From Synechococcus sp. (GTDB taxonomy: Bacteria > Cyanobacteriota > Cyanobacteriia > PCC-6307 > Cyanobiaceae): 64,000 nt of DNA. A program made the translations under genes and the position numbers. This document shows, piece after piece, positions 1 to 64,000 of this stretch (its first letter is position 1; every line of letters starts with the position of its first letter). The stretch lies in NCBI GenBank assembly GCA_047285535.1, contig JBJBDC010000001.1, positions 2,208,136 through 2,272,135 of the forward strand, in the 5' to 3' direction. Below the pieces are notes generated by a model. It saw only the letters and a list, made by a program, of their open reading frames with translations. It did no database searches and was not told where the DNA came from.

Positions 1-803
1 ATTGAACATTGAATCGAACCGTTACAACATATTCTTCATCAATTCCAAATAAGTAGTCATAACTTCAATTAGTCTTTAACTGGTATATTGATATCATGTT
101 TAATGTGTTGGATTGTCATTAGAGCCATAGCCCATGCAAATGGATCAAAGGATTAGCAAGTTAAGCATCAAATAAAATCAACCAATAGAATAGCGCAATT
201 AAACAACAAGGATATAGCTTTGCAAGCTCGACATCAAATATTTTTTGACCAAAGGGAAATTTTGTTTTTAGCTACTGGGATGACAAATCAAAGTCAGATG
301 GTAAGCAAATAGATGGAAGTGAAAGCCCAAAACATTTAACATAGCAAATATCAATTTAATTACCTTTGCATCAATATTCTTTTTAAGAGTCGCATCCAAA
401 GATTATTTAGTACTTTTAAAACAACGAAATAAAGACAGGTCAAATTCCACAGGAAAATTTCGCACGTGTCTATATTTCCTCAACACCAAAGCCAACAAAA
501 TAAAACATATGAATAACCTAATGCAGTTTACTCCTACGCATCAATTCACGATTAACTACTCATGAAGTTAGTCACAATAAAATAGACTTACCAGATACTT
601 GAATCTCCTCTTTGATGAGTTTTATTGACGAGAGGTAAACTCATTAAAACTAGAATGATGTAGAATAAAACAGAAGAAAGAAAAATAGGAGACACTAAGA
701 GACATTCCTCAATCATGCTTTAAGGCAATATGCGGAACATGCGTTCCAGCACTCAAACCCGTCTTCACGACCAAGAACACAGTCATAGCAAGAGTTTTTG
801 AAA

Positions 804-1130
804 ATGTCTTACTTCACATGGAAAGAAGCCGGCCTCACAAGCGACTGTGCAAGCCTTGAAGCCATGGCCTCCCGCTTTGAAGAAGCCGCAAGTTTGATGC
901 GCCGAATGGCACAACAGGGGTTTGAACTCGACACTCAAGGCCGTCAACAACGCATCACCCATAGCGATTCAGAGGTGTTCGAGTCTTGGGGGTTTATCAA
1001 TGAGGAATCAGCCTTCCGACAACTCACCTTGATCAGCGATCCAACCTTTGGATCTCCTTCAAACTCATCAGCCGCGACGGAATTCGCCGATCAACCACAC
1101 CAAGACAAAAGCCAAGGACGACACACCTAA
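804..1130 (+). CDS. Hypothetical protein upstream of purT (intact copy)
   Basis: ORF 798..1130, ATG at 804 (MSYFTWKEAGLTSDCASLEAMASRFEE...). A second 5'-truncated copy exists at 2679-2986. Confidence 0.7.
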   Translation: MSYFTWKEAGLTSDCASLEAMASRFEEAASLMRRMAQQGFELDTQGRQQRITHSDSEVFESWGFINEESAFRQLTLISDPTFGSPSNSSAATEFADQPHQDKSQGRHT

Positions 1131-1341
1131 ATACACCAAAACCCATTTCTGAATAGTCGCAATCTCCCAGCCGAACAGCAACCCATTGGCGGCATCGCCA
1201 GCCGTTGTGAACGCAAGTAGCAAAAGCATGAGGACTAAGCGAGAAGATCAAGCCATGCTGCCTTGAAACTTGCCATGACGAACTTCCCAAAAACACTGAT
1301 GCTGCTCGGCAGCGGTGAACTGGGCAAAGAAGTAGCGATCG
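823..1341. repeat. 519-bp direct repeat, copy 1
   Basis: Aligns without gaps to 2679-3197 (offset 1856). I count 7 substitutions, at 831, 847, 924, 930, 1197, 1219 and 1304. Confidence 0.97.
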
Positions 1342-1415
1342 TCAATCGATTTCAAACCCAACCAGTGTTGAAAACTAATGACAAAAATCAACAAGTAACT
1401 CCATGTTTCCATTAA
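1275..1415 (+). pseudogene. purT: Truncated 5' fragment of purT (22 codons) running into insert sequence
   Basis: ATG 1275 encodes MTNFPKTLMLLGSGELGKEVAI, identical to the PurT N-terminus, then unrelated VNRFQTQP...FH and TAA at 1413-1415. Confidence 0.9.
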
Positions 1416-1460
1416 AAAATTCAGCTACCAATAAGCCATAAAGGCACCATTGAAATATTA

Positions 1461-1469
1461 TGCTACGAT
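1461..1469 (+). promoter_or_regulatory. Putative extended -10 promoter (TGnTACGAT) for the cassette gene
   Basis: TG-C-TACGAT ends 20 nt upstream of the GTG start at 1490. AT-rich context makes a chance match possible. Confidence 0.3.
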
Positions 1470-1489
1470 GAGAAAAATTAATTCGAAGA

Positions 1490-2311
1490 GTGGTTGCAAG
1501 ATTTATCTCTAAAGCACTGGTCACTTCATTTTTATTTGGCTTAAGTGCCCATGCTTCACCTAAGCACGAAGCAAAAGATTTTTCTACAGATAGTTTTCCA
1601 AAATGGCACTACAACATTAACTCAAACTCATCAATTTCAGATTTTAAAACTTCTAATCCCATCATCTCAACGTCAGCTGATTCAGAACCAACAGATAGAA
1701 CAACCAAAAAGATCAAACCCAAAAACGCTATTGAAATCAAATATGGAATGTATTCATCTGGATTTTGGTTTCCAATACAACCTCAAAATGGGATCAGCAA
1801 TTGGGAATACAATAGTTGCAACTCGTTCTTCTTCTGTAGCGAAGACGGTTTATATGGAGGCAATGTAGAGCTAAAATATATACGTAGATTAGCTTCTTCC
1901 GGACGCCATCATCTTGATTTAGATGCGTCTGCAAGTTTAGGCTGGCAATCCCCTCAGATTGAACAAAGTGATTCTTTAAACAAAGAATTTTTAGTCGCCA
2001 GGACGGGAGGTAATAGGCAGTTTTTTGGAACATTTAGCTTGATTCCAACATATCGCTTCAATGTTAATAAATGGTTGGGGTTAGGGATTGGTACCGGAAT
2101 TAATTATGCAACTGACATACCAGACGACATTGGAGGAAATCAGTTGAATGCGGCAGCGAATTTTGAAATTGCCGTTAAACCATCGTCTTCTAACGATCTT
2201 GAGTTGACCTTTGCATTCCAACATCGCTGTGCTTTTTTCGGAACCTTGAACGAAGATGGTGAAATCACTGGATCTAATTGGTATGCATTGGGAGTAAGAA
2301 CATGGTTCTAA
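1490..2311 (+). CDS. Outer-membrane beta-barrel protein, PagL/acyloxyacyl-hydrolase-like (putative lipid A-modifying enzyme)
   Basis: Signal peptide ending in AHA-S; amphipathic strands (LIPTYRFNV, LGLGIGTGINY, NFEIAVK, LELTFAFQH); HRCAFFG...GSN; C-terminal beta-signal WYALGVRTWF. The barrel call is solid, the enzyme family is inference. Confidence 0.6.
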   Translation: MVARFISKALVTSFLFGLSAHASPKHEAKDFSTDSFPKWHYNINSNSSISDFKTSNPIISTSADSEPTDRTTKKIKPKNAIEIKYGMYSSGFWFPIQPQNGISNWEYNSCNSFFFCSEDGLYGGNVELKYIRRLASSGRHHLDLDASASLGWQSPQIEQSDSLNKEFLVARTGGNRQFFGTFSLIPTYRFNVNKWLGLGIGTGINYATDIPDDIGGNQLNAAANFEIAVKPSSSNDLELTFAFQHRCAFFGTLNEDGEITGSNWYALGVRTWF

Positions 2312-2678
2312 ATACCATAAAACTACTGCTTCCATTAAATTCCGAATTCAAATAAAAGCAACTCTTTAATACCATCTAATTTCGCTAAACCAAGCTTTCG
2401 ACTAAACCCCTTAACAATGTCCTTTTTAAAGTAAAGAGTAAATCACACGCAAATCAGTAAACCAATAAAAAATTTAACCCCACTTTTGATCACAGTACAT
2501 TCATGCAATGCAAAAACTCTCAAGCAAATACAAAATAATCACAAACACAAGCCCTCAATAATCAGTTCAACTCATCAATACCATTAGATCATCCGCATAT
2601 CACTATGCCAAATCTTGTTCTCCTCTTAATCAAGTAAAGTTTTGAAGAAAAAGCCGAAGAGAATCATTATTTCTCTTC

Positions 2679-2986
2679 AAGAAGCCAGCCTCACAAGCGA
2701 CTATGCAAGCCTTGAAGCCATGGCCTCCCGCTTTGAAGAAGCCGCAAGTTTGATGCGCCGAATGGCACAACAGGGGTTTAAACTCAACACTCAAGGCCGT
2801 CAACAACGCATCACCCATAGCGATTCAGAGGTGTTCGAGTCTTGGGGGTTTATCAATGAGGAATCAGCCTTCCGACAACTCACCTTGATCAGCGATCCAA
2901 CCTTTGGATCTCCTTCAAACTCATCAGCCGCGACGGAATTCGCCGATCAACCACACCAAGACAAAAGCCAAGGACGACACACCTAA
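2679..2986 (+). pseudogene. 5'-truncated duplicate of the 804-1130 hypothetical gene
   Basis: Lacks the native N-terminal codons (MSYFTW..) and carries four G>A non-synonymous changes. The ORF track start at 2642 lies in cassette DNA. Confidence 0.7.
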
Positions 2987-3197
2987 ATACACCAAAACCC
3001 ATTTCTGAATAGTCGCAATCTCCCAGCCGAACAGCAACCCATTGGCGGCATCTCCAGCCGTTGTGAACGCAAGTGGCAAAAGCATGAGGACTAAGCGAGA
3101 AGATCAAGCCATGCTGCCTTGAAACTTGCCATGACGAACTTCCCAAAAACACTGATGCTTCTCGGCAGCGGTGAACTGGGCAAAGAAGTAGCGATCG
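2679..3197. repeat. 519-bp direct repeat, copy 2
   Basis: Matches 823-1341 and contains the functional purT start (ATG 3131). Confidence 0.97.
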
Positions 3198-4300
3198 CAG
3201 CCCAGAGACTTGGTTGTCAAGTCATCGCCTGCGACCGTTATGCAGGGGCACCAGCCATGCAGGTGGCTGATCAAGCTGAAGTGCTCACAATGACCGATCC
3301 AAATGCCCTGAAGGCTGTTGTCACCAAGCATCAACCTGATGTAGTGATCCCAGAAATTGAGGCGCTGGCTGTCGATGCCCTTCAAGAACTTGAAGATGAC
3401 GGCATCCAAGTGATTCCCACCGCAAGAGCGACAGCGGTGACGATGAATCGGGATCGGATTCGGAACCTGGCTGCTGGTGAGCTGGGTCTACGCACCGCCC
3501 GCTTTGCCTATGCCACTGATGCACAGGAACTCCATCGCGCCGCCAAACCGTTGGGTTGGCCTGTAGTCGTGAAACCTGTGATGAGTTCATCCGGGAAAGG
3601 TCAAAGCGTGGTCCATCGCGCCGCCGATTTAGATCAGGCCTGGGAGCAAGCCATGGCTGGATCCAGAGGAAGCTCCGAGCAAGTAATCGTGGAAGAATTT
3701 CTGCATTTCGATCTAGAAATCACCCTGCTCACCATCCGTCAACACGATGGAAGCACGTTGTTCTGCGCACCGATCGGTCATGAGCAAACCAACGGGGACT
3801 ACCAGTGCAGTTGGCAGCCGGCCCAGATCTCTGAAGACCAACTGCACCAGGCTCAGACGATGGCACAAGCAGTGACAAACAACCTGGGCGGTACTGGTCT
3901 CTTTGGCGTGGAATTCTTTCTGTGCGGCGATGAGGTGGTGTTTTCCGAGCTCTCTCCAAGACCGCACGACACCGGTCTTGTAACGCTGATCAGTCAAAAC
4001 CTGAGCGAATTTGACTTACATCTGCGAGCCGTACTCGGACTACCCATTCCCGCCATCACTACTACCAATGCAGCGGCTAGCCGGGTGATTCTGGCTGATA
4101 GTCAAGGAAACCAAGTGCAATTCAGGGGAGTTGAACAAGCCCTGAGGGAACCCGATACCAAGCTATTGCTGTTCGGGAAGAGGGAGGCCAGGCCAGGGCG
4201 GCGAATGGGGGTTGCATTAGCCCTTGGCAACAACATCAATGATGCCCAAGCCAAGGCAAATCGATCCGCAGCAGCCGTCGAGGTTCAGGTCAAAAATTAG
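3131..4300 (+). CDS. purT: Formate-dependent phosphoribosylglycinamide formyltransferase
   Basis: LLGSGELGKEV, KPVMSSSGKGQS, ELSPRPHDTG, RRMGVALA; ATP-grasp fold. Confidence 0.97.
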   Translation: MTNFPKTLMLLGSGELGKEVAIAAQRLGCQVIACDRYAGAPAMQVADQAEVLTMTDPNALKAVVTKHQPDVVIPEIEALAVDALQELEDDGIQVIPTARATAVTMNRDRIRNLAAGELGLRTARFAYATDAQELHRAAKPLGWPVVVKPVMSSSGKGQSVVHRAADLDQAWEQAMAGSRGSSEQVIVEEFLHFDLEITLLTIRQHDGSTLFCAPIGHEQTNGDYQCSWQPAQISEDQLHQAQTMAQAVTNNLGGTGLFGVEFFLCGDEVVFSELSPRPHDTGLVTLISQNLSEFDLHLRAVLGLPIPAITTTNAAASRVILADSQGNQVQFRGVEQALREPDTKLLLFGKREARPGRRMGVALALGNNINDAQAKANRSAAAVEVQVKN

Positions 4301-6444
4301 TTATGCCGTACTCGTCCACCCAAGAATCGGTAGTGCTGGATACCTTCCAGCACACCAGGCAATTGAGGTCGACTCGAAAAGTAAACACGCTGTTGCTGAC
4401 GAAAATCCTCTAAACAAGGATCGTGATCAGCCAAGACAACCGTGGCGGGTCGACCGCAAACCAACTCTCCATCCCCCTGCTGACTGGCTACCACAAGCAT
4501 CTGTTCCAACGGAAGTCCCCAGCGCAGAGCCAGGAAACGAATGGCTTCACTACGGGATGCCCTCAATGGCAGAACGTCAATAAACCAATGGCAGCGGAGC
4601 TGAGGACGAGCTACCTGACGACGTTGACGGAGTCGTTGACGGATCAAGGGAAGGATCTCATCTCCAACCTCTCGAATCGTGTAGCTCAGCTTGAAGGGAC
4701 CTTGATGCTCCAATCGCTGTAATTCAATGTGGTCTGTGAGGTCAGCGAGAGCCTCTTCAACACCCGAACGATCCCAATCCACACCGATCTGGGCCGACCA
4801 CAACCGATCAGCCTCGCTCTCTTGGCCATAGTGAATCGCTGTACCAGCTCCTGTGATCCAGACCTTTGGTTCAGGTAAAAGAAGTTCCGCAAATCGTTGC
4901 CGAGCAGCAGGCAACGACCGACCGGTCAGGATTCCTAATCCACACTGATCAAGTTGCTCGCGCAATGCCCTGAGCGCATCACCATCGGGCTCCTCCAAAC
5001 TGCTGTCGAGATCGAGTAAGAGCAAACGATCACCCAAAGGCTGGATCCCTTTGCTGGATGCGGACTGACTGGATGACAACACAGTTGGATTGGGGGCTGA
5101 CATCAGCCGCTCCTGCATCAACGCCAGATAGCGGCATACATGGGCATCCCAACTGAAATGACGACTGACCGCCTCCACACCGTTATCACTCCAACGGGTC
5201 CAGCGCTGATGATCTGAACCTGCACACTCCAATGCATCTTGAAGGGCTTCACGATCTGTTACATCGACAAGCAAACCGTTGTCACAGCGAGCAAGGATGT
5301 CCCTTGGACCTCCATCATCGGTCGCCACCATCGGCAGTCCGCAAGCCGCAGCTTCTAACAACGTGAGACCAAACGGTTCTGTAAGAGCAGGATTCACAAA
5401 CAAACCTCGGCGCTCCGCAGCCCAGCGATAAATGACCGGAATCTGATCACGACGATGCTGCTTGGGATAGGCAATGTGGCCGTAGAGGTTGTAACGATCA
5501 ACAAGATCAAACACCTGCTGAAACACATCTCGCTGCTGTTTCTCCATCTGCCTGGGATCGTCCCTACAACCGAGCACAAGCACCAAATTGTGACGCTGCC
5601 TTAAGACAGCAGAACGACCAAAAGCCTCAACCAGGGCAGGAATATTTTTGCGACGAACAGCTCTAGAAATCGCCAGCAACGGGGGCAACGCGGGCTGACG
5701 CAAAAAAGGAGTCAAGAGGGTCTCAACCTGATTGATCTCAGATGCTTCTGAGCCAGGGTGAAACCGGCGAGAATCCACACCAGGAGGCACGACCTGAGCG
5801 CGATCAGCACAGAACCTGCCGTAACGAGAATATTGCTGATCACATTCCTGACGCGTACTCGTGATGACCAGCTCGGCATGGGCGAGAGCTAATTCCTCCG
5901 CATCAATACGACGGCTAATGGAATACGTCTGCTCGATCTGCTGATGGTCTCCTCCTCCAGCTAACAGACGACGCTGTTTCTCACGACCAAGCGAATGTCC
6001 CGTAAACACCAAGGGGATCCCCAGACGACGACTCAGCAGAGCCCCGACATAACCGGCATCGGCGTAATGGGCGTGAATCCAGTCGGGTCGATGCTCAGGC
6101 TTCTGAAGGTGGACCACAAGCTGATCGGCCAGATCCTCGAGATAGGGCCAGAGCAACTCCTTACGCAAATAGCGCTTTGGGCCGAAGGCAAAACGCTGAA
6201 TAGCAGCACCAGCCGCAATGGCCTCCATGGGCTGTGCGTAATCGGCCGACACCCGTCTGTCCTGAATTAAACGAGTCACTACATCCACTCGCTCCACTTC
6301 GGCCCTAGCCGCAAGGCTGCGGACCAATTCGAGCACGTAAAGAGTTTGACCACCGGTATCAGCATCCCGTCCCAGTTCCAAATCATGGGAGCGGAGCAGT
6401 CCGTGAAGATGGAGATGGAGAAGCCGAAAACCCACAATCAACAT
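4297..6444 (-). CDS. sps: Sucrose-phosphate synthase (GT4 domain plus C-terminal SPP-like HAD domain)
   Basis: ELGRDADTGGQ, HAHYADAG, GHSLG, NPALTEPFGLTLLEAAA; C-terminal LDLDSSL. Confidence 0.92.
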   Translation of the reverse strand: MLIVGFRLLHLHLHGLLRSHDLELGRDADTGGQTLYVLELVRSLAARAEVERVDVVTRLIQDRRVSADYAQPMEAIAAGAAIQRFAFGPKRYLRKELLWPYLEDLADQLVVHLQKPEHRPDWIHAHYADAGYVGALLSRRLGIPLVFTGHSLGREKQRRLLAGGGDHQQIEQTYSISRRIDAEELALAHAELVITSTRQECDQQYSRYGRFCADRAQVVPPGVDSRRFHPGSEASEINQVETLLTPFLRQPALPPLLAISRAVRRKNIPALVEAFGRSAVLRQRHNLVLVLGCRDDPRQMEKQQRDVFQQVFDLVDRYNLYGHIAYPKQHRRDQIPVIYRWAAERRGLFVNPALTEPFGLTLLEAAACGLPMVATDDGGPRDILARCDNGLLVDVTDREALQDALECAGSDHQRWTRWSDNGVEAVSRHFSWDAHVCRYLALMQERLMSAPNPTVLSSSQSASSKGIQPLGDRLLLLDLDSSLEEPDGDALRALREQLDQCGLGILTGRSLPAARQRFAELLLPEPKVWITGAGTAIHYGQESEADRLWSAQIGVDWDRSGVEEALADLTDHIELQRLEHQGPFKLSYTIREVGDEILPLIRQRLRQRRQVARPQLRCHWFIDVLPLRASRSEAIRFLALRWGLPLEQMLVVASQQGDGELVCGRPATVVLADHDPCLEDFRQQQRVYFSSRPQLPGVLEGIQHYRFLGGRVRHN

Positions 6445-6675
6445 TCAACAGAACAAGACATCAGGTGCATGCCTTGATTAGTAATTAAGTCGTTCAAACA
6501 AATCAAAAGTTGAAGACATCCTTATAAATCAGCAACTTCAAACGCTTAATTTTGCTAAAAAACCAGTCTGAGCCAGTTTCTTAAGCCCTTGAAAACGGCT
6601 CAATCCAATCTCAATCTGATGATGAAATGCAACGGAAACGGATAGGTTCGTTCCGATTCATTAAGTGAAGAGACC

Positions 6676-8190
6676 TCAGAACTGACTGGTCACATCCACC
6701 AAAGGTATCGAGCTATTACCCCAACCTCCTCCACTGAAGGTATGAGGGGACGGAACAGACAGCTGTTCATTGATCCAAGCCAAAATCAATGCCCCGAGAA
6801 TCGGAGGTTCCTTTTGGTCTGCAGGAGCCCAAAGATTGAAGTGACTTCCACCCGAAGCCAGCACAAGGCGATGACCATTCTCCAGAGGCTTTCCTTCCCT
6901 AAATGGCACCACTGCCTCAGGCCCCGAAGGAACAACCCAATCTTTAGTGCCACTCACGAACAACACCTTCGCCTGCAGAGAAGGACCGCTCGACTCATCA
7001 AAAAGAAGCCTCATGGGTGGACTTACAACTACTGCTGCTTTCACACGAGGATCAGCCAGCGATCCCTGATCAGCACCTGACAACCAGCTGCACTGCAAAA
7101 CCCAACTAAGATTTCGATCTGGATCAAGAAGATCCTTACAACGCGTTTTTAGCTTCTTGGTAGTGGTTTTTAAACCACTCAATTGCAACGCCGCCGTGGC
7201 ACCCCATGAATGCCCCACCACCGCGACGTCATCTGTATTCAATTGTTGGCCAGACAAGAAGGTGCCGGATTCGATGCCATTCAGAAGAGCGCTGACATCA
7301 AGAGGACGAAAACGCAGCTCCTTAGCGCTTGGCGGAGGTGCAACTCCGCTCAATAATTCCTTTTGCTGCTCAGAATCACTCCCTGGATGACGTGGCAGAA
7401 GCACCGTGTAGCCATTGGCTGCCAACAATCGACCCCAACCTTCAAAACTGGCAGGTTGATCCCACAACCCATGGGAGATCACCACAAGCCTTTGATTAGA
7501 TGATCGCTTCGGCTTCAAAATCGTGACATCAAGGGGTTGCGTTCGATGTGGCACCGAAAAACGCATCTGAGAACGAGTCCATCCGGACCCACCAGATTCA
7601 GCAACAGAATCTGATGCAGGAGTCATGGCTGTTCCAGCCTTAACTAGCAGGCGAGCATCGACCTGCTGAGCCCGAAGGCGTTTCGCGTTATAAGCCAAGG
7701 CCTGAAAATCTATCGATAACGATTCACCGGGAAGGCGACGAAACAAACCAAGCAAATTGGGCTCTCCATCCCGATAAGTGGCATCAAGAGCATCAGCCAA
7801 GCTGTGACCACTGGTATCGGGTGGCAAGCCGTCCACCTTCACCAACTGAGACGCCGAGAGCAAGGCCTGCTCAAACAATGGATTATCTACTGATTGCTCT
7901 AAAATCCCGGAAGTCTGCTTAGGGAATGGGGCTGTAAGGAACTCACCAAGAAGGCGAGAAACAGAGCCATTTCCAGCTCGATCTAATTCTTGAAGATCAG
8001 GATTGGATGCAATCAATGCCTCAGCTGTACTTGCATCTTTCAAGTTGAGAGAAAACTGTGTCTGTAACAATGGCAAATTAATCAGGAGTCGTTCGACCGC
8101 TGAAACTGGTCTCGCAAAGGAAACACTCAAGAAAGACGCCAGTGCAACACTACGAATTCCAGAAAAACATCGACTAAAAAAAAGAGTCAT
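6676..8190 (-). CDS. Secreted alpha/beta hydrolase (DUF1400-like N-domain plus hydrolase domain)
   Basis: Signal peptide, VVISHGLW, nucleophile GHSWG, catalytic D (TKDWVVP) and H (GGSHFNL). Confidence 0.8.
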   Translation of the reverse strand: MTLFFSRCFSGIRSVALASFLSVSFARPVSAVERLLINLPLLQTQFSLNLKDASTAEALIASNPDLQELDRAGNGSVSRLLGEFLTAPFPKQTSGILEQSVDNPLFEQALLSASQLVKVDGLPPDTSGHSLADALDATYRDGEPNLLGLFRRLPGESLSIDFQALAYNAKRLRAQQVDARLLVKAGTAMTPASDSVAESGGSGWTRSQMRFSVPHRTQPLDVTILKPKRSSNQRLVVISHGLWDQPASFEGWGRLLAANGYTVLLPRHPGSDSEQQKELLSGVAPPPSAKELRFRPLDVSALLNGIESGTFLSGQQLNTDDVAVVGHSWGATAALQLSGLKTTTKKLKTRCKDLLDPDRNLSWVLQCSWLSGADQGSLADPRVKAAVVVSPPMRLLFDESSGPSLQAKVLFVSGTKDWVVPSGPEAVVPFREGKPLENGHRLVLASGGSHFNLWAPADQKEPPILGALILAWINEQLSVPSPHTFSGGGWGNSSIPLVDVTSQF

Positions 8191-11174
8191 GCCGCCACCT
8201 CAATGAATTCAGGTGATGCAGGGGGATGTTGCTTTAAAACTTGCTTGAGATAAAAACCAGTGTGGCTTGATTCATGCTGCGCGACATCCTCAGGAGTACC
8301 AGTGACAACAATCTGACCTCCCTTATCACCACCCTCAGGCCCTAAATCAATGATCCAATCAGAACAACGAATCACATCAAGATTGTGTTCAATGCAGATT
8401 ACAGAGTTTCCTTTATCAACAAGCCGCTGCATTACATCCATCAATTTATGAACGTCATAAAAGCTGAGTCCAGTGGTTGGTTCATCAATTAAATAAAGCG
8501 TTTTACCCGTAGCCCGTTTCGATAATTCTGTGGCAAGTTTGACGCGCTGAGCTTCACCTCCAGAGAGTGTGGGAGCTGGCTGGCCAAGCTTCACGTATCC
8601 AAGACCCACATCAACCAAAGTATTTAAACGATCAGCTGCCTGTGGAATAGCAGAAAACACATCGGCTGCCTGCTCCACGGTCATTTGAAGTACATCGGCA
8701 ATGGTGTGGCCTTTGTATGTCACCTGAAGAGTTTCGCGATTAAACCGAGCTCCTTTACAGACATCACATTGCACATATACATCAGGTAAAAAATTCATTT
8801 CAATCACATTGACACCCTGACCTCGGCAGGCCTCACATCGACCACCCTTCACGTTGAAACTGAACTGTCCTACCTGATAACCACGGGCCTTGGCCTCCAC
8901 CGTTGCCGCAAAAACCTGACGTATGGGATCAAACGCTCCTGTATAGGTAGCGGGATTCGAACGAGGTGTGCGACCAATCGGAGATTGATCAATCACGATC
9001 ACCTTGTCGATGGACTTGAGCCCACGGAGTTCTCCCAACCCTTGTGGGAAGGGCACCTTGTGACCCAGCCCATGCTCCAGGGCTGGATGTAGAAGTTCAT
9101 TGACCAACGTGCTCTTGCCGCTTCCACTCACACCAGTGACTGATACCAGTCGGCCTAGAGGAAATTCAACATTCAACCCATCAAGATTATTGCGTACACA
9201 ATTCAGCAATTTCAAACAGCGGCTGCCGACATTGCGCCGCTCTGAAGGAGTCGGAATGCTCCTCCGACGACTTAAATAAGCACCAGTTAACGAATCTTTA
9301 GCGCTCAAAACATCATCAATCGATCCCTCCGCAACAATGTGACCACCATGCACTCCGGCTCCAGGACCAATATCCACAAGATGATCAGCAGCGCGGATCG
9401 TATCTTCATCATGCTCAACCACTACCAAGGTGTTGCCTAGATCACGCAAACGCTCAAGTGTGGCCAAAAGACGATCATTGTCTCGTTGATGCAAACCGAT
9501 GCTGGGTTCATCAAGCACATAAAGGACACCTGTCAGACCAGCACCAATTTGGGTTGCAAGACGAATTCGCTGCGCCTCACCACCTGAAAGCGTCATCGCT
9601 GGTCGATCCAAACTCAAATAATCCAAGCCCACGTCAAGGAGAAATCGCAGACGCATCCGGATCTCTCTCAATACAAGATCTCCGATCTGAATCTGGCGAG
9701 AATTGAGTAAAGGATCAGACCCTTCATGGATTCCCACACCCATCAAGCGCTCAATCCGTTCAAGAGTCTGTCCCACGCTGACTGCTGTCAGTTCTGTAAT
9801 CCGAAATGGACCAACTTTCACCGCAAGGGCTTCTGGCCGCAAGCGCAGACCAGCACAACTCTCACAGGGAACCAACTCAAGATATTTTTCTAGCTTCTGT
9901 CTCTGCGCTTCACCACTAACGTCCCGCAGCTGACGCTCAAGAATCGGCAATATGCCTTCAAAAGGGCGATGAACACCTGAGCTTTTGCGATAACGGCTAT
10001 CAGCCTGAATTAAAATCGGCTCACGACTGCCATTAAGAAGAACATCTCTTTGTTTATCAGTAAGATCTTTCCAAGGCGTCTTAATTTCAAATCCGAAAGC
10101 TTCACCAACGGAATAAAGCAATGAAAAATAATAGGAATTATCCTTTTCAGCCCATGGAGCAACTGCCGCATAGACGGGCTGTGAAGGATCTGGAATCACC
10201 CTATCGGCTGTGAATTTTCGCAGGTAACCAATTCCGTGGCAAACCTCACAAGCACCATAAGGACTATTAAAAGAAAACAGACGAGGGGAAAGCTCCTCCA
10301 TGACCGCCCCATGAACAGGGCATGCATAATTTTCGGAATAGAGACGTTCTCTTTCCACTCCCTCAGGTAATTCCTCTCCTTTTTTAGGAACGACTTCAAT
10401 GAGAGCTAAACCGTCACCTCGTTTTAATGCTGTACGCAGAGAATCGTTAAGGCGTTCCTGAATACCCTCTCGAGCAACAAGACGGTCCACTACGACCTCA
10501 ATACTGTGCGCATGATTTTTGTCTAACTCAATATTGTCCGATAGCTCACGTACCTCACCATTGATACGAACTCGAGCAAAACCTTCAGCTGCTAATCCGC
10601 TGATCAATTTGCTGTGAGTTCCTTTTTTTCCACGAACAACTGGCGCTAAAAGTTGATAGCGAGTGGATTCGGGAAGCGTCAGAATCTGATCAACCATCTC
10701 ATCGATGGTCTGGGGTCGAATTGAACGACCACATTGAGGGCAATGAGGCTCACCGGCACGGCCAAACAAAAGACGCAGATAATCATGAATCTCAGTGACC
10801 GTGCCAACGGTGGAGCGAGGGTTATGGCTGGTGGATTTCTGATCAATCGAAATGGCTGGTGACAGCCCTTCAATGGCATCCACATCAGGTTTATCCACCT
10901 GTCCCAGAAACTGCCGGGCGTACGCCGACAGACTCTCTACGTAACGACGTTGCCCCTCTGCAAAAATCGTATCGAACGCCAATGAGCTCTTACCACTCCC
11001 ACTGACACCGGTGAACACCACCAATTTGTTGCGCGGAATCGTGACATCCACATTTTTGAGATTGTGCTGACGGGCACCTCGTACCCGAATCACTTCCTCT
11101 TGGGACACTCCAACCAGGTTCACAGCCTTCGCTGAAGAGGAATGATCCTGAGCGGCCGGAGCTGGACCCACCAT
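8187..11174 (-). CDS. uvrA: Excinuclease ABC subunit A
   Basis: Two Walker A motifs GVSGSGKS, LSGGEAQR signatures and Zn fingers. Start chosen at ATG 11174 (ORF extends to 11195). Confidence 0.97.
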   Translation of the reverse strand: MVGPAPAAQDHSSSAKAVNLVGVSQEEVIRVRGARQHNLKNVDVTIPRNKLVVFTGVSGSGKSSLAFDTIFAEGQRRYVESLSAYARQFLGQVDKPDVDAIEGLSPAISIDQKSTSHNPRSTVGTVTEIHDYLRLLFGRAGEPHCPQCGRSIRPQTIDEMVDQILTLPESTRYQLLAPVVRGKKGTHSKLISGLAAEGFARVRINGEVRELSDNIELDKNHAHSIEVVVDRLVAREGIQERLNDSLRTALKRGDGLALIEVVPKKGEELPEGVERERLYSENYACPVHGAVMEELSPRLFSFNSPYGACEVCHGIGYLRKFTADRVIPDPSQPVYAAVAPWAEKDNSYYFSLLYSVGEAFGFEIKTPWKDLTDKQRDVLLNGSREPILIQADSRYRKSSGVHRPFEGILPILERQLRDVSGEAQRQKLEKYLELVPCESCAGLRLRPEALAVKVGPFRITELTAVSVGQTLERIERLMGVGIHEGSDPLLNSRQIQIGDLVLREIRMRLRFLLDVGLDYLSLDRPAMTLSGGEAQRIRLATQIGAGLTGVLYVLDEPSIGLHQRDNDRLLATLERLRDLGNTLVVVEHDEDTIRAADHLVDIGPGAGVHGGHIVAEGSIDDVLSAKDSLTGAYLSRRRSIPTPSERRNVGSRCLKLLNCVRNNLDGLNVEFPLGRLVSVTGVSGSGKSTLVNELLHPALEHGLGHKVPFPQGLGELRGLKSIDKVIVIDQSPIGRTPRSNPATYTGAFDPIRQVFAATVEAKARGYQVGQFSFNVKGGRCEACRGQGVNVIEMNFLPDVYVQCDVCKGARFNRETLQVTYKGHTIADVLQMTVEQAADVFSAIPQAADRLNTLVDVGLGYVKLGQPAPTLSGGEAQRVKLATELSKRATGKTLYLIDEPTTGLSFYDVHKLMDVMQRLVDKGNSVICIEHNLDVIRCSDWIIDLGPEGGDKGGQIVVTGTPEDVAQHESSHTGFYLKQVLKQHPPASPEFIEVAA

Positions 11175-11220
11175 ATAAAAAATATTCAGCAGCACAGGAG
11201 TCTAGAGAGACTGGTGTTAT

Positions 11221-12909
11221 TCAGGCTGCTCGCTGCTCTAACAAACTCGCCGCATAGGCCTGAGCATCATCAAAATCTCCACCAGCCAATTCCGCCAGTT
11301 CCTGGCGTCTGGCCTCAGTGTCCCGCAGATGGGACACTCGCGAGCATGTTTCTCCATTGACTACCTCCTTGCTGACGCGGAAGTGATGATCTGCTGCTGC
11401 TGCCACAAGCGGTTGATGGGTCACACAAAACACCTGGCGATGCTTGGCCATGGTGTGGAGCAAATTCGCCATCGTTCCGCTGACGCGACCGCTAACACCA
11501 CTATCGATCTCATCAAACAACAAAGTGCTGGAACCATCCACATCTGCCAGACAGGTTTTCAGCGCCAAGAGAAAACGCGACATCTCCCCTCCTGAAGCCA
11601 CCTCCGCTAAGGGAGCAAGGGGCTGCCCTGGATTAGCGGAAAACAAAAAACTGATGGCATCGGCGCCCAAATCCATGGGCTCAACCGCAGAGAAATCCAC
11701 CGCAAAACGCACATTTGCAAGCCCCATCGGCCGCAAATGAGTCATCAAACGCTCCTCCAATCGCGCTGCGGAGGCCTGTCTCAAAACCGTGAGGGACTGA
11801 TTACAGGAATCTCGATTCTTTCGAGCCTCCTGTTCCTGACGGCGCAGCACATCCAAAGCAGCGTCCATACCGCCAGCTGCATGCTGTTGTCGAAGGGCAT
11901 CGCGCCGCTCGATCAACACCTTGAGGTCTACGCCATGGCGCCGCTCCAATCGTTTAAGCAAGGCAAGCCGTTCCTGTAGCAACCCCAACCGTTCTGGATC
12001 GCTGTCTAATGAAACACCATAGGTTTCAAGACCCCGAATTAAATCGAGCAGACCAGCTTCAATGTTCAAACACTGTTCAGCTGAACCATTCAGCGAGGCA
12101 TCCAAGCTCTGCATCTGCTGCAACTCATGACAACAGGCCGTGAGGTGATCCAAAGCTGAGGGAGCCTGTTCAGCGCCGTCCTGAAGCCGACCCATTAACA
12201 CTGCAAGACCCTCCAGCAAACGCACGCCATGCACCAGGCGATCTTGCTCGTGTTCCAGCTGTTGAATTTCGGCTGGGTCCTCAAGGGCAGCAGCCTCGAG
12301 TTCCATCAACAATGCGTTTTGTTCGTCCTGTTGTTCCTGAAGAAGACGGCGATCTGACTCCAGCTTCATCAGGGCAGCATGGCAGTCTTGCCAAATTTGC
12401 CAACGCCCACGCACGGTTTGGACGCACTGAGCCAACGGCTCACCGCCCAATCGATCAATCCAGCAACGTTGCTGACCAGGACGAGCGAGCTGCTGGGATT
12501 GCCCCTGGACCGTTAGATCAATCAACAAAGGTCTGAGTTGAAGCAATTGCTGCCTGTTCACCACAACACCATTGAGTCTTGAGCGGCTACTCAATCGTTC
12601 GTCTTGACGTTTCCACTCCCGCGACAAGACGATGTCTTCGCCGTCATCGTCCAATTGCTGCTCCTGAAGCCAGCGCCCCACAGCATCGTCAAGAGTGAAG
12701 GTCGCTTCAATCACTGCACGATCACATCCCGCGCGCACCAACCGACCCGCAGACGTTCCCTGCATGCCCCCAAGCAGGGCATCTAATGCGTCTAACAACA
12801 GCGACTTACCAGCCCCTGTCTCGCCTGTGAGCACAGAAAAGCCCGATTCGAACGCCAGCTCCAAGCTGTCGATCAGAGCGATGTTGTCGAGTCTCAGACC
12901 GGTCAGCAA
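11221..12909 (-). CDS. recN: DNA repair protein RecN
   Basis: LTGETGAGKS, coiled coil, ASGGEMSR, LFDEID, VTHQP. TTG start at 12909 (MLTGLRLDNIALID). Confidence 0.95.
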   Translation of the reverse strand: MLTGLRLDNIALIDSLELAFESGFSVLTGETGAGKSLLLDALDALLGGMQGTSAGRLVRAGCDRAVIEATFTLDDAVGRWLQEQQLDDDGEDIVLSREWKRQDERLSSRSRLNGVVVNRQQLLQLRPLLIDLTVQGQSQQLARPGQQRCWIDRLGGEPLAQCVQTVRGRWQIWQDCHAALMKLESDRRLLQEQQDEQNALLMELEAAALEDPAEIQQLEHEQDRLVHGVRLLEGLAVLMGRLQDGAEQAPSALDHLTACCHELQQMQSLDASLNGSAEQCLNIEAGLLDLIRGLETYGVSLDSDPERLGLLQERLALLKRLERRHGVDLKVLIERRDALRQQHAAGGMDAALDVLRRQEQEARKNRDSCNQSLTVLRQASAARLEERLMTHLRPMGLANVRFAVDFSAVEPMDLGADAISFLFSANPGQPLAPLAEVASGGEMSRFLLALKTCLADVDGSSTLLFDEIDSGVSGRVSGTMANLLHTMAKHRQVFCVTHQPLVAAAADHHFRVSKEVVNGETCSRVSHLRDTEARRQELAELAGGDFDDAQAYAASLLEQRAA

Positions 12910-12985
12910 GGAGGGACCCGGCAGATCACTAAACCGTAGCGACAGCTTCGGTCGTTTAGAAGGGATCACCAACGCAGTGGCGGCT

Positions 12986-14851
12986 GTGGAACAACACGAA
13001 CTAGGAGATTTCATTGAGGCCGCCGGCCTGCTCAAGTACGACCCAGCTGCGATCACTCGGATCTACGCTGGACATCCGCAACGGCTTCTACGTCGCCTCT
13101 GGCAAACCCTTGTCCCCATTGGGCTTTTGCTGTTAGGAATCGGCAGCGACAAACTTCTTGGTCTGCTCAACAATCAGGAGCGAGCCAGATTTAGAGCACG
13201 AGAATTTGCCAATCTGCTGGTCGATCTAGGTCCTGCATTCATCAAGGCAGGCCAAGCGCTTTCCACCCGCCCAGACATTATTCCTCCTGTGCTACTCGAG
13301 GAACTGGCCCAGTTGCAAGACCAACTACCCGGATTCGATAGCGATCTCGCTATGTCTTGCATCGAAGACGATCTCGGTGCACCTGTAAATAGCATCTATG
13401 CCGAACTCGATCGAGAACCAATCTCCGCTGCCTCTCTCGGTCAAGTGCACCAGGGCTATCTCAAGAATGGTCAAAAAGTAGCCGTCAAGGTGCAACGACC
13501 TGGTTTAAGAGAACAAATCACACTCGACCTTTATATCGTCCGCAACATTGCTGCTTGGCTCAATGCCAACATCGGACTCATCCGCAGTGATCTTGTTGCC
13601 CTTATTGATGAATTAGGAAGCCGTGTTTTTGAGGAAATGGACTATCTCAACGAAGCAGAAAATGCGAACAAATTCCGTAATCTGCACAAACACAACCAGC
13701 GTATTGCAGTTCCAAAGATATTCACAGAAGCCACGAGCAGAAGAGTATTGACAATGGAATGGATTGATGGAGTAAAACTTACTAATTTAGAAGCGGTTCG
13801 TGACCTCGGGATCGATCCCGATGAGATGGTCAAAGTCGGGGTCAGCTGCAGCCTTGAACAGCTTCTTGAGCATGGTTTTTTCCACGCTGATCCCCATCCT
13901 GGAAACCTCTTAGCGATGGAAGATGGGCGCCTTTGTTACCTCGATTTCGGCATGATGAGCGAGGTCAGCCGCGAATCCCGCACCGGACTCATCCAGGCAG
14001 TTGTTCATCTTGTTAACCGAAATTTTAAGCAACTTTCCAAAGATTTCGTCACACTTGGTTTTTTAGCTGAAGACGTCAATCTGGAGCCGATCGTTCCCGC
14101 CTTCGAATCCGTCTTCAGTCAAGCCATTGAGATGGGTGTCAACCGGATGGACTTCAAAAGTGTTACCGACGATATGTCCGGAGTGATGTACAAATTCCCG
14201 TTCCGAGTTCCGCCGTATTACGCCCTGATCATTCGCTCTCTTGTAACCCTGGAAGGCATTGCTCTCAGCGTTGATCCTGAATTCAAAATTCTTGGAGCGG
14301 CTTACCCCTATTTCGCAAGACGTTTAATGGAAGATCCAGATCCTCAACTGCGTCAAAGCCTGAAGGAAATGCTCTTTGATGGTGATGCATTCCGCTGGAC
14401 ACGACTTGAAAATCTTGTAGCTAGTGCCGCAAGTCAAAGCCAACTTGATCTCAACACTTTGCTTGATCAAGTTCTGGATTTTCTCTTCTCAGCGAATGGT
14501 GGAATGCTGCGCGATCAACTGGTCGAAGCCATAGCCAATCGTTTGGATGCCTTCGGCTGGACCGCCTTGCAACGCATTGGACGCCGCTTGCCGCGACCTC
14601 TTCAACCCCCACTTCTGCTCGAAGTAGCACCATCGCTGAACCAAGAGAACTATCTCGACCTGGAACCGATCCGGCAGTTGATCAGCGTTCTGCAACAGCT
14701 GCCTGGATTTAATCCTGATCTGGTATTTAGTCGGCTACCACGTTTAATTAGAGAGCCTGATGCGAGACAGATGGGGATTGACCTCGCTCAAGGACTGGCC
14801 GAACGCGGAGTTGTCCGCCTTGTCAAAGCAGCAGCAGCAAGTTCGAACTAG
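12986..14851 (+). CDS. AarF/ABC1/UbiB family atypical kinase
   Basis: LGPAFIKAGQ, AASLGQVH, VAVKVQRP, HADPHPGN, LDFGMM. The start (GTG 12977 or 12986) is uncertain. Confidence 0.9.
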   Translation: MEQHELGDFIEAAGLLKYDPAAITRIYAGHPQRLLRRLWQTLVPIGLLLLGIGSDKLLGLLNNQERARFRAREFANLLVDLGPAFIKAGQALSTRPDIIPPVLLEELAQLQDQLPGFDSDLAMSCIEDDLGAPVNSIYAELDREPISAASLGQVHQGYLKNGQKVAVKVQRPGLREQITLDLYIVRNIAAWLNANIGLIRSDLVALIDELGSRVFEEMDYLNEAENANKFRNLHKHNQRIAVPKIFTEATSRRVLTMEWIDGVKLTNLEAVRDLGIDPDEMVKVGVSCSLEQLLEHGFFHADPHPGNLLAMEDGRLCYLDFGMMSEVSRESRTGLIQAVVHLVNRNFKQLSKDFVTLGFLAEDVNLEPIVPAFESVFSQAIEMGVNRMDFKSVTDDMSGVMYKFPFRVPPYYALIIRSLVTLEGIALSVDPEFKILGAAYPYFARRLMEDPDPQLRQSLKEMLFDGDAFRWTRLENLVASAASQSQLDLNTLLDQVLDFLFSANGGMLRDQLVEAIANRLDAFGWTALQRIGRRLPRPLQPPLLLEVAPSLNQENYLDLEPIRQLISVLQQLPGFNPDLVFSRLPRLIREPDARQMGIDLAQGLAERGVVRLVKAAAASSN

Positions 14852-14873
14852 ATTCCTGCAATTCCTCAAAATC

Positions 14874-15443
14874 ATGTATCGCAGATCCAGCCGCCAAACC
14901 ATCCTGGCGTTTGGTGCCGCAATCGGTCTCAGTATTTCATCTGCGTTTCAACCTGCCCATGCTGCCAAAGATGTTGCCCTTGTCAGTGGAGCCTTCATAA
15001 GATCGATTGAGGTGGCTGATCTTGTCTACCTTGCTGAAACAGGAAAAGCCCGTGGCCTTTTGTCTGACTTGCTACGTGTAGGAAAACAGGATCCCAAAGA
15101 AGTCTCAAAACTATTGAATCAGAAGCTTGAGCTTCCGTTGGTTCTGACAAGTCGGTTGATGTCGACTCGCATTGGAGACGTGATCATTCGGCGCGTCGCC
15201 ACAATCATTTACCCACTCAAAGTTCCTGATCCATCAGTCAGCGTTCCAGCCATCAGAGCCGGAGTGATCAATGGACTGCAAAAAGAAGATGAAGGACTGA
15301 GCCTAATCACATTCCTTGAGGCCTACCCCGCAGAGGTGATGGAAGTGAATCTTCCAGCCTTGTTCTCTTTGATCGAAAAAGCAGAATCCATTGCTGACCT
15401 GGTGAAATTCTTCTCCGATTCCCCACTGGATGGTCTGAAATAA
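14874..15443 (+). CDS. Secreted DUF1400-like protein
   Basis: Signal peptide ending in PAHA-A; AIRAGVI...LSLITFLEAYP pattern; no GxSxG motif. Confidence 0.7.
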   Translation: MYRRSSRQTILAFGAAIGLSISSAFQPAHAAKDVALVSGAFIRSIEVADLVYLAETGKARGLLSDLLRVGKQDPKEVSKLLNQKLELPLVLTSRLMSTRIGDVIIRRVATIIYPLKVPDPSVSVPAIRAGVINGLQKEDEGLSLITFLEAYPAEVMEVNLPALFSLIEKAESIADLVKFFSDSPLDGLK

Positions 15444-15501
15444 AGCCTGATCAATTGGGAGGTCTGAATCCAGACACATAGATTTCTGGAATTGCTGCTC
15501 T

Positions 15502-16614
15502 ATGCGGGTGTCCCTACTCAAGAACCTCCGCCGGCGTTTAACGACCAAACCTGTCATGCAGGACTGGCCTGGACTGATCGAAGCCTATCGATCATGGCTT
15601 CCTGTGTCGTCTGCAACTCCAGTGATCACTTTGCAGGAAGGGGCAACTCCGCTCATTCCCGTCCCATCAATCGCAGAAAGGGTTGGCCGCGGAGTGAAGG
15701 TTTTTGTCAAATACGACGGTCTCAACCCCACGGGATCCTTTAAAGATCGAGGGATGACGATGGCGATCAGCAAAGCCAAGGAAGCTGGCTGTGAAGCGGT
15801 GATTTGTGCAAGCACGGGCAACACAAGTGCCGCTGCAGCTGCCTATGCCCGCCGAGGCGGGATGAGAGCCTTTGTGTTAATCCCTGACGGATACGTAGCA
15901 CAGGGAAAACTGGCTCAGGCACTGGTTTATGGAGCTGAAGTCCTGGCAATTCGGGGAAATTTTGACCGTGCCCTCGACATCGTTCGTGAAGCGGCAGAGA
16001 AATACCCCATCACCTTGGTGAATTCGGTGAATCCTTACCGACTCCAAGGACAAAAAACCGCAGCCTTTGAAATCGTCGATGCTCTAGGAGATGCGCCCGA
16101 CTGGCTTTGCATTCCCATGGGCAACGCAGGAAATATCACGGCCTACTGGATGGGCTTCCAGGAATATGAACAAGCTGGTCGCAGTCGGCGATTACCGCGA
16201 ATGATGGGCTTCCAGGCCAGTGGATCCGCGCCACTGGTGAATGACACCACCGTGAATCATCCAGAAACGATCGCTACCGCCATTCGCATCGGCAACCCGG
16301 TGAACAGAGAGAAGGCCATCGCAGCCCGACAGGCCAGCAACGGGGCTTTCCTAGATATCACCGATCAGGAAATCATCAATGCCTACAAACTTCTCGGTGG
16401 CCAAGAAGGAATCTTTTGTGAACCAGCCAGTGCAGCCTCAGTAGCGGGGTTACTCAAACGTTCCGCAGAGGTTCCAGATGGAGCCACAGTGGTTTGTGTT
16501 TTAACAGGCAATGGCCTGAAAGATCCGGACTGTGCCATCACCAACAACGACGCCGCCTTCTACGCCGATCTCGATCCTGATCTAAACACTGTCGCCAAGG
16601 TGATGGGCTTTTAA
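15502..16614 (+). CDS. thrC: Threonine synthase
   Basis: [10 protein letters not shown] (PLP lysine), [23 protein letters not shown]. An alternative start is ATG 15556. Confidence 0.96.
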
Positions 16615-16734
16615 CTCGGCCCCCCTAAAGATCCAAAACACAGGCTGCAGTCATCTACACCAGTTGTCTAAACCACATTCACAGAGTCTGAAACTCACTT
16701 AAACCACTTTGACGTCATCCGGAAGTGCGGACTC

Positions 16735-17721
16735 ATGGATGTCAACATCTGGATGATCGCTGGCTTCTTGCTGGCGACCTACTCGGTTGTGGCCAATGAT
16801 TCCCTACAAACACTAGGAACATTCATCTCTTCCAACAAGACACGCAGCCCCAAGCTGGTGCAGATGGTCTTCATCTGCACAGTCACGGTTGCGGTACTGA
16901 TGCTGGGCTGGTTTCTCAAGAACGGTGATCCAGCCTGGGGTCGCCTCAATGTTCCCGGTAAAGAATTCTCGCTTCCTGAACCCTTCACCTGGGTTTACAT
17001 CCTTCCTCCCCTTGCTGTGCTGGCTCTCACCCAATGGGGTGCACCCTTGAGCACCTCCTTTCTGGTGCTCTCCTCATTCAAGCCAGCTCATATCGGACAC
17101 CTGCTGAACAGCTCCCTAACGAGCTATTTTTTAGCCATCTGCATTGGCGTGGCTGTCTACGGCCTGGGCATGTGGCAGCTTGAGCGCTGGGTGTTCCAGC
17201 AAACGCAGGAAGGCAAAGATGTCCACAAGATCTGGTATGGCCTGCAATGGTTCTCCACCGGTTTTTTATGGAGCATCTGGCTGGTGCAGGACCTCGCGAA
17301 CATATTTGTTTTCCTGCCTCGCCAGCTTGACCTCGTCCCCATGGCGATCTGCACGGCTGTGCTCTGTCTAGGCTTGTGTGGACTGGTCGCCACCGGCGGT
17401 GGCCCACTCCAGGACGTCTTACGCACCAAGACCAACACCTCCGATTTGCGGTCGGCCACGGTCATTGATTTCTTCTTTGGTCTCTGCCTGCTCTACAAAG
17501 CGTTCCTGTCCACCTTCCCCCTCAGCACCACATGGGTTTTCCTGGGTTTGATCGGTGGCCGGGAGATTGCCCTGCGGGTCAAGGAACAGGAGTTTGAGTC
17601 TGTGTTCACCAATCGTGAGGGCGGAAATCTTGGCAGGATCATCGGTCATGACCTTTGGAAGGCCTTCGTCGGCCTGGTGGTGAGCCTAGGGATTGCGTTC
17701 AGCATTCAAACTCTGATTTGA
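16735..17721 (+). CDS. Polytopic membrane protein, divergent PiT/Pho4 (inorganic phosphate/anion transporter)-like
   Basis: Many hydrophobic segments and two internal repeats: VANDSLQTLG...GAPLSTS and VQDLANIF...FPLSTTW, resembling PiT GANDxAN...PxSTxH motifs. Confidence 0.6.
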   Translation: MDVNIWMIAGFLLATYSVVANDSLQTLGTFISSNKTRSPKLVQMVFICTVTVAVLMLGWFLKNGDPAWGRLNVPGKEFSLPEPFTWVYILPPLAVLALTQWGAPLSTSFLVLSSFKPAHIGHLLNSSLTSYFLAICIGVAVYGLGMWQLERWVFQQTQEGKDVHKIWYGLQWFSTGFLWSIWLVQDLANIFVFLPRQLDLVPMAICTAVLCLGLCGLVATGGGPLQDVLRTKTNTSDLRSATVIDFFFGLCLLYKAFLSTFPLSTTWVFLGLIGGREIALRVKEQEFESVFTNREGGNLGRIIGHDLWKAFVGLVVSLGIAFSIQTLI

Positions 17722-17786
17722 CAAAGCAGAAATTGCGTTACCGCAGGACATCTGGGCGCCACAACTACGAGAGCCCTTGTTCTTTG

Positions 17787-17857
17787 GCATGCAAGCGACC
17801 CCAAACACCGCATTAAGGCATACATCAACGAAGAGCTTCCTGGGGACGCTTGCATGC
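17787..17857. repeat. Inverted repeat / stem-loop (16 of 17 bp paired, 37-nt loop)
   Basis: GCATGCAAGCG-A-CCCCA (17787-17803) pairs with TGGGG-A-CGCTTGCATGC (17841-17857). Confidence 0.85.
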
Positions 17858-17959
17858 TCTCCGCTGAAAGAGGTATCTGCTCATAGCGGAGCCTCCAATT
17901 GCAACAAAATTGGATAGGTTCGGGCCAGAAAGTGCCTGAGGAATCCGCTGATTTTCTTC

Positions 17960-18288
17960 ATTCCAAACCGTGGAAAACCATGGACAACTACCCCTCCAAC
18001 CCCTTCAGACCTTTTCCCCATGTTGTGAGAAATGGGGAAATTGAAACGTCTTCCCCATTTCTGTGATCTCATTCCACAACCATTCATCTCGAAACAGCCC
18101 TGCTACAAAAGAGCTCTAGAGTTTTTCCCCTGGTTTCCACAAGCCCTACTACGACTCTTTTAGTAGTTCTTTTAAGTTAAGAAAAACAGCCTTAAAGCAG
18201 GGGAACACAAAAAACGACAAGCCATTGCACTTCTCACGACCCTGTGAAAATGTGGGTGCAGATTGTTCAAGCTGTTGATCCGGACCTC
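17960..18288. other. Chromosomal replication origin (oriC)
   Basis: DnaA-box-like 9-mers: CGTGGAAAA 17969, TTTTCCCCA 18012, TGTGAGAAA 18024, TGGGGAAAT 18033, TCTTCCCCA 18049, CATTCCACA 18070, TTTTCCCCT 18123, GTTTCCACA 18133, TGTGAAAAT 18243. Also trio-like repeats, an AT-rich tract, position directly upstream of dnaN, and a visible strand-composition switch. Confidence 0.88.
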
Positions 18289-19446
18289 ATGAAATTGGTC
18301 TGTTCCCAGACGGAACTCAATACGGCCTTGCAGCTGGTAACTAGGGCTGTTGCCTCGCGTCCAACACATCCTGTGTTGGCCAATGTTTTACTCACCGCTG
18401 ATGCCGGTACCGATCGCCTCAGCCTCACTGGATTCGATCTGAATTTGGGGATTCAGACTTCGCTTCCTGCTTCTGTTGACACCAGTGGAGCCGTCACTCT
18501 GCCTGCAAGATTGCTGGGGGAAATCGTCTCCAAACTATCCAGTGATTCGCCAGTTGCTTTGTCCAGTGATTCCAGCGCTGAGCAAGTGGAGCTAACGAGT
18601 TCCAGCGGGAGTTATCAGATGCGAGGAATGCCTGCTGATGATTTCCCTGAGCTGCCGCTCGTGGAAAATGGCACAGCCTTACGGGTCGATCCCTCTTCGC
18701 TGCTTAGAGCTCTGCGTTCAACTCTTTTTGCCAGCAGTTCTGATGAAGCCAAACAACTCCTAACAGGAGTGCACCTGCGGTTCCATCAGAAGAGGTTGGA
18801 GGCAGCATCAACCGATGGTCATCGTCTTGCGATGTTGACACTTGAGGATGCGTTGCAAGCTGAAATTAATGTCGAAGATTCTGATACTGCTGAATTGGCG
18901 GTCACTCTTCCCTCACGCTCTTTGCGTGAAGTAGAGCGGTTGATGGCTAGCTGGAAAGGCAATGATCCGGTCAGCCTGTTTTGTGAAAGCGGTCAGGTGG
19001 TGGTATTGGCAGCCGACCAAATGGTGACGAGCCGCACCTTGGAGGGAACTTATCCTAATTATCGGCAGCTGATTCCAGATAGTTTTAGTCGCACCATCGA
19101 TCTCGATCGCCGAGCCTTCATTTCCGCTTTAGAGCGAATTGCTGTGCTTGCTGATCAACATAATAATGTCGTCCGTATTGCCAGCGAGCCAGACACAGGG
19201 TTAGTTCAGATCAGTGCTGATGCTCAAGATGTGGGCAGTGGTTCTGAGTCCCTCCCTGCTGAGATCAATGGCGAGGCGATACAAATTGCTTTCAACGTGC
19301 GTTACGTATTGGATGGTCTTAAAGCCATGGATTTGGATCGCATCACGTTGTCTTGCAACGCACCAACCACTCCTGCGATCCTGACACCATCCAATGATGA
19401 GGCGGGCCTCACCTATCTCGTGATGCCTGTTCAGATCCGTTCCTGA
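18289..19446 (+). CDS. dnaN: DNA polymerase III beta sliding clamp
   Basis: RPTHPVLANVLL, STDGHRL, EGTYPNY, YLVMPVQIRS; ATG 18289. Confidence 0.97.
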   Translation: MKLVCSQTELNTALQLVTRAVASRPTHPVLANVLLTADAGTDRLSLTGFDLNLGIQTSLPASVDTSGAVTLPARLLGEIVSKLSSDSPVALSSDSSAEQVELTSSSGSYQMRGMPADDFPELPLVENGTALRVDPSSLLRALRSTLFASSSDEAKQLLTGVHLRFHQKRLEAASTDGHRLAMLTLEDALQAEINVEDSDTAELAVTLPSRSLREVERLMASWKGNDPVSLFCESGQVVVLAADQMVTSRTLEGTYPNYRQLIPDSFSRTIDLDRRAFISALERIAVLADQHNNVVRIASEPDTGLVQISADAQDVGSGSESLPAEINGEAIQIAFNVRYVLDGLKAMDLDRITLSCNAPTTPAILTPSNDEAGLTYLVMPVQIRS

Positions 19447-19462
19447 ATCCGTTCACGACGTC

Positions 19463-20245
19463 TTGCCTGTTCCGGACCAGCTCCTCTTGAGCGATCTCTT
19501 GCGCCACCGTGTGCGCTGTGATCAAGGCCTTGATCATGGCCCTGGGGTCATGGCTTGGATGCACCCTCCAGTGCATCGACTGCTCGGTTGGGTCAGTCGA
19601 CCGTCTGCCTTGCGTTCAATCCGAGACGTTTGGCGTCTGAATCAGTGTCGCGGCTTCGATGACCTGCAGGTTTTTGTGAAAGGGTCTCCTGCTGAAGTGG
19701 ATCAGATCACTCTGGACCGTCTGCCCACACTTCTTGATGCTGATCTACTCAATGCAGATAGAGAGAGGGTTGGAATCATCGCTGACTTAGCTTTTCTGCC
19801 ATCCAACGGTCAGATTTGTCATTACTTGGTGGCTCGTAGTGATCCTCGTCTGCCCGGTAGTAGTCGTTGGCGATTGTTTCCCGATCGAATCCTGGACCAA
19901 CAGCCTGGATTGGTCTCGACAGCCATCCATGAATTGGATGATCTACCTCTCGCTCGCGCCAGTGTTCGACAAGATTTTCTTCAGCGCTCACGCCATTGGC
20001 GGGAACAGCTACAGCAATTGGGTGATCGTGCTGGTGAGCGCTTGGAGGGATGGTTGGAAGAACCTCCTTGGGATGAACAAGCTCAGGCCTCTGAGTTTTT
20101 GGCTTCTGATCCTTCACCATCAGCACCAACGCTCGATCCATTGGACGATTGGGATGAAGGCGAGTGGATAGAGGAATCTCGTGGAGAACATCGACGTTCG
20201 CCTCGGAATAACGGGCCTGATCAGGAGGAAGATCCTTGGGTCTGA
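19463..20245 (+). CDS. Conserved hypothetical protein (PRC-barrel-like, acidic C-terminus)
   Basis: Fills the gap between dnaN and purL; LLNADRERVGIIADLAF is a PRC-barrel-like segment. Confidence 0.75.
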   Translation: MPVPDQLLLSDLLRHRVRCDQGLDHGPGVMAWMHPPVHRLLGWVSRPSALRSIRDVWRLNQCRGFDDLQVFVKGSPAEVDQITLDRLPTLLDADLLNADRERVGIIADLAFLPSNGQICHYLVARSDPRLPGSSRWRLFPDRILDQQPGLVSTAIHELDDLPLARASVRQDFLQRSRHWREQLQQLGDRAGERLEGWLEEPPWDEQAQASEFLASDPSPSAPTLDPLDDWDEGEWIEESRGEHRRSPRNNGPDQEEDPWV

Positions 20246-20275
20246 TCGTCGGCAACACTGGGTACAGATGATTCA

Positions 20276-22615
20276 TTGGTTGTGACCCATTCCTCCCATG
20301 CGGTTGCGGCATTCGATCTTGAGGAGGCTCTGCGCCAGGAGGGTCTGACACAAAAGGATTACAGCGAAATTCAGCGTCGTCTTGGCAGGGATCCCAATCG
20401 CGCTGAACTGGGCATGTTTGGTGTGATGTGGTCAGAGCATTGCTGTTATCGCAATTCCAGGCCCCTGTTAAGTGGCTTTCCTACGGAAGGCCCTCACATT
20501 CTTGAAGGCCCCGGAGAGAATGCTGGTGTCGTCGATCTGGGAGAAGGTCATCGCTTGGCCTTCAAAATTGAAAGTCATAATCATCCCTCTGCTGTTGAGC
20601 CCTTTCAAGGAGCTGCCACAGGCGTTGGCGGGATTCTGCGTGACATTTTCACGATGGGAGCGAGGCCAATTGCGTTGCTGAATGCGTTGCGTTTTGGACC
20701 GCTTGAAGAGCAAGCGACCCGTGGATTGATGGAAGGCGTTGTTGCTGGTATTGCTCATTACGGCAATTGTGTTGGGGTTCCCACCGTTGGTGGCGAGGTG
20801 GCATTTGATCCGTCCTACAGAGGTAATCCCTTGGTGAATGCGATGGCCTTGGGCTTAATGGAAACCGATGACATCGTGCGCTCTGGAGCTGCTGGCATCG
20901 GCAATCCCGTTGTGTATGTCGGCAGCACCACCGGACGTGATGGCATGGGGGGTGCCAGTTTCGCGAGCGCTGAGCTCAGCGCCGATTCTTTGGATGATCG
21001 CCCTGCTGTGCAAGTAGGAGATCCTTTTCTTGAGAAGGGGCTGATTGAGGCTTGTCTCGAGGCCTTTCAGAGCGGTGATGTTGTGGCTGCTCAGGACATG
21101 GGCGCTGCTGGTCTCACCTGTAGTTGCTCGGAGATGGCTGCTAAGGGGGATGTGGGTATCGAGTTGGATCTAGATCGGGTACCAGCAAGAGAACAAGGCA
21201 TGACTGCCTATGAGTTTCTTCTGTCGGAATCTCAAGAGCGCATGTTGTTCGTTGTGCGTTCTGGTCGGGAAGAGGTGTTGATGAATCGATTCCGACGTTG
21301 GGGACTTCAGGCAGCTGTGGTTGGTCGGGTTTTGGAGGAGCCTGTGGTCAGGGTCATGCAACACGGTGCCGTGGCGGCCGAAGTTCCTGCTCGGGCCCTC
21401 GCGGAAGACACCCCGATTAATCGGCATGAGCTCTTGTCAGAGCCTCCGGACGATATCCAGACTCTGTGGAAATGGTGTGAATCGGATCTTCCTGTTCCAG
21501 CAACTGATCACGACTGGAATTTAGATCTTTTGCGATTACTTGATGATCCCACGATTGCCAGCAAACGCTGGATTTATCGCCAATACGACCAGCAGGTTTT
21601 AGCCAATACCGTGATCCGGGCTGGAGGTGCTGATGCTGCGGTGGTCCGCCTCCGTCCCCAGCAGGGTGATGCGTCGCTGCAAAAGTCTCAACGTGGAGTT
21701 GCGGCGACGGTGGATTGTCCTAATCGCTGGGTGGCACTTGATCCAGAGCGGGGAGCAATGGCAGCGGTGGCAGAAGCTGCTCGCAATCTCAGCTGTGTTG
21801 GAGCGGAACCCATTGCTGTGACAGACAATCTGAATTTCCCGTCACCGGAAACACCCAAGGGGTATTGGCAGATGGCGCTTGCCTGTCGGGGGCTTTCCAA
21901 TGCCTGTCGTGCTTTGGGCACCCCTGTGACCGGTGGCAACGTGTCTCTCTACAACGAAACTCGTGCTGATGATGGCAGTCTCCAGCCCATTCATCCCACG
22001 CCTGTTGTGGGCATGGTCGGGTTGGTTGAAGATCTTGATCACTCAGGGGGATTGGCTTGGCGTCAGCCTGGTGATCGTGTTGTTCTGCTCGGTATCTCAA
22101 CCCATGAGGACTGTCATGCAGGGATTGGTTTGGCTGGCAGTAGCTATCAGGGCATTGTTCATGGATTGTTAACAGGCCGGCCTCCTACCGTGGATCTGGA
22201 GTTGGAGGTTCAGGTTCAAGCCTTCGTTCGCCAGGCTTTTGCTAAAGGACTTTTGGCTTCAGCCCATGACAGCAGTGATGGTGGTTTGGCTGTTGCTCTT
22301 GCTGAAAGTGCTCTGGCTTCTGGTCTCGGTGTTGATCTCAATTTGCCGCAGGGTTCTGCTCGTCTTGATCGCGTTTTATTTGCAGAGGGCGGTGCACGAA
22401 TTGTCGTCTCGGTTTGTGCTGAACATTGGAGCGATTGGCAGGCCTTCGTGGACTCCCAAGAGCATCAAAGCGTTCCTGTGACAGAGATTGGAACTGTTGC
22501 TGATCATGGTTGTTTCAGAATTGATGTGGGAAGTCATCCAGTCATTGATCTCCCTGTTGATCAGTTGCGTGAGCAATATGAACAAGCTGTGCCCCGTCGC
22601 CTTAGTGCGGTCTGA
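20276..22615 (+). CDS. purL: Phosphoribosylformylglycinamidine synthase subunit PurL
   Basis: [39 protein letters not shown]. Confidence 0.97.
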
Positions 22616-24120
22616 TGCAGAATCTTGAGACTCATTCGAAGTCGAGGCGGCCGGTGCATCAGCTCGAGACAGAGCGTTCCGATCGCATGGAAGAAGCCTG
22701 CGGTGTTTTTGCTGTGCAGGCGTTGGAACAGCCAGTGGCCAACCTTGTCTATTTCGGTCTTTATGCCTTGCAGCATCGCGGGCAGGAATCAGCTGGCATT
22801 GCTGTCTTCAACGAGGGAAAGGTCAGGCTCCATAAAGACATGGGCCTGGTGAGCCAGGTGTTTGATCAGGATGTGCTTGCCCGCATGCCCGGAGGTTTAG
22901 CCGTTGGCCATAACCGTTATTCGACTACGGGAAGTAGCAAGGTATGTAATGCCCAGCCGGTGGTCCTGATGACTCGGCTTGGTCCCTTTGCACTTGCTCA
23001 TAACGGCAATCTTGTGAATGCAGCAGAATTACGCGCTCATGTTGATAACGGTGAGGTGGAATTTACGTCCACCACTGATTCCGAATTGATTGCTTATGCG
23101 GTTCAGCAGGCTGTGGATGGAGGATTGGATTGGATAGAAGGGATTACGTCTGCAGCATCCTTATGCCAGGGGGCTTTCAGTTTGGTGATTGGAACTCCAG
23201 ATGCCCTGTATGGCTTGCGTGATGGTTATGGGATTCGACCGCTTGTTTACGGTTTTCTCGGTGAAAAGGAAAGTGGAAACTGGGTTCTCAGTAGCGAAAC
23301 TTGTGGACTCGATATCATTGGATCACAGTTTGTTGCTGATGTCGAACCAGGCGAGTTAGTAGTTTTTCGTTGTGGTGATCCAACACCTGAATGTCGTCGC
23401 TGGATTGAGCCGACCAAACGCATGTGTGTGTTTGAAATGATCTATTTCGCTCGTCCTGATAGTCGTTTCTTTGGTGAATCTCTCTACAGCTATCGCCAAC
23501 GTATCGGTCAGATCTTGGCTCGTGAATCAGCTGTGGAAGCGGATCTCGTGATTGGTGTGCCGGATTCAGGAATTCCTGCTGCAATTGGTTTTTCCCAGAT
23601 CAGTGGAATTCCTTATGCCGACGGATTGATCAAAAACCGCTATGTCGGTCGAACATTTATTCAGCCAACCCAGGCAATGCGTGAGGCTGGTATTCGCGTC
23701 AAACTCAATCCACTGCCTGACGTTCTAAATGGTAAAAGGGTTCTGGTGATAGATGACTCGATCGTCCGTGGAACCACGAGTCGAAAATTAGTTCAAGCTC
23801 TCCGTGAGGCCGGAGCGATCGAAGTGCACATGCGCATTAGTTCACCTCCCGTGACCCATCCCTGTTTTTATGGAATAGATACCGATACACAAGATCAGTT
23901 GATCGCTGCTCGACTGACCCTCCAGGAAATTGAACAGCATCTCAAGGTTGATTCTCTGGCGTATCTCACTAAGGAAGGGATGGTGGAAGCGGCCAATGCT
24001 CATTCAGAACATTTCTGTACGGCTTGTTTTGATGGCAACTATCCCATTCCGATGGATGCTTCGATGAGTGCGAGCAAGCTCATGCTGGAGCCTGCTGGTG
24101 TGGCTGCGACAAAGTCATGA
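22615..24120 (+). CDS. purF: Amidophosphoribosyltransferase
   Basis: Propeptide followed by CGVF, LQHRGQESAG, VIDDSIVRGTT, HPCFYGID, CTAC. Confidence 0.97.
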   Translation: MQNLETHSKSRRPVHQLETERSDRMEEACGVFAVQALEQPVANLVYFGLYALQHRGQESAGIAVFNEGKVRLHKDMGLVSQVFDQDVLARMPGGLAVGHNRYSTTGSSKVCNAQPVVLMTRLGPFALAHNGNLVNAAELRAHVDNGEVEFTSTTDSELIAYAVQQAVDGGLDWIEGITSAASLCQGAFSLVIGTPDALYGLRDGYGIRPLVYGFLGEKESGNWVLSSETCGLDIIGSQFVADVEPGELVVFRCGDPTPECRRWIEPTKRMCVFEMIYFARPDSRFFGESLYSYRQRIGQILARESAVEADLVIGVPDSGIPAAIGFSQISGIPYADGLIKNRYVGRTFIQPTQAMREAGIRVKLNPLPDVLNGKRVLVIDDSIVRGTTSRKLVQALREAGAIEVHMRISSPPVTHPCFYGIDTDTQDQLIAARLTLQEIEQHLKVDSLAYLTKEGMVEAANAHSEHFCTACFDGNYPIPMDASMSASKLMLEPAGVAATKS

Positions 24121-24133
24121 TCTGATTCGTTGA

Positions 24134-26596
24134 TCAGCTAATTAGAGGTATTAAACGCAGAATTGATTCGTTATCTTTCAACGGGAGAAGATTCTGCTCG
24201 TTGAAGTCGAGCCGTCCGTGGCGACCATTGGATGTAACTACGCCGATTAAGGAATCGGCCAGGCAAGCTGCCGCAATCCGTTCCATCCCTTTGCTGGTTT
24301 CAAAATTCAACTCCCAGCCCATTTCTCCGAGATCTCCCCGTTTACAGGGACGAATGCTATTGAGTTCTAAACAATGCAATCGTCCAGTTTGACTTGCTAG
24401 CAGGATGAGTGTTGGGCGATCAGCGTGCCCGGCGATTGCGGTGACCAACTGTTCGCCAGGGAGCAGACGCATGGTGATCGGTCCTTGAGCCAACTTGCCC
24501 ATGAGTGGCAAATTTGTTTCGTCTGCTCGCAATCGAAGAATTCTGCCGATGTCACTGATGACTGCCACATCAGCGTGGTCTTGACAAATCAGGGCTGCTT
24601 TTAAGCTCACTCCTTCTTTTAGCTTGAGGACTGTGGCAGCTCGTCCCGATAACTCTTGAATGTCTTTGAGCGGAAGCCGCTTGAAACGACCATCACTGGT
24701 CAAGAGTCCTAGGGATTTTGTCTGATTTGCTGAGAGATCGTCTGGGTTCGGCAATGGCAGCAAGGACACCACATCATCGCCTTCAAGGGCAGTGGGTAGG
24801 AATCGCTCCAGGGTTCCTTGTTGCTGTCCTGCAAATTCCCATCGCACTAGTGCGACACGGCCACTGGCTGTGACAGCCAGGAGACGGGGTGGCGGATGGA
24901 TTGGAAGACTGATCAGGGCAGGGGAGGGTTCATCTCCCATAGGGACTGGTTCGTTGAGATGTAGCCGTCCAAGCAATTGAGGGCTCACGATCTTCACTTG
25001 ACCATCGTCTTGAATCAGTAGCCTGGAGTCGCTTGGCAGGGCGTCAAGCGCCTGGCGTCTTTGTAATTCGGCATTGGGTCGCTGACTCGCAGCTCTCTCG
25101 GCGAGAAGGTGGTCACCACCTTCCACTAGTCGGGTTCGTCTCGGTGTTGCAAAGCGTTTTTTAAGTTGTCGAAGCTCATCAATTAGGGCATCTAGTAATT
25201 GTTCGCGGTTTTCCAATAGCAGGGTTAAGCGTTGTCTTTCTTGACGAAGATCATCTGCTTCCTTGCGCAGGCTTTCCTGCTCAAGGCCTGTGAGCCTGCG
25301 TAATGGCATCGCCAGGACGGCATCAGCCTGTCGTTCACTCAGATCGAAATGAACCATCAAACTGGCTCTTGCTTTGGCTGCATCTCTAGCTTCCTGAATC
25401 ATGCCGATCACTTTTTGAAGTGATGCGAGGGCGGTGATCAGGCCTTCCACCACCTCAAGCCGATCTTCCGTTTTGCGTAGCGCATGATTTGTACGCCTAA
25501 TGATCGTGAGCTCTCTGTAATCCAGGAAGGTTTTGAGGAGTTGACGCAGTGTGAGCTGCTGAGGTCTCCCATCGACTAGGGCGAGCAGGATCGCGCCGAA
25601 ATTGCTTTGAAGTGACGTGCGTCGTTGCAAGTCTGCAAGCACTGCTTCTGGATCTGCATCACGGCGTAGTTCCACCACCACCCGCATGCCTTCACGGTCG
25701 CTCTCATCACGGATATCAGCGATGCCGCCAATTTTCCCGTCGTTGACTTGCTCAGCAAGTTTTTCGATCCAGCCAGCCTTGCTGAGTTGGTAAGGAAGTT
25801 CTGTCACGATCACGGCGTTACGTCGATGCTTGCCTTTACCGGGCTGCACTTCCTCGACGTGGGCGACTCCGCGCATGGGAATGCTGCCTCTTCCGCGTAA
25901 ATAAGTTTCGCGGAGACCACTTCCTAGAAGTACCTCACCACCGGTGGGGAAATCAGGTCCGGGGATCAGTTTGAAGACCTCTTCATCGCTCAGATCAGGT
26001 CGTCGAACCAGAGCAATGAGTCCGTCTACGACCTCGCCAAGGTTGTGGGGAGGAATGCTGGTGGCCATGCCAACGGCAATACCTGAGCAGCCGTTGAGAA
26101 GCAAAAAAGGTAATTGGGCGGGAAGAACGGTGGGTTCTTGTTGGGATCCATCGAAGTTGGCTGCAAAATCAACAGTGTCGTTGCCAATTTCATCCAGCAA
26201 CCCCTCGTGAGAAATAGGAGCTAAACGCGTTTCGGTGTACCGCATCGCTGCTGGTGGATCGTCATCCACTGAGCCGAAGTTGCCATGACCATCCAACAAA
26301 GGATTGCGGCTTGAGAAGGTTTGGACCAACCTCACCAAGGCGTCATAAACGGCCTGATCACCATGCGGGTGGTACTTACCAAGTACATCCCCTACGACAC
26401 GGGCACACTTTCGATAAGGACGATCTGGGGTCAGCCCCAGTTCATGCATCGCAAACAGAATTCTGCGCTGAACCGGCTTCAATCCATCACGAACGTCAGG
26501 GAGAGCTCTTCCCACGATGACGCTCATCGCGTATTCGAGGTATGAGCGCTGCATTTCCTGATGCAGGGCGATCAATTGAACGCGCTCCTCGGCCAT
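24134..26596 (-). CDS. Type IIA topoisomerase subunit A (GyrA/ParC-like paralogue)
   Basis: [26 protein letters not shown] (catalytic Tyr). The C-terminal domain is degenerate with no visible GyrA-box. Confidence 0.9.
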
Positions 26597-26665
26597 CCTG
26601 TAGGGAAAAAAGAGGGCAGACGAGTGTCAGCCTACAGATCTTCTTCTACTTGACCAGATTTTTCG

Positions 26666-27568
26666 TTAATGAGCGCTTCTCGGATCTGCATTGGCTTCGG
26701 CTCGTTCTACGGCATCTTGAAGGCTTGGGTTGTTGAGAAGTTCTGCTGTTGCCCTACGTAATTTCTGGCCCCAAAGTTGTTTTTTCTGGTGGCCAGGTAG
26801 GACGTAATTAGGAGATTCAGCAAGGGCTTTTCGGGCTAGCGCTATGGATTCCTGGTCGCCAGCATCAACTTGATTCAGCGCAGCAGCTAGGGCCAACATT
26901 GGCTCTGGATTGGCATTGATCGCTAATACAGAACGCCATCGACGAATGGCTTCTCTGGTGTTTCCCATTTCAAAAAGCACCAGGCTTTGATTATTCAAGG
27001 CTTCCCAGAAACTGGGTTTAATCGCGGTGGCCCGTTCAAAGGCTTGAAGGGCCCGTTTTTGATCAGATTGCATCACCCTGGCATTGCCAAGATCGAAGTA
27101 TGCAGTTGCGTTTTTGGGATCCAGACTGAGACCTCGGTCCAGAAGTGGAATCGCATCTTCCGGACGGTTATTGCGTAGCGCTAGGGATGCTTGTGCAAAC
27201 CAGAGCCCTGGATTGGTCGGATTGAGTGATTTCGCTCTGGCTAGGGATCCAGCTGCAGCATCGAGCTGATCGCTGCGCAGTTGGGATTCAGCTAGCACGG
27301 ACCAGAGCCTTTCATCATTGGGTTGTAGACGTACAGCCAAAGCAGCTAGTCGGGCAGCTTCTTTGGGCTGTTCCAGCTGAAGCAACTGTGCTGCAGTGCG
27401 ACCAATGCCAATTCCCGCACGCGCTAGTTCCCGAGTGCTAGGTGTATAAACATAGGGAATTAAGGCTTTCGCCGGCTTGGCGTTGCATAGTCCGATCGCG
27501 CTCATGAGGGCGGCTGCCACCCAGGCGTTGTTGAAAGATTGGATTGAACGCCGATGGGATCCCATCAC
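26666..27568 (-). CDS. Tetratricopeptide-repeat protein with signal peptide
   Basis: Repeated helix pairs ending L-x-P (LQPND, LNPTN, LDPKN, IKPSF); AKA cleavage site. Confidence 0.85.
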   Translation of the reverse strand: MMGSHRRSIQSFNNAWVAAALMSAIGLCNAKPAKALIPYVYTPSTRELARAGIGIGRTAAQLLQLEQPKEAARLAALAVRLQPNDERLWSVLAESQLRSDQLDAAAGSLARAKSLNPTNPGLWFAQASLALRNNRPEDAIPLLDRGLSLDPKNATAYFDLGNARVMQSDQKRALQAFERATAIKPSFWEALNNQSLVLFEMGNTREAIRRWRSVLAINANPEPMLALAAALNQVDAGDQESIALARKALAESPNYVLPGHQKKQLWGQKLRRATAELLNNPSLQDAVERAEANADPRSAH

Positions 27569-28539
27569 CGAGTCTCAGATGAGGACAGATTAGGTGGATT
27601 CACTGACTTTGCTGCTGCTGCATTACGTCGCCACATCCAAGGTTTGATGCGTCTGAGCGCGGATCCACGCAGCTTGTGATCCCACGTTTGTGGATCCCAT
27701 TGCTCCACCTGTTCTGCACTGAGATCTAAAACCCAGCGACGGGGTTGCACCTCGGGATCTTCACTCGAGGGCAGCCGTTTCTGATTGAAAGGACAGATGT
27801 CTTGGCAAATATCACAGCCAGCGACCCATTGACCCATACCAATCTTGATGAAGTCTGGAAGTTCTTGATCGCGATTTTCAATTGTGTGGTATGCTATACA
27901 TCGACGTGAATCAACCACGAACGGTTCCCTGATGGCGTTGGTGGGGCAGGCGTCCATACAAGCTCTGCAATGGCCACAGAGCGATTGCGCTGGCTGATCA
28001 GCAACCAGCTCCTCTGTGGTTAGAAGGTGGCCAATCACCATCCAAGATCCTCGTTGTGGATGAATCACGTTGCTGTGTTTTCCGATCCATCCGAGACCTG
28101 CCTCTTCTGCCCATGCCTTGTCCATTAAGGGTTCGGCATCCACGCAAACCCGCCAGCGCGAATTGGGCCGTTGCGTTTTAAGCCAGCGCCCAACCCGCCT
28201 TAATCTTTGGCTCACAACGCGGTGATAATCACGGCCCCATGCATAGCGAGCAATTGCAAGCCTATTGAATTGTCGAGATTCTGAAACGTAGTAGTTCAGT
28301 CCAACGGCAAGCAGACTGCGAGCACCGTCCAGTAGTGAGCTTGCTTCCAGTCTTCGCGGAGCAGACATCCAGCCCATCTCTGCTTGGAAACCAGCATCAA
28401 GCCATCGTTGCAAGGATGCTGTGCGCATTTTCAGCCTGGCGCTTCCAGGCAAACATGCGATCCCCACTGGATCGAAACCTTCTAGGTATGCCCGTTCTTT
28501 AAGCGCCGAACTGAGTTGAACCTGTCCTGTTGAGGACAT
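27565..28539 (-). CDS. queG: Epoxyqueuosine reductase
   Basis: YAWGRDYH, AGLGWIGK, CGHCRACMDACPT, GCDICQDICP. Confidence 0.93.
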   Translation of the reverse strand: MSSTGQVQLSSALKERAYLEGFDPVGIACLPGSARLKMRTASLQRWLDAGFQAEMGWMSAPRRLEASSLLDGARSLLAVGLNYYVSESRQFNRLAIARYAWGRDYHRVVSQRLRRVGRWLKTQRPNSRWRVCVDAEPLMDKAWAEEAGLGWIGKHSNVIHPQRGSWMVIGHLLTTEELVADQPAQSLCGHCRACMDACPTNAIREPFVVDSRRCIAYHTIENRDQELPDFIKIGMGQWVAGCDICQDICPFNQKRLPSSEDPEVQPRRWVLDLSAEQVEQWDPQTWDHKLRGSALRRIKPWMWRRNAAAAKSVNPPNLSSSETR

Positions 28540-28583
28540 CGCGGAAACAGACCGTAAAGTTAGCCGTCCTTAATTATCCTGAC

Positions 28584-29246
28584 GTGTCCGCATCCCCATC
28601 GGGTTCTCAATCCTTACGACTTTCATTTGTTCTTCGCTGGTTGGGAATCACCCTGGTTGTGCTCCTGGCGTTACAAATGGCTGTTCTTTTGAGTGCAGCT
28701 GATTGGGCAGATGGAGTTTTTAAACAACTGTTGATTGAGCGTTTGGTTAGCCAAACCCCCATGGGGTTTATCGGTCTCTTGCTGATGCTTTTGGGTTCTC
28801 GTCTTGACCATCCCGAGTCAGCAAGACCTCCGATTCGTTGGGTTGTTTCCGCTCTTTCTGCGGTCTTGGCGATCGCGATGATTGTGGTAGTCCCTGTTTC
28901 GATAACCGGTAACCAGAATCTTTCGGGCGAAACCGAGCAAACGCTTGACCAGCAGCGTGGTCAGCTGGAGATGGCTCGTGAGCAATCAGCGAATCCCGAT
29001 AACGTGAAAATGTTGGGAAATCAGCTTGCTCAAGCTGGCCAATTGCCTGCTGATGCCAGTGAAGAAGACAAAACCAAAGCAGCTCAGGCTTTCATCGATA
29101 AACAGCTGAAGCAGATGGAACAGCAGATTCAGCAGGGGGAACGTCAGCGCAACCTTGCTGTCAATCAGCGTCGCTATGGAGGGACATTGAGTGCGGTGAT
29201 TCTTGCCATCGCTCTTTTGCTGTTGGCTCTAGCAGCCGTGATCTAA
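28584..29246 (+). CDS. HpsJ-like membrane protein
   Basis: Three N-terminal TM helices, a Q-rich coiled coil and a C-terminal TM. GTG 28584 chosen as start. Confidence 0.65.
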   Translation: MSASPSGSQSLRLSFVLRWLGITLVVLLALQMAVLLSAADWADGVFKQLLIERLVSQTPMGFIGLLLMLLGSRLDHPESARPPIRWVVSALSAVLAIAMIVVVPVSITGNQNLSGETEQTLDQQRGQLEMAREQSANPDNVKMLGNQLAQAGQLPADASEEDKTKAAQAFIDKQLKQMEQQIQQGERQRNLAVNQRRYGGTLSAVILAIALLLLALAAVI

Positions 29247-29301
29247 TCGATCCGCTGGTTAGGTTGGTGAGATCACGTCAGCCTCAGGCCACAGGCGTTC
29301 C

Positions 29302-30054
29302 TTGGTGCAGTCCAATACAAGACCTGACCTGCCGCCTCTCGGCGCCAGGCTTCAGCAAGATCTGAAGAACGATTTAATCGCAGGGTTGTTAGTGGTTATT
29401 CCGCTAGCAACCACCATCTGGCTGGCAACCACTGTCAGCAGATTTGTGCTGGCTTTTCTTACTTCAATTCCGAAGCAGTTCAACCCGTTCATCACCCTCA
29501 ATCCTCTTTTGCAGGATTTGATTAATTTGGCGCTTGGATTGACCGTGCCCCTTTTTGCGATTTTGCTGATTGGCTTGATGGCGAGGAATATCGTCGGCCG
29601 CTGGTTACTTGAGTTCGGTGAAGGGACTCTGCAACGCATCCCTCTTGCTGGTTCTGTTTACAAAACGCTGAAGCAATTGCTCGCAACGTTTCTGAGAGAT
29701 AACTCTCAGCGATTCCGTCGCGTTGTGTTAGTGGAATATCCTCGTGAGGGCTTGTACAGCGTTGGATTTGTGACTGGAGAGGTGGGACCCTCCCTCCAAG
29801 CTGAGCTCAAGGAGCCTCTTCTCAGTGTTTTTATTCCCACTGCCCCTAATCCAACCACAGGCTGGTACACCCTGGTTCCAGCTACCTCAGTTAAGGATCT
29901 AGAGATTTCAGTGGAAGATGCGTTCCGAACGATTATTTCCGCTGGAATTGTGAATCCTGATGACCGTGAAGCTCCTGTGAATAGAAGTTTTTCCAGCTTG
30001 ATCTCTCAATTGCGTGGTTCTGTGTCACCGTCTTCGTCCACCACTGGAGCCTGA
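29302..30054 (+). CDS. DUF502 membrane protein
   Basis: AGLLVVIPLATT, VLVEYPR, VFIPTAPNPTTG. Confidence 0.88.
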   Translation: MVQSNTRPDLPPLGARLQQDLKNDLIAGLLVVIPLATTIWLATTVSRFVLAFLTSIPKQFNPFITLNPLLQDLINLALGLTVPLFAILLIGLMARNIVGRWLLEFGEGTLQRIPLAGSVYKTLKQLLATFLRDNSQRFRRVVLVEYPREGLYSVGFVTGEVGPSLQAELKEPLLSVFIPTAPNPTTGWYTLVPATSVKDLEISVEDAFRTIISAGIVNPDDREAPVNRSFSSLISQLRGSVSPSSSTTGA

Positions 30055-30069
30055 ACTCGACTCGGCCGT

Positions 30070-30708
30070 ATGTCCATGCAGTCCCGATCTCTCTCCCGTG
30101 AACTTGCTCTGCTAGTGCTCGGTCAGTGTCCTGAGCGTATGAGTGATTCTCATGATCTCTCACTAGACACGTTGCTTCAAAAAGCTCTTGACAGCCTGAT
30201 GCAGCACTGGACAGAAGTCTTGGATTGTTGTGCTGGAGATTTGGAAAAAGCTCAGCAGCATCTTCTTGATAGTGAGCTTCAAGATGGTTCCACCTCCGAT
30301 CATTCATCAGTACGCGAGTCTTTACAGGCGTCCTTGACGGTGGCTGAACAGGTTCTGAATGGCCTCTCGGCCAGTCTTGAGTTGCCTCGATTATTGGCTT
30401 TATCAAATCAAGATCAGGTCCGCCGAGAAGCCATGCAACGGGTGACTTTTGTTCTGAAAAAGCGCAAAACTATTGATCAGTTGCTTGATGGCGTGATGGA
30501 GGGCTGGCGCTTCACCCGATTACCACGCATCGATCGCGATATTTTGCGGTTGGCAGTGATTGATCTCTCTGAACTCAATACTCCCGCTGCCGTGGTCTGT
30601 AACGAAGCTGTTGAATTGGCTCATCGATTCAGTGATGAGCAAGGCAGAAAGATGATTAATGGTGTGCTGCGTCGTCTGCAGAACGCTCCTTCCCAGGTGT
30701 TGTCCTGA
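30070..30708 (+). CDS. nusB: Transcription antitermination factor NusB
   Basis: RSLSRELAL, RLPRIDRDILRLA, NEAVELA, INGVL. Confidence 0.92.
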   Translation: MSMQSRSLSRELALLVLGQCPERMSDSHDLSLDTLLQKALDSLMQHWTEVLDCCAGDLEKAQQHLLDSELQDGSTSDHSSVRESLQASLTVAEQVLNGLSASLELPRLLALSNQDQVRREAMQRVTFVLKKRKTIDQLLDGVMEGWRFTRLPRIDRDILRLAVIDLSELNTPAAVVCNEAVELAHRFSDEQGRKMINGVLRRLQNAPSQVLS

Positions 30709-30711
30709 ATC

Positions 30712-32412
30712 ATGATTTACGACTGGTTTAATCGAGGTTCTGTTCCACCTAAGGACTCAGCTGACCCTCCAGTTGAACAAGCCGTTCGACAAGATCAAGC
30801 GTCTCAGACAGAAACTTCTTTCACGCAACCAGTGGAGTCCCAGGAGCTTGAATCTTCGTCTTCCGAGTCGGACGATGATCCTCTTGAGTGGGCCCGTCAG
30901 GCTTACGCAAGGTTAAAGGCTGAAAAGGCCCAGGCTGCTTCTGCCGAGACACTCGCTGAACAGAAGAAAGGAGTCCCTTTACGAGGGGGGCAACAGTGTC
31001 TAGAGGACAAGGGTGAGCCAGTGCAATCTGAGCTTGCATCCTCTTCGGTTCCAGAAGCCTTTCCATCTGTTGCTCCTGATCAAGAAGAAGCTTCTGAAGC
31101 TTCTCTCCCTTCAACGCCAACGTCATCCACAGCAGCCCCGGTTGTTGAGCCATCGCCTGCCCAAGAATCGATGGCAGATCGAGTTGTTTCTCAACTTTCA
31201 GGTCCAGACCAGGCTTCAGCTGCTCCAACATCTCCTGATTCATCGCTGTCCTTTCTTGAACAGGCAGCGGCTCAGCGTGATCAGCGTCGACAGGAGCTTG
31301 AGCTTCCTGCTGATCCCGATCCCATTCATGTGGCTGCTTCTGTTGTCCAAGACAGAGTTGAAATCGATGAGGAAATCAATGAGGAAGAGCCCAAACTCGG
31401 TGAATTTGATGATTCATTCACGTGGTCGGCGGAAGTTCTGGCAGCCCAAGGACGGAGTGCAGATCAGGTCACCCTCGAGGAGATCGACTGGTTAGGACGA
31501 TTGCGCCAAGGTCTGGAGAAAACCCGAAAGGGTTTTGTTACCAGTCTGCTGGACAACTTGGGCGATGACCCTCTCACTCCTGAGGTTCTTGACGATCTCG
31601 AATCGCTTTTGTTGAGGGCTGATGCTGGTGTTCAGGCCACTGATCAAGTGCTGGATGCTTTGAGGCAACGGATGAACAAAGAGGTCGTGGATCCAAGTGA
31701 AGGTCTTCGTTTTCTCAAGGAACAGTTGCGTGATCTTCTGAATGAGCCCATACGGTCCAGTGGGGTTGAAGTTTTAGCTCCTCAAAGGGAGCGCCTAAAT
31801 GTTTGGCTCATGGTTGGTGTCAATGGCGTTGGTAAAACCACCACACTGGGCAAGATCGCCAATCTTGCGGTACGCAGTGGCTATTCAGCATTAATCGCAG
31901 CGGCAGATACCTTCCGTGCTGCGGCTGTTCAGCAAGTGCAAGTTTGGGGTGATCGAAGTGATGTTCCAGTTGTGGCCAATCCCTCCACGAATGCCGATCC
32001 GGCAGCGGTGGTTTTTGATGCCATTGGTGCAGCTCGCTCCAAGGGAACTGATTTGGTGCTTGTTGATACAGCTGGTCGACTTCAAACCAAGCACAACTTG
32101 ATGGAGGAGCTTGAAAAGATTCGTCGTGTGGTTGATCGTCTTGCTCCTGATGCCCATGTGGAATCCTTATTGGTGCTTGATGCCAGTCAGGGTCAAAATG
32201 GCTTGAAGCAGGCGATGGCATTTGCCCGCGCTGCTGGCCTGACTGGTGTTGTGATTACCAAGCTCGATGGAACTGCAAGAGGAGGTGTTGCTCTTGCTGT
32301 TGCTTCAGAAGCGAAGTTGCCAATTCGCTTCATTGGAGCGGGTGAGTCCATTCGTGATCTTCGTCCTTTCAATAGTTTTGAGTTTGTGGAGGCCCTGCTG
32401 GCAACGCGTTGA
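30712..32412 (+). CDS. ftsY: SRP receptor FtsY with long acidic N-terminal region
   Basis: GVNGVGKTTT, DTFRAAA, DTAGRL, TKLDGTARGG. Confidence 0.96.
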   Translation: MIYDWFNRGSVPPKDSADPPVEQAVRQDQASQTETSFTQPVESQELESSSSESDDDPLEWARQAYARLKAEKAQAASAETLAEQKKGVPLRGGQQCLEDKGEPVQSELASSSVPEAFPSVAPDQEEASEASLPSTPTSSTAAPVVEPSPAQESMADRVVSQLSGPDQASAAPTSPDSSLSFLEQAAAQRDQRRQELELPADPDPIHVAASVVQDRVEIDEEINEEEPKLGEFDDSFTWSAEVLAAQGRSADQVTLEEIDWLGRLRQGLEKTRKGFVTSLLDNLGDDPLTPEVLDDLESLLLRADAGVQATDQVLDALRQRMNKEVVDPSEGLRFLKEQLRDLLNEPIRSSGVEVLAPQRERLNVWLMVGVNGVGKTTTLGKIANLAVRSGYSALIAAADTFRAAAVQQVQVWGDRSDVPVVANPSTNADPAAVVFDAIGAARSKGTDLVLVDTAGRLQTKHNLMEELEKIRRVVDRLAPDAHVESLLVLDASQGQNGLKQAMAFARAAGLTGVVITKLDGTARGGVALAVASEAKLPIRFIGAGESIRDLRPFNSFEFVEALLATR

Positions 32413-32477
32413 TGCGTTGCATTACGGCTTGATCGGCTTGAACTTGCTACGTTGCGCCTTCTGCTGGGTGGTATGCC

Positions 32478-33887
32478 GTGAGCAGCACACCTTTTTGGAG
32501 ATATCCGGCACCTCCTCAACGGGGAGTCAGCCAATCGTCGACGGCCTCAGCTTCGTTAAGACAGCTTTTGGAAAGCCTGTCACGAGAACAGCGGTCCAAT
32601 CAGGAACTGTTGGTGTCTCTTGGTTTTGCGTTGCGAAGTTTCAGCAACCTCAACCGCTTTCTGGAATTGGTGCCAGTGGTGGCTGCTCGACTCGTTGGAG
32701 TGCAGGGTTCACTGCTGGTTCCGTTTCAGGCTGACGGACGCCTTTGGCGAGATCAGCTTCAGATGCTCCCTGGTTCACGTACAGATGGGTTGTTGCGGGC
32801 TCTTGCTGCTCATGAGCCTGGAAACACTGTTGGGTTTGGTTCTGACGAACGCCTTGTGCGGGCCATGGATCAGATGGTTCAACGGCACCTTGGAAGTGCA
32901 GGCCTGTTCTCTACCTCTTTGATTGCTCGAGGTCGTCCTAGGGGGCGCCTTTATGTATTCAATCCATCGAGTCCTCTCGCTTGGAGTGATATTCATCGCC
33001 GACACGTGCAGTTGGTTGCAGATCTCACTGGAGTCGCGATTGAGAATGATCTGATGCTTCAGGAGGCCCGTCGTCACGAACGGGTTGATCGTCAGCTCAG
33101 TATCGGAGCTGATATTCAGGCTCAGCTTTTGCCGGATCATTGTCCTGTGATTGAAGGTGTGGATCTTTCGGCTCGATGCAGGCCTGCTTTTCAAGTTGGA
33201 GGTGATTACTACGACTTCATTCCTACCCGTCCAGAACTGATCGGGCGCCGTAGGGAGCGTGGACGTTGGGCCTTTGTCATGGGCGATGTGATGGGTAAGG
33301 GTGTGCCTGCAGGACTATTGATGACGATGCTCCGCGGCATGCTGCGAGCAGAAGTTTTGAGTGGGCTTCCACCTGATCGCATCCTTTATGACCTCAACCA
33401 ATTAGCGCTTGAGGATTTGTCTCAGTCCCATCGGTTTGTGACGCTGTTTTATTCCGATTTCGATCCTCGGACCAGGCGCCTGCGTTATGCCAATGCCGCT
33501 CACAATCCACCTTTGATTTGGCGTGCTCAGTCAAGGAAATTGATGCGTTTGGATGCCCCTGGTCTCTTGATTGGCCTTCAGCCTGAAGCGGAATACGGCT
33601 GTGAATCGCTCGTTCTTGAGCCTGGTGATGTTCTTCTTTATTACACGGATGGAGTGACTGAAGCTCCTGGAATGACAGGTGATCGCTTTGATGAAGCACG
33701 GTTGATGCGTTCGCTGGAGCAATCCTGCCGATCTGGAACTGGCTCCCAAGGAATTCTTGATCAGTTGTTCAGTCGCCTTGATCGTTTTGTGGGGCCAGAT
33801 CGGCAGTTGGATGATGATGCCTCGATGGTTGTGCTCAAGATCAAGGAAGAGATCATGTTGCCTTCTGTTCCGAGGTCTTTGGCCTGA
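32478..33887 (+). CDS. GAF-like plus PP2C (SpoIIE/RsbU-type) protein phosphatase
   Basis: VGGDYYD, GDVMGKG, NAAHNPP, YTDGVTE, DDAS. Confidence 0.9.
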   Translation: MSSTPFWRYPAPPQRGVSQSSTASASLRQLLESLSREQRSNQELLVSLGFALRSFSNLNRFLELVPVVAARLVGVQGSLLVPFQADGRLWRDQLQMLPGSRTDGLLRALAAHEPGNTVGFGSDERLVRAMDQMVQRHLGSAGLFSTSLIARGRPRGRLYVFNPSSPLAWSDIHRRHVQLVADLTGVAIENDLMLQEARRHERVDRQLSIGADIQAQLLPDHCPVIEGVDLSARCRPAFQVGGDYYDFIPTRPELIGRRRERGRWAFVMGDVMGKGVPAGLLMTMLRGMLRAEVLSGLPPDRILYDLNQLALEDLSQSHRFVTLFYSDFDPRTRRLRYANAAHNPPLIWRAQSRKLMRLDAPGLLIGLQPEAEYGCESLVLEPGDVLLYYTDGVTEAPGMTGDRFDEARLMRSLEQSCRSGTGSQGILDQLFSRLDRFVGPDRQLDDDASMVVLKIKEEIMLPSVPRSLA

Positions 33888-33910
33888 CAAGCTGAGTAAA
33901 AGCGCAAAGG

Positions 33911-35338
33911 ATGAGTTCCATGCAAGGCGGGGTGACAGGTGGAGGCTCCGCAACCTGGAGTGACCGGTTTGACAAGGGATTACATCCGGTGATTGAGCGT
34001 TTCAATGCCTCGATTGCCTTTGATATCACGCTTCTTCAAGAAGATCTGGATGGATCAATCGCCCATGCCCGCATGCTGGCCGAGTGTGGTGTGATCCAGT
34101 TAGATGAGGCTGATCAACTTGTAGGTGGTCTTGAACAGATTCGCCAGGAAGCGGCATCAGGAGAATTTCAGCCGGGGCTGGCTGATGAAGACATTCATTT
34201 TGCTGTTGAACGCCGTTTAATCGCTTTGCTCGGACCGGTGGGCAAAAAATTGCACACCGGGCGGAGTCGTAATGACCAGGTTGGGACTGATTTGAGGCTT
34301 TGGCTAAGACGTCGTTTAGATGAGCTTGAACAAAATCTGCTGTTCTTTCAGCGCGCTTTGCTTCAGCAGGCCAGTCTTCATCGCAACACTCTGATTCCGG
34401 GTTACACACATTTGCAGCGGGCTCAGCCCCTCTGCCTCGCCCACCATCTTCTTGCCTATGTGGAGATGTTGGAGAGGGATCGGCAGAGGATGGCGGATGT
34501 TCGCAAACGGTTGAATTGCTCACCTTTGGGAGCCGCAGCTTTGGCTGGCACTCCGGTGCCGATTGATCGCAGAAGTACCGCCTTGGCCCTTGGATTTGAC
34601 AGCATCTATGCCAACAGCCTTGATGCGGTCAGTGATCGTGATTTCACAGTTGAATTTTCGGCCGCGGCCTCACTGGTGATGGTCCATCTCAGTCGTCTTG
34701 CCGAGGAGGTGATTTTTTGGGCTTCAGAGGAATGTGGCTTTGTACAGCTCACAGATCGTTGTGCGACTGGAAGCAGCCTGATGCCGCAAAAAAAGAATCC
34801 TGATGTCCCTGAATTGGTGCGTGGCAAATGCGGCCGCGTCTTCGGCCATTTGCAAGGTCTGTTGACAATGATTAAAGGCTTACCACTGGCTTACAACAAA
34901 GATTTTCAAGAAGATAAAGAGGCTCTGTTTGATGTGGTTTCCACCACCATGCAATGCCTTGAAGCGATGACGATTTTGATGCAGGAAGGCTTGAGTTTCA
35001 GGACAGAGCGCCTTGCAGCTGCTGTGGCTGCGGACTACTCCAATGCCACCGATGTGGCCGATTATCTTGTCGCCAAGAACGTTCCTTTTCGGGAGGCCTA
35101 TCAACTGGTAGGTGCTGTCGTGAAACATTGCCTCCAGGAAGGTGTGCTTCTTTGTGAACTGACTCTTGAAAGTTGGCAGCAGTTTCATCCCGCTTTTGAG
35201 GCTGATTTGTTCGAGTCACTGAAACCCCGAAATGTTGTGGCAGCTCGAACCAGCGAAGGAGGAACAGGATTCGATCGCGTCCAGGAACAGCTTGCAATTT
35301 GGAACAAACGACTTGGACTTGAGGATCAGATTTTGTAA
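33911..35338 (+). CDS. argH: Argininosuccinate lyase
   Basis: [30 protein letters not shown]. Confidence 0.97.
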
Positions 35339-35465
35339 TGGGTGATCATTAGGCTGAGATCGGACTACTCTGATAAGGCCTGAGATTCAAAGATCCTTTA
35401 CTGGTCGATGAATCGATGGCCTTTTTGATCCCATTGGTCCCTCTCAACTTCGGTCCATCAGGAAA

Positions 35466-36068
35466 GTGAGCATTTTTGTTGGCAATCTGCCGTTCCGGGC
35501 AGAGCAGGAAGACATCATTGAGTTGTTTTCAACCTATGGAGAGGTCACGAATTGTGCCCTCCCTCTTGAGCGCGATACGGGTCGCAAACGCGGCTTTGCT
35601 TTCGTCGAAATGAGCGACGAAGCAGCTGAAGCATCCGCTATCGAAGCGCTTCAGGGTGCTGAGCTGATGGGGCGTCCATTGCGCATCAACAAGGCTGAGC
35701 CTCGTGGCAGTGCCCCTCGTCGTGGCGGCGGTGGCTACGGCGGTGGCTACGGCGGCGGTGGCCGTGGTGGTGATGGTGGCTACGGCGGCGGTGGCTACGG
35801 CGGCGGTGGCCGTGGTGGTGATGGTGGCTACGGCGGCGGTGGCTACGGCGGTGGCCGTGGTGGTGATGGTGGCTACGGCGGCGGTGGCTACGGCGGCGGT
35901 GGCCGTGGTGGTGATGGTGGAGAACGCCGCTCTGGAGCTAGTGGCTGGGAAGATCGCAGCTATGGGGGAGGAGCACCTCCATCTGGCGGCAGCTACGAAG
36001 ATGGTCGTACTCGTCGGCGTCGCGGCGGAGCCGACGACAACGGTGGTTACAGCGGTGCCGAGAGCTGA
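35466..36068 (+). CDS. RRM RNA-binding protein with glycine-rich C-terminus
   Basis: RNP2 IFVGNL, RNP1 RGFAFVEM, followed by RGG/YGG repeats. Confidence 0.93.
   Translation: MSIFVGNLPFRAEQEDIIELFSTYGEVTNCALPLERDTGRKRGFAFVEMSDEAAEASAIEALQGAELMGRPLRINKAEPRGSAPRRGGGGYGGGYGGGGRGGDGGYGGGGYGGGGRGGDGGYGGGGYGGGRGGDGGYGGGGYGGGGRGGDGGERRSGASGWEDRSYGGGAPPSGGSYEDGRTRRRRGGADDNGGYSGAES
35724..35920 (+). repeat. Coding tandem repeat, about 4 units of 45-48 bp (YGGGGYGGGGRGGDGG)
   Basis: CGTGGTGGTGATGGTGG recurs at 35763, 35811, 35856 and 35904. Confidence 0.93.
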
Positions 36069-36085
36069 CGCCTCTTTGAGTATGT

Positions 36086-37090
36086 TCAAAGCCCGGCATC
36101 TAGAAGCTGCTTAGTTGCGTTTTCGAGGACATCAACTCCAGCATTTGCTCTTTGAGCTTTGGTGGTTAGTTGATGTCTCCAATGCTTTGCTCCTGGTACA
36201 CCTTCCACAATCTGGACCAGGTGGCGACATATATCCCAAATTCGTCCTCCTCGTTGAAGATGACGTTCAGCGTGGGGAAGCAGTCCGATCAGCACATCTG
36301 AAGCAAGCAACTTCTGAGGAGCGTCGCCGAAGATCAATCTGTCGATGTTTTTCCAGCGCATGGGATGGGCATAGGCGGCGCGTCCGACCATGGCTCCATC
36401 ACAGTGCTTTAAGGCTTTAAGGCAATCATCAGGAGTTTCAAGACCACCATTCAATTCGATGGTGAGCTCAGGTCTGGATTCTTTTAAAGCGATGACCCGA
36501 TCATGCTGAAGGGCAGGAATTGTGCGGTTTTGTTTGGGGTCCAATCCCTCTAGCCATGCTTTTCGAGCATGCACTGAAAAACGCATGGCACCGGCGGCAG
36601 ACACCTGATCCACAAATCTTCTTAGTAGGTCATCACTGTCGAGATCATTAATCCCAACTCGATGTTTGACAGTGACTGAAAGGGATGATGCTCTAACCAT
36701 GGCTTCTACGCAGCGCGCGACGGTCTCAGGTTCTGCCATTAGGCAAGCCCCGAAATTTCCCGCTTGAACTCGAGGGCTAGGACAGCCCACATTGAGATTG
36801 ATTTCGTCGTAACCCCAATCTGCGGCCATCCGAGTTGCTTCAGCTAGCAATGCAGGATCGTCGCCCCCTACCTGCAGTGCTAGGGGATGTTCCTCTGGAT
36901 CGAAGTCCAGCAGGCGTTCACGGCGCGTGCTGTGATGCAGTGCCTGCGCTACCACCATCTCGCTGTAAAGCAGGCTTTTTTTGCTGATCTGGCGCATCAG
37001 CATGCGGAAATGCCGATCAGTGCAGTCCAGCATGGGTGCAACACTGAAGCGCCAGGCGGGTTCCCGATCAGGGTTCAGTGGGGAATCCAT
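36086..37090 (-). CDS. dusA: tRNA dihydrouridine synthase DusA
   Basis: FSVAPMLDCTDRH, INLNVGCPS, TVKHRVG, HARKAWL, NGG, MVGRAAY. Start uncertain (ORF extends to 37153). Confidence 0.92.
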   Translation of the reverse strand: MDSPLNPDREPAWRFSVAPMLDCTDRHFRMLMRQISKKSLLYSEMVVAQALHHSTRRERLLDFDPEEHPLALQVGGDDPALLAEATRMAADWGYDEINLNVGCPSPRVQAGNFGACLMAEPETVARCVEAMVRASSLSVTVKHRVGINDLDSDDLLRRFVDQVSAAGAMRFSVHARKAWLEGLDPKQNRTIPALQHDRVIALKESRPELTIELNGGLETPDDCLKALKHCDGAMVGRAAYAHPMRWKNIDRLIFGDAPQKLLASDVLIGLLPHAERHLQRGGRIWDICRHLVQIVEGVPGAKHWRHQLTTKAQRANAGVDVLENATKQLLDAGL

Positions 37091-37158
37091 TCCACCATGC
37101 TGCCTCGTCTCATGCCCGTATCGCTTTAGAACAAAGAGACTGTTTAAGGACACGTCAG

Positions 37159-37668
37159 ATGAGTGCTTCGATGCAGCCTTGGTTGTTGAGTCGACGTTTG
37201 ATGCTTATGGCCTTCATCGCCGGGATAATGCGTCTGTTGAAAGTCCCTCAGGTATTGGCCGCATCCAAAGCAGGAGAGGCATCATGGGATCTCAGCGACG
37301 CGGAATGGAAGAAGCGTTTGTCTCCTGAGGCTTATCAGGTTTTGAGGAAGGAAGGGACAGAACGACCGTTTACCAGTCGGTTCAACGACGAAAAGCGTGA
37401 TGGCACTTATCACTGCGCTGGTTGTGACCTGCCTTTGTTCGCTTCAGCCACCAAGTTCGACAGTGGCACCGGCTGGCCCAGTTTCTGGGATCCGCTTCCT
37501 GGTGGTGTTGAAACGAAAATAGATTTTAAATTAATTCTTCCGCGCACTGAATATCACTGCAGTCGTTGTGGGGGTCATCAGGGTCATGTGTTCAATGACG
37601 GTCCCCGACCGACGGGAAAACGCTACTGCAACAACGGGGTCGCCCTGCGTTTCAAACCCACGCCATGA
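37159..37668 (+). CDS. msrB: Peptide-methionine (R)-S-oxide reductase with Tat-like signal
   Basis: GTERPF, CAGC and CSRC zinc sites, SGTGWPSF, GHVFNDGP, RYCNN; N-terminal SRRLML. Start uncertain. Confidence 0.92.
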   Translation: MSASMQPWLLSRRLMLMAFIAGIMRLLKVPQVLAASKAGEASWDLSDAEWKKRLSPEAYQVLRKEGTERPFTSRFNDEKRDGTYHCAGCDLPLFASATKFDSGTGWPSFWDPLPGGVETKIDFKLILPRTEYHCSRCGGHQGHVFNDGPRPTGKRYCNNGVALRFKPTP

Positions 37669-38911
37669 TCTGATCGTTATTGGTGGTGGGCCTGCGGGAT
37701 TTATGGCGGCCATCACCGCCGCTGAGCGAGGGGTGAATGATGTTTTGATTTTGGAAGCCACCACTGAGGTGCTCACAAAAGTGCGCATTAGTGGTGGCGG
37801 ACGATGCAATGTCACCCATGCCTGTTGGGATCCGTTGGAGTTGGTGGGCCATTACCCAAGAGGATCTCGCGCATTGAGAGGTCCATTTAGTCGCTTTGCC
37901 TGTAGTGATTCGATCGCTTGGTTTGATGACCATGGTCTAACGCTGGTCGAAGAGTCTGATGGCCGTATGTTTCCTCAGCAGAATCGATCTGAAGCCGTAG
38001 TCAAGTGCCTGAAGCAGGCGGCTTTGGCTGCAGGTGTTGAAATTCGATGTTGCTCTGCTGTGCGAGATCTCAGCTGCTCCGATGGGGGGGAGTTTCAAAT
38101 CTCCGACCAACATGCTTCTCTCCATCGCGCTCGTCGGGTCTTGTTGGCCAGTGGTGGTCATCCCAGTGGTCGTCGTCTTGCTCAGCAGTTGGGCCACACC
38201 ATCGTGCCACCGGTGCCTTCGCTGTTCAGCCTGACCTTGCATGCTCCTGCCTTGAATCAATGCAGTGGTATTGCGATTGATGATGTGAGTTTGAAGTTGC
38301 AGGTTGGTGATCAACGCTTTCAAGAGATGGGCCGGGTGCTGATTACCCATCGAGGTGTAAGCGGTCCTGCCACATTGAGGCTCACGGCGTTTGCCGCTCG
38401 AGCCCTGCATGCGAATCGTTACAAGGGTGATTTGCTGGTTGATTGGAGCTGTGGCTTGGGACGCGAGCGCGTTCAGCAGAGGTTGCAAAAGGCCCGTCGT
38501 GAGAAGGCGCGTCGCACTGTGGTGGCCGCGAAGCCTTTTGAGCATTTGCCACGACGCCTTTGGCTTGCCTTCCTGATGCAGGCGGGAGTGCACGGTGAGC
38601 TGCGTTGGGCGGATCTTCCTGCCAAAGCGGAACGCAATTTAGTGGAGATACTCTGCGCTCATCGTTTGGCCATTCAGGGCCGCGGTCCTTTCGGCGAAGA
38701 GTTTGTGACCGCTGGTGGCGTTGATTTGGGTCAGGTGAACTTGGCCACCATGGAAAGTCGGTGCTGTCCTGGGTTGTATTTAGCGGGTGAGTTGCTCGAT
38801 GTGGATGGGGTCACAGGAGGCTTTAATTTCCAAGCCTGTTGGAGTGGCGGCTGGCTCGCTGGTGAGGCCATCGCGGCGGGGTCATTTATTGAATCTGATC
38901 GAACACCGTAA
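37595..38911 (+). CDS. HI0933/BaiN-family flavoprotein (NAD(P)/FAD oxidoreductase)
   Basis: IGGGPAG, SGGGRCNVT, GRMFP, VTAGGV, GELLDVDGVTGGFNFQ. Start ambiguous. Confidence 0.88.
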   Translation: MTVPDRRENATATTGSPCVSNPRHDLIVIGGGPAGFMAAITAAERGVNDVLILEATTEVLTKVRISGGGRCNVTHACWDPLELVGHYPRGSRALRGPFSRFACSDSIAWFDDHGLTLVEESDGRMFPQQNRSEAVVKCLKQAALAAGVEIRCCSAVRDLSCSDGGEFQISDQHASLHRARRVLLASGGHPSGRRLAQQLGHTIVPPVPSLFSLTLHAPALNQCSGIAIDDVSLKLQVGDQRFQEMGRVLITHRGVSGPATLRLTAFAARALHANRYKGDLLVDWSCGLGRERVQQRLQKARREKARRTVVAAKPFEHLPRRLWLAFLMQAGVHGELRWADLPAKAERNLVEILCAHRLAIQGRGPFGEEFVTAGGVDLGQVNLATMESRCCPGLYLAGELLDVDGVTGGFNFQACWSGGWLAGEAIAAGSFIESDRTP

Positions 38912-40142
38912 ACATCGGTAGATACATCGCCAGTAGGATTGAGCCCACAATTCCTCCCACAACAACAATCATTGCTGGCTCAAGCATGGAGGTTAGTGCT
39001 TTGACAGATGTGGAGACTTCGTCTTCATAGAAGTCGGCAACTTTGCTTAGCATTCGATCCATTTCGCCGGTTTCTTCTCCGATCGAGAGCATACTGAGAG
39101 CCATGCTTGGCAATACCTTTTGACGGGTGAGAGCTGTGCTGAGCAATACACCCTCTTGAACCTGGGCCCGGGATTCCAGAATTGCGTCAGAGATGATGGA
39201 ATTGCCTGCGGTTTCACTGGAGATTTCAAGAGACATCAGGATCGGAACGCCGGCGCGTGTAAGTGAGCTGAAGATGCGACAGAACTGAGCGGTGGCCGTT
39301 TTCATGATGAGATCGCCAAATAATGGCAGCTTAAGTATTAATTTGTCAAGTTTTCTTCGACCGTTGTATGTGTTGTAATAACGACTGATTATCCAGATAA
39401 TCCCCAATAGAAAGCCGGCGAAAACAAGTGAGGCTGAAGAACGAAGTAAACCACTTAAATCCACCATTAATTGAGTAAATAGGGGTAATTCAGCACCAAG
39501 ATCTTCGAAGATTCCGGCGAAGGTTGGAATCAAAAAGATCGTCATTCCTAGAAACACGAGAATGGCGATCACCAGTACAGCGATCGGATATCCCAAGGCA
39601 CCTTTGATCTGGTTCTGGAGTCTGGCGTTGTCTTCCAGAAGCTTTGCAAGTCGTTTCAGGGATTCATCTAGAACACCTCCGGCTTCGCCTGCTTCGACCA
39701 TCGCGATGGTGAGCTGGTCGAAGACTTTGGGCCACAGGCGCATGGCTGCTGCCATCGCCGTGCCTTGATTCACCTCTAGTCCCACTGCAGTGAGAGCCTT
39801 TTTGAACATCGGGAGTTTCTGCTGCGTGGCCATGAGGTCAAGGCTGCGTACGATCGGCACTCCTGCATCCACAAGCGCGGCCAATTTGCTTGCCCAAATG
39901 GCTTTTTCTTTGACTCCAGGTGGCTTTTGAAAGGCTTCTCCCAGATCCATCGACAACCAACTTCCTGACGAGCTTCCATCAACGTTTTTGGAATCGGATC
40001 TGGCTTGGTCTTGGCGAAGGTCATCCGCTTTAATTCCCCGCCTCCTCAACAGTCGTTTAGCTGACACAGCATCACTCGCCTTGATTGTCACAGTGCGCGG
40101 CTGCCCTGTGCTTGAGGTGTAGGTGGCGGTGAAAGAAACCAT
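38886..40142 (-). CDS. pilC: Type IV pilus platform protein PilC
   Basis: GspF family: AGEAGGVLD, ALGYP, GEETGEMD, EPAMIVVVG, MYLPMF. Confidence 0.93.
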   Translation of the reverse strand: MVSFTATYTSSTGQPRTVTIKASDAVSAKRLLRRRGIKADDLRQDQARSDSKNVDGSSSGSWLSMDLGEAFQKPPGVKEKAIWASKLAALVDAGVPIVRSLDLMATQQKLPMFKKALTAVGLEVNQGTAMAAAMRLWPKVFDQLTIAMVEAGEAGGVLDESLKRLAKLLEDNARLQNQIKGALGYPIAVLVIAILVFLGMTIFLIPTFAGIFEDLGAELPLFTQLMVDLSGLLRSSASLVFAGFLLGIIWIISRYYNTYNGRRKLDKLILKLPLFGDLIMKTATAQFCRIFSSLTRAGVPILMSLEISSETAGNSIISDAILESRAQVQEGVLLSTALTRQKVLPSMALSMLSIGEETGEMDRMLSKVADFYEDEVSTSVKALTSMLEPAMIVVVGGIVGSILLAMYLPMFTVFDQIQ

Positions 40143-40158
40143 GCCCTGAGCAACCGAT

Positions 40159-41232
40159 TCAGTTGTTGATCAGACGATCAAGTTCAGCGGGTTTGCTGGC
40201 TTTGCTCTGCGCTTCATCAAGGCTGATCTCGCCCTGTTGGATCAGATCGGCAAGAGCTCTCTCCAGAGTTTGCATGCCGCGTTCGCCCCCGGTTTGAATT
40301 TGGGAATACAGCTGTGCTGTTTTGCCTTCCCGGATCAAATTGGCGATCGCTGGTGTGTTGATCATGATTTCTTGAGCCATGACGCGACCGAACTGTCCCG
40401 GGGCAGGATTTTGGCGGCGGCAGAGGGTCTGAGAGAACACTGCAGTCAGGCTTCCAGAGAGTTGAACGCGGATTTGGGTTTGTTGGCCAGGTGGGAACAC
40501 ATCCACCATCCGGTCAACGGTTTGGGCGGCAGAACTGGTGTGCAGGGTTCCGAATACCAGATGACCGGTCTCCGCGGCGCTAATGGCCAGCTGAATTGTT
40601 TCTAGATCGCGCATTTCACCCACCAAAATCACGTCTGGGTCTTCGCGTAAAGCGGCGCGAAGAGCATTGGCGAAACTGCGTGTGTCTTCGTTGAGTTGGC
40701 GTTGATGCACCAAGCTGAGATCACTTTGATAAATGAATTCGATCGGGTCCTCGATGGTGAGGATGTGTTCGGCTCGTGTGTGGTTGATGTGATCAAGAAG
40801 CGCTGCCAGCGTGGTGGTTTTGCCTGAGCCCGTGGGGCCTGTCACCAACACAAGACCACGAGGGCGTTTGCTGGTTTCCACCACCACTGGCGGCAACTTC
40901 AGACGTTCAACAGTGGGGATTTTGTTTCCCAAAGCACGTAGGCAGGCGGCATAGCTTCCTTTTTGTCGATATACATTCACGCGGAAACGGGCGACGCCTT
41001 TGAGGCCATAAGCACAATCCAGTTCCCAAGTCTGCTCCAGAGTTTTGCGCTGGCTGTTGTTGAGCATCGAAAAGATCAAACGGTTGCAGCTCTCCTCACT
41101 GAGCGCTTCTTCTTTCATGGGTCGAAGTTCACCACTAAATCGTCCGAAAGGCGGCTGTCCGCTGGCGATGTGGAGGTCGCTTCCACTTTCGTTCACCAGT
41201 TGTTCCATGAGGTCTTCGATCATTAGGTCCAT
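40159..41232 (-). CDS. pilT: Type IV pilus retraction ATPase PilT
   Basis: GSDLH, GPTGSGKTTT, TIEDPIE, LREDPD, GEMRD, AIANLIRE. Start at ATG 41232. Confidence 0.95.
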   Translation of the reverse strand: MDLMIEDLMEQLVNESGSDLHIASGQPPFGRFSGELRPMKEEALSEESCNRLIFSMLNNSQRKTLEQTWELDCAYGLKGVARFRVNVYRQKGSYAACLRALGNKIPTVERLKLPPVVVETSKRPRGLVLVTGPTGSGKTTTLAALLDHINHTRAEHILTIEDPIEFIYQSDLSLVHQRQLNEDTRSFANALRAALREDPDVILVGEMRDLETIQLAISAAETGHLVFGTLHTSSAAQTVDRMVDVFPPGQQTQIRVQLSGSLTAVFSQTLCRRQNPAPGQFGRVMAQEIMINTPAIANLIREGKTAQLYSQIQTGGERGMQTLERALADLIQQGEISLDEAQSKASKPAELDRLINN

Positions 41233-41243
41233 GCTCGGAGCTC

Positions 41244-43016
41244 TCACTGGCGTGGTGTTAGGCAATAGGGGCATTCCAGCCAACCTTCTTGCAAGCCGCC
41301 ACCACATCCTTGGCAGGTGACGGAGCTGAGGGCTCTGGCTCGTTGCTCCGATTCCAGGCCAGCATCTGTCAGCACCATCCGATCGACTTCTTCAAGAGTG
41401 GTGTGACCTTCGCGTACAAGCTCGAGGCTGTAACCAAGCAAGGTTTTCATTCCACCTTCGAGGGCTAATTGGCGAACGAGATCAGTTGTTGCACCCTTTG
41501 CCACCGATGCGGCCAAGGTTTCATTCATGCGCAGCACTTCGTACACACCGATGCGCCCCTTGTAACCGGTGCCCTGACAGGTGGGGCAAGGCTTGTTTGA
41601 TCCTTCATGGCGTTTGGCTTTGAAAAATGTGACGTCATTTTCATTGCTAGTAATGAGGCCAAATCGACCCAATTCATGGGCGTCAGGGTGATAAGGGATA
41701 CGGCAATCGTTGCAAACTCTTCGAAGCAAGCGTTGAGAAACGATGCCGAGCAAGGAAGCGCTCACCATGAAAGGTTCGATGCCCATTTCATCGAGTCGCG
41801 CGATGGCACTTGGTGCATCGTTGCAGTGCAGGGTGGTCAATACAAGGTGACCGGTTAGGGCCGCTTCAATGGCGGTTTTTGCAGTTTCCTGGTCTCGGGT
41901 CTCACCTACCAAAAGCACATCAGGGTCCTGGCGCATGAAAGCTCGAAGAGCGGTACTGAAATCGAATCCCTTTTCTCGATTGACCTGGCATTGAGTGATT
42001 CCTGGTAATGTGTATTCAATTGGATCTTCTACAGTGGAGATATTGATACCAGGTTCATTGCGCTCTGCCAACAACGAATAAAGAGTTGTCGATTTACCAG
42101 ATCCTGTAGGTCCGGTAACAAGAATCATGCCAAATGGTTTCGAACCAAGAGTTCGAACAGTTTCCAGTGTGACCGGGTTTGAAATCAGTTTGTCTAACCC
42201 CAGTTGAGTGGACTGGCTGTCGAGTAAACGCAGGCAAATCTTTTCTCCGTAGCGGCTTGGCAGGCTGTTGACACGGAAGTCGACGGTTCGTTCTTTATGC
42301 TTTCTACGGATGCGACCATCCTGTGCTTGTCTTCTTTCAGCAATATCAAGATCCGCCATAATCTTGAAGCGAGATGTGATCGCAGGAATTAATCGAGTGG
42401 GAAGTGGTTGTGTTAAATTAGTGAGAACACCATCCTTTCGCATTCTTATCTGTAACCCAGATTGCTGTGGTTCTACGTGGATGTCGCTGGCATTCATTTC
42501 CAGTGCCTTGATTAAAATCCGATCCACAAGAGTGATGATCGGAGATTGATCAGCACCGGAAAGATTGAGTGTTAGTGAGGATAGAGATTGGCTCTGTATT
42601 TCCTCTTCGTCGGGATCAGTATATAAAACACCTTCAGTATCAAATCCTTCAAGAAACGATTCAGCTGTAGTGCTAATTAATTCTTGATTGATTTCTGAGT
42701 TGGATTCGCTTGTGTGAGGATCAAGAATTCGATTTAGATGGACTGCATTGGTCAGTACAAGCTTGCAGATATAGCCATGGTTTTTTAAGGTCTGTAGAAC
42801 CTGCTCACGGCTCGCCCGCTCGCTGCTGCTTGCAATGGCAACGGTGAGGGCGTCGTTGGTGAGATGGATTGGGAGCGCCTGCAGTTGCCTCCATGTCTCA
42901 AGGTCAAGAACCTTGCCGGAATGAAGGAGCGCTTCTCCGGCTGTCAGCTCTGCTTCGGAAATCAGAGTTGCCGGCAGAGCAGGCGGTAGTGGCATTCGGG
43001 TGGGGTCGGCGCTCAT
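41244..43016 (-). CDS. pilB: Type IV pilus assembly ATPase PilB (GspE/PulE family)
   Basis: [22 protein letters not shown], internal CxxC pair and C-terminal CQGC...CPYC. Confidence 0.92.
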
Positions 43017-43095
43017 GCAGATTCGGCTTTCCGCGCTTGTGTTGGGTCCGTGTTACCTATCAACATGTATAGACGTGATTTTGCATCTGGTCAGC

Positions 43096-43821
43096 ATGAG
43101 CGGCGACGCTTCCATCCCGGCTAACGACTCGGCATCGGATGTACCCGAAGCCCAGCAGGACCCCACAATTTCTTTGGAGGAAGAGCCTGCGACCAACGCT
43201 CCGGAAGCGGGGGAAGAACCGGAGTCTTCTCCAATGAACAATGAGGCTCGTTTAGAACAGCTTGAGCGCGAGCACGACACACTTCGCCAAGAACATGAAA
43301 CATTGCGCAGTCAGTACGTGCGGATAGCGGCTGATTTCGATAATTTTCGCAAACGTCAGACTCGGGATCAGGACGACCTGAAGTTGCAGATCACTTGCAG
43401 CACGCTCTCCGAAATTCTGCCCGTGGTTGATAATTTTGAACGCGCTCGCCAGCAACTTGATCCACAGGGTGAAGAAGCTCAGTCGCTTCATCGCAGTTAT
43501 CAAGGTCTTTACAAGCAGCTAGTCGACGTTCTCAAGCAATTGGGTGTGGCCCCTATGCGCGTTGTTGGTCAAGAGTTTGATCCAAGCCTTCATGAAGCTG
43601 TCTTGAGGGAACCGAGTGACGAACATCGAGAGGATGTGGTGGTTGAAGAACTGCAGCGTGGTTATCACCTCAGCGGAAAGGTCTTGCGCCACGCCATGGT
43701 CAAGGTCTCGATGGGACCAGGACCACAGCAGTCAGATGGATCGACCCATGGAGCTGAGGGTGGCGATGATGCAGCGAATCAAGTGGATGAAGCCACGAAT
43801 GCCCCCGAGACGACCGAATGA
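43096..43821 (+). CDS. grpE: Nucleotide exchange factor GrpE
   Basis: [31 protein letters not shown]...VLRHAMVKV. Confidence 0.95.
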
Positions 43822-43863
43822 TTCAAAACTTTTCCTTAGTGTTCACGGTGGAATGACGAGCTG

Positions 43864-44997
43864 ATGGCCGATTATTACGATCTTCTTGGCGTCAGCAGGG
43901 ATGCAGATGCCGACACTTTGAAGCGTGCTTATAGGCGTTTGGCTCGCCAGTATCACCCTGATATCAATAAAGAAGCTGGCGCAGAAGATCGTTTTAAGGA
44001 AATCGGTCGCGCCTATGAGGTTCTCAGCGATCCTCAGACCCGTGGGCGATATGACCAGTTTGGCGAGGCCGGACTAGGTGGCGGTGGCATGCCCGATATG
44101 GGGGACATGGGTGGCTTTGCAGATTTATTCGAAACTTTTTTCAGTGGTTTCGGTGGTGCTGGTGCTGGTGCCGGTTCAGGTCGCCAACGCAGGCGTGGTC
44201 CTCAACAGGGGGATGACCTCCGCTATGACCTCACGATTGATTTTGAGCAGGCTGTTTTTGGCCAGGAGCGGGAGATTCGCATTCCCCATCTCGAGACCTG
44301 CACCACCTGTGGTGGCAGTGGAGCCAAAAAAGGCAGCGGTCCCACTACCTGCACTACTTGTGGAGGAGTCGGGCAGGTGCGTCGCGCGACCCGCACTCCG
44401 TTCGGAAATTTCACGCAGGTGGCTGAATGCCCCAATTGTGATGGAACTGGCCAGGTCATTGCCGACCCTTGTAGTTCCTGTGGTGGTCAAGGGGTAACGC
44501 AATTACGCAAGAAATTGCGGATCAACATTCCAGCTGGTGTGGATACCGGGACCCGTTTGCGGGTTGCTGGTGAAGGGAATGCTGGTTTGCGTGGTGGTCC
44601 AGCTGGAGATTTGTACGTTTTTCTCACAGTTAAATCACATCCGAGCCTGAAGCGTGATGGCCTCACTGTGCTTTCGGAAGTGAAGGTGAGTTACCTACAA
44701 GCGATCCTCGGCGACACCATTGAAGTTGAGACAGTAGATGGACCTCAGTCTTTGGAGATTCCCGCCGGAACCCAACCGAATGCGGTTTTATCTCTAGAAA
44801 ACAAGGGTATCCCCAAGCTGGGGAATCCAGTCGCTCGCGGTCACCATCGCATTGCTGTCACTGTGACATTGCCGTCGCGTCTCAATGATCAGGAACGCGG
44901 TCTTCTAGAGGAGTTAGCTGGTCATCATTCAGCACGGGGTGAGCAGCACCATCACCATAAAAGTGGTTTGTTTTCCCGTTTATTTGGTCAACGCTGA
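43864..44997 (+). CDS. dnaJ: Chaperone DnaJ
   Basis: J-domain HPD, G/F region, four CxxCxGxG motifs. Confidence 0.97.
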
Positions 44998-45000
44998 GGG

Positions 45001-45243
45001 ATGAGTGATGCCCAGTTCGATCGCAATCTGGATTTAAGAGGCACCCCCTGTCCAACAAATTTTATTCGGTGTCGTCTGGCTTTAGAAGCTATGAATCCAG
45101 GACAACGTTTTCAAGTTGATCTGGATCGGGGTGAACCTGAGGAGATGGTGATTCCAGGGTTGGCTCGGGATGGCCATGAAGTGGTGGTGGTTCTCGAAGC
45201 TAAGGATTGGGTCCGTCTTCAGGTGGTCCGTGGCGGAGCTTAA
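45001..45243 (+). CDS. TusA/SirA-like sulfur carrier
   Basis: LDLRGTPCP motif; 80 aa. Confidence 0.85.
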   Translation: MSDAQFDRNLDLRGTPCPTNFIRCRLALEAMNPGQRFQVDLDRGEPEEMVIPGLARDGHEVVVVLEAKDWVRLQVVRGGA

Positions 45244-46144
45244 TCAGTCGGCTCAGTCCGGCATGGTTGTTGCGCTTCAGGCCAATTATCTGGAGGTGGA
45301 GTTAGATCAGGTTCTCGGGTCGATGCCTTCACGGCTGCTGTGCACTCGTCGAACTCGATTGAGTCATCGCGGGGTGGCTGTTTACGTGGGTGATCGCGTG
45401 TGGGTGGAAGCGATTGATGTCAATAATGCCCGCGCTGTGGTGGTCAGTATCGAATCTCGCACCAGTTTTTTGATACGCCCCCCTGTCGCCAATGCCGTCA
45501 CGGTTGTGGTGGTACTGGCTGTGGATCAGCCAGCTTTTGATCCCGACCAGGCCAGTCGTTTTTTGCTGACAGCAGAACAAACGAGTCTGGCCGTGCAACT
45601 CGTGCTGACAAAATCCGACCTCCTTGAGCCGGTGGCCCTGGAACGCTTGTACCTGCGCCTTCAGGCCTGGGGATATAACCCTTTGATGGTTTCGACGCGT
45701 AGTGGCCTTGGACTCTCTCTGTTGAGACAAACACTCGCTGGATCTTCTCTTTCTGTTCTTTGTGGGCCCTCAGGCGTTGGGAAGAGCTCATTGCTGAATG
45801 CCTTGATTCCAGAACTCGACTTGCGGGTGAACGCCGTTTCAGGGCGGCTGCAGCGTGGACGTCACACAACCCGCCATGTGGAGTTGCATCGCTTGGAGGG
45901 TGACGCTCGAGTTGCCGATACGCCAGGTTTTAACCGGCCTGACTTGCCAAATGACCCTAGGAATCTTGAGGTCTTGTTTCCAGAATTGCGTTCTCAGCTG
46001 GAGCATCATCCCTGCAGGTTTAGGGATTGTTTGCACCGCGATGAACCTGGATGCGGAGTGACTCGTGAATGGGAGAGATACCCGATCTACAGGCGAGCTG
46101 TGGAGGATTTGTTGGGTCTCACCCGCCCATCCCAGGGAGGTTGA
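45230..46144 (+). CDS. rsgA: Ribosome small subunit-dependent GTPase A
   Basis: Circularly permuted TKSD...GPSGVGKSS...GRHTT...[18 protein letters not shown]. Confidence 0.94.
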
Positions 46145-46460
46145 GATTGAGGCCGCCGGTGAGTTCTTCCATTCTTTCTTTCATCGTGGTGGTGGAGCGT
46201 TCGTAAGCTGATTGCAATGCAGCGAATGTGGCGGCTTCTGTTGCCTCCTGTCCTTCACTGATCAGGGATGGATCTAGTTGAACCCGCAGAGGTTGTTGAT
46301 TGCCTGATAACCAAATACTGGCTCGGCCATCCTCACTCTTTCCCTCGATTTCCATGGAATCGAGTTCTTCTTGGAGTTTTTGCGCATCTTGCTGGATTTG
46401 CTGAGCCTTTCGGAAAGCCTCCGTGAGCTGTCCAAAATTGGGAAGTCCAAACCCTGCCAT
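46119..46460 (-). CDS. YbaB/EbfC nucleoid-associated protein
   Basis: [23 protein letters not shown]...MEELTGGL. Confidence 0.88.
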
Positions 46461-46484
46461 GAAACCAGTGAAGTGACGCGAAGG

Positions 46485-47423
46485 CTAATCGGTCGTTTGG
46501 AAGCCCAGGCGTTTCACTTCAGGATGCAATGTGATGCCATGAACTCGATTCACTTCGTTCCGCACTAGATCGATCAAGTTGCGGATGTCATCGGCAGTGG
46601 CACCGCCAACGTTGACAATGAAATTGGCATGCACTGGAGAGATTTCGGCCCCTCCAATTCGTCGTCCTTTGAGCCCTAAATCTTCGATGAGTCGACCAGC
46701 TTTCTCAGGTTCTGGATTGCGGAATACGCTTCCGCAGCTTGGCCATTGATAAGGCTGGGTGGTGATGCGGTGATTCAGGTTGCCACTGGTTGTCTGTGTC
46801 AAATCCTTGGCATCATGGCCTGGCTCTAATTGGAAATGAGCCGCCATCACCAATCGTTTGCTGCCCTGAAGATCGCTGTGCCGATAGTCGTAGGCAAGAT
46901 CCGAATTGTGAAGGGTTGTTGTGGTCTTCCAAGTCTCGGGTAGAGATAAATCGATCACGTCGACTGAGGCCAAACATTCGGCGGTGCAGCCACCCTGAGC
47001 TCCGGCGTTCATGACTGCGGCTCCACCCACGGTTCCAGGGATGCCAACGGCCCATTCGAGCCCATGTAATCCATTTCTTGCAGCACGTCGGGCGAGAGTT
47101 GGGAGTGGTTCACCTGCCCAAGCCTTCACGAGTCCTGATTCTGCATCCAATTCGCTGCCCTGGAGGCGGCGCATGCATAAGGTGAGGCCCGGGAGTCCAG
47201 CATCAGCAATCAGCAGGTTCGATCCGGCTCCAATGACTCGGGTGGAGAGACCTTCTTGCTGGGCCCATTCAACAAGGCAGAGACACTGTGCCAGATCGTT
47301 TGGCTCTGCCAACCATTGAGCGGGACCGCCCACACGCCAAGTGGTGTAATTCGCGAGGGAAACCTGTTGCTGAAGAACTCCAGACTCAACAAGGGTTTTT
47401 AGGCTGCTATCGCCGATGAACAT
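46485..47423 (-). CDS. murB: UDP-N-acetylenolpyruvoylglucosamine reductase
   Basis: [42 protein letters not shown]. Confidence 0.95.
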
Positions 47424-48850
47424 GACGCTTCTCCTTCAATTCCCTTCTTTGACAAGCGGTCCCAGAGGCTATTCACATCACCAGCACCCATGGCCAAAAT
47501 TAAGTCACCTGATTGACTGTGATTTTTTACCAGATCTGTGAGTTCTTCCATATTTTGAGCCACAAAGACAGGCCGATTGGGATCAATCTGGTGGATGGTG
47601 CGAGCAAGCAGTTCACTACTGATACCTGGGATGGGTTGTTCCCCTGCGCCATAAACCGGTGCCAGAACAAGTGAGTCGGCAGTCAAGAGTGCTTGGGCAA
47701 AGGCATTGAGAAATTCTTGTGTACGGCTGAACCTGTGTGGTTGGAAAACAGCTAAAAGGCGTTTCGGCGTGCGAGGTAGAGGACTGCGTTGACTCTGCAC
47801 CATCAGCTGGGCCATGGTCAGAGTTGCATTCACTTCGCTGGGGTGATGGGCGTAGTCATCGACGACTTGTCGGCCTTGCCACTCTCCTCGAAAATCGAAG
47901 CGTCGTCCTGGTGAACGCAGTTCAGCAACGGCGGAAAGAAGGTGAACCCATGGAACACCTTCCATTCGGCAAGCAGCCAAAGCTGCCACAACGTTGCTGA
48001 GGTTGTGAAGGCCAGGCAGTGGAATCGTGATTCGACCAACCTTTTGCCCTTTTTCGTAAAGGTCGGCCATGGTGCGATCACCATCGAGGTGTATGGGCAA
48101 AGCGGCGTAATCCACGTCCTCGAAATGGCGGACAGACCAACGGGCATCGGCCTGAAAATGTGCTTTGAGAATGGGATCGTCGTGATTGATAAGCAAGCGT
48201 TTGCAGCCATGGCCAAAGGTCTGCATCGTTTTGATTAAGTCTTCGAGATTGCGGTAATGGTCTGTATGGTCAAGTTCAAGGTTGGTGATGATCCCAAGAC
48301 TGGCTTTGAACTTCACCAGTGATCCATCGGATTCATCCGCCTCTGCGACTAGCAGACGACCAGTGCCGGTATGACCGTTGCTTCCATAACAGGGGACGAC
48401 ACCACCTATGACAGCTGTTGGATCTTCGCCGAGAGTGGCTAAGAGGGTTGTCAGAACTGTGCTCGTAGTGGTTTTCCCATGGCTACCTGCAACAGCTATG
48501 GCTGGTTGATTTTTAATCAACCAAGCCAGAAGGTCGGAACGATGCCAAATCGTTAAGTTCAAGCGCCGCGCTTCGATGAGCTCCGGATTGGTTGCAGGAA
48601 TGGCAGTGCTGACCACTACCAATGGATCCTCGACGCCTCGAGACGCAAGTTTGGTCAGATTGGTGGCTTCCTGACACTCAAAGACGATGAGTGCTTTGTT
48701 TTGGAGGGCCTGCATTGCAGGTGTGAGTTTGCGGTCAGAACCACTCACAGAGTTGCCACGTTCAGCCAATATGAGAGCGAGAGCTGACATTCCTATGCCT
48801 CCCATCCCAATGAAGTGAATGTGCTTCTGGGGGTGGAGCAAATCGGCCAA
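47399..48850 (-). CDS. murC: UDP-N-acetylmuramate--L-alanine ligase
   Basis: [37 protein letters not shown]. Confidence 0.96.
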
Positions 48851-49013
48851 GACGAGACAACAGAATGAACAACGATAAGTCAGATTTCGTTGTGGTCACC
48901 TGCTTTCACTGAGCCAGAGTTGATTTTGAATTTTTAATAGAGGGAAATTCCCGATAACTTCTGTATGATCGCGGGCCAAAACCTCTACGCGGTTAAACCG
49001 CTTAACTCCTGCC

Positions 49014-50039
49014 ATGACCCTGCGCGTTGCCATCAATGGATTCGGCCGAATTGGTCGCAATGTGTTGCGGGGTTGGATCAGCCGCGGAGCTGACACAGGT
49101 CTGGAAATCGTCGGTATGAACTCCACTTCCGATCCCAAGACCAGTGCTCACCTGTTGACCTATGACTCCATTTTGGGTCGCCTGGATCCATCGGTGGATA
49201 TCAAAACCACCGATGAGTCCATGTTCATCAATGGCAAGGAAATCAAGTTCTTTGCCGATCGCAATCCTCTCAACTGCCCTTGGAAAGATTGGGGTGTTGA
49301 TCTGGTGATCGAATCAACCGGTGTCTTTAATACCGATGAGAAGGCCAGCATGCACATCAAGGCTGGTGCCAAGAAGGTCATCCTCACTGCTCCTGGTAAG
49401 GGCGCTGGTGTCGGAACATTCGTGGTTGGAGTGAATGACGACCAATATCGCCATGAGGATTGGGACATCCTCAGTAACGCCAGCTGCACCACCAATTGCT
49501 TGGCTCCAATTGTCAAAGTTCTAGATCAGAACTTTGGAATGGAATGGGGTTTGATGACCACCATTCATAGCTATACCGGTGACCAGAGAATTCTCGACAA
49601 CAGCCACCGTGATCTCCGCCGCGCACGAGCAGCAGCCTTGAATATGGTTCCTACCACCACCGGGGCAGCCAAGGCTGTTGCGTTGGTGTATCCCGAAGTC
49701 AAAGGCAAGCTCACCGGTTTCGCGATGCGGGTTCCGACTCCAAATGTGTCAGCTGTTGATCTGACTTTTGGAACTTCAAAAGCCCCAAGCGTTGATGATG
49801 TGAAAGCCGTGATGAAGAGTGCTTCTGAGAACGGCATGAAGGGAATCATCAAGTACAGCGATTTGCCGCTCGTCTCGACCGACTACGCCGGTACGAACGA
49901 GTCGACCATCTTTGATGCTGATCTCACTTATGCGATGGGTGATAAGGCAGTGAAAATCCTGGCTTGGTACGACAATGAGTGGGGCTATAGCCAGCGTGTT
50001 GTTGATTTGGCTGAGGTTGTTGCTAAGGGTTGGAAGTGA
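49014..50039 (+). CDS. gap2: Glyceraldehyde-3-phosphate dehydrogenase (cyanobacterial Gap2-type)
   Basis: [39 protein letters not shown]. Confidence 0.93.
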
Positions 50040-50069
50040 TCCTTGGTTAGGCGGATGCAATGATTTTTT

Positions 50070-50095
50070 GCCCTCTCGACAGAGAGGGCTTTTTT
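50070..50095 (+). terminator. Rho-independent terminator after gap
   Basis: GCCCTCTC-GACA-GAGAGGGC hairpin followed by T6. Confidence 0.88.
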
Positions 50096-50124
50096 GCTTC
50101 TGTTTTGGCTTTATTCCTCTGCCT

Positions 50125-51117
50125 TCATTGTGTTGGTCTGTGGTAATGAGAGAACCCTGATAGTGGAATCCGAGTTCCGTCGTCTTTCCAGATGATCTTT
50201 CCTTTGTTGGCGGTGATGGCACCGAAGCAGCGACTGCCAGGTTGATGTTGTGTCCAGGTTTCTGCCCATTCAGGTGGAAGACTCAGTACCAGCTCGAAGT
50301 CTTCTCCTCCAGATAGGCACCAGCTGTCCCAAGCGCTTTCGGCTGGCCAGGTTGCTGCGCGAGGGAGGTCATCTCTTCGCAAAGTAGCTCCGCAGCTACT
50401 ACTTCGGCATAGGCCTTCCACTGCAGCAAGCAGCCCATCGCTGCTATCGGTGCCAGCAGCTCTCCAGGGAAGTCCTTTGGGTTTGCAGGCAAGAAGTGTT
50501 TGTAAGGCGTCAAATCTTGGAGATGGTCGCTGGTGGCATCGAATCGCTTGCTCTTTCAGAGTTCTTGGTAGTGGGAGTGACGTGGGTAGCGGTGTTCCTT
50601 GTAGCAGTGCTAATCCGAGGCGGCTCAGTCCATGGGGGCCGCTACTCATCAGCAGATCTCCAGGCCTGGCCGCCGCACGATGCAGTCGCAGTGAGCCGAG
50701 TCGTGCAAAAGCAGTGATCGAAAGGATCCGTTGGCTGCCATTGCTGCAGTCACCGCCGAGGAGAGTGCCACCAAAATTCTCCAGAGCTTCGGTGATGCCT
50801 TGATAAACCTCTTCGACCCAGCACCATGCAGTGTTGCCGGGAGCCACAAGTCCCACCGTGATTCCCTCCACCTGTTCGGAGCCGCTGGCGGCAAGGTCAG
50901 ACAGGTTGGCGACCACAGCACGCCAACCCACATCGGCAGCTGACGTTGTGACATTGCTGAAATGAACACCCTCTACAAAGATGTCGGTGTTCACCAGCAG
51001 TGACCTGGGATCAGGCGGTAGTAAGGCAGTATCATCATTCAGCTGACCTGGAGGTGCAAAGCTGGCCAGACGGTCAATCAGCTCTGCTTCTCCTAAGTCG
51101 TCCAGCGTGATGTTCAC
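50125..51117 (-). CDS. thiL: Thiamine-monophosphate kinase
   Basis: GEAELI, DDTA, EGVHF, NLSDLAA, GGD, DSSDGL, GGEDFEL. Confidence 0.93.
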   Translation of the reverse strand: MNITLDDLGEAELIDRLASFAPPGQLNDDTALLPPDPRSLLVNTDIFVEGVHFSNVTTSAADVGWRAVVANLSDLAASGSEQVEGITVGLVAPGNTAWCWVEEVYQGITEALENFGGTLLGGDCSNGSQRILSITAFARLGSLRLHRAAARPGDLLMSSGPHGLSRLGLALLQGTPLPTSLPLPRTLKEQAIRCHQRPSPRFDALQTLLACKPKGLPWRAAGTDSSDGLLAAVEGLCRSSSCGATLRRDDLPRAATWPAESAWDSWCLSGGEDFELVLSLPPEWAETWTQHQPGSRCFGAITANKGKIIWKDDGTRIPLSGFSHYHRPTQ

Positions 51118-51124
51118 TGCAGCC

Positions 51125-52198
51125 TCATGCGTGATCCTGAAGTCGATCGGCGCCTTCGATCACCTTGATGCGTTTGATGTCGTCATCAACGCCAAGCTCT
51201 TCAAGGACATCGAAGCCATCAATCACGTAGCCGAAGGCAGCGTTACGCCCATCCACGAGGTTCAGGCCAGCAGGTGTGAGTTCTGCTTCATATAAGAACA
51301 GGAAGAATTGCGACGATCCATCGTCGAGGGCTTGGTTTGAATGAGCCCAACCCAGCGTCCCAAGGGTGGAGAACGGAAGGACGGGTGTCGCTTTGAAAAG
51401 ACCAACGTCTTCAAAGGTTTCGTTGTAGAGGGTGTCACTTTCGCCAGGCACGCGAATCTCTAGAGGAACGTGTCGCTCTTGTTTAGTCTTTGGGTCCACG
51501 TAGCCGATGTCAGGACCCTTCGGATCTCCGGTCTGAAGGATGTAGAAATCTTCAGCTCGGGTAAAAGGAAGACCGTCATAGAAGCCCTTCAGGCTGAGAT
51601 CGATGAAAGCTCCCGCTGTCAGCGGGGCGTTGTAGCCGTCCACAACAGCTGTGAGATTGCCCTGCGTTGTTTCAATCACCACGGTGGCCCGTCCAGCTAG
51701 TCGTGGCAGTGCATCGAATTCGGATGGGATATCAGGAAGACGATCGTTGATGAGGAGTGTTTCCAGATCACCAACCCGGTTCAGCGTTTCGCGTCGGATC
51801 TGGATGAATCCAGCTTTGTCGTTGGCCTCAGCCTTTTCTTGTAGTTGGACCAGGTCAGTGCTGACCTGGTCCAGGAGAAGCTCAGCTGTGCTGCGTTGAT
51901 CCTCAGGAGTGGCATCAATGATGGTGTTACTTCTTGTGGCCACCAGCGCTTGGGCACGGCCCACATTGCGTGCCAACGCATTCCAGCGCTTGGCTCGCAG
52001 GTCATTACTGGTGGACTCGAGTCGATGTTGAAGTTCTCTTAGATCCTGTTGATTCATGGGCAATGAATCGCGCAGGATCGCTGCAGGATCTTGTACGGCA
52101 TTGCCTTGGGGCAGGCCTGCCCACGCCGGTTGGGTGAACCAGAGGCCAAAGGCGGCGAGCCAGGCAATAAGCAGAGCTGTCAGACGGCGGTAAGCCAA
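51125..52198 (-). CDS. Cyclophilin-type peptidyl-prolyl isomerase (CYP38/TLP40-like, exported)
   Basis: Signal ending in AWA, helical N-domain, [23 protein letters not shown]. Confidence 0.88.
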
Positions 52199-52263
52199 GG
52201 AGAACCCTAGGTGCTGTCAGGACTTTGGCACAGCCGTATGATCCACTGAACCGTTCAGCGGGA

Positions 52264-52827
52264 ATGATCTCCAGCAACGACTTTCGCACCGGCACCACGA
52301 TCGAGCTCGACGGTGCTGTCTGGCGCGTAGTTGAGTTTCTGCACGTCAAGCCGGGCAAGGGATCTGCATTCGTGCGTACCAAGCTCAAGGCCGTTCAAAG
52401 CGGAAGTGTTGTGGAGAAAACTTTCCGAGCTGGAGAGATGCTGCAACAGGCTCTGCTGGAAAAGTCGACCCTTCAACACACGTATATGGATGGTGAAGAC
52501 TTTGTCTTTATGGACATGTCCTCCTATGAAGAGACTCGCCTCACGGCCAAGCAGATCGGAGAGAGTCGCAAATATCTCAAAGAGGGTATGGAGGTCAACG
52601 TTGTGACTTGGAACGAGAAGCCTTTGGAGGTCGAGTTGCCCAATTCGGTTGTTCTCGAGATTGCGGAGACCGATCCTGGAGTGAAGGGTGATACTGCCAC
52701 CGGAGGGACCAAGCCTGCGATCTTGGAAACAGGTGCCCAAGTGATGGTTCCCCTGTTTTTATCTATTGGAGAAAAAATAAAGGTTGATACTCGCAATGAC
52801 ACCTATTTGGGACGGGAGAACGGTTAA
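52264..52827 (+). CDS. efp: Elongation factor P
   Basis: [25 protein letters not shown]. Confidence 0.97.
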
Positions 52828-52829
52828 TC

Positions 52830-53315
52830 ATGCAGCTCGACCACGATCAGCTTCATCGCTTGCTTGCCGCTCTTCGAGAGAGTGATATTCAGGAATTTCG
52901 CCTGGAGGGAGACGATTTCCGTTTGGAAGTACGTCGCAATCTCCCTGTGAACGCAGTTGCTGCACCATTGATGCCAGTCGTTGCGTCTACTCAGCAGGCT
53001 CCTCCTCCTGTTGATGTCCCTGCCGTTGATTCCGCGGCTAGCAGCCCTCCACCGGCTGCAGGATCTCGTTCAGATCTTTTGGAAGTGACTGCACCCATGG
53101 TTGGCACTTTTTACAGAGCTCCAGCCCCAGGTGAACCCTCTTTCGTGGAGATCGGTACGCGTATTGGCGTAGGCCAGACAATCTGCATCCTTGAAGCTAT
53201 GAAGCTGATGAACGAGCTCGAGGCTGAAATAGCTGGAGAGGTGGTTGAAATCTTGGTTGATAACGGCACCCCTGTTGAATTTGGTCAGGTGCTGATGCGG
53301 GTTAAGCCCGGCTGA
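52830..53315 (+). CDS. accB: Acetyl-CoA carboxylase biotin carboxyl carrier protein
   Basis: PMVGTFY and EAMKLMNE (biotinyl lysine). Confidence 0.96.
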   Translation: MQLDHDQLHRLLAALRESDIQEFRLEGDDFRLEVRRNLPVNAVAAPLMPVVASTQQAPPPVDVPAVDSAASSPPPAAGSRSDLLEVTAPMVGTFYRAPAPGEPSFVEIGTRIGVGQTICILEAMKLMNELEAEIAGEVVEILVDNGTPVEFGQVLMRVKPG

Positions 53316-54330
53316 GGTCCAAGGCGGCTCGAATCGCTGCCACCATGCTTGTTGCTCGAGCCACGCCTTGTCCTGCGATATCGAAACCAGTTCCATGGTC
53401 TGGTGAAGTGCGTAAAAAAGACAGGCCCAGTGTGGTGTTAACAGCTTCGTCAAAAGCCATCAGCTTCATTGGGATCAAGCCTTGGTCGTGATAAAGAGCA
53501 AGGATTCCATCGGGTGATTTCGAGTGCTTTCCCTGCTGCCAGGACTTGGCAGCGTTTAGCCAGCACGTGTCAGGAGGCAAAGGTCCTTTCAGCTGAACGT
53601 GAGGATTGCTGTGCTGCCAAGTTTGGAGTGCGGGGATGAGCCAGTTTTCTTCTTCGGTTCCAAGCCTGCCCTGTTCACCTGCATGGGGATTGAGACCAGC
53701 GACAAAGAGAAGGGGGTTGGGATTGAACTGCAGACAGAATTCGTGCAGCACATCTAACTTGCTGAGTACAAGCTCAGATGTCAGTGTTTTGGGGACCAGT
53801 TGGAGTGGGATATGGGTGGTAGCGAGCAGGGTGTTGAGTCTCCAACCGTGGTTTGGTGAGATGGCTGTGAACAGCATTGAGGCTTGACTCGCACCGTCGA
53901 GTTCCGCCAAGCGTTCTGTTTGGCCCTGATAGAGGTGTCCTGCGGAGTGCCAGGCATGTTTGGCGATTGGTGCTGTGACTAAAGCAAGCTTGTGATGCTC
54001 TTTCACACGTTTGACAGCATGGCTTAGCCAGCGGAAACTGCACGCACCACTTTCAGGGCTCGGCTTTCCGGGAGTGATCTGGTCGTTGATGGGTAGGTCA
54101 TCGATATCCAGATCATTTGGATCAGCGATCAAGGAGCAGTGTTGAGCCTTTAGCCTGAAGTACGTTTGTTCTAGGCTTTTTTTGCATCCTACTAAAAGTG
54201 GCTTCAATCCAATTGGCAGCCGAGTATCCGCAAGCGCTTTCAGAGTTACCTCCATGCCGATTCCAGCAGGATCACCCAAGGCAATGACCAGGCGGTGATT
54301 AGCGTCAGACGAGGGATGAGTCAAAGTCAT
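53302..54330 (-). CDS. pdxA: 4-hydroxythreonine-4-phosphate dehydrogenase
   Basis: GDPAGIG, TAPIAK, LNPHAGE, YHDQGL, RTSPDHGT. Confidence 0.94.
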   Translation of the reverse strand: MTLTHPSSDANHRLVIALGDPAGIGMEVTLKALADTRLPIGLKPLLVGCKKSLEQTYFRLKAQHCSLIADPNDLDIDDLPINDQITPGKPSPESGACSFRWLSHAVKRVKEHHKLALVTAPIAKHAWHSAGHLYQGQTERLAELDGASQASMLFTAISPNHGWRLNTLLATTHIPLQLVPKTLTSELVLSKLDVLHEFCLQFNPNPLLFVAGLNPHAGEQGRLGTEEENWLIPALQTWQHSNPHVQLKGPLPPDTCWLNAAKSWQQGKHSKSPDGILALYHDQGLIPMKLMAFDEAVNTTLGLSFLRTSPDHGTGFDIAGQGVARATSMVAAIRAALDLSRA

Positions 54331-54523
54331 GCTGCGCTGGTTGCTACTCGGTTTATTGCTTTATGGGTTGGTCACTGCGTTGCGCAAGGGTTGGCTTGAA
54401 GTGCAGTGGCAGCGATTGCTGGATGATGCTGGGTTCACCGTGGTCGATCCGGACAAGCCACTTGAGCTACACGAATTGCCGTTATTCAAGGCTCCATCAG
54501 CTGTTCAGGATTCTTCTCGTTGA
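54329..54523 (+). CDS. Small membrane-anchored hypothetical protein
   Basis: 64 aa with an N-terminal TM, filling the gap between two minus-strand genes. Confidence 0.55.
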   Translation: MLRWLLLGLLLYGLVTALRKGWLEVQWQRLLDDAGFTVVDPDKPLELHELPLFKAPSAVQDSSR

Positions 54524-55415
54524 ATCTTTCACTCTGGTAGCAATCCTTGAGCCCGCTTTTAAAATCGGGGTGCAGCAGTGAGTATCCCAGTTCTTCTCGA
54601 AGTCGAACATTGCTCACTTTGCGATTCTCTGCCCAGAAGGAGCGTGCCATCGGGCTCATGTTGGCCTGGGCTTCGCTGAATGGAATTGCCAAGGGAAGGT
54701 CGCATCTCAATAATTCGGCAGCATGGCGATGCACCTCGAGGCTTGAGGCTGGTCTGTTATCGCAGATGTTCACCACTGTTGGTTGTTGTCCGGCAGCGGC
54801 CTTGTGCATGAGATGAAAGCAAGCCCCAGCTACGTCATCAACATGGATTCGGCAAAACATTTGCTTGGGTTTGTCAACAGGTTTTAGTTGACCCGCGTGG
54901 ATGGCTGCCAGAGGGGAGCGTCCAGGTCCATAGATGCCTGGCAAACGAAGGATTTGTACCGGTAGACCGCTGTTGCGCCAAAGCTGCTCACAGTCGAGCC
55001 TCCTCTTGCTGCGGGTTTGAGTGGGTTGTGGTTGGTCGGTTTCATAGACCCAGTCGCCGTTGCTGTTTCCGTAGACCCCTGTTGTGGAGAAATAGCCCAC
55101 CCATTGGAGTGGTAGTTGATGCAGCAGCTCTCCAAGGGAAGACAGGGCTGGATCGGTGCCTTCTTGGGTGGGTGGGATTGTGCTTACCAGATGGGTGATT
55201 GAATCGAGCGCTGTTCGGTTGGGCACGATCCCGCCAGCGCTATCAAAGCGCAGATCTTCGCTTTCAGGGTCCGGTCGCCGGCGTGTACAGATCACCTTGG
55301 TGCCGAGCGCTTTGGATAGCTTGGCGAGATGGCCTCCACTGAATCCAGCGCCAAGAACGCAAAGAGTGGCCTCTCTAGGGAGAGGACGGCAGCGGTTGAC
55401 AAGATCATTCAGCAT
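54486..55415 (-). CDS. NAD-dependent epimerase/dehydratase (atypical SDR)
   Basis: LGAGFSG, STTGVYG, RLPGIYGPGR, RIHVDD. Confidence 0.88.
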   Translation of the reverse strand: MLNDLVNRCRPLPREATLCVLGAGFSGGHLAKLSKALGTKVICTRRRPDPESEDLRFDSAGGIVPNRTALDSITHLVSTIPPTQEGTDPALSSLGELLHQLPLQWVGYFSTTGVYGNSNGDWVYETDQPQPTQTRSKRRLDCEQLWRNSGLPVQILRLPGIYGPGRSPLAAIHAGQLKPVDKPKQMFCRIHVDDVAGACFHLMHKAAAGQQPTVVNICDNRPASSLEVHRHAAELLRCDLPLAIPFSEAQANMSPMARSFWAENRKVSNVRLREELGYSLLHPDFKSGLKDCYQSERFNEKNPEQLMEP

Positions 55416-55487
55416 CAGTACAAATGTATTAGTTGCGTTTTGGTTGTGGCTGCTTCTTCCTTTTCACTCATATCCTCACAGGATTCC

Positions 55488-55679
55488 ATGCTGCATGAGC
55501 GCCAGCTCTCCCGCGGTCATGGAGCTCGCACATCAGAGCAAGCAGTGGTTCGCGCTGGTTCAGCCCTTTTGGCCGCGGCTTTGGTCACTGTTGCATTTCT
55601 GCTGGCTCCAGAGAGGCCTGAGCAGAGGGCGTCCATCTGTCAGGAACACCACTCAGCTGCAGCCTGTCGTGTTTGGTGA
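55488..55679 (+). CDS. Small hypothetical protein (TM plus C-terminal C-x8-C)
   Basis: LLAAALVTVAFLLAPERPEQRASICQEHHSAAACRVW. Start uncertain. Confidence 0.55.
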   Translation: MLHERQLSRGHGARTSEQAVVRAGSALLAAALVTVAFLLAPERPEQRASICQEHHSAAACRVW

Positions 55680-56111
55680 TCAGGCCGTCCGAAGCCCCCA
55701 GTCCTGCTCTTCCTCGGTTTTCTGCTGAGATTCGTTATTCAGCACAGAACTCGATGATTGGCTCTGTTCTGGTTGAGCCCATTGCAGTAATCGCAGGGCG
55801 AGACGCAGATCGCTATCGATCCAGGCTCGAATGGCCATGGCACGGCGGGGGTCGTAGAAGCGCTGACGCCGATACCAGTCAAAAACGTCTGCGTCGGATT
55901 TAAGTCCGTTGCAGGACAGACATGCGGGGACGCAATTTTCGGTCACGCTCATACCCCCACGACTTAGAGGGAAAACATGATCAATGGACTCTGAAGGCTT
56001 ACCACAGTAAATGCAACGTTTGCCGGTGTGTAGATGAATTGATTGACGCCAGCGTCGATTTCGTAGCTTGGGGCAGAGATCTTCAAGGAATACCGCATCC
56101 CTGCTGTGCAT
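55680..56111 (-). CDS. HNH endonuclease (McrA-like)
   Basis: CIYC...DHVFPLSRGG...NCVPACLSCN. Confidence 0.9.
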   Translation of the reverse strand: MHSRDAVFLEDLCPKLRNRRWRQSIHLHTGKRCIYCGKPSESIDHVFPLSRGGMSVTENCVPACLSCNGLKSDADVFDWYRRQRFYDPRRAMAIRAWIDSDLRLALRLLQWAQPEQSQSSSSVLNNESQQKTEEEQDWGLRTA

Positions 56112-56299
56112 CTCAATACCTCAGCTAAAGGGATTCTGACGTGAGGGTCCTGTTCGTCAATGTGTCAATGGCTGCACTTCTACGGTCTAACGGTTCTTGT
56201 GGATAGGTAGTCTTCATGCTTGTTGGTGAGCTAGACGACTAACGTCTAGTTTCTTGAATTTGAATCACGGCTTCATCATCAACAGCCTGCACGCTGGGA

Positions 56300-57868
56300 T
56301 TGACTCCGTCTGGCTTGGTGCAGGTTCGTTATCCCTTTGATGCGGTAACCCATGCGGAGATGCGCAGGATTCGTCCAAGAGGCGTTTGGCGTGGTTCCCG
56401 AGTGGGTTGGGAATTTCCTCTCGCGTCAGCGGAGGCTCTGATAGGGCGTTTTGAACGGCGCTTCAGGGTGGATGCGGACTTGATTCGCTGGTTGCACTGG
56501 CATCAACATCCTCTGCCTCCGTTGCCTCCCCACCGAGATCTGATCGCGCAAGCCGATCTGGATCAACGTTTGCCTGATGGACGCTTGCCATTGCCTCATC
56601 AACGCTCTGGTGCTCGCTGGTTGCTGGCGCGGCGAGGGGCGGTGCTAGCAGATGAGATGGGGCTCGGCAAAACCCTCACAGTTTTACTGGCAGCGAGGGC
56701 CTTACTGCGTGCTTTACCGCTGCGATTGTTGGTTGTGGCTCCTGTGGGATTGCATTCGCATTGGCGCCGTGAGGCTGCGGCACTGGAGCTGATGCCGGAG
56801 CTTTGTAGCTGGGCGCGACTTCCGACAGAGCTCCCTGAGGCGGGCACCTTACTGATGGTGGATGAGGCCCACTATGCCCAGACTCTTGGAGCACAACGCA
56901 CTCAGGGCTTTCTACGTCTCGCCCGTCATCCCCGCCTGCGCGCCATTTGGATGCTTACAGGTACACCAATGAAAAACGGTCGTCCTGATCAGTTGTATCC
57001 CTTGCTGGCAGCGATGGACCATCCAATAGCCAGGGATCAGCGTTCCTTTGAGGAGTTGTTTTGCCAGGGTCATTTTCGGGAGCAGGGAGGTCGACAGCGT
57101 TGGCAGGCCACAGGAGCCACTCGACTGGACGAGCTGCGCAGGTTGACTCGACCTCTTGTTTTGCATCGGCGTAAGCGGCAGGTTTTAGACCTTCCTCCAA
57201 AACAAAGGCAGTTTCAAACGATTGCTCTGACTGATGATGAGTCAAAAGGTTTCGATCATCGTCTTCGGCTTGTCATTGATGATTACCGCCAACGTGTATT
57301 GGAAGGACTAGTACGTTCTGATGCTGAATCGTTGGCGGTGCTGACAGCCTTGCGACAAATAGCAGCCGAATTTAAGTTGCCAGCAGCGCAAGTTTTGATT
57401 CAGCATTTGCAGGAGCAGCACAAGCCGATCGTGTTGTTCAGCAGTTTTGTGGAACCGTTGCTTTTGCTTCAGGAACGCTTGGGAGGAGTTTTGTTGACAG
57501 GTCGGCAGAAACCTGAACAACGACAGCTTGCTGTCGATCGCTTTCAAGCTGGAGAGATTGACTTGCTCCTGGCAACGTTTGCTGTTGGTGGGCTTGGTTT
57601 TACCCTTCATCGCGCCCAACATGTCGTTCTTTTGGAACGTCCCTGGACTCCTGGAGACATCGACCAAGCAGAAGATCGTTGTCACCGCATTGGGATGAAT
57701 GGGGGCCTGACTAGCCATTGGCTTCAGCTTGGATTGGCTGATCAGCTGGTGGATGGTTTGGTGGCTAGCAAAGCGGAACGGATTGAGCTGCTGCTTGGGC
57801 CACGTCGCTTGACGCTTGATCGTCAACCATTACCAATCATGCTGTCGCGTTGTTTGCAGGATTTCTGA
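56300..57868 (+). CDS. SNF2-family ATPase with N-terminal HARP-like domain
   Basis: LADEMGLGKT, VDEAH, LTGTP, GLGFTL, WTPG..DQAEDRCHRIG; N-terminal YPFD...W...WEFP. Confidence 0.88.
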   Translation: MTPSGLVQVRYPFDAVTHAEMRRIRPRGVWRGSRVGWEFPLASAEALIGRFERRFRVDADLIRWLHWHQHPLPPLPPHRDLIAQADLDQRLPDGRLPLPHQRSGARWLLARRGAVLADEMGLGKTLTVLLAARALLRALPLRLLVVAPVGLHSHWRREAAALELMPELCSWARLPTELPEAGTLLMVDEAHYAQTLGAQRTQGFLRLARHPRLRAIWMLTGTPMKNGRPDQLYPLLAAMDHPIARDQRSFEELFCQGHFREQGGRQRWQATGATRLDELRRLTRPLVLHRRKRQVLDLPPKQRQFQTIALTDDESKGFDHRLRLVIDDYRQRVLEGLVRSDAESLAVLTALRQIAAEFKLPAAQVLIQHLQEQHKPIVLFSSFVEPLLLLQERLGGVLLTGRQKPEQRQLAVDRFQAGEIDLLLATFAVGGLGFTLHRAQHVVLLERPWTPGDIDQAEDRCHRIGMNGGLTSHWLQLGLADQLVDGLVASKAERIELLLGPRRLTLDRQPLPIMLSRCLQDF

Positions 57869-58212
57869 CGCACGTTGAGTTCATGCACCACCATCGGATC
57901 AACTGAACGTTTGTTTTGACGTACTAGTCCTATGGCTTGATTCACGTCTGCGCAGGCTTGGTCCGTTTTACCCATCAGAGTGAGTAAGAGGGACCGATCT
58001 GCAAGTACTGCTGGTGTGTCTCCATGGGCCTCTACCACTGCATTGCAGCGCTTGAGAGCATCCTCGAGATTGTTGAGATCAAGATTCGACATGCAGTCCG
58101 CGACTGATGAAGCTTCACCAGAGAGGTTTGATGTCTTGGGTTCTGATCGGCTTCGGCAGCCCACACCAGTGAGTAGCAACCCACCAATCATCAGCAAGGG
58201 AATCAGTCGCAT
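57823..58212 (-). CDS. Putative lipoprotein with TPR-like helices
   Basis: Lipobox-like LTGVG-C after a hydrophobic stretch; ADRSLLLTLMGKTDQACAD. Confidence 0.65.
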   Translation of the reverse strand: MRLIPLLMIGGLLLTGVGCRSRSEPKTSNLSGEASSVADCMSNLDLNNLEDALKRCNAVVEAHGDTPAVLADRSLLLTLMGKTDQACADVNQAIGLVRQNKRSVDPMVVHELNVRQKSCKQRDSMIGNG

Positions 58213-58243
58213 AGACGTTTGAGACGGACGTCTGATCGACGAG

Positions 58244-58675
58244 TCAGTAGTTGTAACGGTCATCCCCATTCCAATTAGACGAATCAGATGCAGTTGAATT
58301 GGTATTGCTCGAATCGTTTGAATTGAGGATGCTGCTTAGGGATTTTGTAGTTCCATTATTTCTGCCGAAAAGATCACCGAGGTACTGACCGCAGTCTGGA
58401 TAACTGCCAGGGTCCTCAACGACGGCCTCAGTGATCATGACTGCAGCATGTTTGGGTGAGGTTTTGAACATGCCGCTTTTTTGACGTTTGATCAGGGCAT
58501 AAGCCGCTTCCCAACTGACCGTGTGATCATTATTGCTACTTCTCATATAGCAATAAATTTTTGCGCCTTTCATGGCTTCCGTTGTTCCTGCGATCGCCTC
58601 TGAAGGAACCAAACTGAATCCAGCCAATCCGGCCAGTGGAAGGAGGAGCGCAAGGCTTTGGCGCAATCGGGCCAT
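58244..58675 (-). CDS. Secreted hypothetical protein (one Cys pair, S/N-rich tail)
   Basis: Signal peptide ending in AIA; GAKIYCYMRS...YPDCG. Confidence 0.7.
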   Translation of the reverse strand: MARLRQSLALLLPLAGLAGFSLVPSEAIAGTTEAMKGAKIYCYMRSSNNDHTVSWEAAYALIKRQKSGMFKTSPKHAAVMITEAVVEDPGSYPDCGQYLGDLFGRNNGTTKSLSSILNSNDSSNTNSTASDSSNWNGDDRYNY

Positions 58676-58738
58676 GACAGTAAGGATGGAGCAATCAGCG
58701 TCAAATTATCGATTGGAATCGCTCTGTCTAGGTCTGGG

Positions 58739-59254
58739 TTAGGAATCACCAAGCCCAAGGGGCGTGAGCAGCTTCACCACAATGGGAATCACAAGAAGAA
58801 CTGTGATCAGTCGAACGGCATGCAGCGCAGCAACGGCTGCTCCAACGCCGTAGTCAGCACCAACAAGACTCATGCCGCTAATGCCTCCTGGCGCCGCACC
58901 CAGGAGGGTGACAAGTGGGTCTACACCCAGCAACCTGCTGCTCCAAAGACCCACGACAATTCCTGTCAGCACCAGGGTGAGCGTGATTAAAACCGCTGGT
59001 TTCCACAACATCTGCAATTGTTCGAGTGAGGCTTTGGTGAGACCTGTCCCGATCACCGTCCCGATGGCGATTTCCAATCCTGTTCGTGTGCCTGTGGGCC
59101 ATTGGGCGACCTCAAGACGCCCACTCATACTCACAAAGGCTGCTCCTATTAAGGCCCCTGCAAGGGGCGCAGCCGGTATGCCAGTGCGTGTTGCAAGCAA
59201 ACCCATACCCGTTCCAGCAAGCAGATAGATGAGCACCGTTGTGAGTGGGGGCAT
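58739..59254 (-). CDS. AbrB-family membrane protein (single repeat)
   Basis: IPAAPLAGAL, IGTVIG, APGGISGM, LHAVRL. Confidence 0.8.
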   Translation of the reverse strand: MPPLTTVLIYLLAGTGMGLLATRTGIPAAPLAGALIGAAFVSMSGRLEVAQWPTGTRTGLEIAIGTVIGTGLTKASLEQLQMLWKPAVLITLTLVLTGIVVGLWSSRLLGVDPLVTLLGAAPGGISGMSLVGADYGVGAAVAALHAVRLITVLLVIPIVVKLLTPLGLGDS

Positions 59255-59338
59255 GAACTCCACGCTGCATATCGGTCCTCAGTCTGGATCGTGAGGTTGT
59301 GATGTGCTGTTATCGGGGCATGTCAGTTTTTTAAAGAG

Positions 59339-59629
59339 ATGACCCAGTCGGTTTCCTTTCGCATCACACGCACAGCGGAAGATGTTGCTCAGACTCTTAC
59401 TGCGCTATCTCAACGTCTGATCAAACTTGAAAATCGTCTTGAGAGTTTGGAACTTCAGCTGGTTCGTCAGGCTTCTGAACCCAGCGCCATGCCAACGGAT
59501 GAAATCGAACGTCTCGACGAAGTGGATCGCTTACTCATCGACTGCAGAGATTTGTTGCTTCGTTCTGAGCCTCAAGTAGTGGGTCTATCCAATCCTGAAA
59601 TGTCTTCGGAGCAAGATTTGGCAGCCTAA
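59339..59629 (+). CDS. Hypothetical coiled-coil protein
   Basis: Heptad pattern LSQRLIKLENRLESLELQL. Confidence 0.65.
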   Translation: MTQSVSFRITRTAEDVAQTLTALSQRLIKLENRLESLELQLVRQASEPSAMPTDEIERLDEVDRLLIDCRDLLLRSEPQVVGLSNPEMSSEQDLAA

Positions 59630-59669
59630 CCGCTCATACGAGTGGCACAATGAAAAGAAAGCCACCTCC

Positions 59670-59912
59670 ATGGCTCGTCCTTCCAACGATCCCTTAGCGA
59701 CTTGCGAGACAATCAAGCAAGATGTGATTCGCTCTTCTCCTGGCACCAGGTTGTCTGCCACCCATCAAAGTTTTTTTGAAGGTGGTCATCAACTTGAAAA
59801 ACTGGAATTTGCTCTTGCTGTGGCAATGACTCAAGGTGATGTCAATCGATGCGAGTTGCTTCGGGGGCAGATTGCCGAGCTAGGGGGCAACGTTGAAGAA
59901 CCTGGAACTTGA
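59670..59912 (+). CDS. Small hypothetical protein
   Basis: 80-aa ORF co-oriented with its neighbours. Confidence 0.6.
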   Translation: MARPSNDPLATCETIKQDVIRSSPGTRLSATHQSFFEGGHQLEKLEFALAVAMTQGDVNRCELLRGQIAELGGNVEEPGT

Positions 59913-59999
59913 ACTTAGATGGATTTGCGATTCATTCGTTAGACTTTAGGCGCTAAATTCCATTGAGTATTGAATTCGGTCCTTAATAGAAATTCAAAT

Positions 60000-60194
60000 A
60001 TGATGCATTCGGCTCCCAATCAAAAGCAGGAGCATCTTGCAAAAGCCGATGTTTTGTTTCAGCGCGCTCAAACTGCTGCTGAAGCTGGAGATTATGTAGC
60101 CTCAGGTTCTTTGATCTTGAAAGGTCTTGAGCAAGAACGTCGCGCAGGAACCGTCGGTCCGCAGGTGATGCAGTTGATTAAACCAAGGGCTTGA
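60000..60194 (+). CDS. Small helical hypothetical protein
   Basis: ATG 60000, helical-hairpin-like sequence, ends 3 nt from the tRNA 3' end. Confidence 0.6.
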   Translation: MMHSAPNQKQEHLAKADVLFQRAQTAAEAGDYVASGSLILKGLEQERRAGTVGPQVMQLIKPRA

Positions 60195-60197
60195 TCA

Positions 60198-60269
60198 AGC
60201 GGGTGACCGGATTCGAACCGGCGACGACCAGCTTGGGAAGCTGACATTCTACCGCTGAATTACACCCGC
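60198..60269 (-). tRNA. tRNA-Gly (CCC)
   Basis: Reverse complement GCGGGTGTAATTCAGCGGTAGAATGTCAGCTTCCCAAGCTGGTCGTCGCCGGTTCGAATCCGGTCACCCGCT folds as a cloverleaf with GTTCGAATC T-loop; CCA not encoded. Confidence 0.96.
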
Positions 60270-60319
60270 ATTCACGTGATTCTATCTCATCGCGAATGTT
60301 TAGTTGAGCATTAATTGTT

Positions 60320-61471
60320 TTATTTTTTGCTTAATATCGACGATGCAGCCCTAACCCCTGCGCCCGTGTTCTCGTGAATTCCGAGAGCATTCAAGACAGC
60401 TTCAATGGCGGCTACTGCAGTGAGGACGTCTCGATCGCAGACGAAGCCGAGATGGCCGATGCGAAAGACTTTCCCTTTGAGATGGTCTTGGCCTCCAGCC
60501 AAAAGAATGTCAAACCGATCTTTAACTGTTTTGCGCAGCAGTTCCGCATCAATTCCTTCTGGCGCGACTGCAGTAATGGCTGGACTTCCATAGCTCTCGG
60601 CAGCAAAGAGTGTCAGTCCGATGGCTTTCATGGCAGCTTGTGTTGCATCGCGGTGGCGAGTATGGCGGGCAAAGATTGCTTCCATCCCCTCCTCCTGCAT
60701 CATCTCCAGTGCCGCATCAAGAGCGAAGTACAGATTCACCGCCGGGGTGAAGGGATTGCTGTTTTTGGCTGAGGTTTTCCGATAGGGACCTAAATCCAAA
60801 TAAAATTTTGGAAGGTCTGAACGTTCATAAGCCTTCCAGGATCGTTCACTCATGGCCACAAAGCTGAGGCCGGGAGGCATCATGTACCCCTTTTGGGATC
60901 CGGATGCGACCACATCCAGGTTCCAGTCATCCATGGGAACGTTGGTCGCTCCCAGGCTGGTCACACAGTCAGCGATGGTGAGTGCTGTGCCATGAGCTTG
61001 AACGTGTCGGCTGATCGTTTCAAGGTCATTGATCACCCCTGTGGATGTTTCTGAATGGGTCAGAATCACCGCACGGATTTCTTTCTCAATGTCGGCTTCC
61101 AGAGCACTCCGGAAGTCATCTGGGTTGAGTGGATGACCCCATTCTGCCTTGATGACGTCAACAACCAGCCCGTAAGCACGGGCCACCTTCACCCAGCGCT
61201 CACCAAATTTGCCATTGTCGCCGCAGATCACCCGATCTCCACGACTCAATGTGTTGATGATGCCAGCTTCCATGGCAGCTGTGCCGCTGCCGGTGATCAC
61301 CAGGACGTCATCCTTGGTTTGATGCAGCCAGCGCAGTCGAGCGGTGGTGCGCTCCACCACCGCCTGAAACTCAGCGCTGCGATGTCCGATCGGATGGCCT
61401 CCCATCGCTTTCAGCACTGTTTCTGGCACCGGAGTGGGTCCGGGGATCATCAGGGTGAGCTTGTCCTGCAC
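60320..61471 (-). CDS. Class V aminotransferase (serine-pyruvate/alanine-glyoxylate type)
   Basis: MIPGPTPVP, GSGTAAME, HSETSTG, SGSQKG, FRIGHLG. Confidence 0.9.
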   Translation of the reverse strand: MQDKLTLMIPGPTPVPETVLKAMGGHPIGHRSAEFQAVVERTTARLRWLHQTKDDVLVITGSGTAAMEAGIINTLSRGDRVICGDNGKFGERWVKVARAYGLVVDVIKAEWGHPLNPDDFRSALEADIEKEIRAVILTHSETSTGVINDLETISRHVQAHGTALTIADCVTSLGATNVPMDDWNLDVVASGSQKGYMMPPGLSFVAMSERSWKAYERSDLPKFYLDLGPYRKTSAKNSNPFTPAVNLYFALDAALEMMQEEGMEAIFARHTRHRDATQAAMKAIGLTLFAAESYGSPAITAVAPEGIDAELLRKTVKDRFDILLAGGQDHLKGKVFRIGHLGFVCDRDVLTAVAAIEAVLNALGIHENTGAGVRAASSILSKK

Positions 61472-61513
61472 GACCGGAAGAGCGCCAATCGTTCAGTTTA
61501 AAAAACGATCCGC

Positions 61514-62701
61514 ATGCAGATAGCTATCACTCAAAACCTGACAGATTCGCCTCACGGGCTGACTCTCCCGGTCTGGGTTGCCGCTGCAGCTCGAGCGGCA
61601 ACGCAAGTCCTGTGTGGACAGAGCGCTGAAAATCAACAATCCCTGCAGATTCCAGGCCGAGATGAGGCCTTACTCGTTCCGATTCAGTCTGCGGCACCTT
61701 TGCATGGAGGTGAGCTGGCGCTGGCGATCAGCCGTTGCGATCCAGGCCCAGGGCTTGACCTCACTCGAGATTTGGAGATTTGGGTTCAGGCGCGTTGGAG
61801 CCATACGGAAGCGGGGTGGTTGCAGATCATCCCAGGTGAGGGGATTGGTAGGCAGGGACGTGATGGTGACCTTTGTGCATCGGAATTTGCACGCTGTTTG
61901 CTTGAGGAGAATCTGCGACCCATGGTTCCATCCGGTCGATGCTTAGAGCTGGAGATTGTGTTTCCGTTGGGCCGTGCCCTGGCCCAGCGCACAAGCAATG
62001 CGGCTTTTGGTGTGGTGGAGGGCTTGGCCTTGATCGGAACGCAAGCGGAGGTCCAGACCAGTGCCTCGCCAGATCAGCTGAGCGCCAGTCTTGATGCCCT
62101 TCAGTCAATTGCAACAGCATCGGATTTTTGCGGATCTTTGACCTTGGTGATTGGGGAGAACGGGCTGGATCTTGCCCATCAGCTTGGTCTTGCAGATCAC
62201 CAGCCCCTGATTAAGGCAGGGAACTGGATAGGCCCTTTGCTCGTTGCTAGTGCGGAAGCGGGGGTCAGCAACCTGCTTCTGCTGGGGTATCACGGAAAGT
62301 TGGTCAAGTTAGCGGGTGGGATCTTTCATACCCATCACCATTTAGCTGATGGCCGTCTAGAAGTTCTCGCGGCGATTGCCTTGAAGCAGGGCCTTGGTGT
62401 TCATTTGGTCAAAGATCAGCTTGCGGCTTCCTCGATGGAAGAGGCTCTTCAGAAGCTGCAGAAGCGCGATGCGGCCCTGGCCAATCGCGTCTGGCAAGCG
62501 ATTGCGCAGACGGTAGAAGTGCGAAGCGAGGCTTACCTAAAGCGCTATGGAAACTGGCCGATGAGGGTGGGAGCGGCATTATTTGATCGTCAACGCCGTC
62601 TGCGCTGGTCCGGATCCATGGGGCACTCTCTGCTCGAGCGTTCCGGACTTGCCATTCATTCAGAAGGGGAAGAGTCTGGCTTTGATCCTTCTCTACGCTG
62701 A
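61514..62701 (+). CDS. cbiD: Cobalt-precorrin-5B C1-methyltransferase
   Basis: GLTLPVWVAAAA, CDPGPGLDLT, TSNAAFGVVEGLALIGT, GYHGKLVKLAGGIFHTH. Confidence 0.92.
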   Translation: MQIAITQNLTDSPHGLTLPVWVAAAARAATQVLCGQSAENQQSLQIPGRDEALLVPIQSAAPLHGGELALAISRCDPGPGLDLTRDLEIWVQARWSHTEAGWLQIIPGEGIGRQGRDGDLCASEFARCLLEENLRPMVPSGRCLELEIVFPLGRALAQRTSNAAFGVVEGLALIGTQAEVQTSASPDQLSASLDALQSIATASDFCGSLTLVIGENGLDLAHQLGLADHQPLIKAGNWIGPLLVASAEAGVSNLLLLGYHGKLVKLAGGIFHTHHHLADGRLEVLAAIALKQGLGVHLVKDQLAASSMEEALQKLQKRDAALANRVWQAIAQTVEVRSEAYLKRYGNWPMRVGAALFDRQRRLRWSGSMGHSLLERSGLAIHSEGEESGFDPSLR

Positions 62702-62749
62702 AGGGACTGAAGGTTTGGAAGACCGTTTCATGAACGGTCCAAGTGTGGT

Positions 62750-64000
62750 ATGTCATCAGTCCAGAGCAAAGGTCATCGCAAGCCGGCCATTGTCATTCTT
62801 GATTTCGGTTCCCAGTATTCGGAACTGATTGCACGCCGAGTGCGGGAGACGGAGGTCTTTTCGGTGGTGTTGAGCCATACCACCAGCGCGGAGGAATTAC
62901 GCAAGTTGTCTCCTCGTGGAATCATCCTCAGCGGAGGTCCAAGTTCGGTGTATGCCGAAGGAGCTCCCCTTTGTGATTCAGCGATTTGGGATCTGGGTAT
63001 TCCAGTGCTGGGGGTGTGTTACGGGATGCAGTTGATGGTGCAGCAACTTGGTGGTCAGGTTGTCGCGGCCACGGGTAAAGCTGAATACGGCAAGGCTCCA
63101 CTTGTGGTGGATGACCCCACCGATCTCCTCACCAATGTGGAAAACAAATCCACAATGTGGATGAGCCACGGCGATTCCGTTGAAGCCTTGCCAGAAGGCT
63201 TTGTGCGTTTGGCACATACAGCCAATACTCCTGAGGCGGCGATTGCTAATCACAATCGTCATTTATATGGTGTTCAATTTCATCCTGAAGTGGTTCATTC
63301 CATTTTTGGGATGGCAATGATTCGCAATTTTGTTTATCACATTTGTGGTTGCGAACCGGATTGGACTACGGATGCATTCATTGATGAAGCTGTCGCTCAT
63401 GTGCGCGAGCAAGTTGGTAGTAAGAGAGTGCTTTTGGCTCTCTCAGGAGGGGTTGATTCTTCAACCCTTGCCTTTCTTTTGAAAAAGGCGATTGGAGATC
63501 AGCTCACCTGCATGTTCATCGATCAGGGCTTCATGCGTAAGGGGGAGCCTGAATTCTTGATGGAGTTCTTTGATCAGAAATTTAATATTCATGTTGAATA
63601 CATCAGTGCGCGTGAACGGTTTCTCAAGAAACTTGATGGCATTACCGATCCAGAAGACAAACGCAAAATTATCGGGACGGAATTCATTCGTGTATTTGAA
63701 GAGGAAAGTCGCCGTCTTGGACCCTTTGATTACCTAGCCCAGGGCACGCTCTATCCGGATGTGATCGAGAGCGCAGGTACCAACGTGGATCCCAAATCCG
63801 GTGAACGGGTGGCAGTGAAGATCAAGAGCCATCACAACGTGGGTGGTCTACCTAAGGATCTGCAGTTCAAGTTGGTGGAGCCCCTGCGCAGACTCTTTAA
63901 AGATGAAGTGCGTAAGGTGGGCCGATCGCTTGGTTTGCCTGAGGAGATCGTGCGTCGTCATCCTTTTCCAGGTCCAGGTCTGGCGATTCGCATCCTGGGC
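62750..64000 (+). CDS. guaA: GMP synthase (glutamine-hydrolysing), 3' end beyond window
   Basis: Read directly from DNA: ATG 62750 ...[67 protein letters not shown]. Confidence 0.96.

Follow-up and report, generated by a model that had tools for sequence, protein, structure and literature searches.

The purT locus of this Synechococcus sp. genome carries a low-GC insert with a single predicted envelope gene, held between two direct copies of the neighbouring core DNA. It is rather probable that this structure is a fixed insertion-duplication, generated at a hot spot for islands by homology-assisted recombination, without the help of an integrase or a transposase. The stretch analysed (the window) comprises 64,000 nucleotides, and positions are counted along it unless a genome is named.

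The two direct repeats lie at 823..1341 and 2679..3197, with a spacing of 1856 nt between the copies. Each is 519 nt long, and alignment by MAFFT together with a base-by-base script gave seven mismatches and no gaps, which amounts to 98.7% identity. The mismatches fall at 831, 847, 924, 930, 1197, 1219 and 1304 of the left copy (2687 to 3160 in the right copy). The ends of the repeat are sharp, as base 822 differs from 2678 and base 1342 from 3198. Between the copies lies the insert, or cargo, of 1337 nt (1342..2678), with a GC content of 0.36 against 0.52 for the repeats. A search of the whole genome, a single contig of 3,025,339 nt, returned exactly two copies of the repeat and one of the insert. 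All that the initial annotation had stated about the near-identical, gapless repeats around unique AT-rich DNA is, thus, borne out.

The repeated segment is derived from the host. It runs from a conserved small gene, minus its first 19 nt, through the first 22 codons of purT. The intact copy of the small gene (804..1130, plus strand; 108 aa, MSYFTWKEAGLT...) begins at ATG 804; its start and N-terminus align with six relatives, and the translations of five of them agree. A scan of its protein found no Pfam or NCBIfam family. As the repeat starts 19 nt inside this gene, the right copy (2679..2986, plus strand) is without codons 1-6. It is a decaying copy with three replacements, G to S, C to Y and E to K, which hit residues invariant in five relatives. 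For purT, the situation is reversed. The left copy, which starts at ATG 1275, is cut after 22 native codons and continues for 24 insert-derived codons up to a stop (1275..1415, plus strand), as judged from the sequence, the list of open reading frames and the N-termini of relatives. The right copy, from ATG 3131, is whole (3131..4300, plus strand) and encodes the formate-dependent GAR transformylase, with Pfam matches to ATP-grasp (2.1e-59) and PurT_C (2.4e-21). Each flanking gene therefore keeps one working copy, the small gene on the left and purT on the right, as had been proposed, while the opposite copies are truncated. In annotation, the truncated purT and the truncated small gene should be treated as pseudogene fragments and not as errors. 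The list of open reading frames also holds a candidate gene inside the repeat, a possible 53-aa membrane protein on the minus strand (1068..1229, with a second copy at 2924-3085). It has no Pfam or NCBIfam family; one of the relatives, G001, has a comparable open frame.

The ancestral state of the locus is preserved in related genomes. In six relatives, one contiguous stretch aligns both to 805-1341 and to 2679 onward, so the segment is present there as a single copy, and this is the insert-free arrangement that the initial annotation had anticipated. The locus is matched by 23 of 40 other genomes, none of which covers the cargo; the genomes with the empty site all belong to species other than that of the host strain.

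The neighbourhood of the left repeat was missed in the initial annotation, along with the hot spot and a second structure in the same genome. Before the left repeat, between mraY and the small gene, lies about 1.9 kb of foreign AT-rich DNA, a stretch of 1923 nt (window -1120 to 803) labelled IS1, the right part of which occupies 1..803. Its GC content is 0.31-0.38, it has no open reading frame of at least 60 aa (the longest reach 50-59 aa), and it is absent from 45 other species of the genus. IS1, which differs from the cargo, is the hot spot's resident DNA in this genome. The gap from mraY to the small gene measures 1923 nt in this genome (G000), 1417 nt in G018, 1280 nt in G009, 373 nt in G016 and 68 nt in G007, and its contents are mutually unrelated among the five. 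In G018, the gap holds an ORF of 253 aa; in G009, one of 230 aa that is ParA-like by eye only. These alignments mark the gap as a hot spot for insertions within the genus. Some 19-27 nt separate the right cargo junction from the point at which related genomes switch sequence; being 19 nt within the small gene, the junction does not sit precisely on the usual boundary. Since the inserts of G018, G009 and G016 have no long flanking repeats, duplication is not the usual outcome at this hot spot.

The initial annotation had also suggested looking for other cargo at the same purT site, and none came to light. A search with the 50-aa truncated-purT fusion ORF gave ten candidates, none with the fusion tail, and all of them were ordinary or otherwise truncated purT N-termini. 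Similarly, in the related genomes of 45 species, neither the cargo nor IS1 was found at the purT hot spot.

The second structure lies at rnc. Here, direct repeats of 778 nt (G000 2441267-2442044 and 2443990-2444767), 100% identical and with a GC content of 0.60, flank 1945 nt of DNA with a GC content of 0.40 and one ORF of 457 aa (cargo 2). The single-copy site is represented by G046, and the left junction is the exact point where G018, G006 and G012 diverge from G046 and G000. The whole ORF of cargo 2 gave a weak Pfam match to the metallo-beta-lactamase fold, and a 60-residue piece of it gave no Pfam match. A relative of cargo 2, 59% identical, is found in a G015 island; the ORF next to it has a C-terminus that looks, by eye, like the end of a tyrosine recombinase. 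If the host copies are written as A and A', the layout is IS1, A, cargo, A at purT, and A', cargo 2, A', island with a 211-aa ORF at rnc. The rnc structure is of the same build as that at purT and is the second case in one genome, two cases in one genome being a small sample.

Other repeat pairs were also considered. A third candidate (G000 1655708-1655926 and 1658070-1658288; 219 nt, 92% identity) was set aside, as its repeats are members of a dispersed family that is found in several copies in each of the genomes of the genus. The remaining pairs from the self-comparison were either tandem paralogues, by eye a psbA-like pair and a porin-like pair, or repeats within large genes. A common mobile backbone or a shared end motif was likewise rejected, as blastn-short comparison of IS1, the purT cargo (cargo 1), cargo 2 and the third insert gave only chance words of 9-17 nt.

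The marks of known mobile elements are lacking at purT. A Pfam scan of the ORFs from -15 kb to +20 kb found housekeeping genes only, with no integrase or transposase; no short target-site duplication was found, and no inverted repeats are present at the cargo ends. This absence had already been reported for all but the inverted repeats, and it extends to tRNA, of which none occurs in the 8-kb locus, and to RNA genes and Rfam matches at the locus. The nearest remnant resembling PF00589 lies at a distance of some 62-64 kb and is interrupted by stop codons. A transposon or insertion sequence is not indicated, as the only cargo ORF of at least 110 aa shows no transposase family and the insert is present once. 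Nor do the features agree with an integrase-borne island such as a tycheposon, an ICE or a prophage, there being no integrase and the repeats being 519 nt of coding DNA. Tycheposons of marine picocyanobacteria are described, in the available part of the report, as carrying integrases and attachment motifs of about 40 nt that are partial tRNAs (bioRxiv 10.1101/2020.12.28.424599). As in the portion of that work available, flexible genes are added here at island sites that are used repeatedly, and the ecological group is the same; unlike the tycheposons described there, the present structures have neither integrase nor tRNA, and their repeats consist of protein-coding core DNA, 519-778 nt in length (bioRxiv 10.1101/2020.12.28.424599).

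The cargo gene (1490..2311, plus strand) encodes 273 aa, with a signal peptide, a disordered linker of about 50 residues and a small predicted outer-membrane beta-barrel ending in ...RTWF. Shorter overlapping frames in the insert reach 107 aa in the ORF list. The protein has no Pfam or NCBIfam family. Besides itself, 21 homologues were found, all of them from marine metagenomes, and their alignment displays conserved barrel motifs, hydrophobic N-termini and the ...WF end, along with a C..C pair and the motif HRCAFFG that are the family's own. In the AlphaFold2 model, the protein is all-beta, with pLDDT above 80 across most of 120-273, and DSSP assigns 12 strands in 79-272. Foldseek returned 22 PDB matches at E of 0.001 or below; the matches listed are outer-membrane barrels, including Ail, OmpX, the OmpA transmembrane domain, NspA and PagL (E 1.5e-5 to 2.3e-4), with target-normalised TM-scores of about 0.5-0.63 and sequence identities of 8-14%. 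With these proteins, the cargo model shares the all-beta barrel, the signal peptide and the C-terminal aromatic residue; unlike them, it has an extra low-confidence N-terminal linker and motifs of its own at that low identity. On the strength of the model and the homologue alignment, the cargo protein is a predicted signal-peptide outer-membrane beta-barrel, and the earlier description of an envelope gene fits well. Its transcription may proceed from the duplicated purT promoter.

The source of the cargo was sought more widely. In sequenced genome contigs, 62 pattern matches were obtained and none was confirmed. Within the genus, 17 of 45 species gave weak matches only (E 5e-6 to 9e-4, 30-35% identity), in which cargo residues from about 132 to 270 align with the C-terminus of ORFs mostly of 1070-1100 aa. 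One of these weakly matching ORFs has 521 aa and lies on a short contig. A phage origin was rejected, as blastn of IS1, the repeat and the cargo against 50,697 phage records gave no match; the same applies to a viral source of the cargo, for which none of 169 pattern matches in viral contigs was confirmed. Three metagenome loci with cargo homologues have contexts other than the purT hot spot, and no long flanking repeats are seen at the metagenomic loci, the only pair being one of 31 nt in L037.

An assembly artefact or a chimeric contig was also considered, as repeats of such a size can mislead assemblers. The likelihood of such an artefact is negligible here. The genome is a complete single contig, and among the independent contigs of an isolate run, one of 1422 nt with the cargo runs into both repeats. 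Depth in the isolate contigs is 190.7 for the cargo, 201.4 and 209 for the flanks and 354.7 for the collapsed repeat; that is, the cargo stands at about 1x and the repeat at about 2x, with both repeat variants present. Further, a 556-nt metagenome contig from another study bridges the junction of the left repeat and the cargo. The seven differences between the copies are, moreover, patterned by function.

This pattern deserves attention on its own account. In the right copy, the derived bases (2687, 2703, 2780 and 3160) comprise the three replacements in the truncated small gene and one synonymous change in the live purT; in the left copy, they are 930, 1197 and 1219. Read from these bases, the two copies have decayed in a complementary, function-dependent way. 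The metagenome contig comes from a wild relative that is about 1% different and has the same junction. As it carries the ancestral bases at 1197 and 1219, these two left-copy changes are younger than the insertion. The divergence of the copies and the junction shared in the wild point to a long and stable retention, and both argue against a recent or labile state.

The initial annotation had further proposed an integrase-free on/off or copy-number switch, in which RecA recombination between the 519-nt repeats would regularly excise or amplify the 1856-nt unit and so set the presence or dose of the envelope protein. The repeats are long and similar enough for RecA, the genome has recA, and by geometry, excision would restore the ancestral locus exactly. 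The depth of the cargo is also 5-9% below that of the flanks, which could be explained by a small cargo-less subpopulation, but a deficit this small would be just as likely to result from the insert's low GC. Against the switch stand the depths of about 1x and 2x and the fact that, in four runs, no contig skips the unit or joins back on itself, contigs being blind to rare forms. An excised circle would have no replication gene, so its loss would be one-way. The seven fixed differences, the function-dependent decay and the shared wild junction also speak of long retention without homogenisation. A working switch is, thus, very improbable. RecA could still delete the cargo cleanly; in its behaviour, the structure is nevertheless a stable gain of a gene and not a switch.

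Campbell-type single-crossover integration, or insertion-duplication, is known for non-replicating circles that carry a host fragment and for heterogenotes of the lambda dgal type. The initial annotation had read the locus as such an integration of a small circle. The geometry of insertion-duplication stands, with host copies bracketing the insert, complementary intact and truncated genes and a single-copy empty allele in relatives; the circle itself is represented by its end product only. As in the Campbell case, host segment, insert and host segment follow in direct order, the cut genes each have one intact and one truncated copy, and the arrangement is exactly reversible. Unlike it, the present case involves no vector, replicon, phage or integrase, the load is a single natural gene, one of the junctions lies at an island hot spot and the circle is hypothetical.

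In the preferred reading of a fixed insertion-duplication, a 1.3-kb piece of DNA from the flexible pool, with one outer-membrane beta-barrel gene, would have joined the chromosome through the homology of neighbouring core DNA. The cargo would thereby have been left between two copies of the 519-nt segment (the small gene and purT codons 1-22), and because the segment was duplicated, every host gene would have kept one working copy. The most economical route would combine a single homologous exchange within the core segment with a single illegitimate join, placed at codon 22 of purT. It could take either of two forms: the single crossover of a small circle with cargo and adjacent core DNA, as might arise by imprecise excision from a donor's hot-spot island, or an unequal exchange between two chromosome copies with different hot-spot alleles. 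Both the route and the origin of the cargo in a hot-spot island are inferred, the route from the end product alone. The analysis revealed neither a circle nor a tandem junction, and neither an empty allele of the same strain nor a parental strain with a single allele, rare forms being invisible in contigs.

The junctions themselves offer some hints. A perfect hairpin with an 8-bp stem (GAAGAGAA, a 7-nt loop, TTCTCTTC; 2657..2678) ends exactly at the right cargo junction and appears terminator-like on the minus strand. At the purT side, the octamer GCGATCGC (3191-3198) spans the end of the right repeat within purT; the window has four occurrences of it and the whole genome of 3.03 Mb only 111. 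Short palindromes, therefore, touch both junctions. It was also observed that 2664-2678 (TTATTTC...), which overlaps the hairpin arm, resembles small-gene codons 3-5 of relatives; it may be a degenerate extension of the right repeat copy, or the resemblance may be due to chance.

These palindromes could point to breakage and joining without homology. In a capture of that kind, a linear foreign fragment would have been joined at two illegitimate sites 519 nt apart, with the duplication as a by-product of filled-in staggered breaks, of template switching at a fork out and back upstream, or of joining to two sister chromosomes. The purT-side junction inside the infrequent octamer, the other junction at the foot of the hairpin and the lack of a shared end motif in the two cargos are all in keeping with it. 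However, two illegitimate joins would be needed in one event, Ku was not found in the genome, and the coincidence of junction and hot-spot boundary in both structures would go unexplained unless the boundaries are fragile. Such a capture is held to be unlikely, though it deserves some weight.

A further route has been documented in other bacteria. In homology-facilitated illegitimate recombination, foreign DNA is brought in by means of two joins, one of them homologous and the other illegitimate, and site-specific enzymes play no part, according to the available text of the reports (PMC2884548; PMC3240628). Linear DNA of a sister strain with another hot-spot allele would have found its homologous anchor in the flanking core gene and its illegitimate join in the resident island, and two island alleles would thus be stacked with donor core DNA between them. 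This would suit the layout of island, core copy and island seen at both loci, and the genome has comEC and recA. On the other hand, a fragment that still had 519 nt of homology at its far end would, as a rule, complete its integration by homologous exchange, with replacement of the island. As two of the left-copy differences post-date the event, divergence between donor and recipient is not needed to account for the mismatches. To our knowledge, the published outcomes of this process are insertions with deletions and not duplications, which also counts against it. The products described in the accessible portions of these reports are insertions or replacements, and unlike the present structures, they have no duplicated anchor of several hundred nucleotides (PMC2884548; PMC3240628). 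The route in this form is considered distinctly unlikely.

Merodiploidy induced by transformation in Streptococcus pneumoniae offers another comparison. There, unequal exchange between chromatids makes a tandem duplication, and an intact gene is kept beside a disrupted copy, as is the case here (PMC3784515, in the part available). The pneumococcal duplications given in the same portion span 100-900 kb, and IS-derived repeats that were already in place form their boundaries; the present ones, in contrast, measure 0.5-0.8 kb, contain foreign DNA where the copies are joined and do without an IS (PMC3784515).

How marine picocyanobacteria gain their flexible genes is an open question. Most of their cells are without plasmids, transposons and prophages, as stated in the available part of one report (bioRxiv 10.1101/2020.12.28.424599), and for this reason, a natural example of gene gain by homology and one illegitimate join is useful. 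Two occurrences in one complete genome, at hot-spot boundaries, point to an integrase-independent route. They also provide a searchable signature, namely low-GC inserts enclosed by long direct repeats of core DNA that are nearly identical. It may be proposed, tentatively and with more doubt than confidence, that gene addition of this kind recurs at hot spots in marine picocyanobacteria, where a piece of an island together with adjacent core DNA would be recombined through core homology. If so, a new gene would be stacked behind a core segment, several hundred bases long, that has been duplicated, while the flanking genes stay alive; the duplication may give the newcomer a host promoter, and every gain would be reversible by RecA. 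The purT and rnc cases would then be footprints of the process, each with a junction at or near a hot-spot boundary. The purT case also illustrates how a gene-dense core can tolerate an insertion: the duplication preserves both neighbouring genes, and the redundant pieces then decay, which serves as a built-in clock for the insertion event.

In the complete, single-contig genome under study (G000; 3,025,339 nt, GC 0.506; window at C1:2208136-2272135), two direct repeats are present at window positions 823-1341 and 2679-3197. Aligned base by base, they are 519 nt long, gap-free and differ at 7 positions, and a search of the genome returned exactly these two copies. The 1337-nt insert between them (1342-2678) has a GC content of 0.36, against 0.52 for the repeats. 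Its sole open reading frame (ORF) of at least 110 aa lies at 1490-2311 (273 aa), and several shorter overlapping frames reach at most 107 aa. A conserved small gene (MSYFTWKEAGLT...) has its start codon at 804 according to an alignment with six related genomes, with which the translations of five relatives concur; the repeat, therefore, begins 19 nt into this gene, whose left copy is whole and whose right copy lacks codons 1-6. The purT start codons lie at 1275 (left) and 3131 (right). As the left repeat stops after codon 22, left purT is a stump that reads 24 codons into the insert; right purT is complete (Pfam: ATP-grasp, 2.1e-59; PurT_C, 2.4e-21). The initial annotation, which had described near-identical repeats around an AT-rich insert with complementary intact and broken genes, was correct on every point that could be checked.

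It had also seen no integrase or transposase, and a Pfam scan of 27 ORFs from -15 kb to +20 kb (negative positions being upstream of the window start) upheld this, with neither family found among them. The Pfam-matched ORFs are housekeeping only, and 2 have no family. One flank carries dnaK, aroE, argG and mraY, and the other purT, sps (sucrose-phosphate synthase), uvrA, recN and dnaN, some names being read from Pfam matches. The gene content (purT, sps, mraY and PsbQ), taken with the relatives, suggests a marine picocyanobacterium as the source. The nearest PF00589-like stretch, some 62-64 kb off and just beyond the window end (G000:C1:2272917-2273144), is a weak Phage_integrase-like remnant with four stop codons. 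No tRNA, Rfam match or phage similarity was found at the locus, and the insert ends carry no inverted repeat. The structure fits neither transposons nor integrase-borne islands, tycheposons included. Separately, GC drops to 0.39 at 6400-6700, between the sucrose-phosphate synthase gene and that of a 504-aa alpha/beta-hydrolase.

Among 40 other genomes, 23 matched the query at E <= 0.001, each over the repeat/purT part alone, and no match at that threshold covered the insert. In the six loci fetched, one single stretch aligns to both 805-1341 and 2679 onward; they are single-copy and cargo-less. The gap that separates mraY from the small gene has a different length in every lineage: 68 nt in G007, 373 nt in G016, 1280 nt in G009 (L018 14301-15580; low GC, with a 230-aa ORF that is ParA-like by eye), 1417 nt in G018 (L016 14467-15883; low GC, with a 253-aa ORF that is glutaredoxin/membrane-protein-like by eye) and 1923 nt in the source genome. 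This last filling, labelled IS1 (window -1120 to 803; L046 1881-3803; GC ~0.31-0.38), has no ORF of at least 60 aa and no Rfam match, and a search of 45 further species in the genus returned no relatives; it could be the remnant of an older insertion that has decayed, or else a non-coding element. Since the fillings, mostly of low GC, vary in length by lineage and are mutually unrelated, the gap is an insertion hot spot. In the relatives, these fillings are not bracketed by long repeats. In three more distant relatives, a GC-rich gene of ~395 aa, cation/proton antiporter-like by eye (L019 12266-13903, L020 11730-12980, L021 12129-13337), separates the small gene from purT; it is missing from the source genome and its closer relatives. 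In an ENA contig of 509 nt (P0030), the purT N-terminus departs from the family a few residues past ...EVAIAAQ, which may mean that a wild genome has a further purT gene broken at its 5' end, or that the assembly simply stops there.

The 7 differences between the repeats were polarised against five relatives (left-copy coordinates). Derived bases occur in the right copy at 831, 847 and 924, all in the truncated small gene, where the changes (G->S, C->Y and E->K) fall on residues invariant in the relatives, and at 1304, where the change in the live purT is synonymous; the left copy has them at 930, 1197 and 1219. In a marine metagenome of another study (X7), a 556-nt contig bridges the join of left repeat and cargo; it shows 6 differences, and at two of them, 1197 and 1219, it keeps the ancestral base. 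A 288-nt contig of X5, which bridges IS1 and the left repeat, is likewise ancestral at 930. Wild relatives differing by ~1% therefore have the junction too, and at least two of the left-copy changes, and probably the third as well, arose after the insertion. The copies were probably identical or nearly so at the start and drifted later where redundant. The structure is old and has been retained without gene conversion.

The 273-aa cargo protein has 21 homologues of 36-81% identity, all from metagenomic contigs of 0.8-2.5 kb; neither viral contigs nor 185,579 species genomes yielded any. JGI metagenome contigs supplied three relatives, one of them frameshifted, whose surroundings are unrelated and richer in GC. 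On L037, a metagenome contig, the family gene lies in two frames (2871-3772) beside a large subtilisin-like ORF and is likely a frameshifted pseudogene. No Pfam or NCBIfam family was found for the protein. In the homologue alignment, the N-terminus is hydrophobic, the linker varies, and the last 200 residues, with a ...WF end, are conserved. An AlphaFold2 model built on this alignment is all-beta (mean pLDDT 65.8; residues 1-73 below 50, most of 120-273 above 80), and Foldseek gave 22 PDB matches at E <= 0.001, those listed (Ail, OmpX, OmpA-TM, NspA, PagL and the rest) being outer-membrane barrels. These results support the earlier designation of an envelope gene. The ORF has the same orientation as the duplicated purT start and begins 215 nt 3' of it. 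Its own upstream DNA offers only a weak promoter-like site, and the copied purT promoter may drive its expression.

The proposal of a RecA-driven on/off or copy-number switch found no support. In the assembled contigs of the isolate run X2, depth was 201.4 for the left flank, 190.7 for a 1422-nt cargo contig reaching into both repeats, 354.7 for a collapsed 494-nt repeat contig (left-copy letters at 2 of the 7 variant sites) and 209 for the right flank, which is one cargo copy (~1x) and two repeat copies (~2x). No contig skipping or re-entering the unit was found in four runs, contigs being blind to rare forms. The genome has recA, and occasional RecA-mediated loss of the cargo may occur; by geometry, it would restore the ancestral locus. 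Such excision would be one-way because the 1856-nt circle has no replication function. Nothing points to programmed use of excision or amplification.

When the genome was compared with itself, a single further repeat pair showed the signature of the purT structure; it lies outside the window. Here, repeats of 778 nt, 100% identical (G000 2441267-2442044 and 2443990-2444767; L038 5268-8768 for the whole; GC 0.60), hold the 3' end of an ion-channel gene (20 codons) together with the entire rnc. They flank a 1945-nt insert (GC 0.40) with one 457-aa ORF, cargo 2, which has a weak metallo-beta-lactamase fold match. The channel gene is intact in the left copy alone, and the native upstream DNA of rnc is in the right copy alone; in G046, the site is single-copy. 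RNase P RNA and tRNA-Arg(CCT) lie ~1.1 kb to the right. Cargo 2 has one relative in the genus (G015, 59% identity), in an island with ribbon-helix-helix genes, next to a 184-aa ORF and an ORF with a tyrosine-recombinase-like C-terminus (both names by eye). That relative is bracketed by ~140-nt repeats of 80-84% identity (L048 1235-1374, 3620-3768), which are copies of paired small ribbon-helix-helix-like genes. A third candidate (G000:C1:1655708-1658288; L039 5709-8289), with a 522-aa LCAT/lipase-like ORF, was rejected, as its ~220-250-nt repeats belong to a dispersed family with several copies per genome across the genus. The genome also contains very long tandem arrays of perfectly identical units (525 nt across ~11.5 kb, 519 nt, 345 nt) in what are apparently giant surface-protein genes (G000:C1:133821-145377, 130708-133818, 2461264-2463351 and others).

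The right cargo junction of the purT structure (2678|2679) is 19 nt 3' of the small-gene start, and the relatives' hot-spot fillings stop 0-8 nt 5' of that start. At rnc, the left junction, 6 nt 5' of the rnc start, is the exact point at which G046 and the right copy part from G018, G006 and G012. The other junctions fall within core genes, at purT codon 22 and about channel codon 250. Each structure thus has one junction at or next to a boundary where lineages exchange DNA. The layouts are IS1, core repeat, cargo, core repeat at purT, and core repeat, cargo 2, core repeat, 211-aa-ORF island at rnc. Because of this island/core/island order and the lineage-variable boundary, we think that the cargo had lived in a hot-spot island before the duplication, so that the final event would have needed one illegitimate join and homology only. 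Imprecise excision could have produced a small circle that carried neighbouring core DNA and then re-integrated by a single crossover. Alternatively, unequal exchange could have occurred between chromosome copies with different hot-spot alleles, resembling transformation-induced merodiploids (PMC3784515). Both routes fit, and these data prefer neither; the Campbell-type geometry first suggested (a circle with host homology) agrees with the product and with the empty single-copy site in six relatives. A homology-free break-and-join origin is kept as a rival because both cargo junctions touch short palindromes: the purT-side one lies inside the octamer GCGATCGC (3191-3198; 111 genome copies against 48.5 expected from base composition), and the other lies at the base of a hairpin with a perfect 8-bp stem (2657-2678). 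However, no Ku was found in the genome.

The product matches Campbell-type insertion-duplication. The related literature comprises general work on homology-facilitated illegitimate recombination, merodiploidy and small variable segments, the flanking repeats of the last being mostly < 30 bp (PMC2884548). A limited literature search found no published core-DNA repeats of several hundred nt around single foreign genes in picocyanobacteria. The structure is rated as a natural instance of an already known type of event, and its recurrence in one genome and its link to hot-spot boundaries raise its interest.
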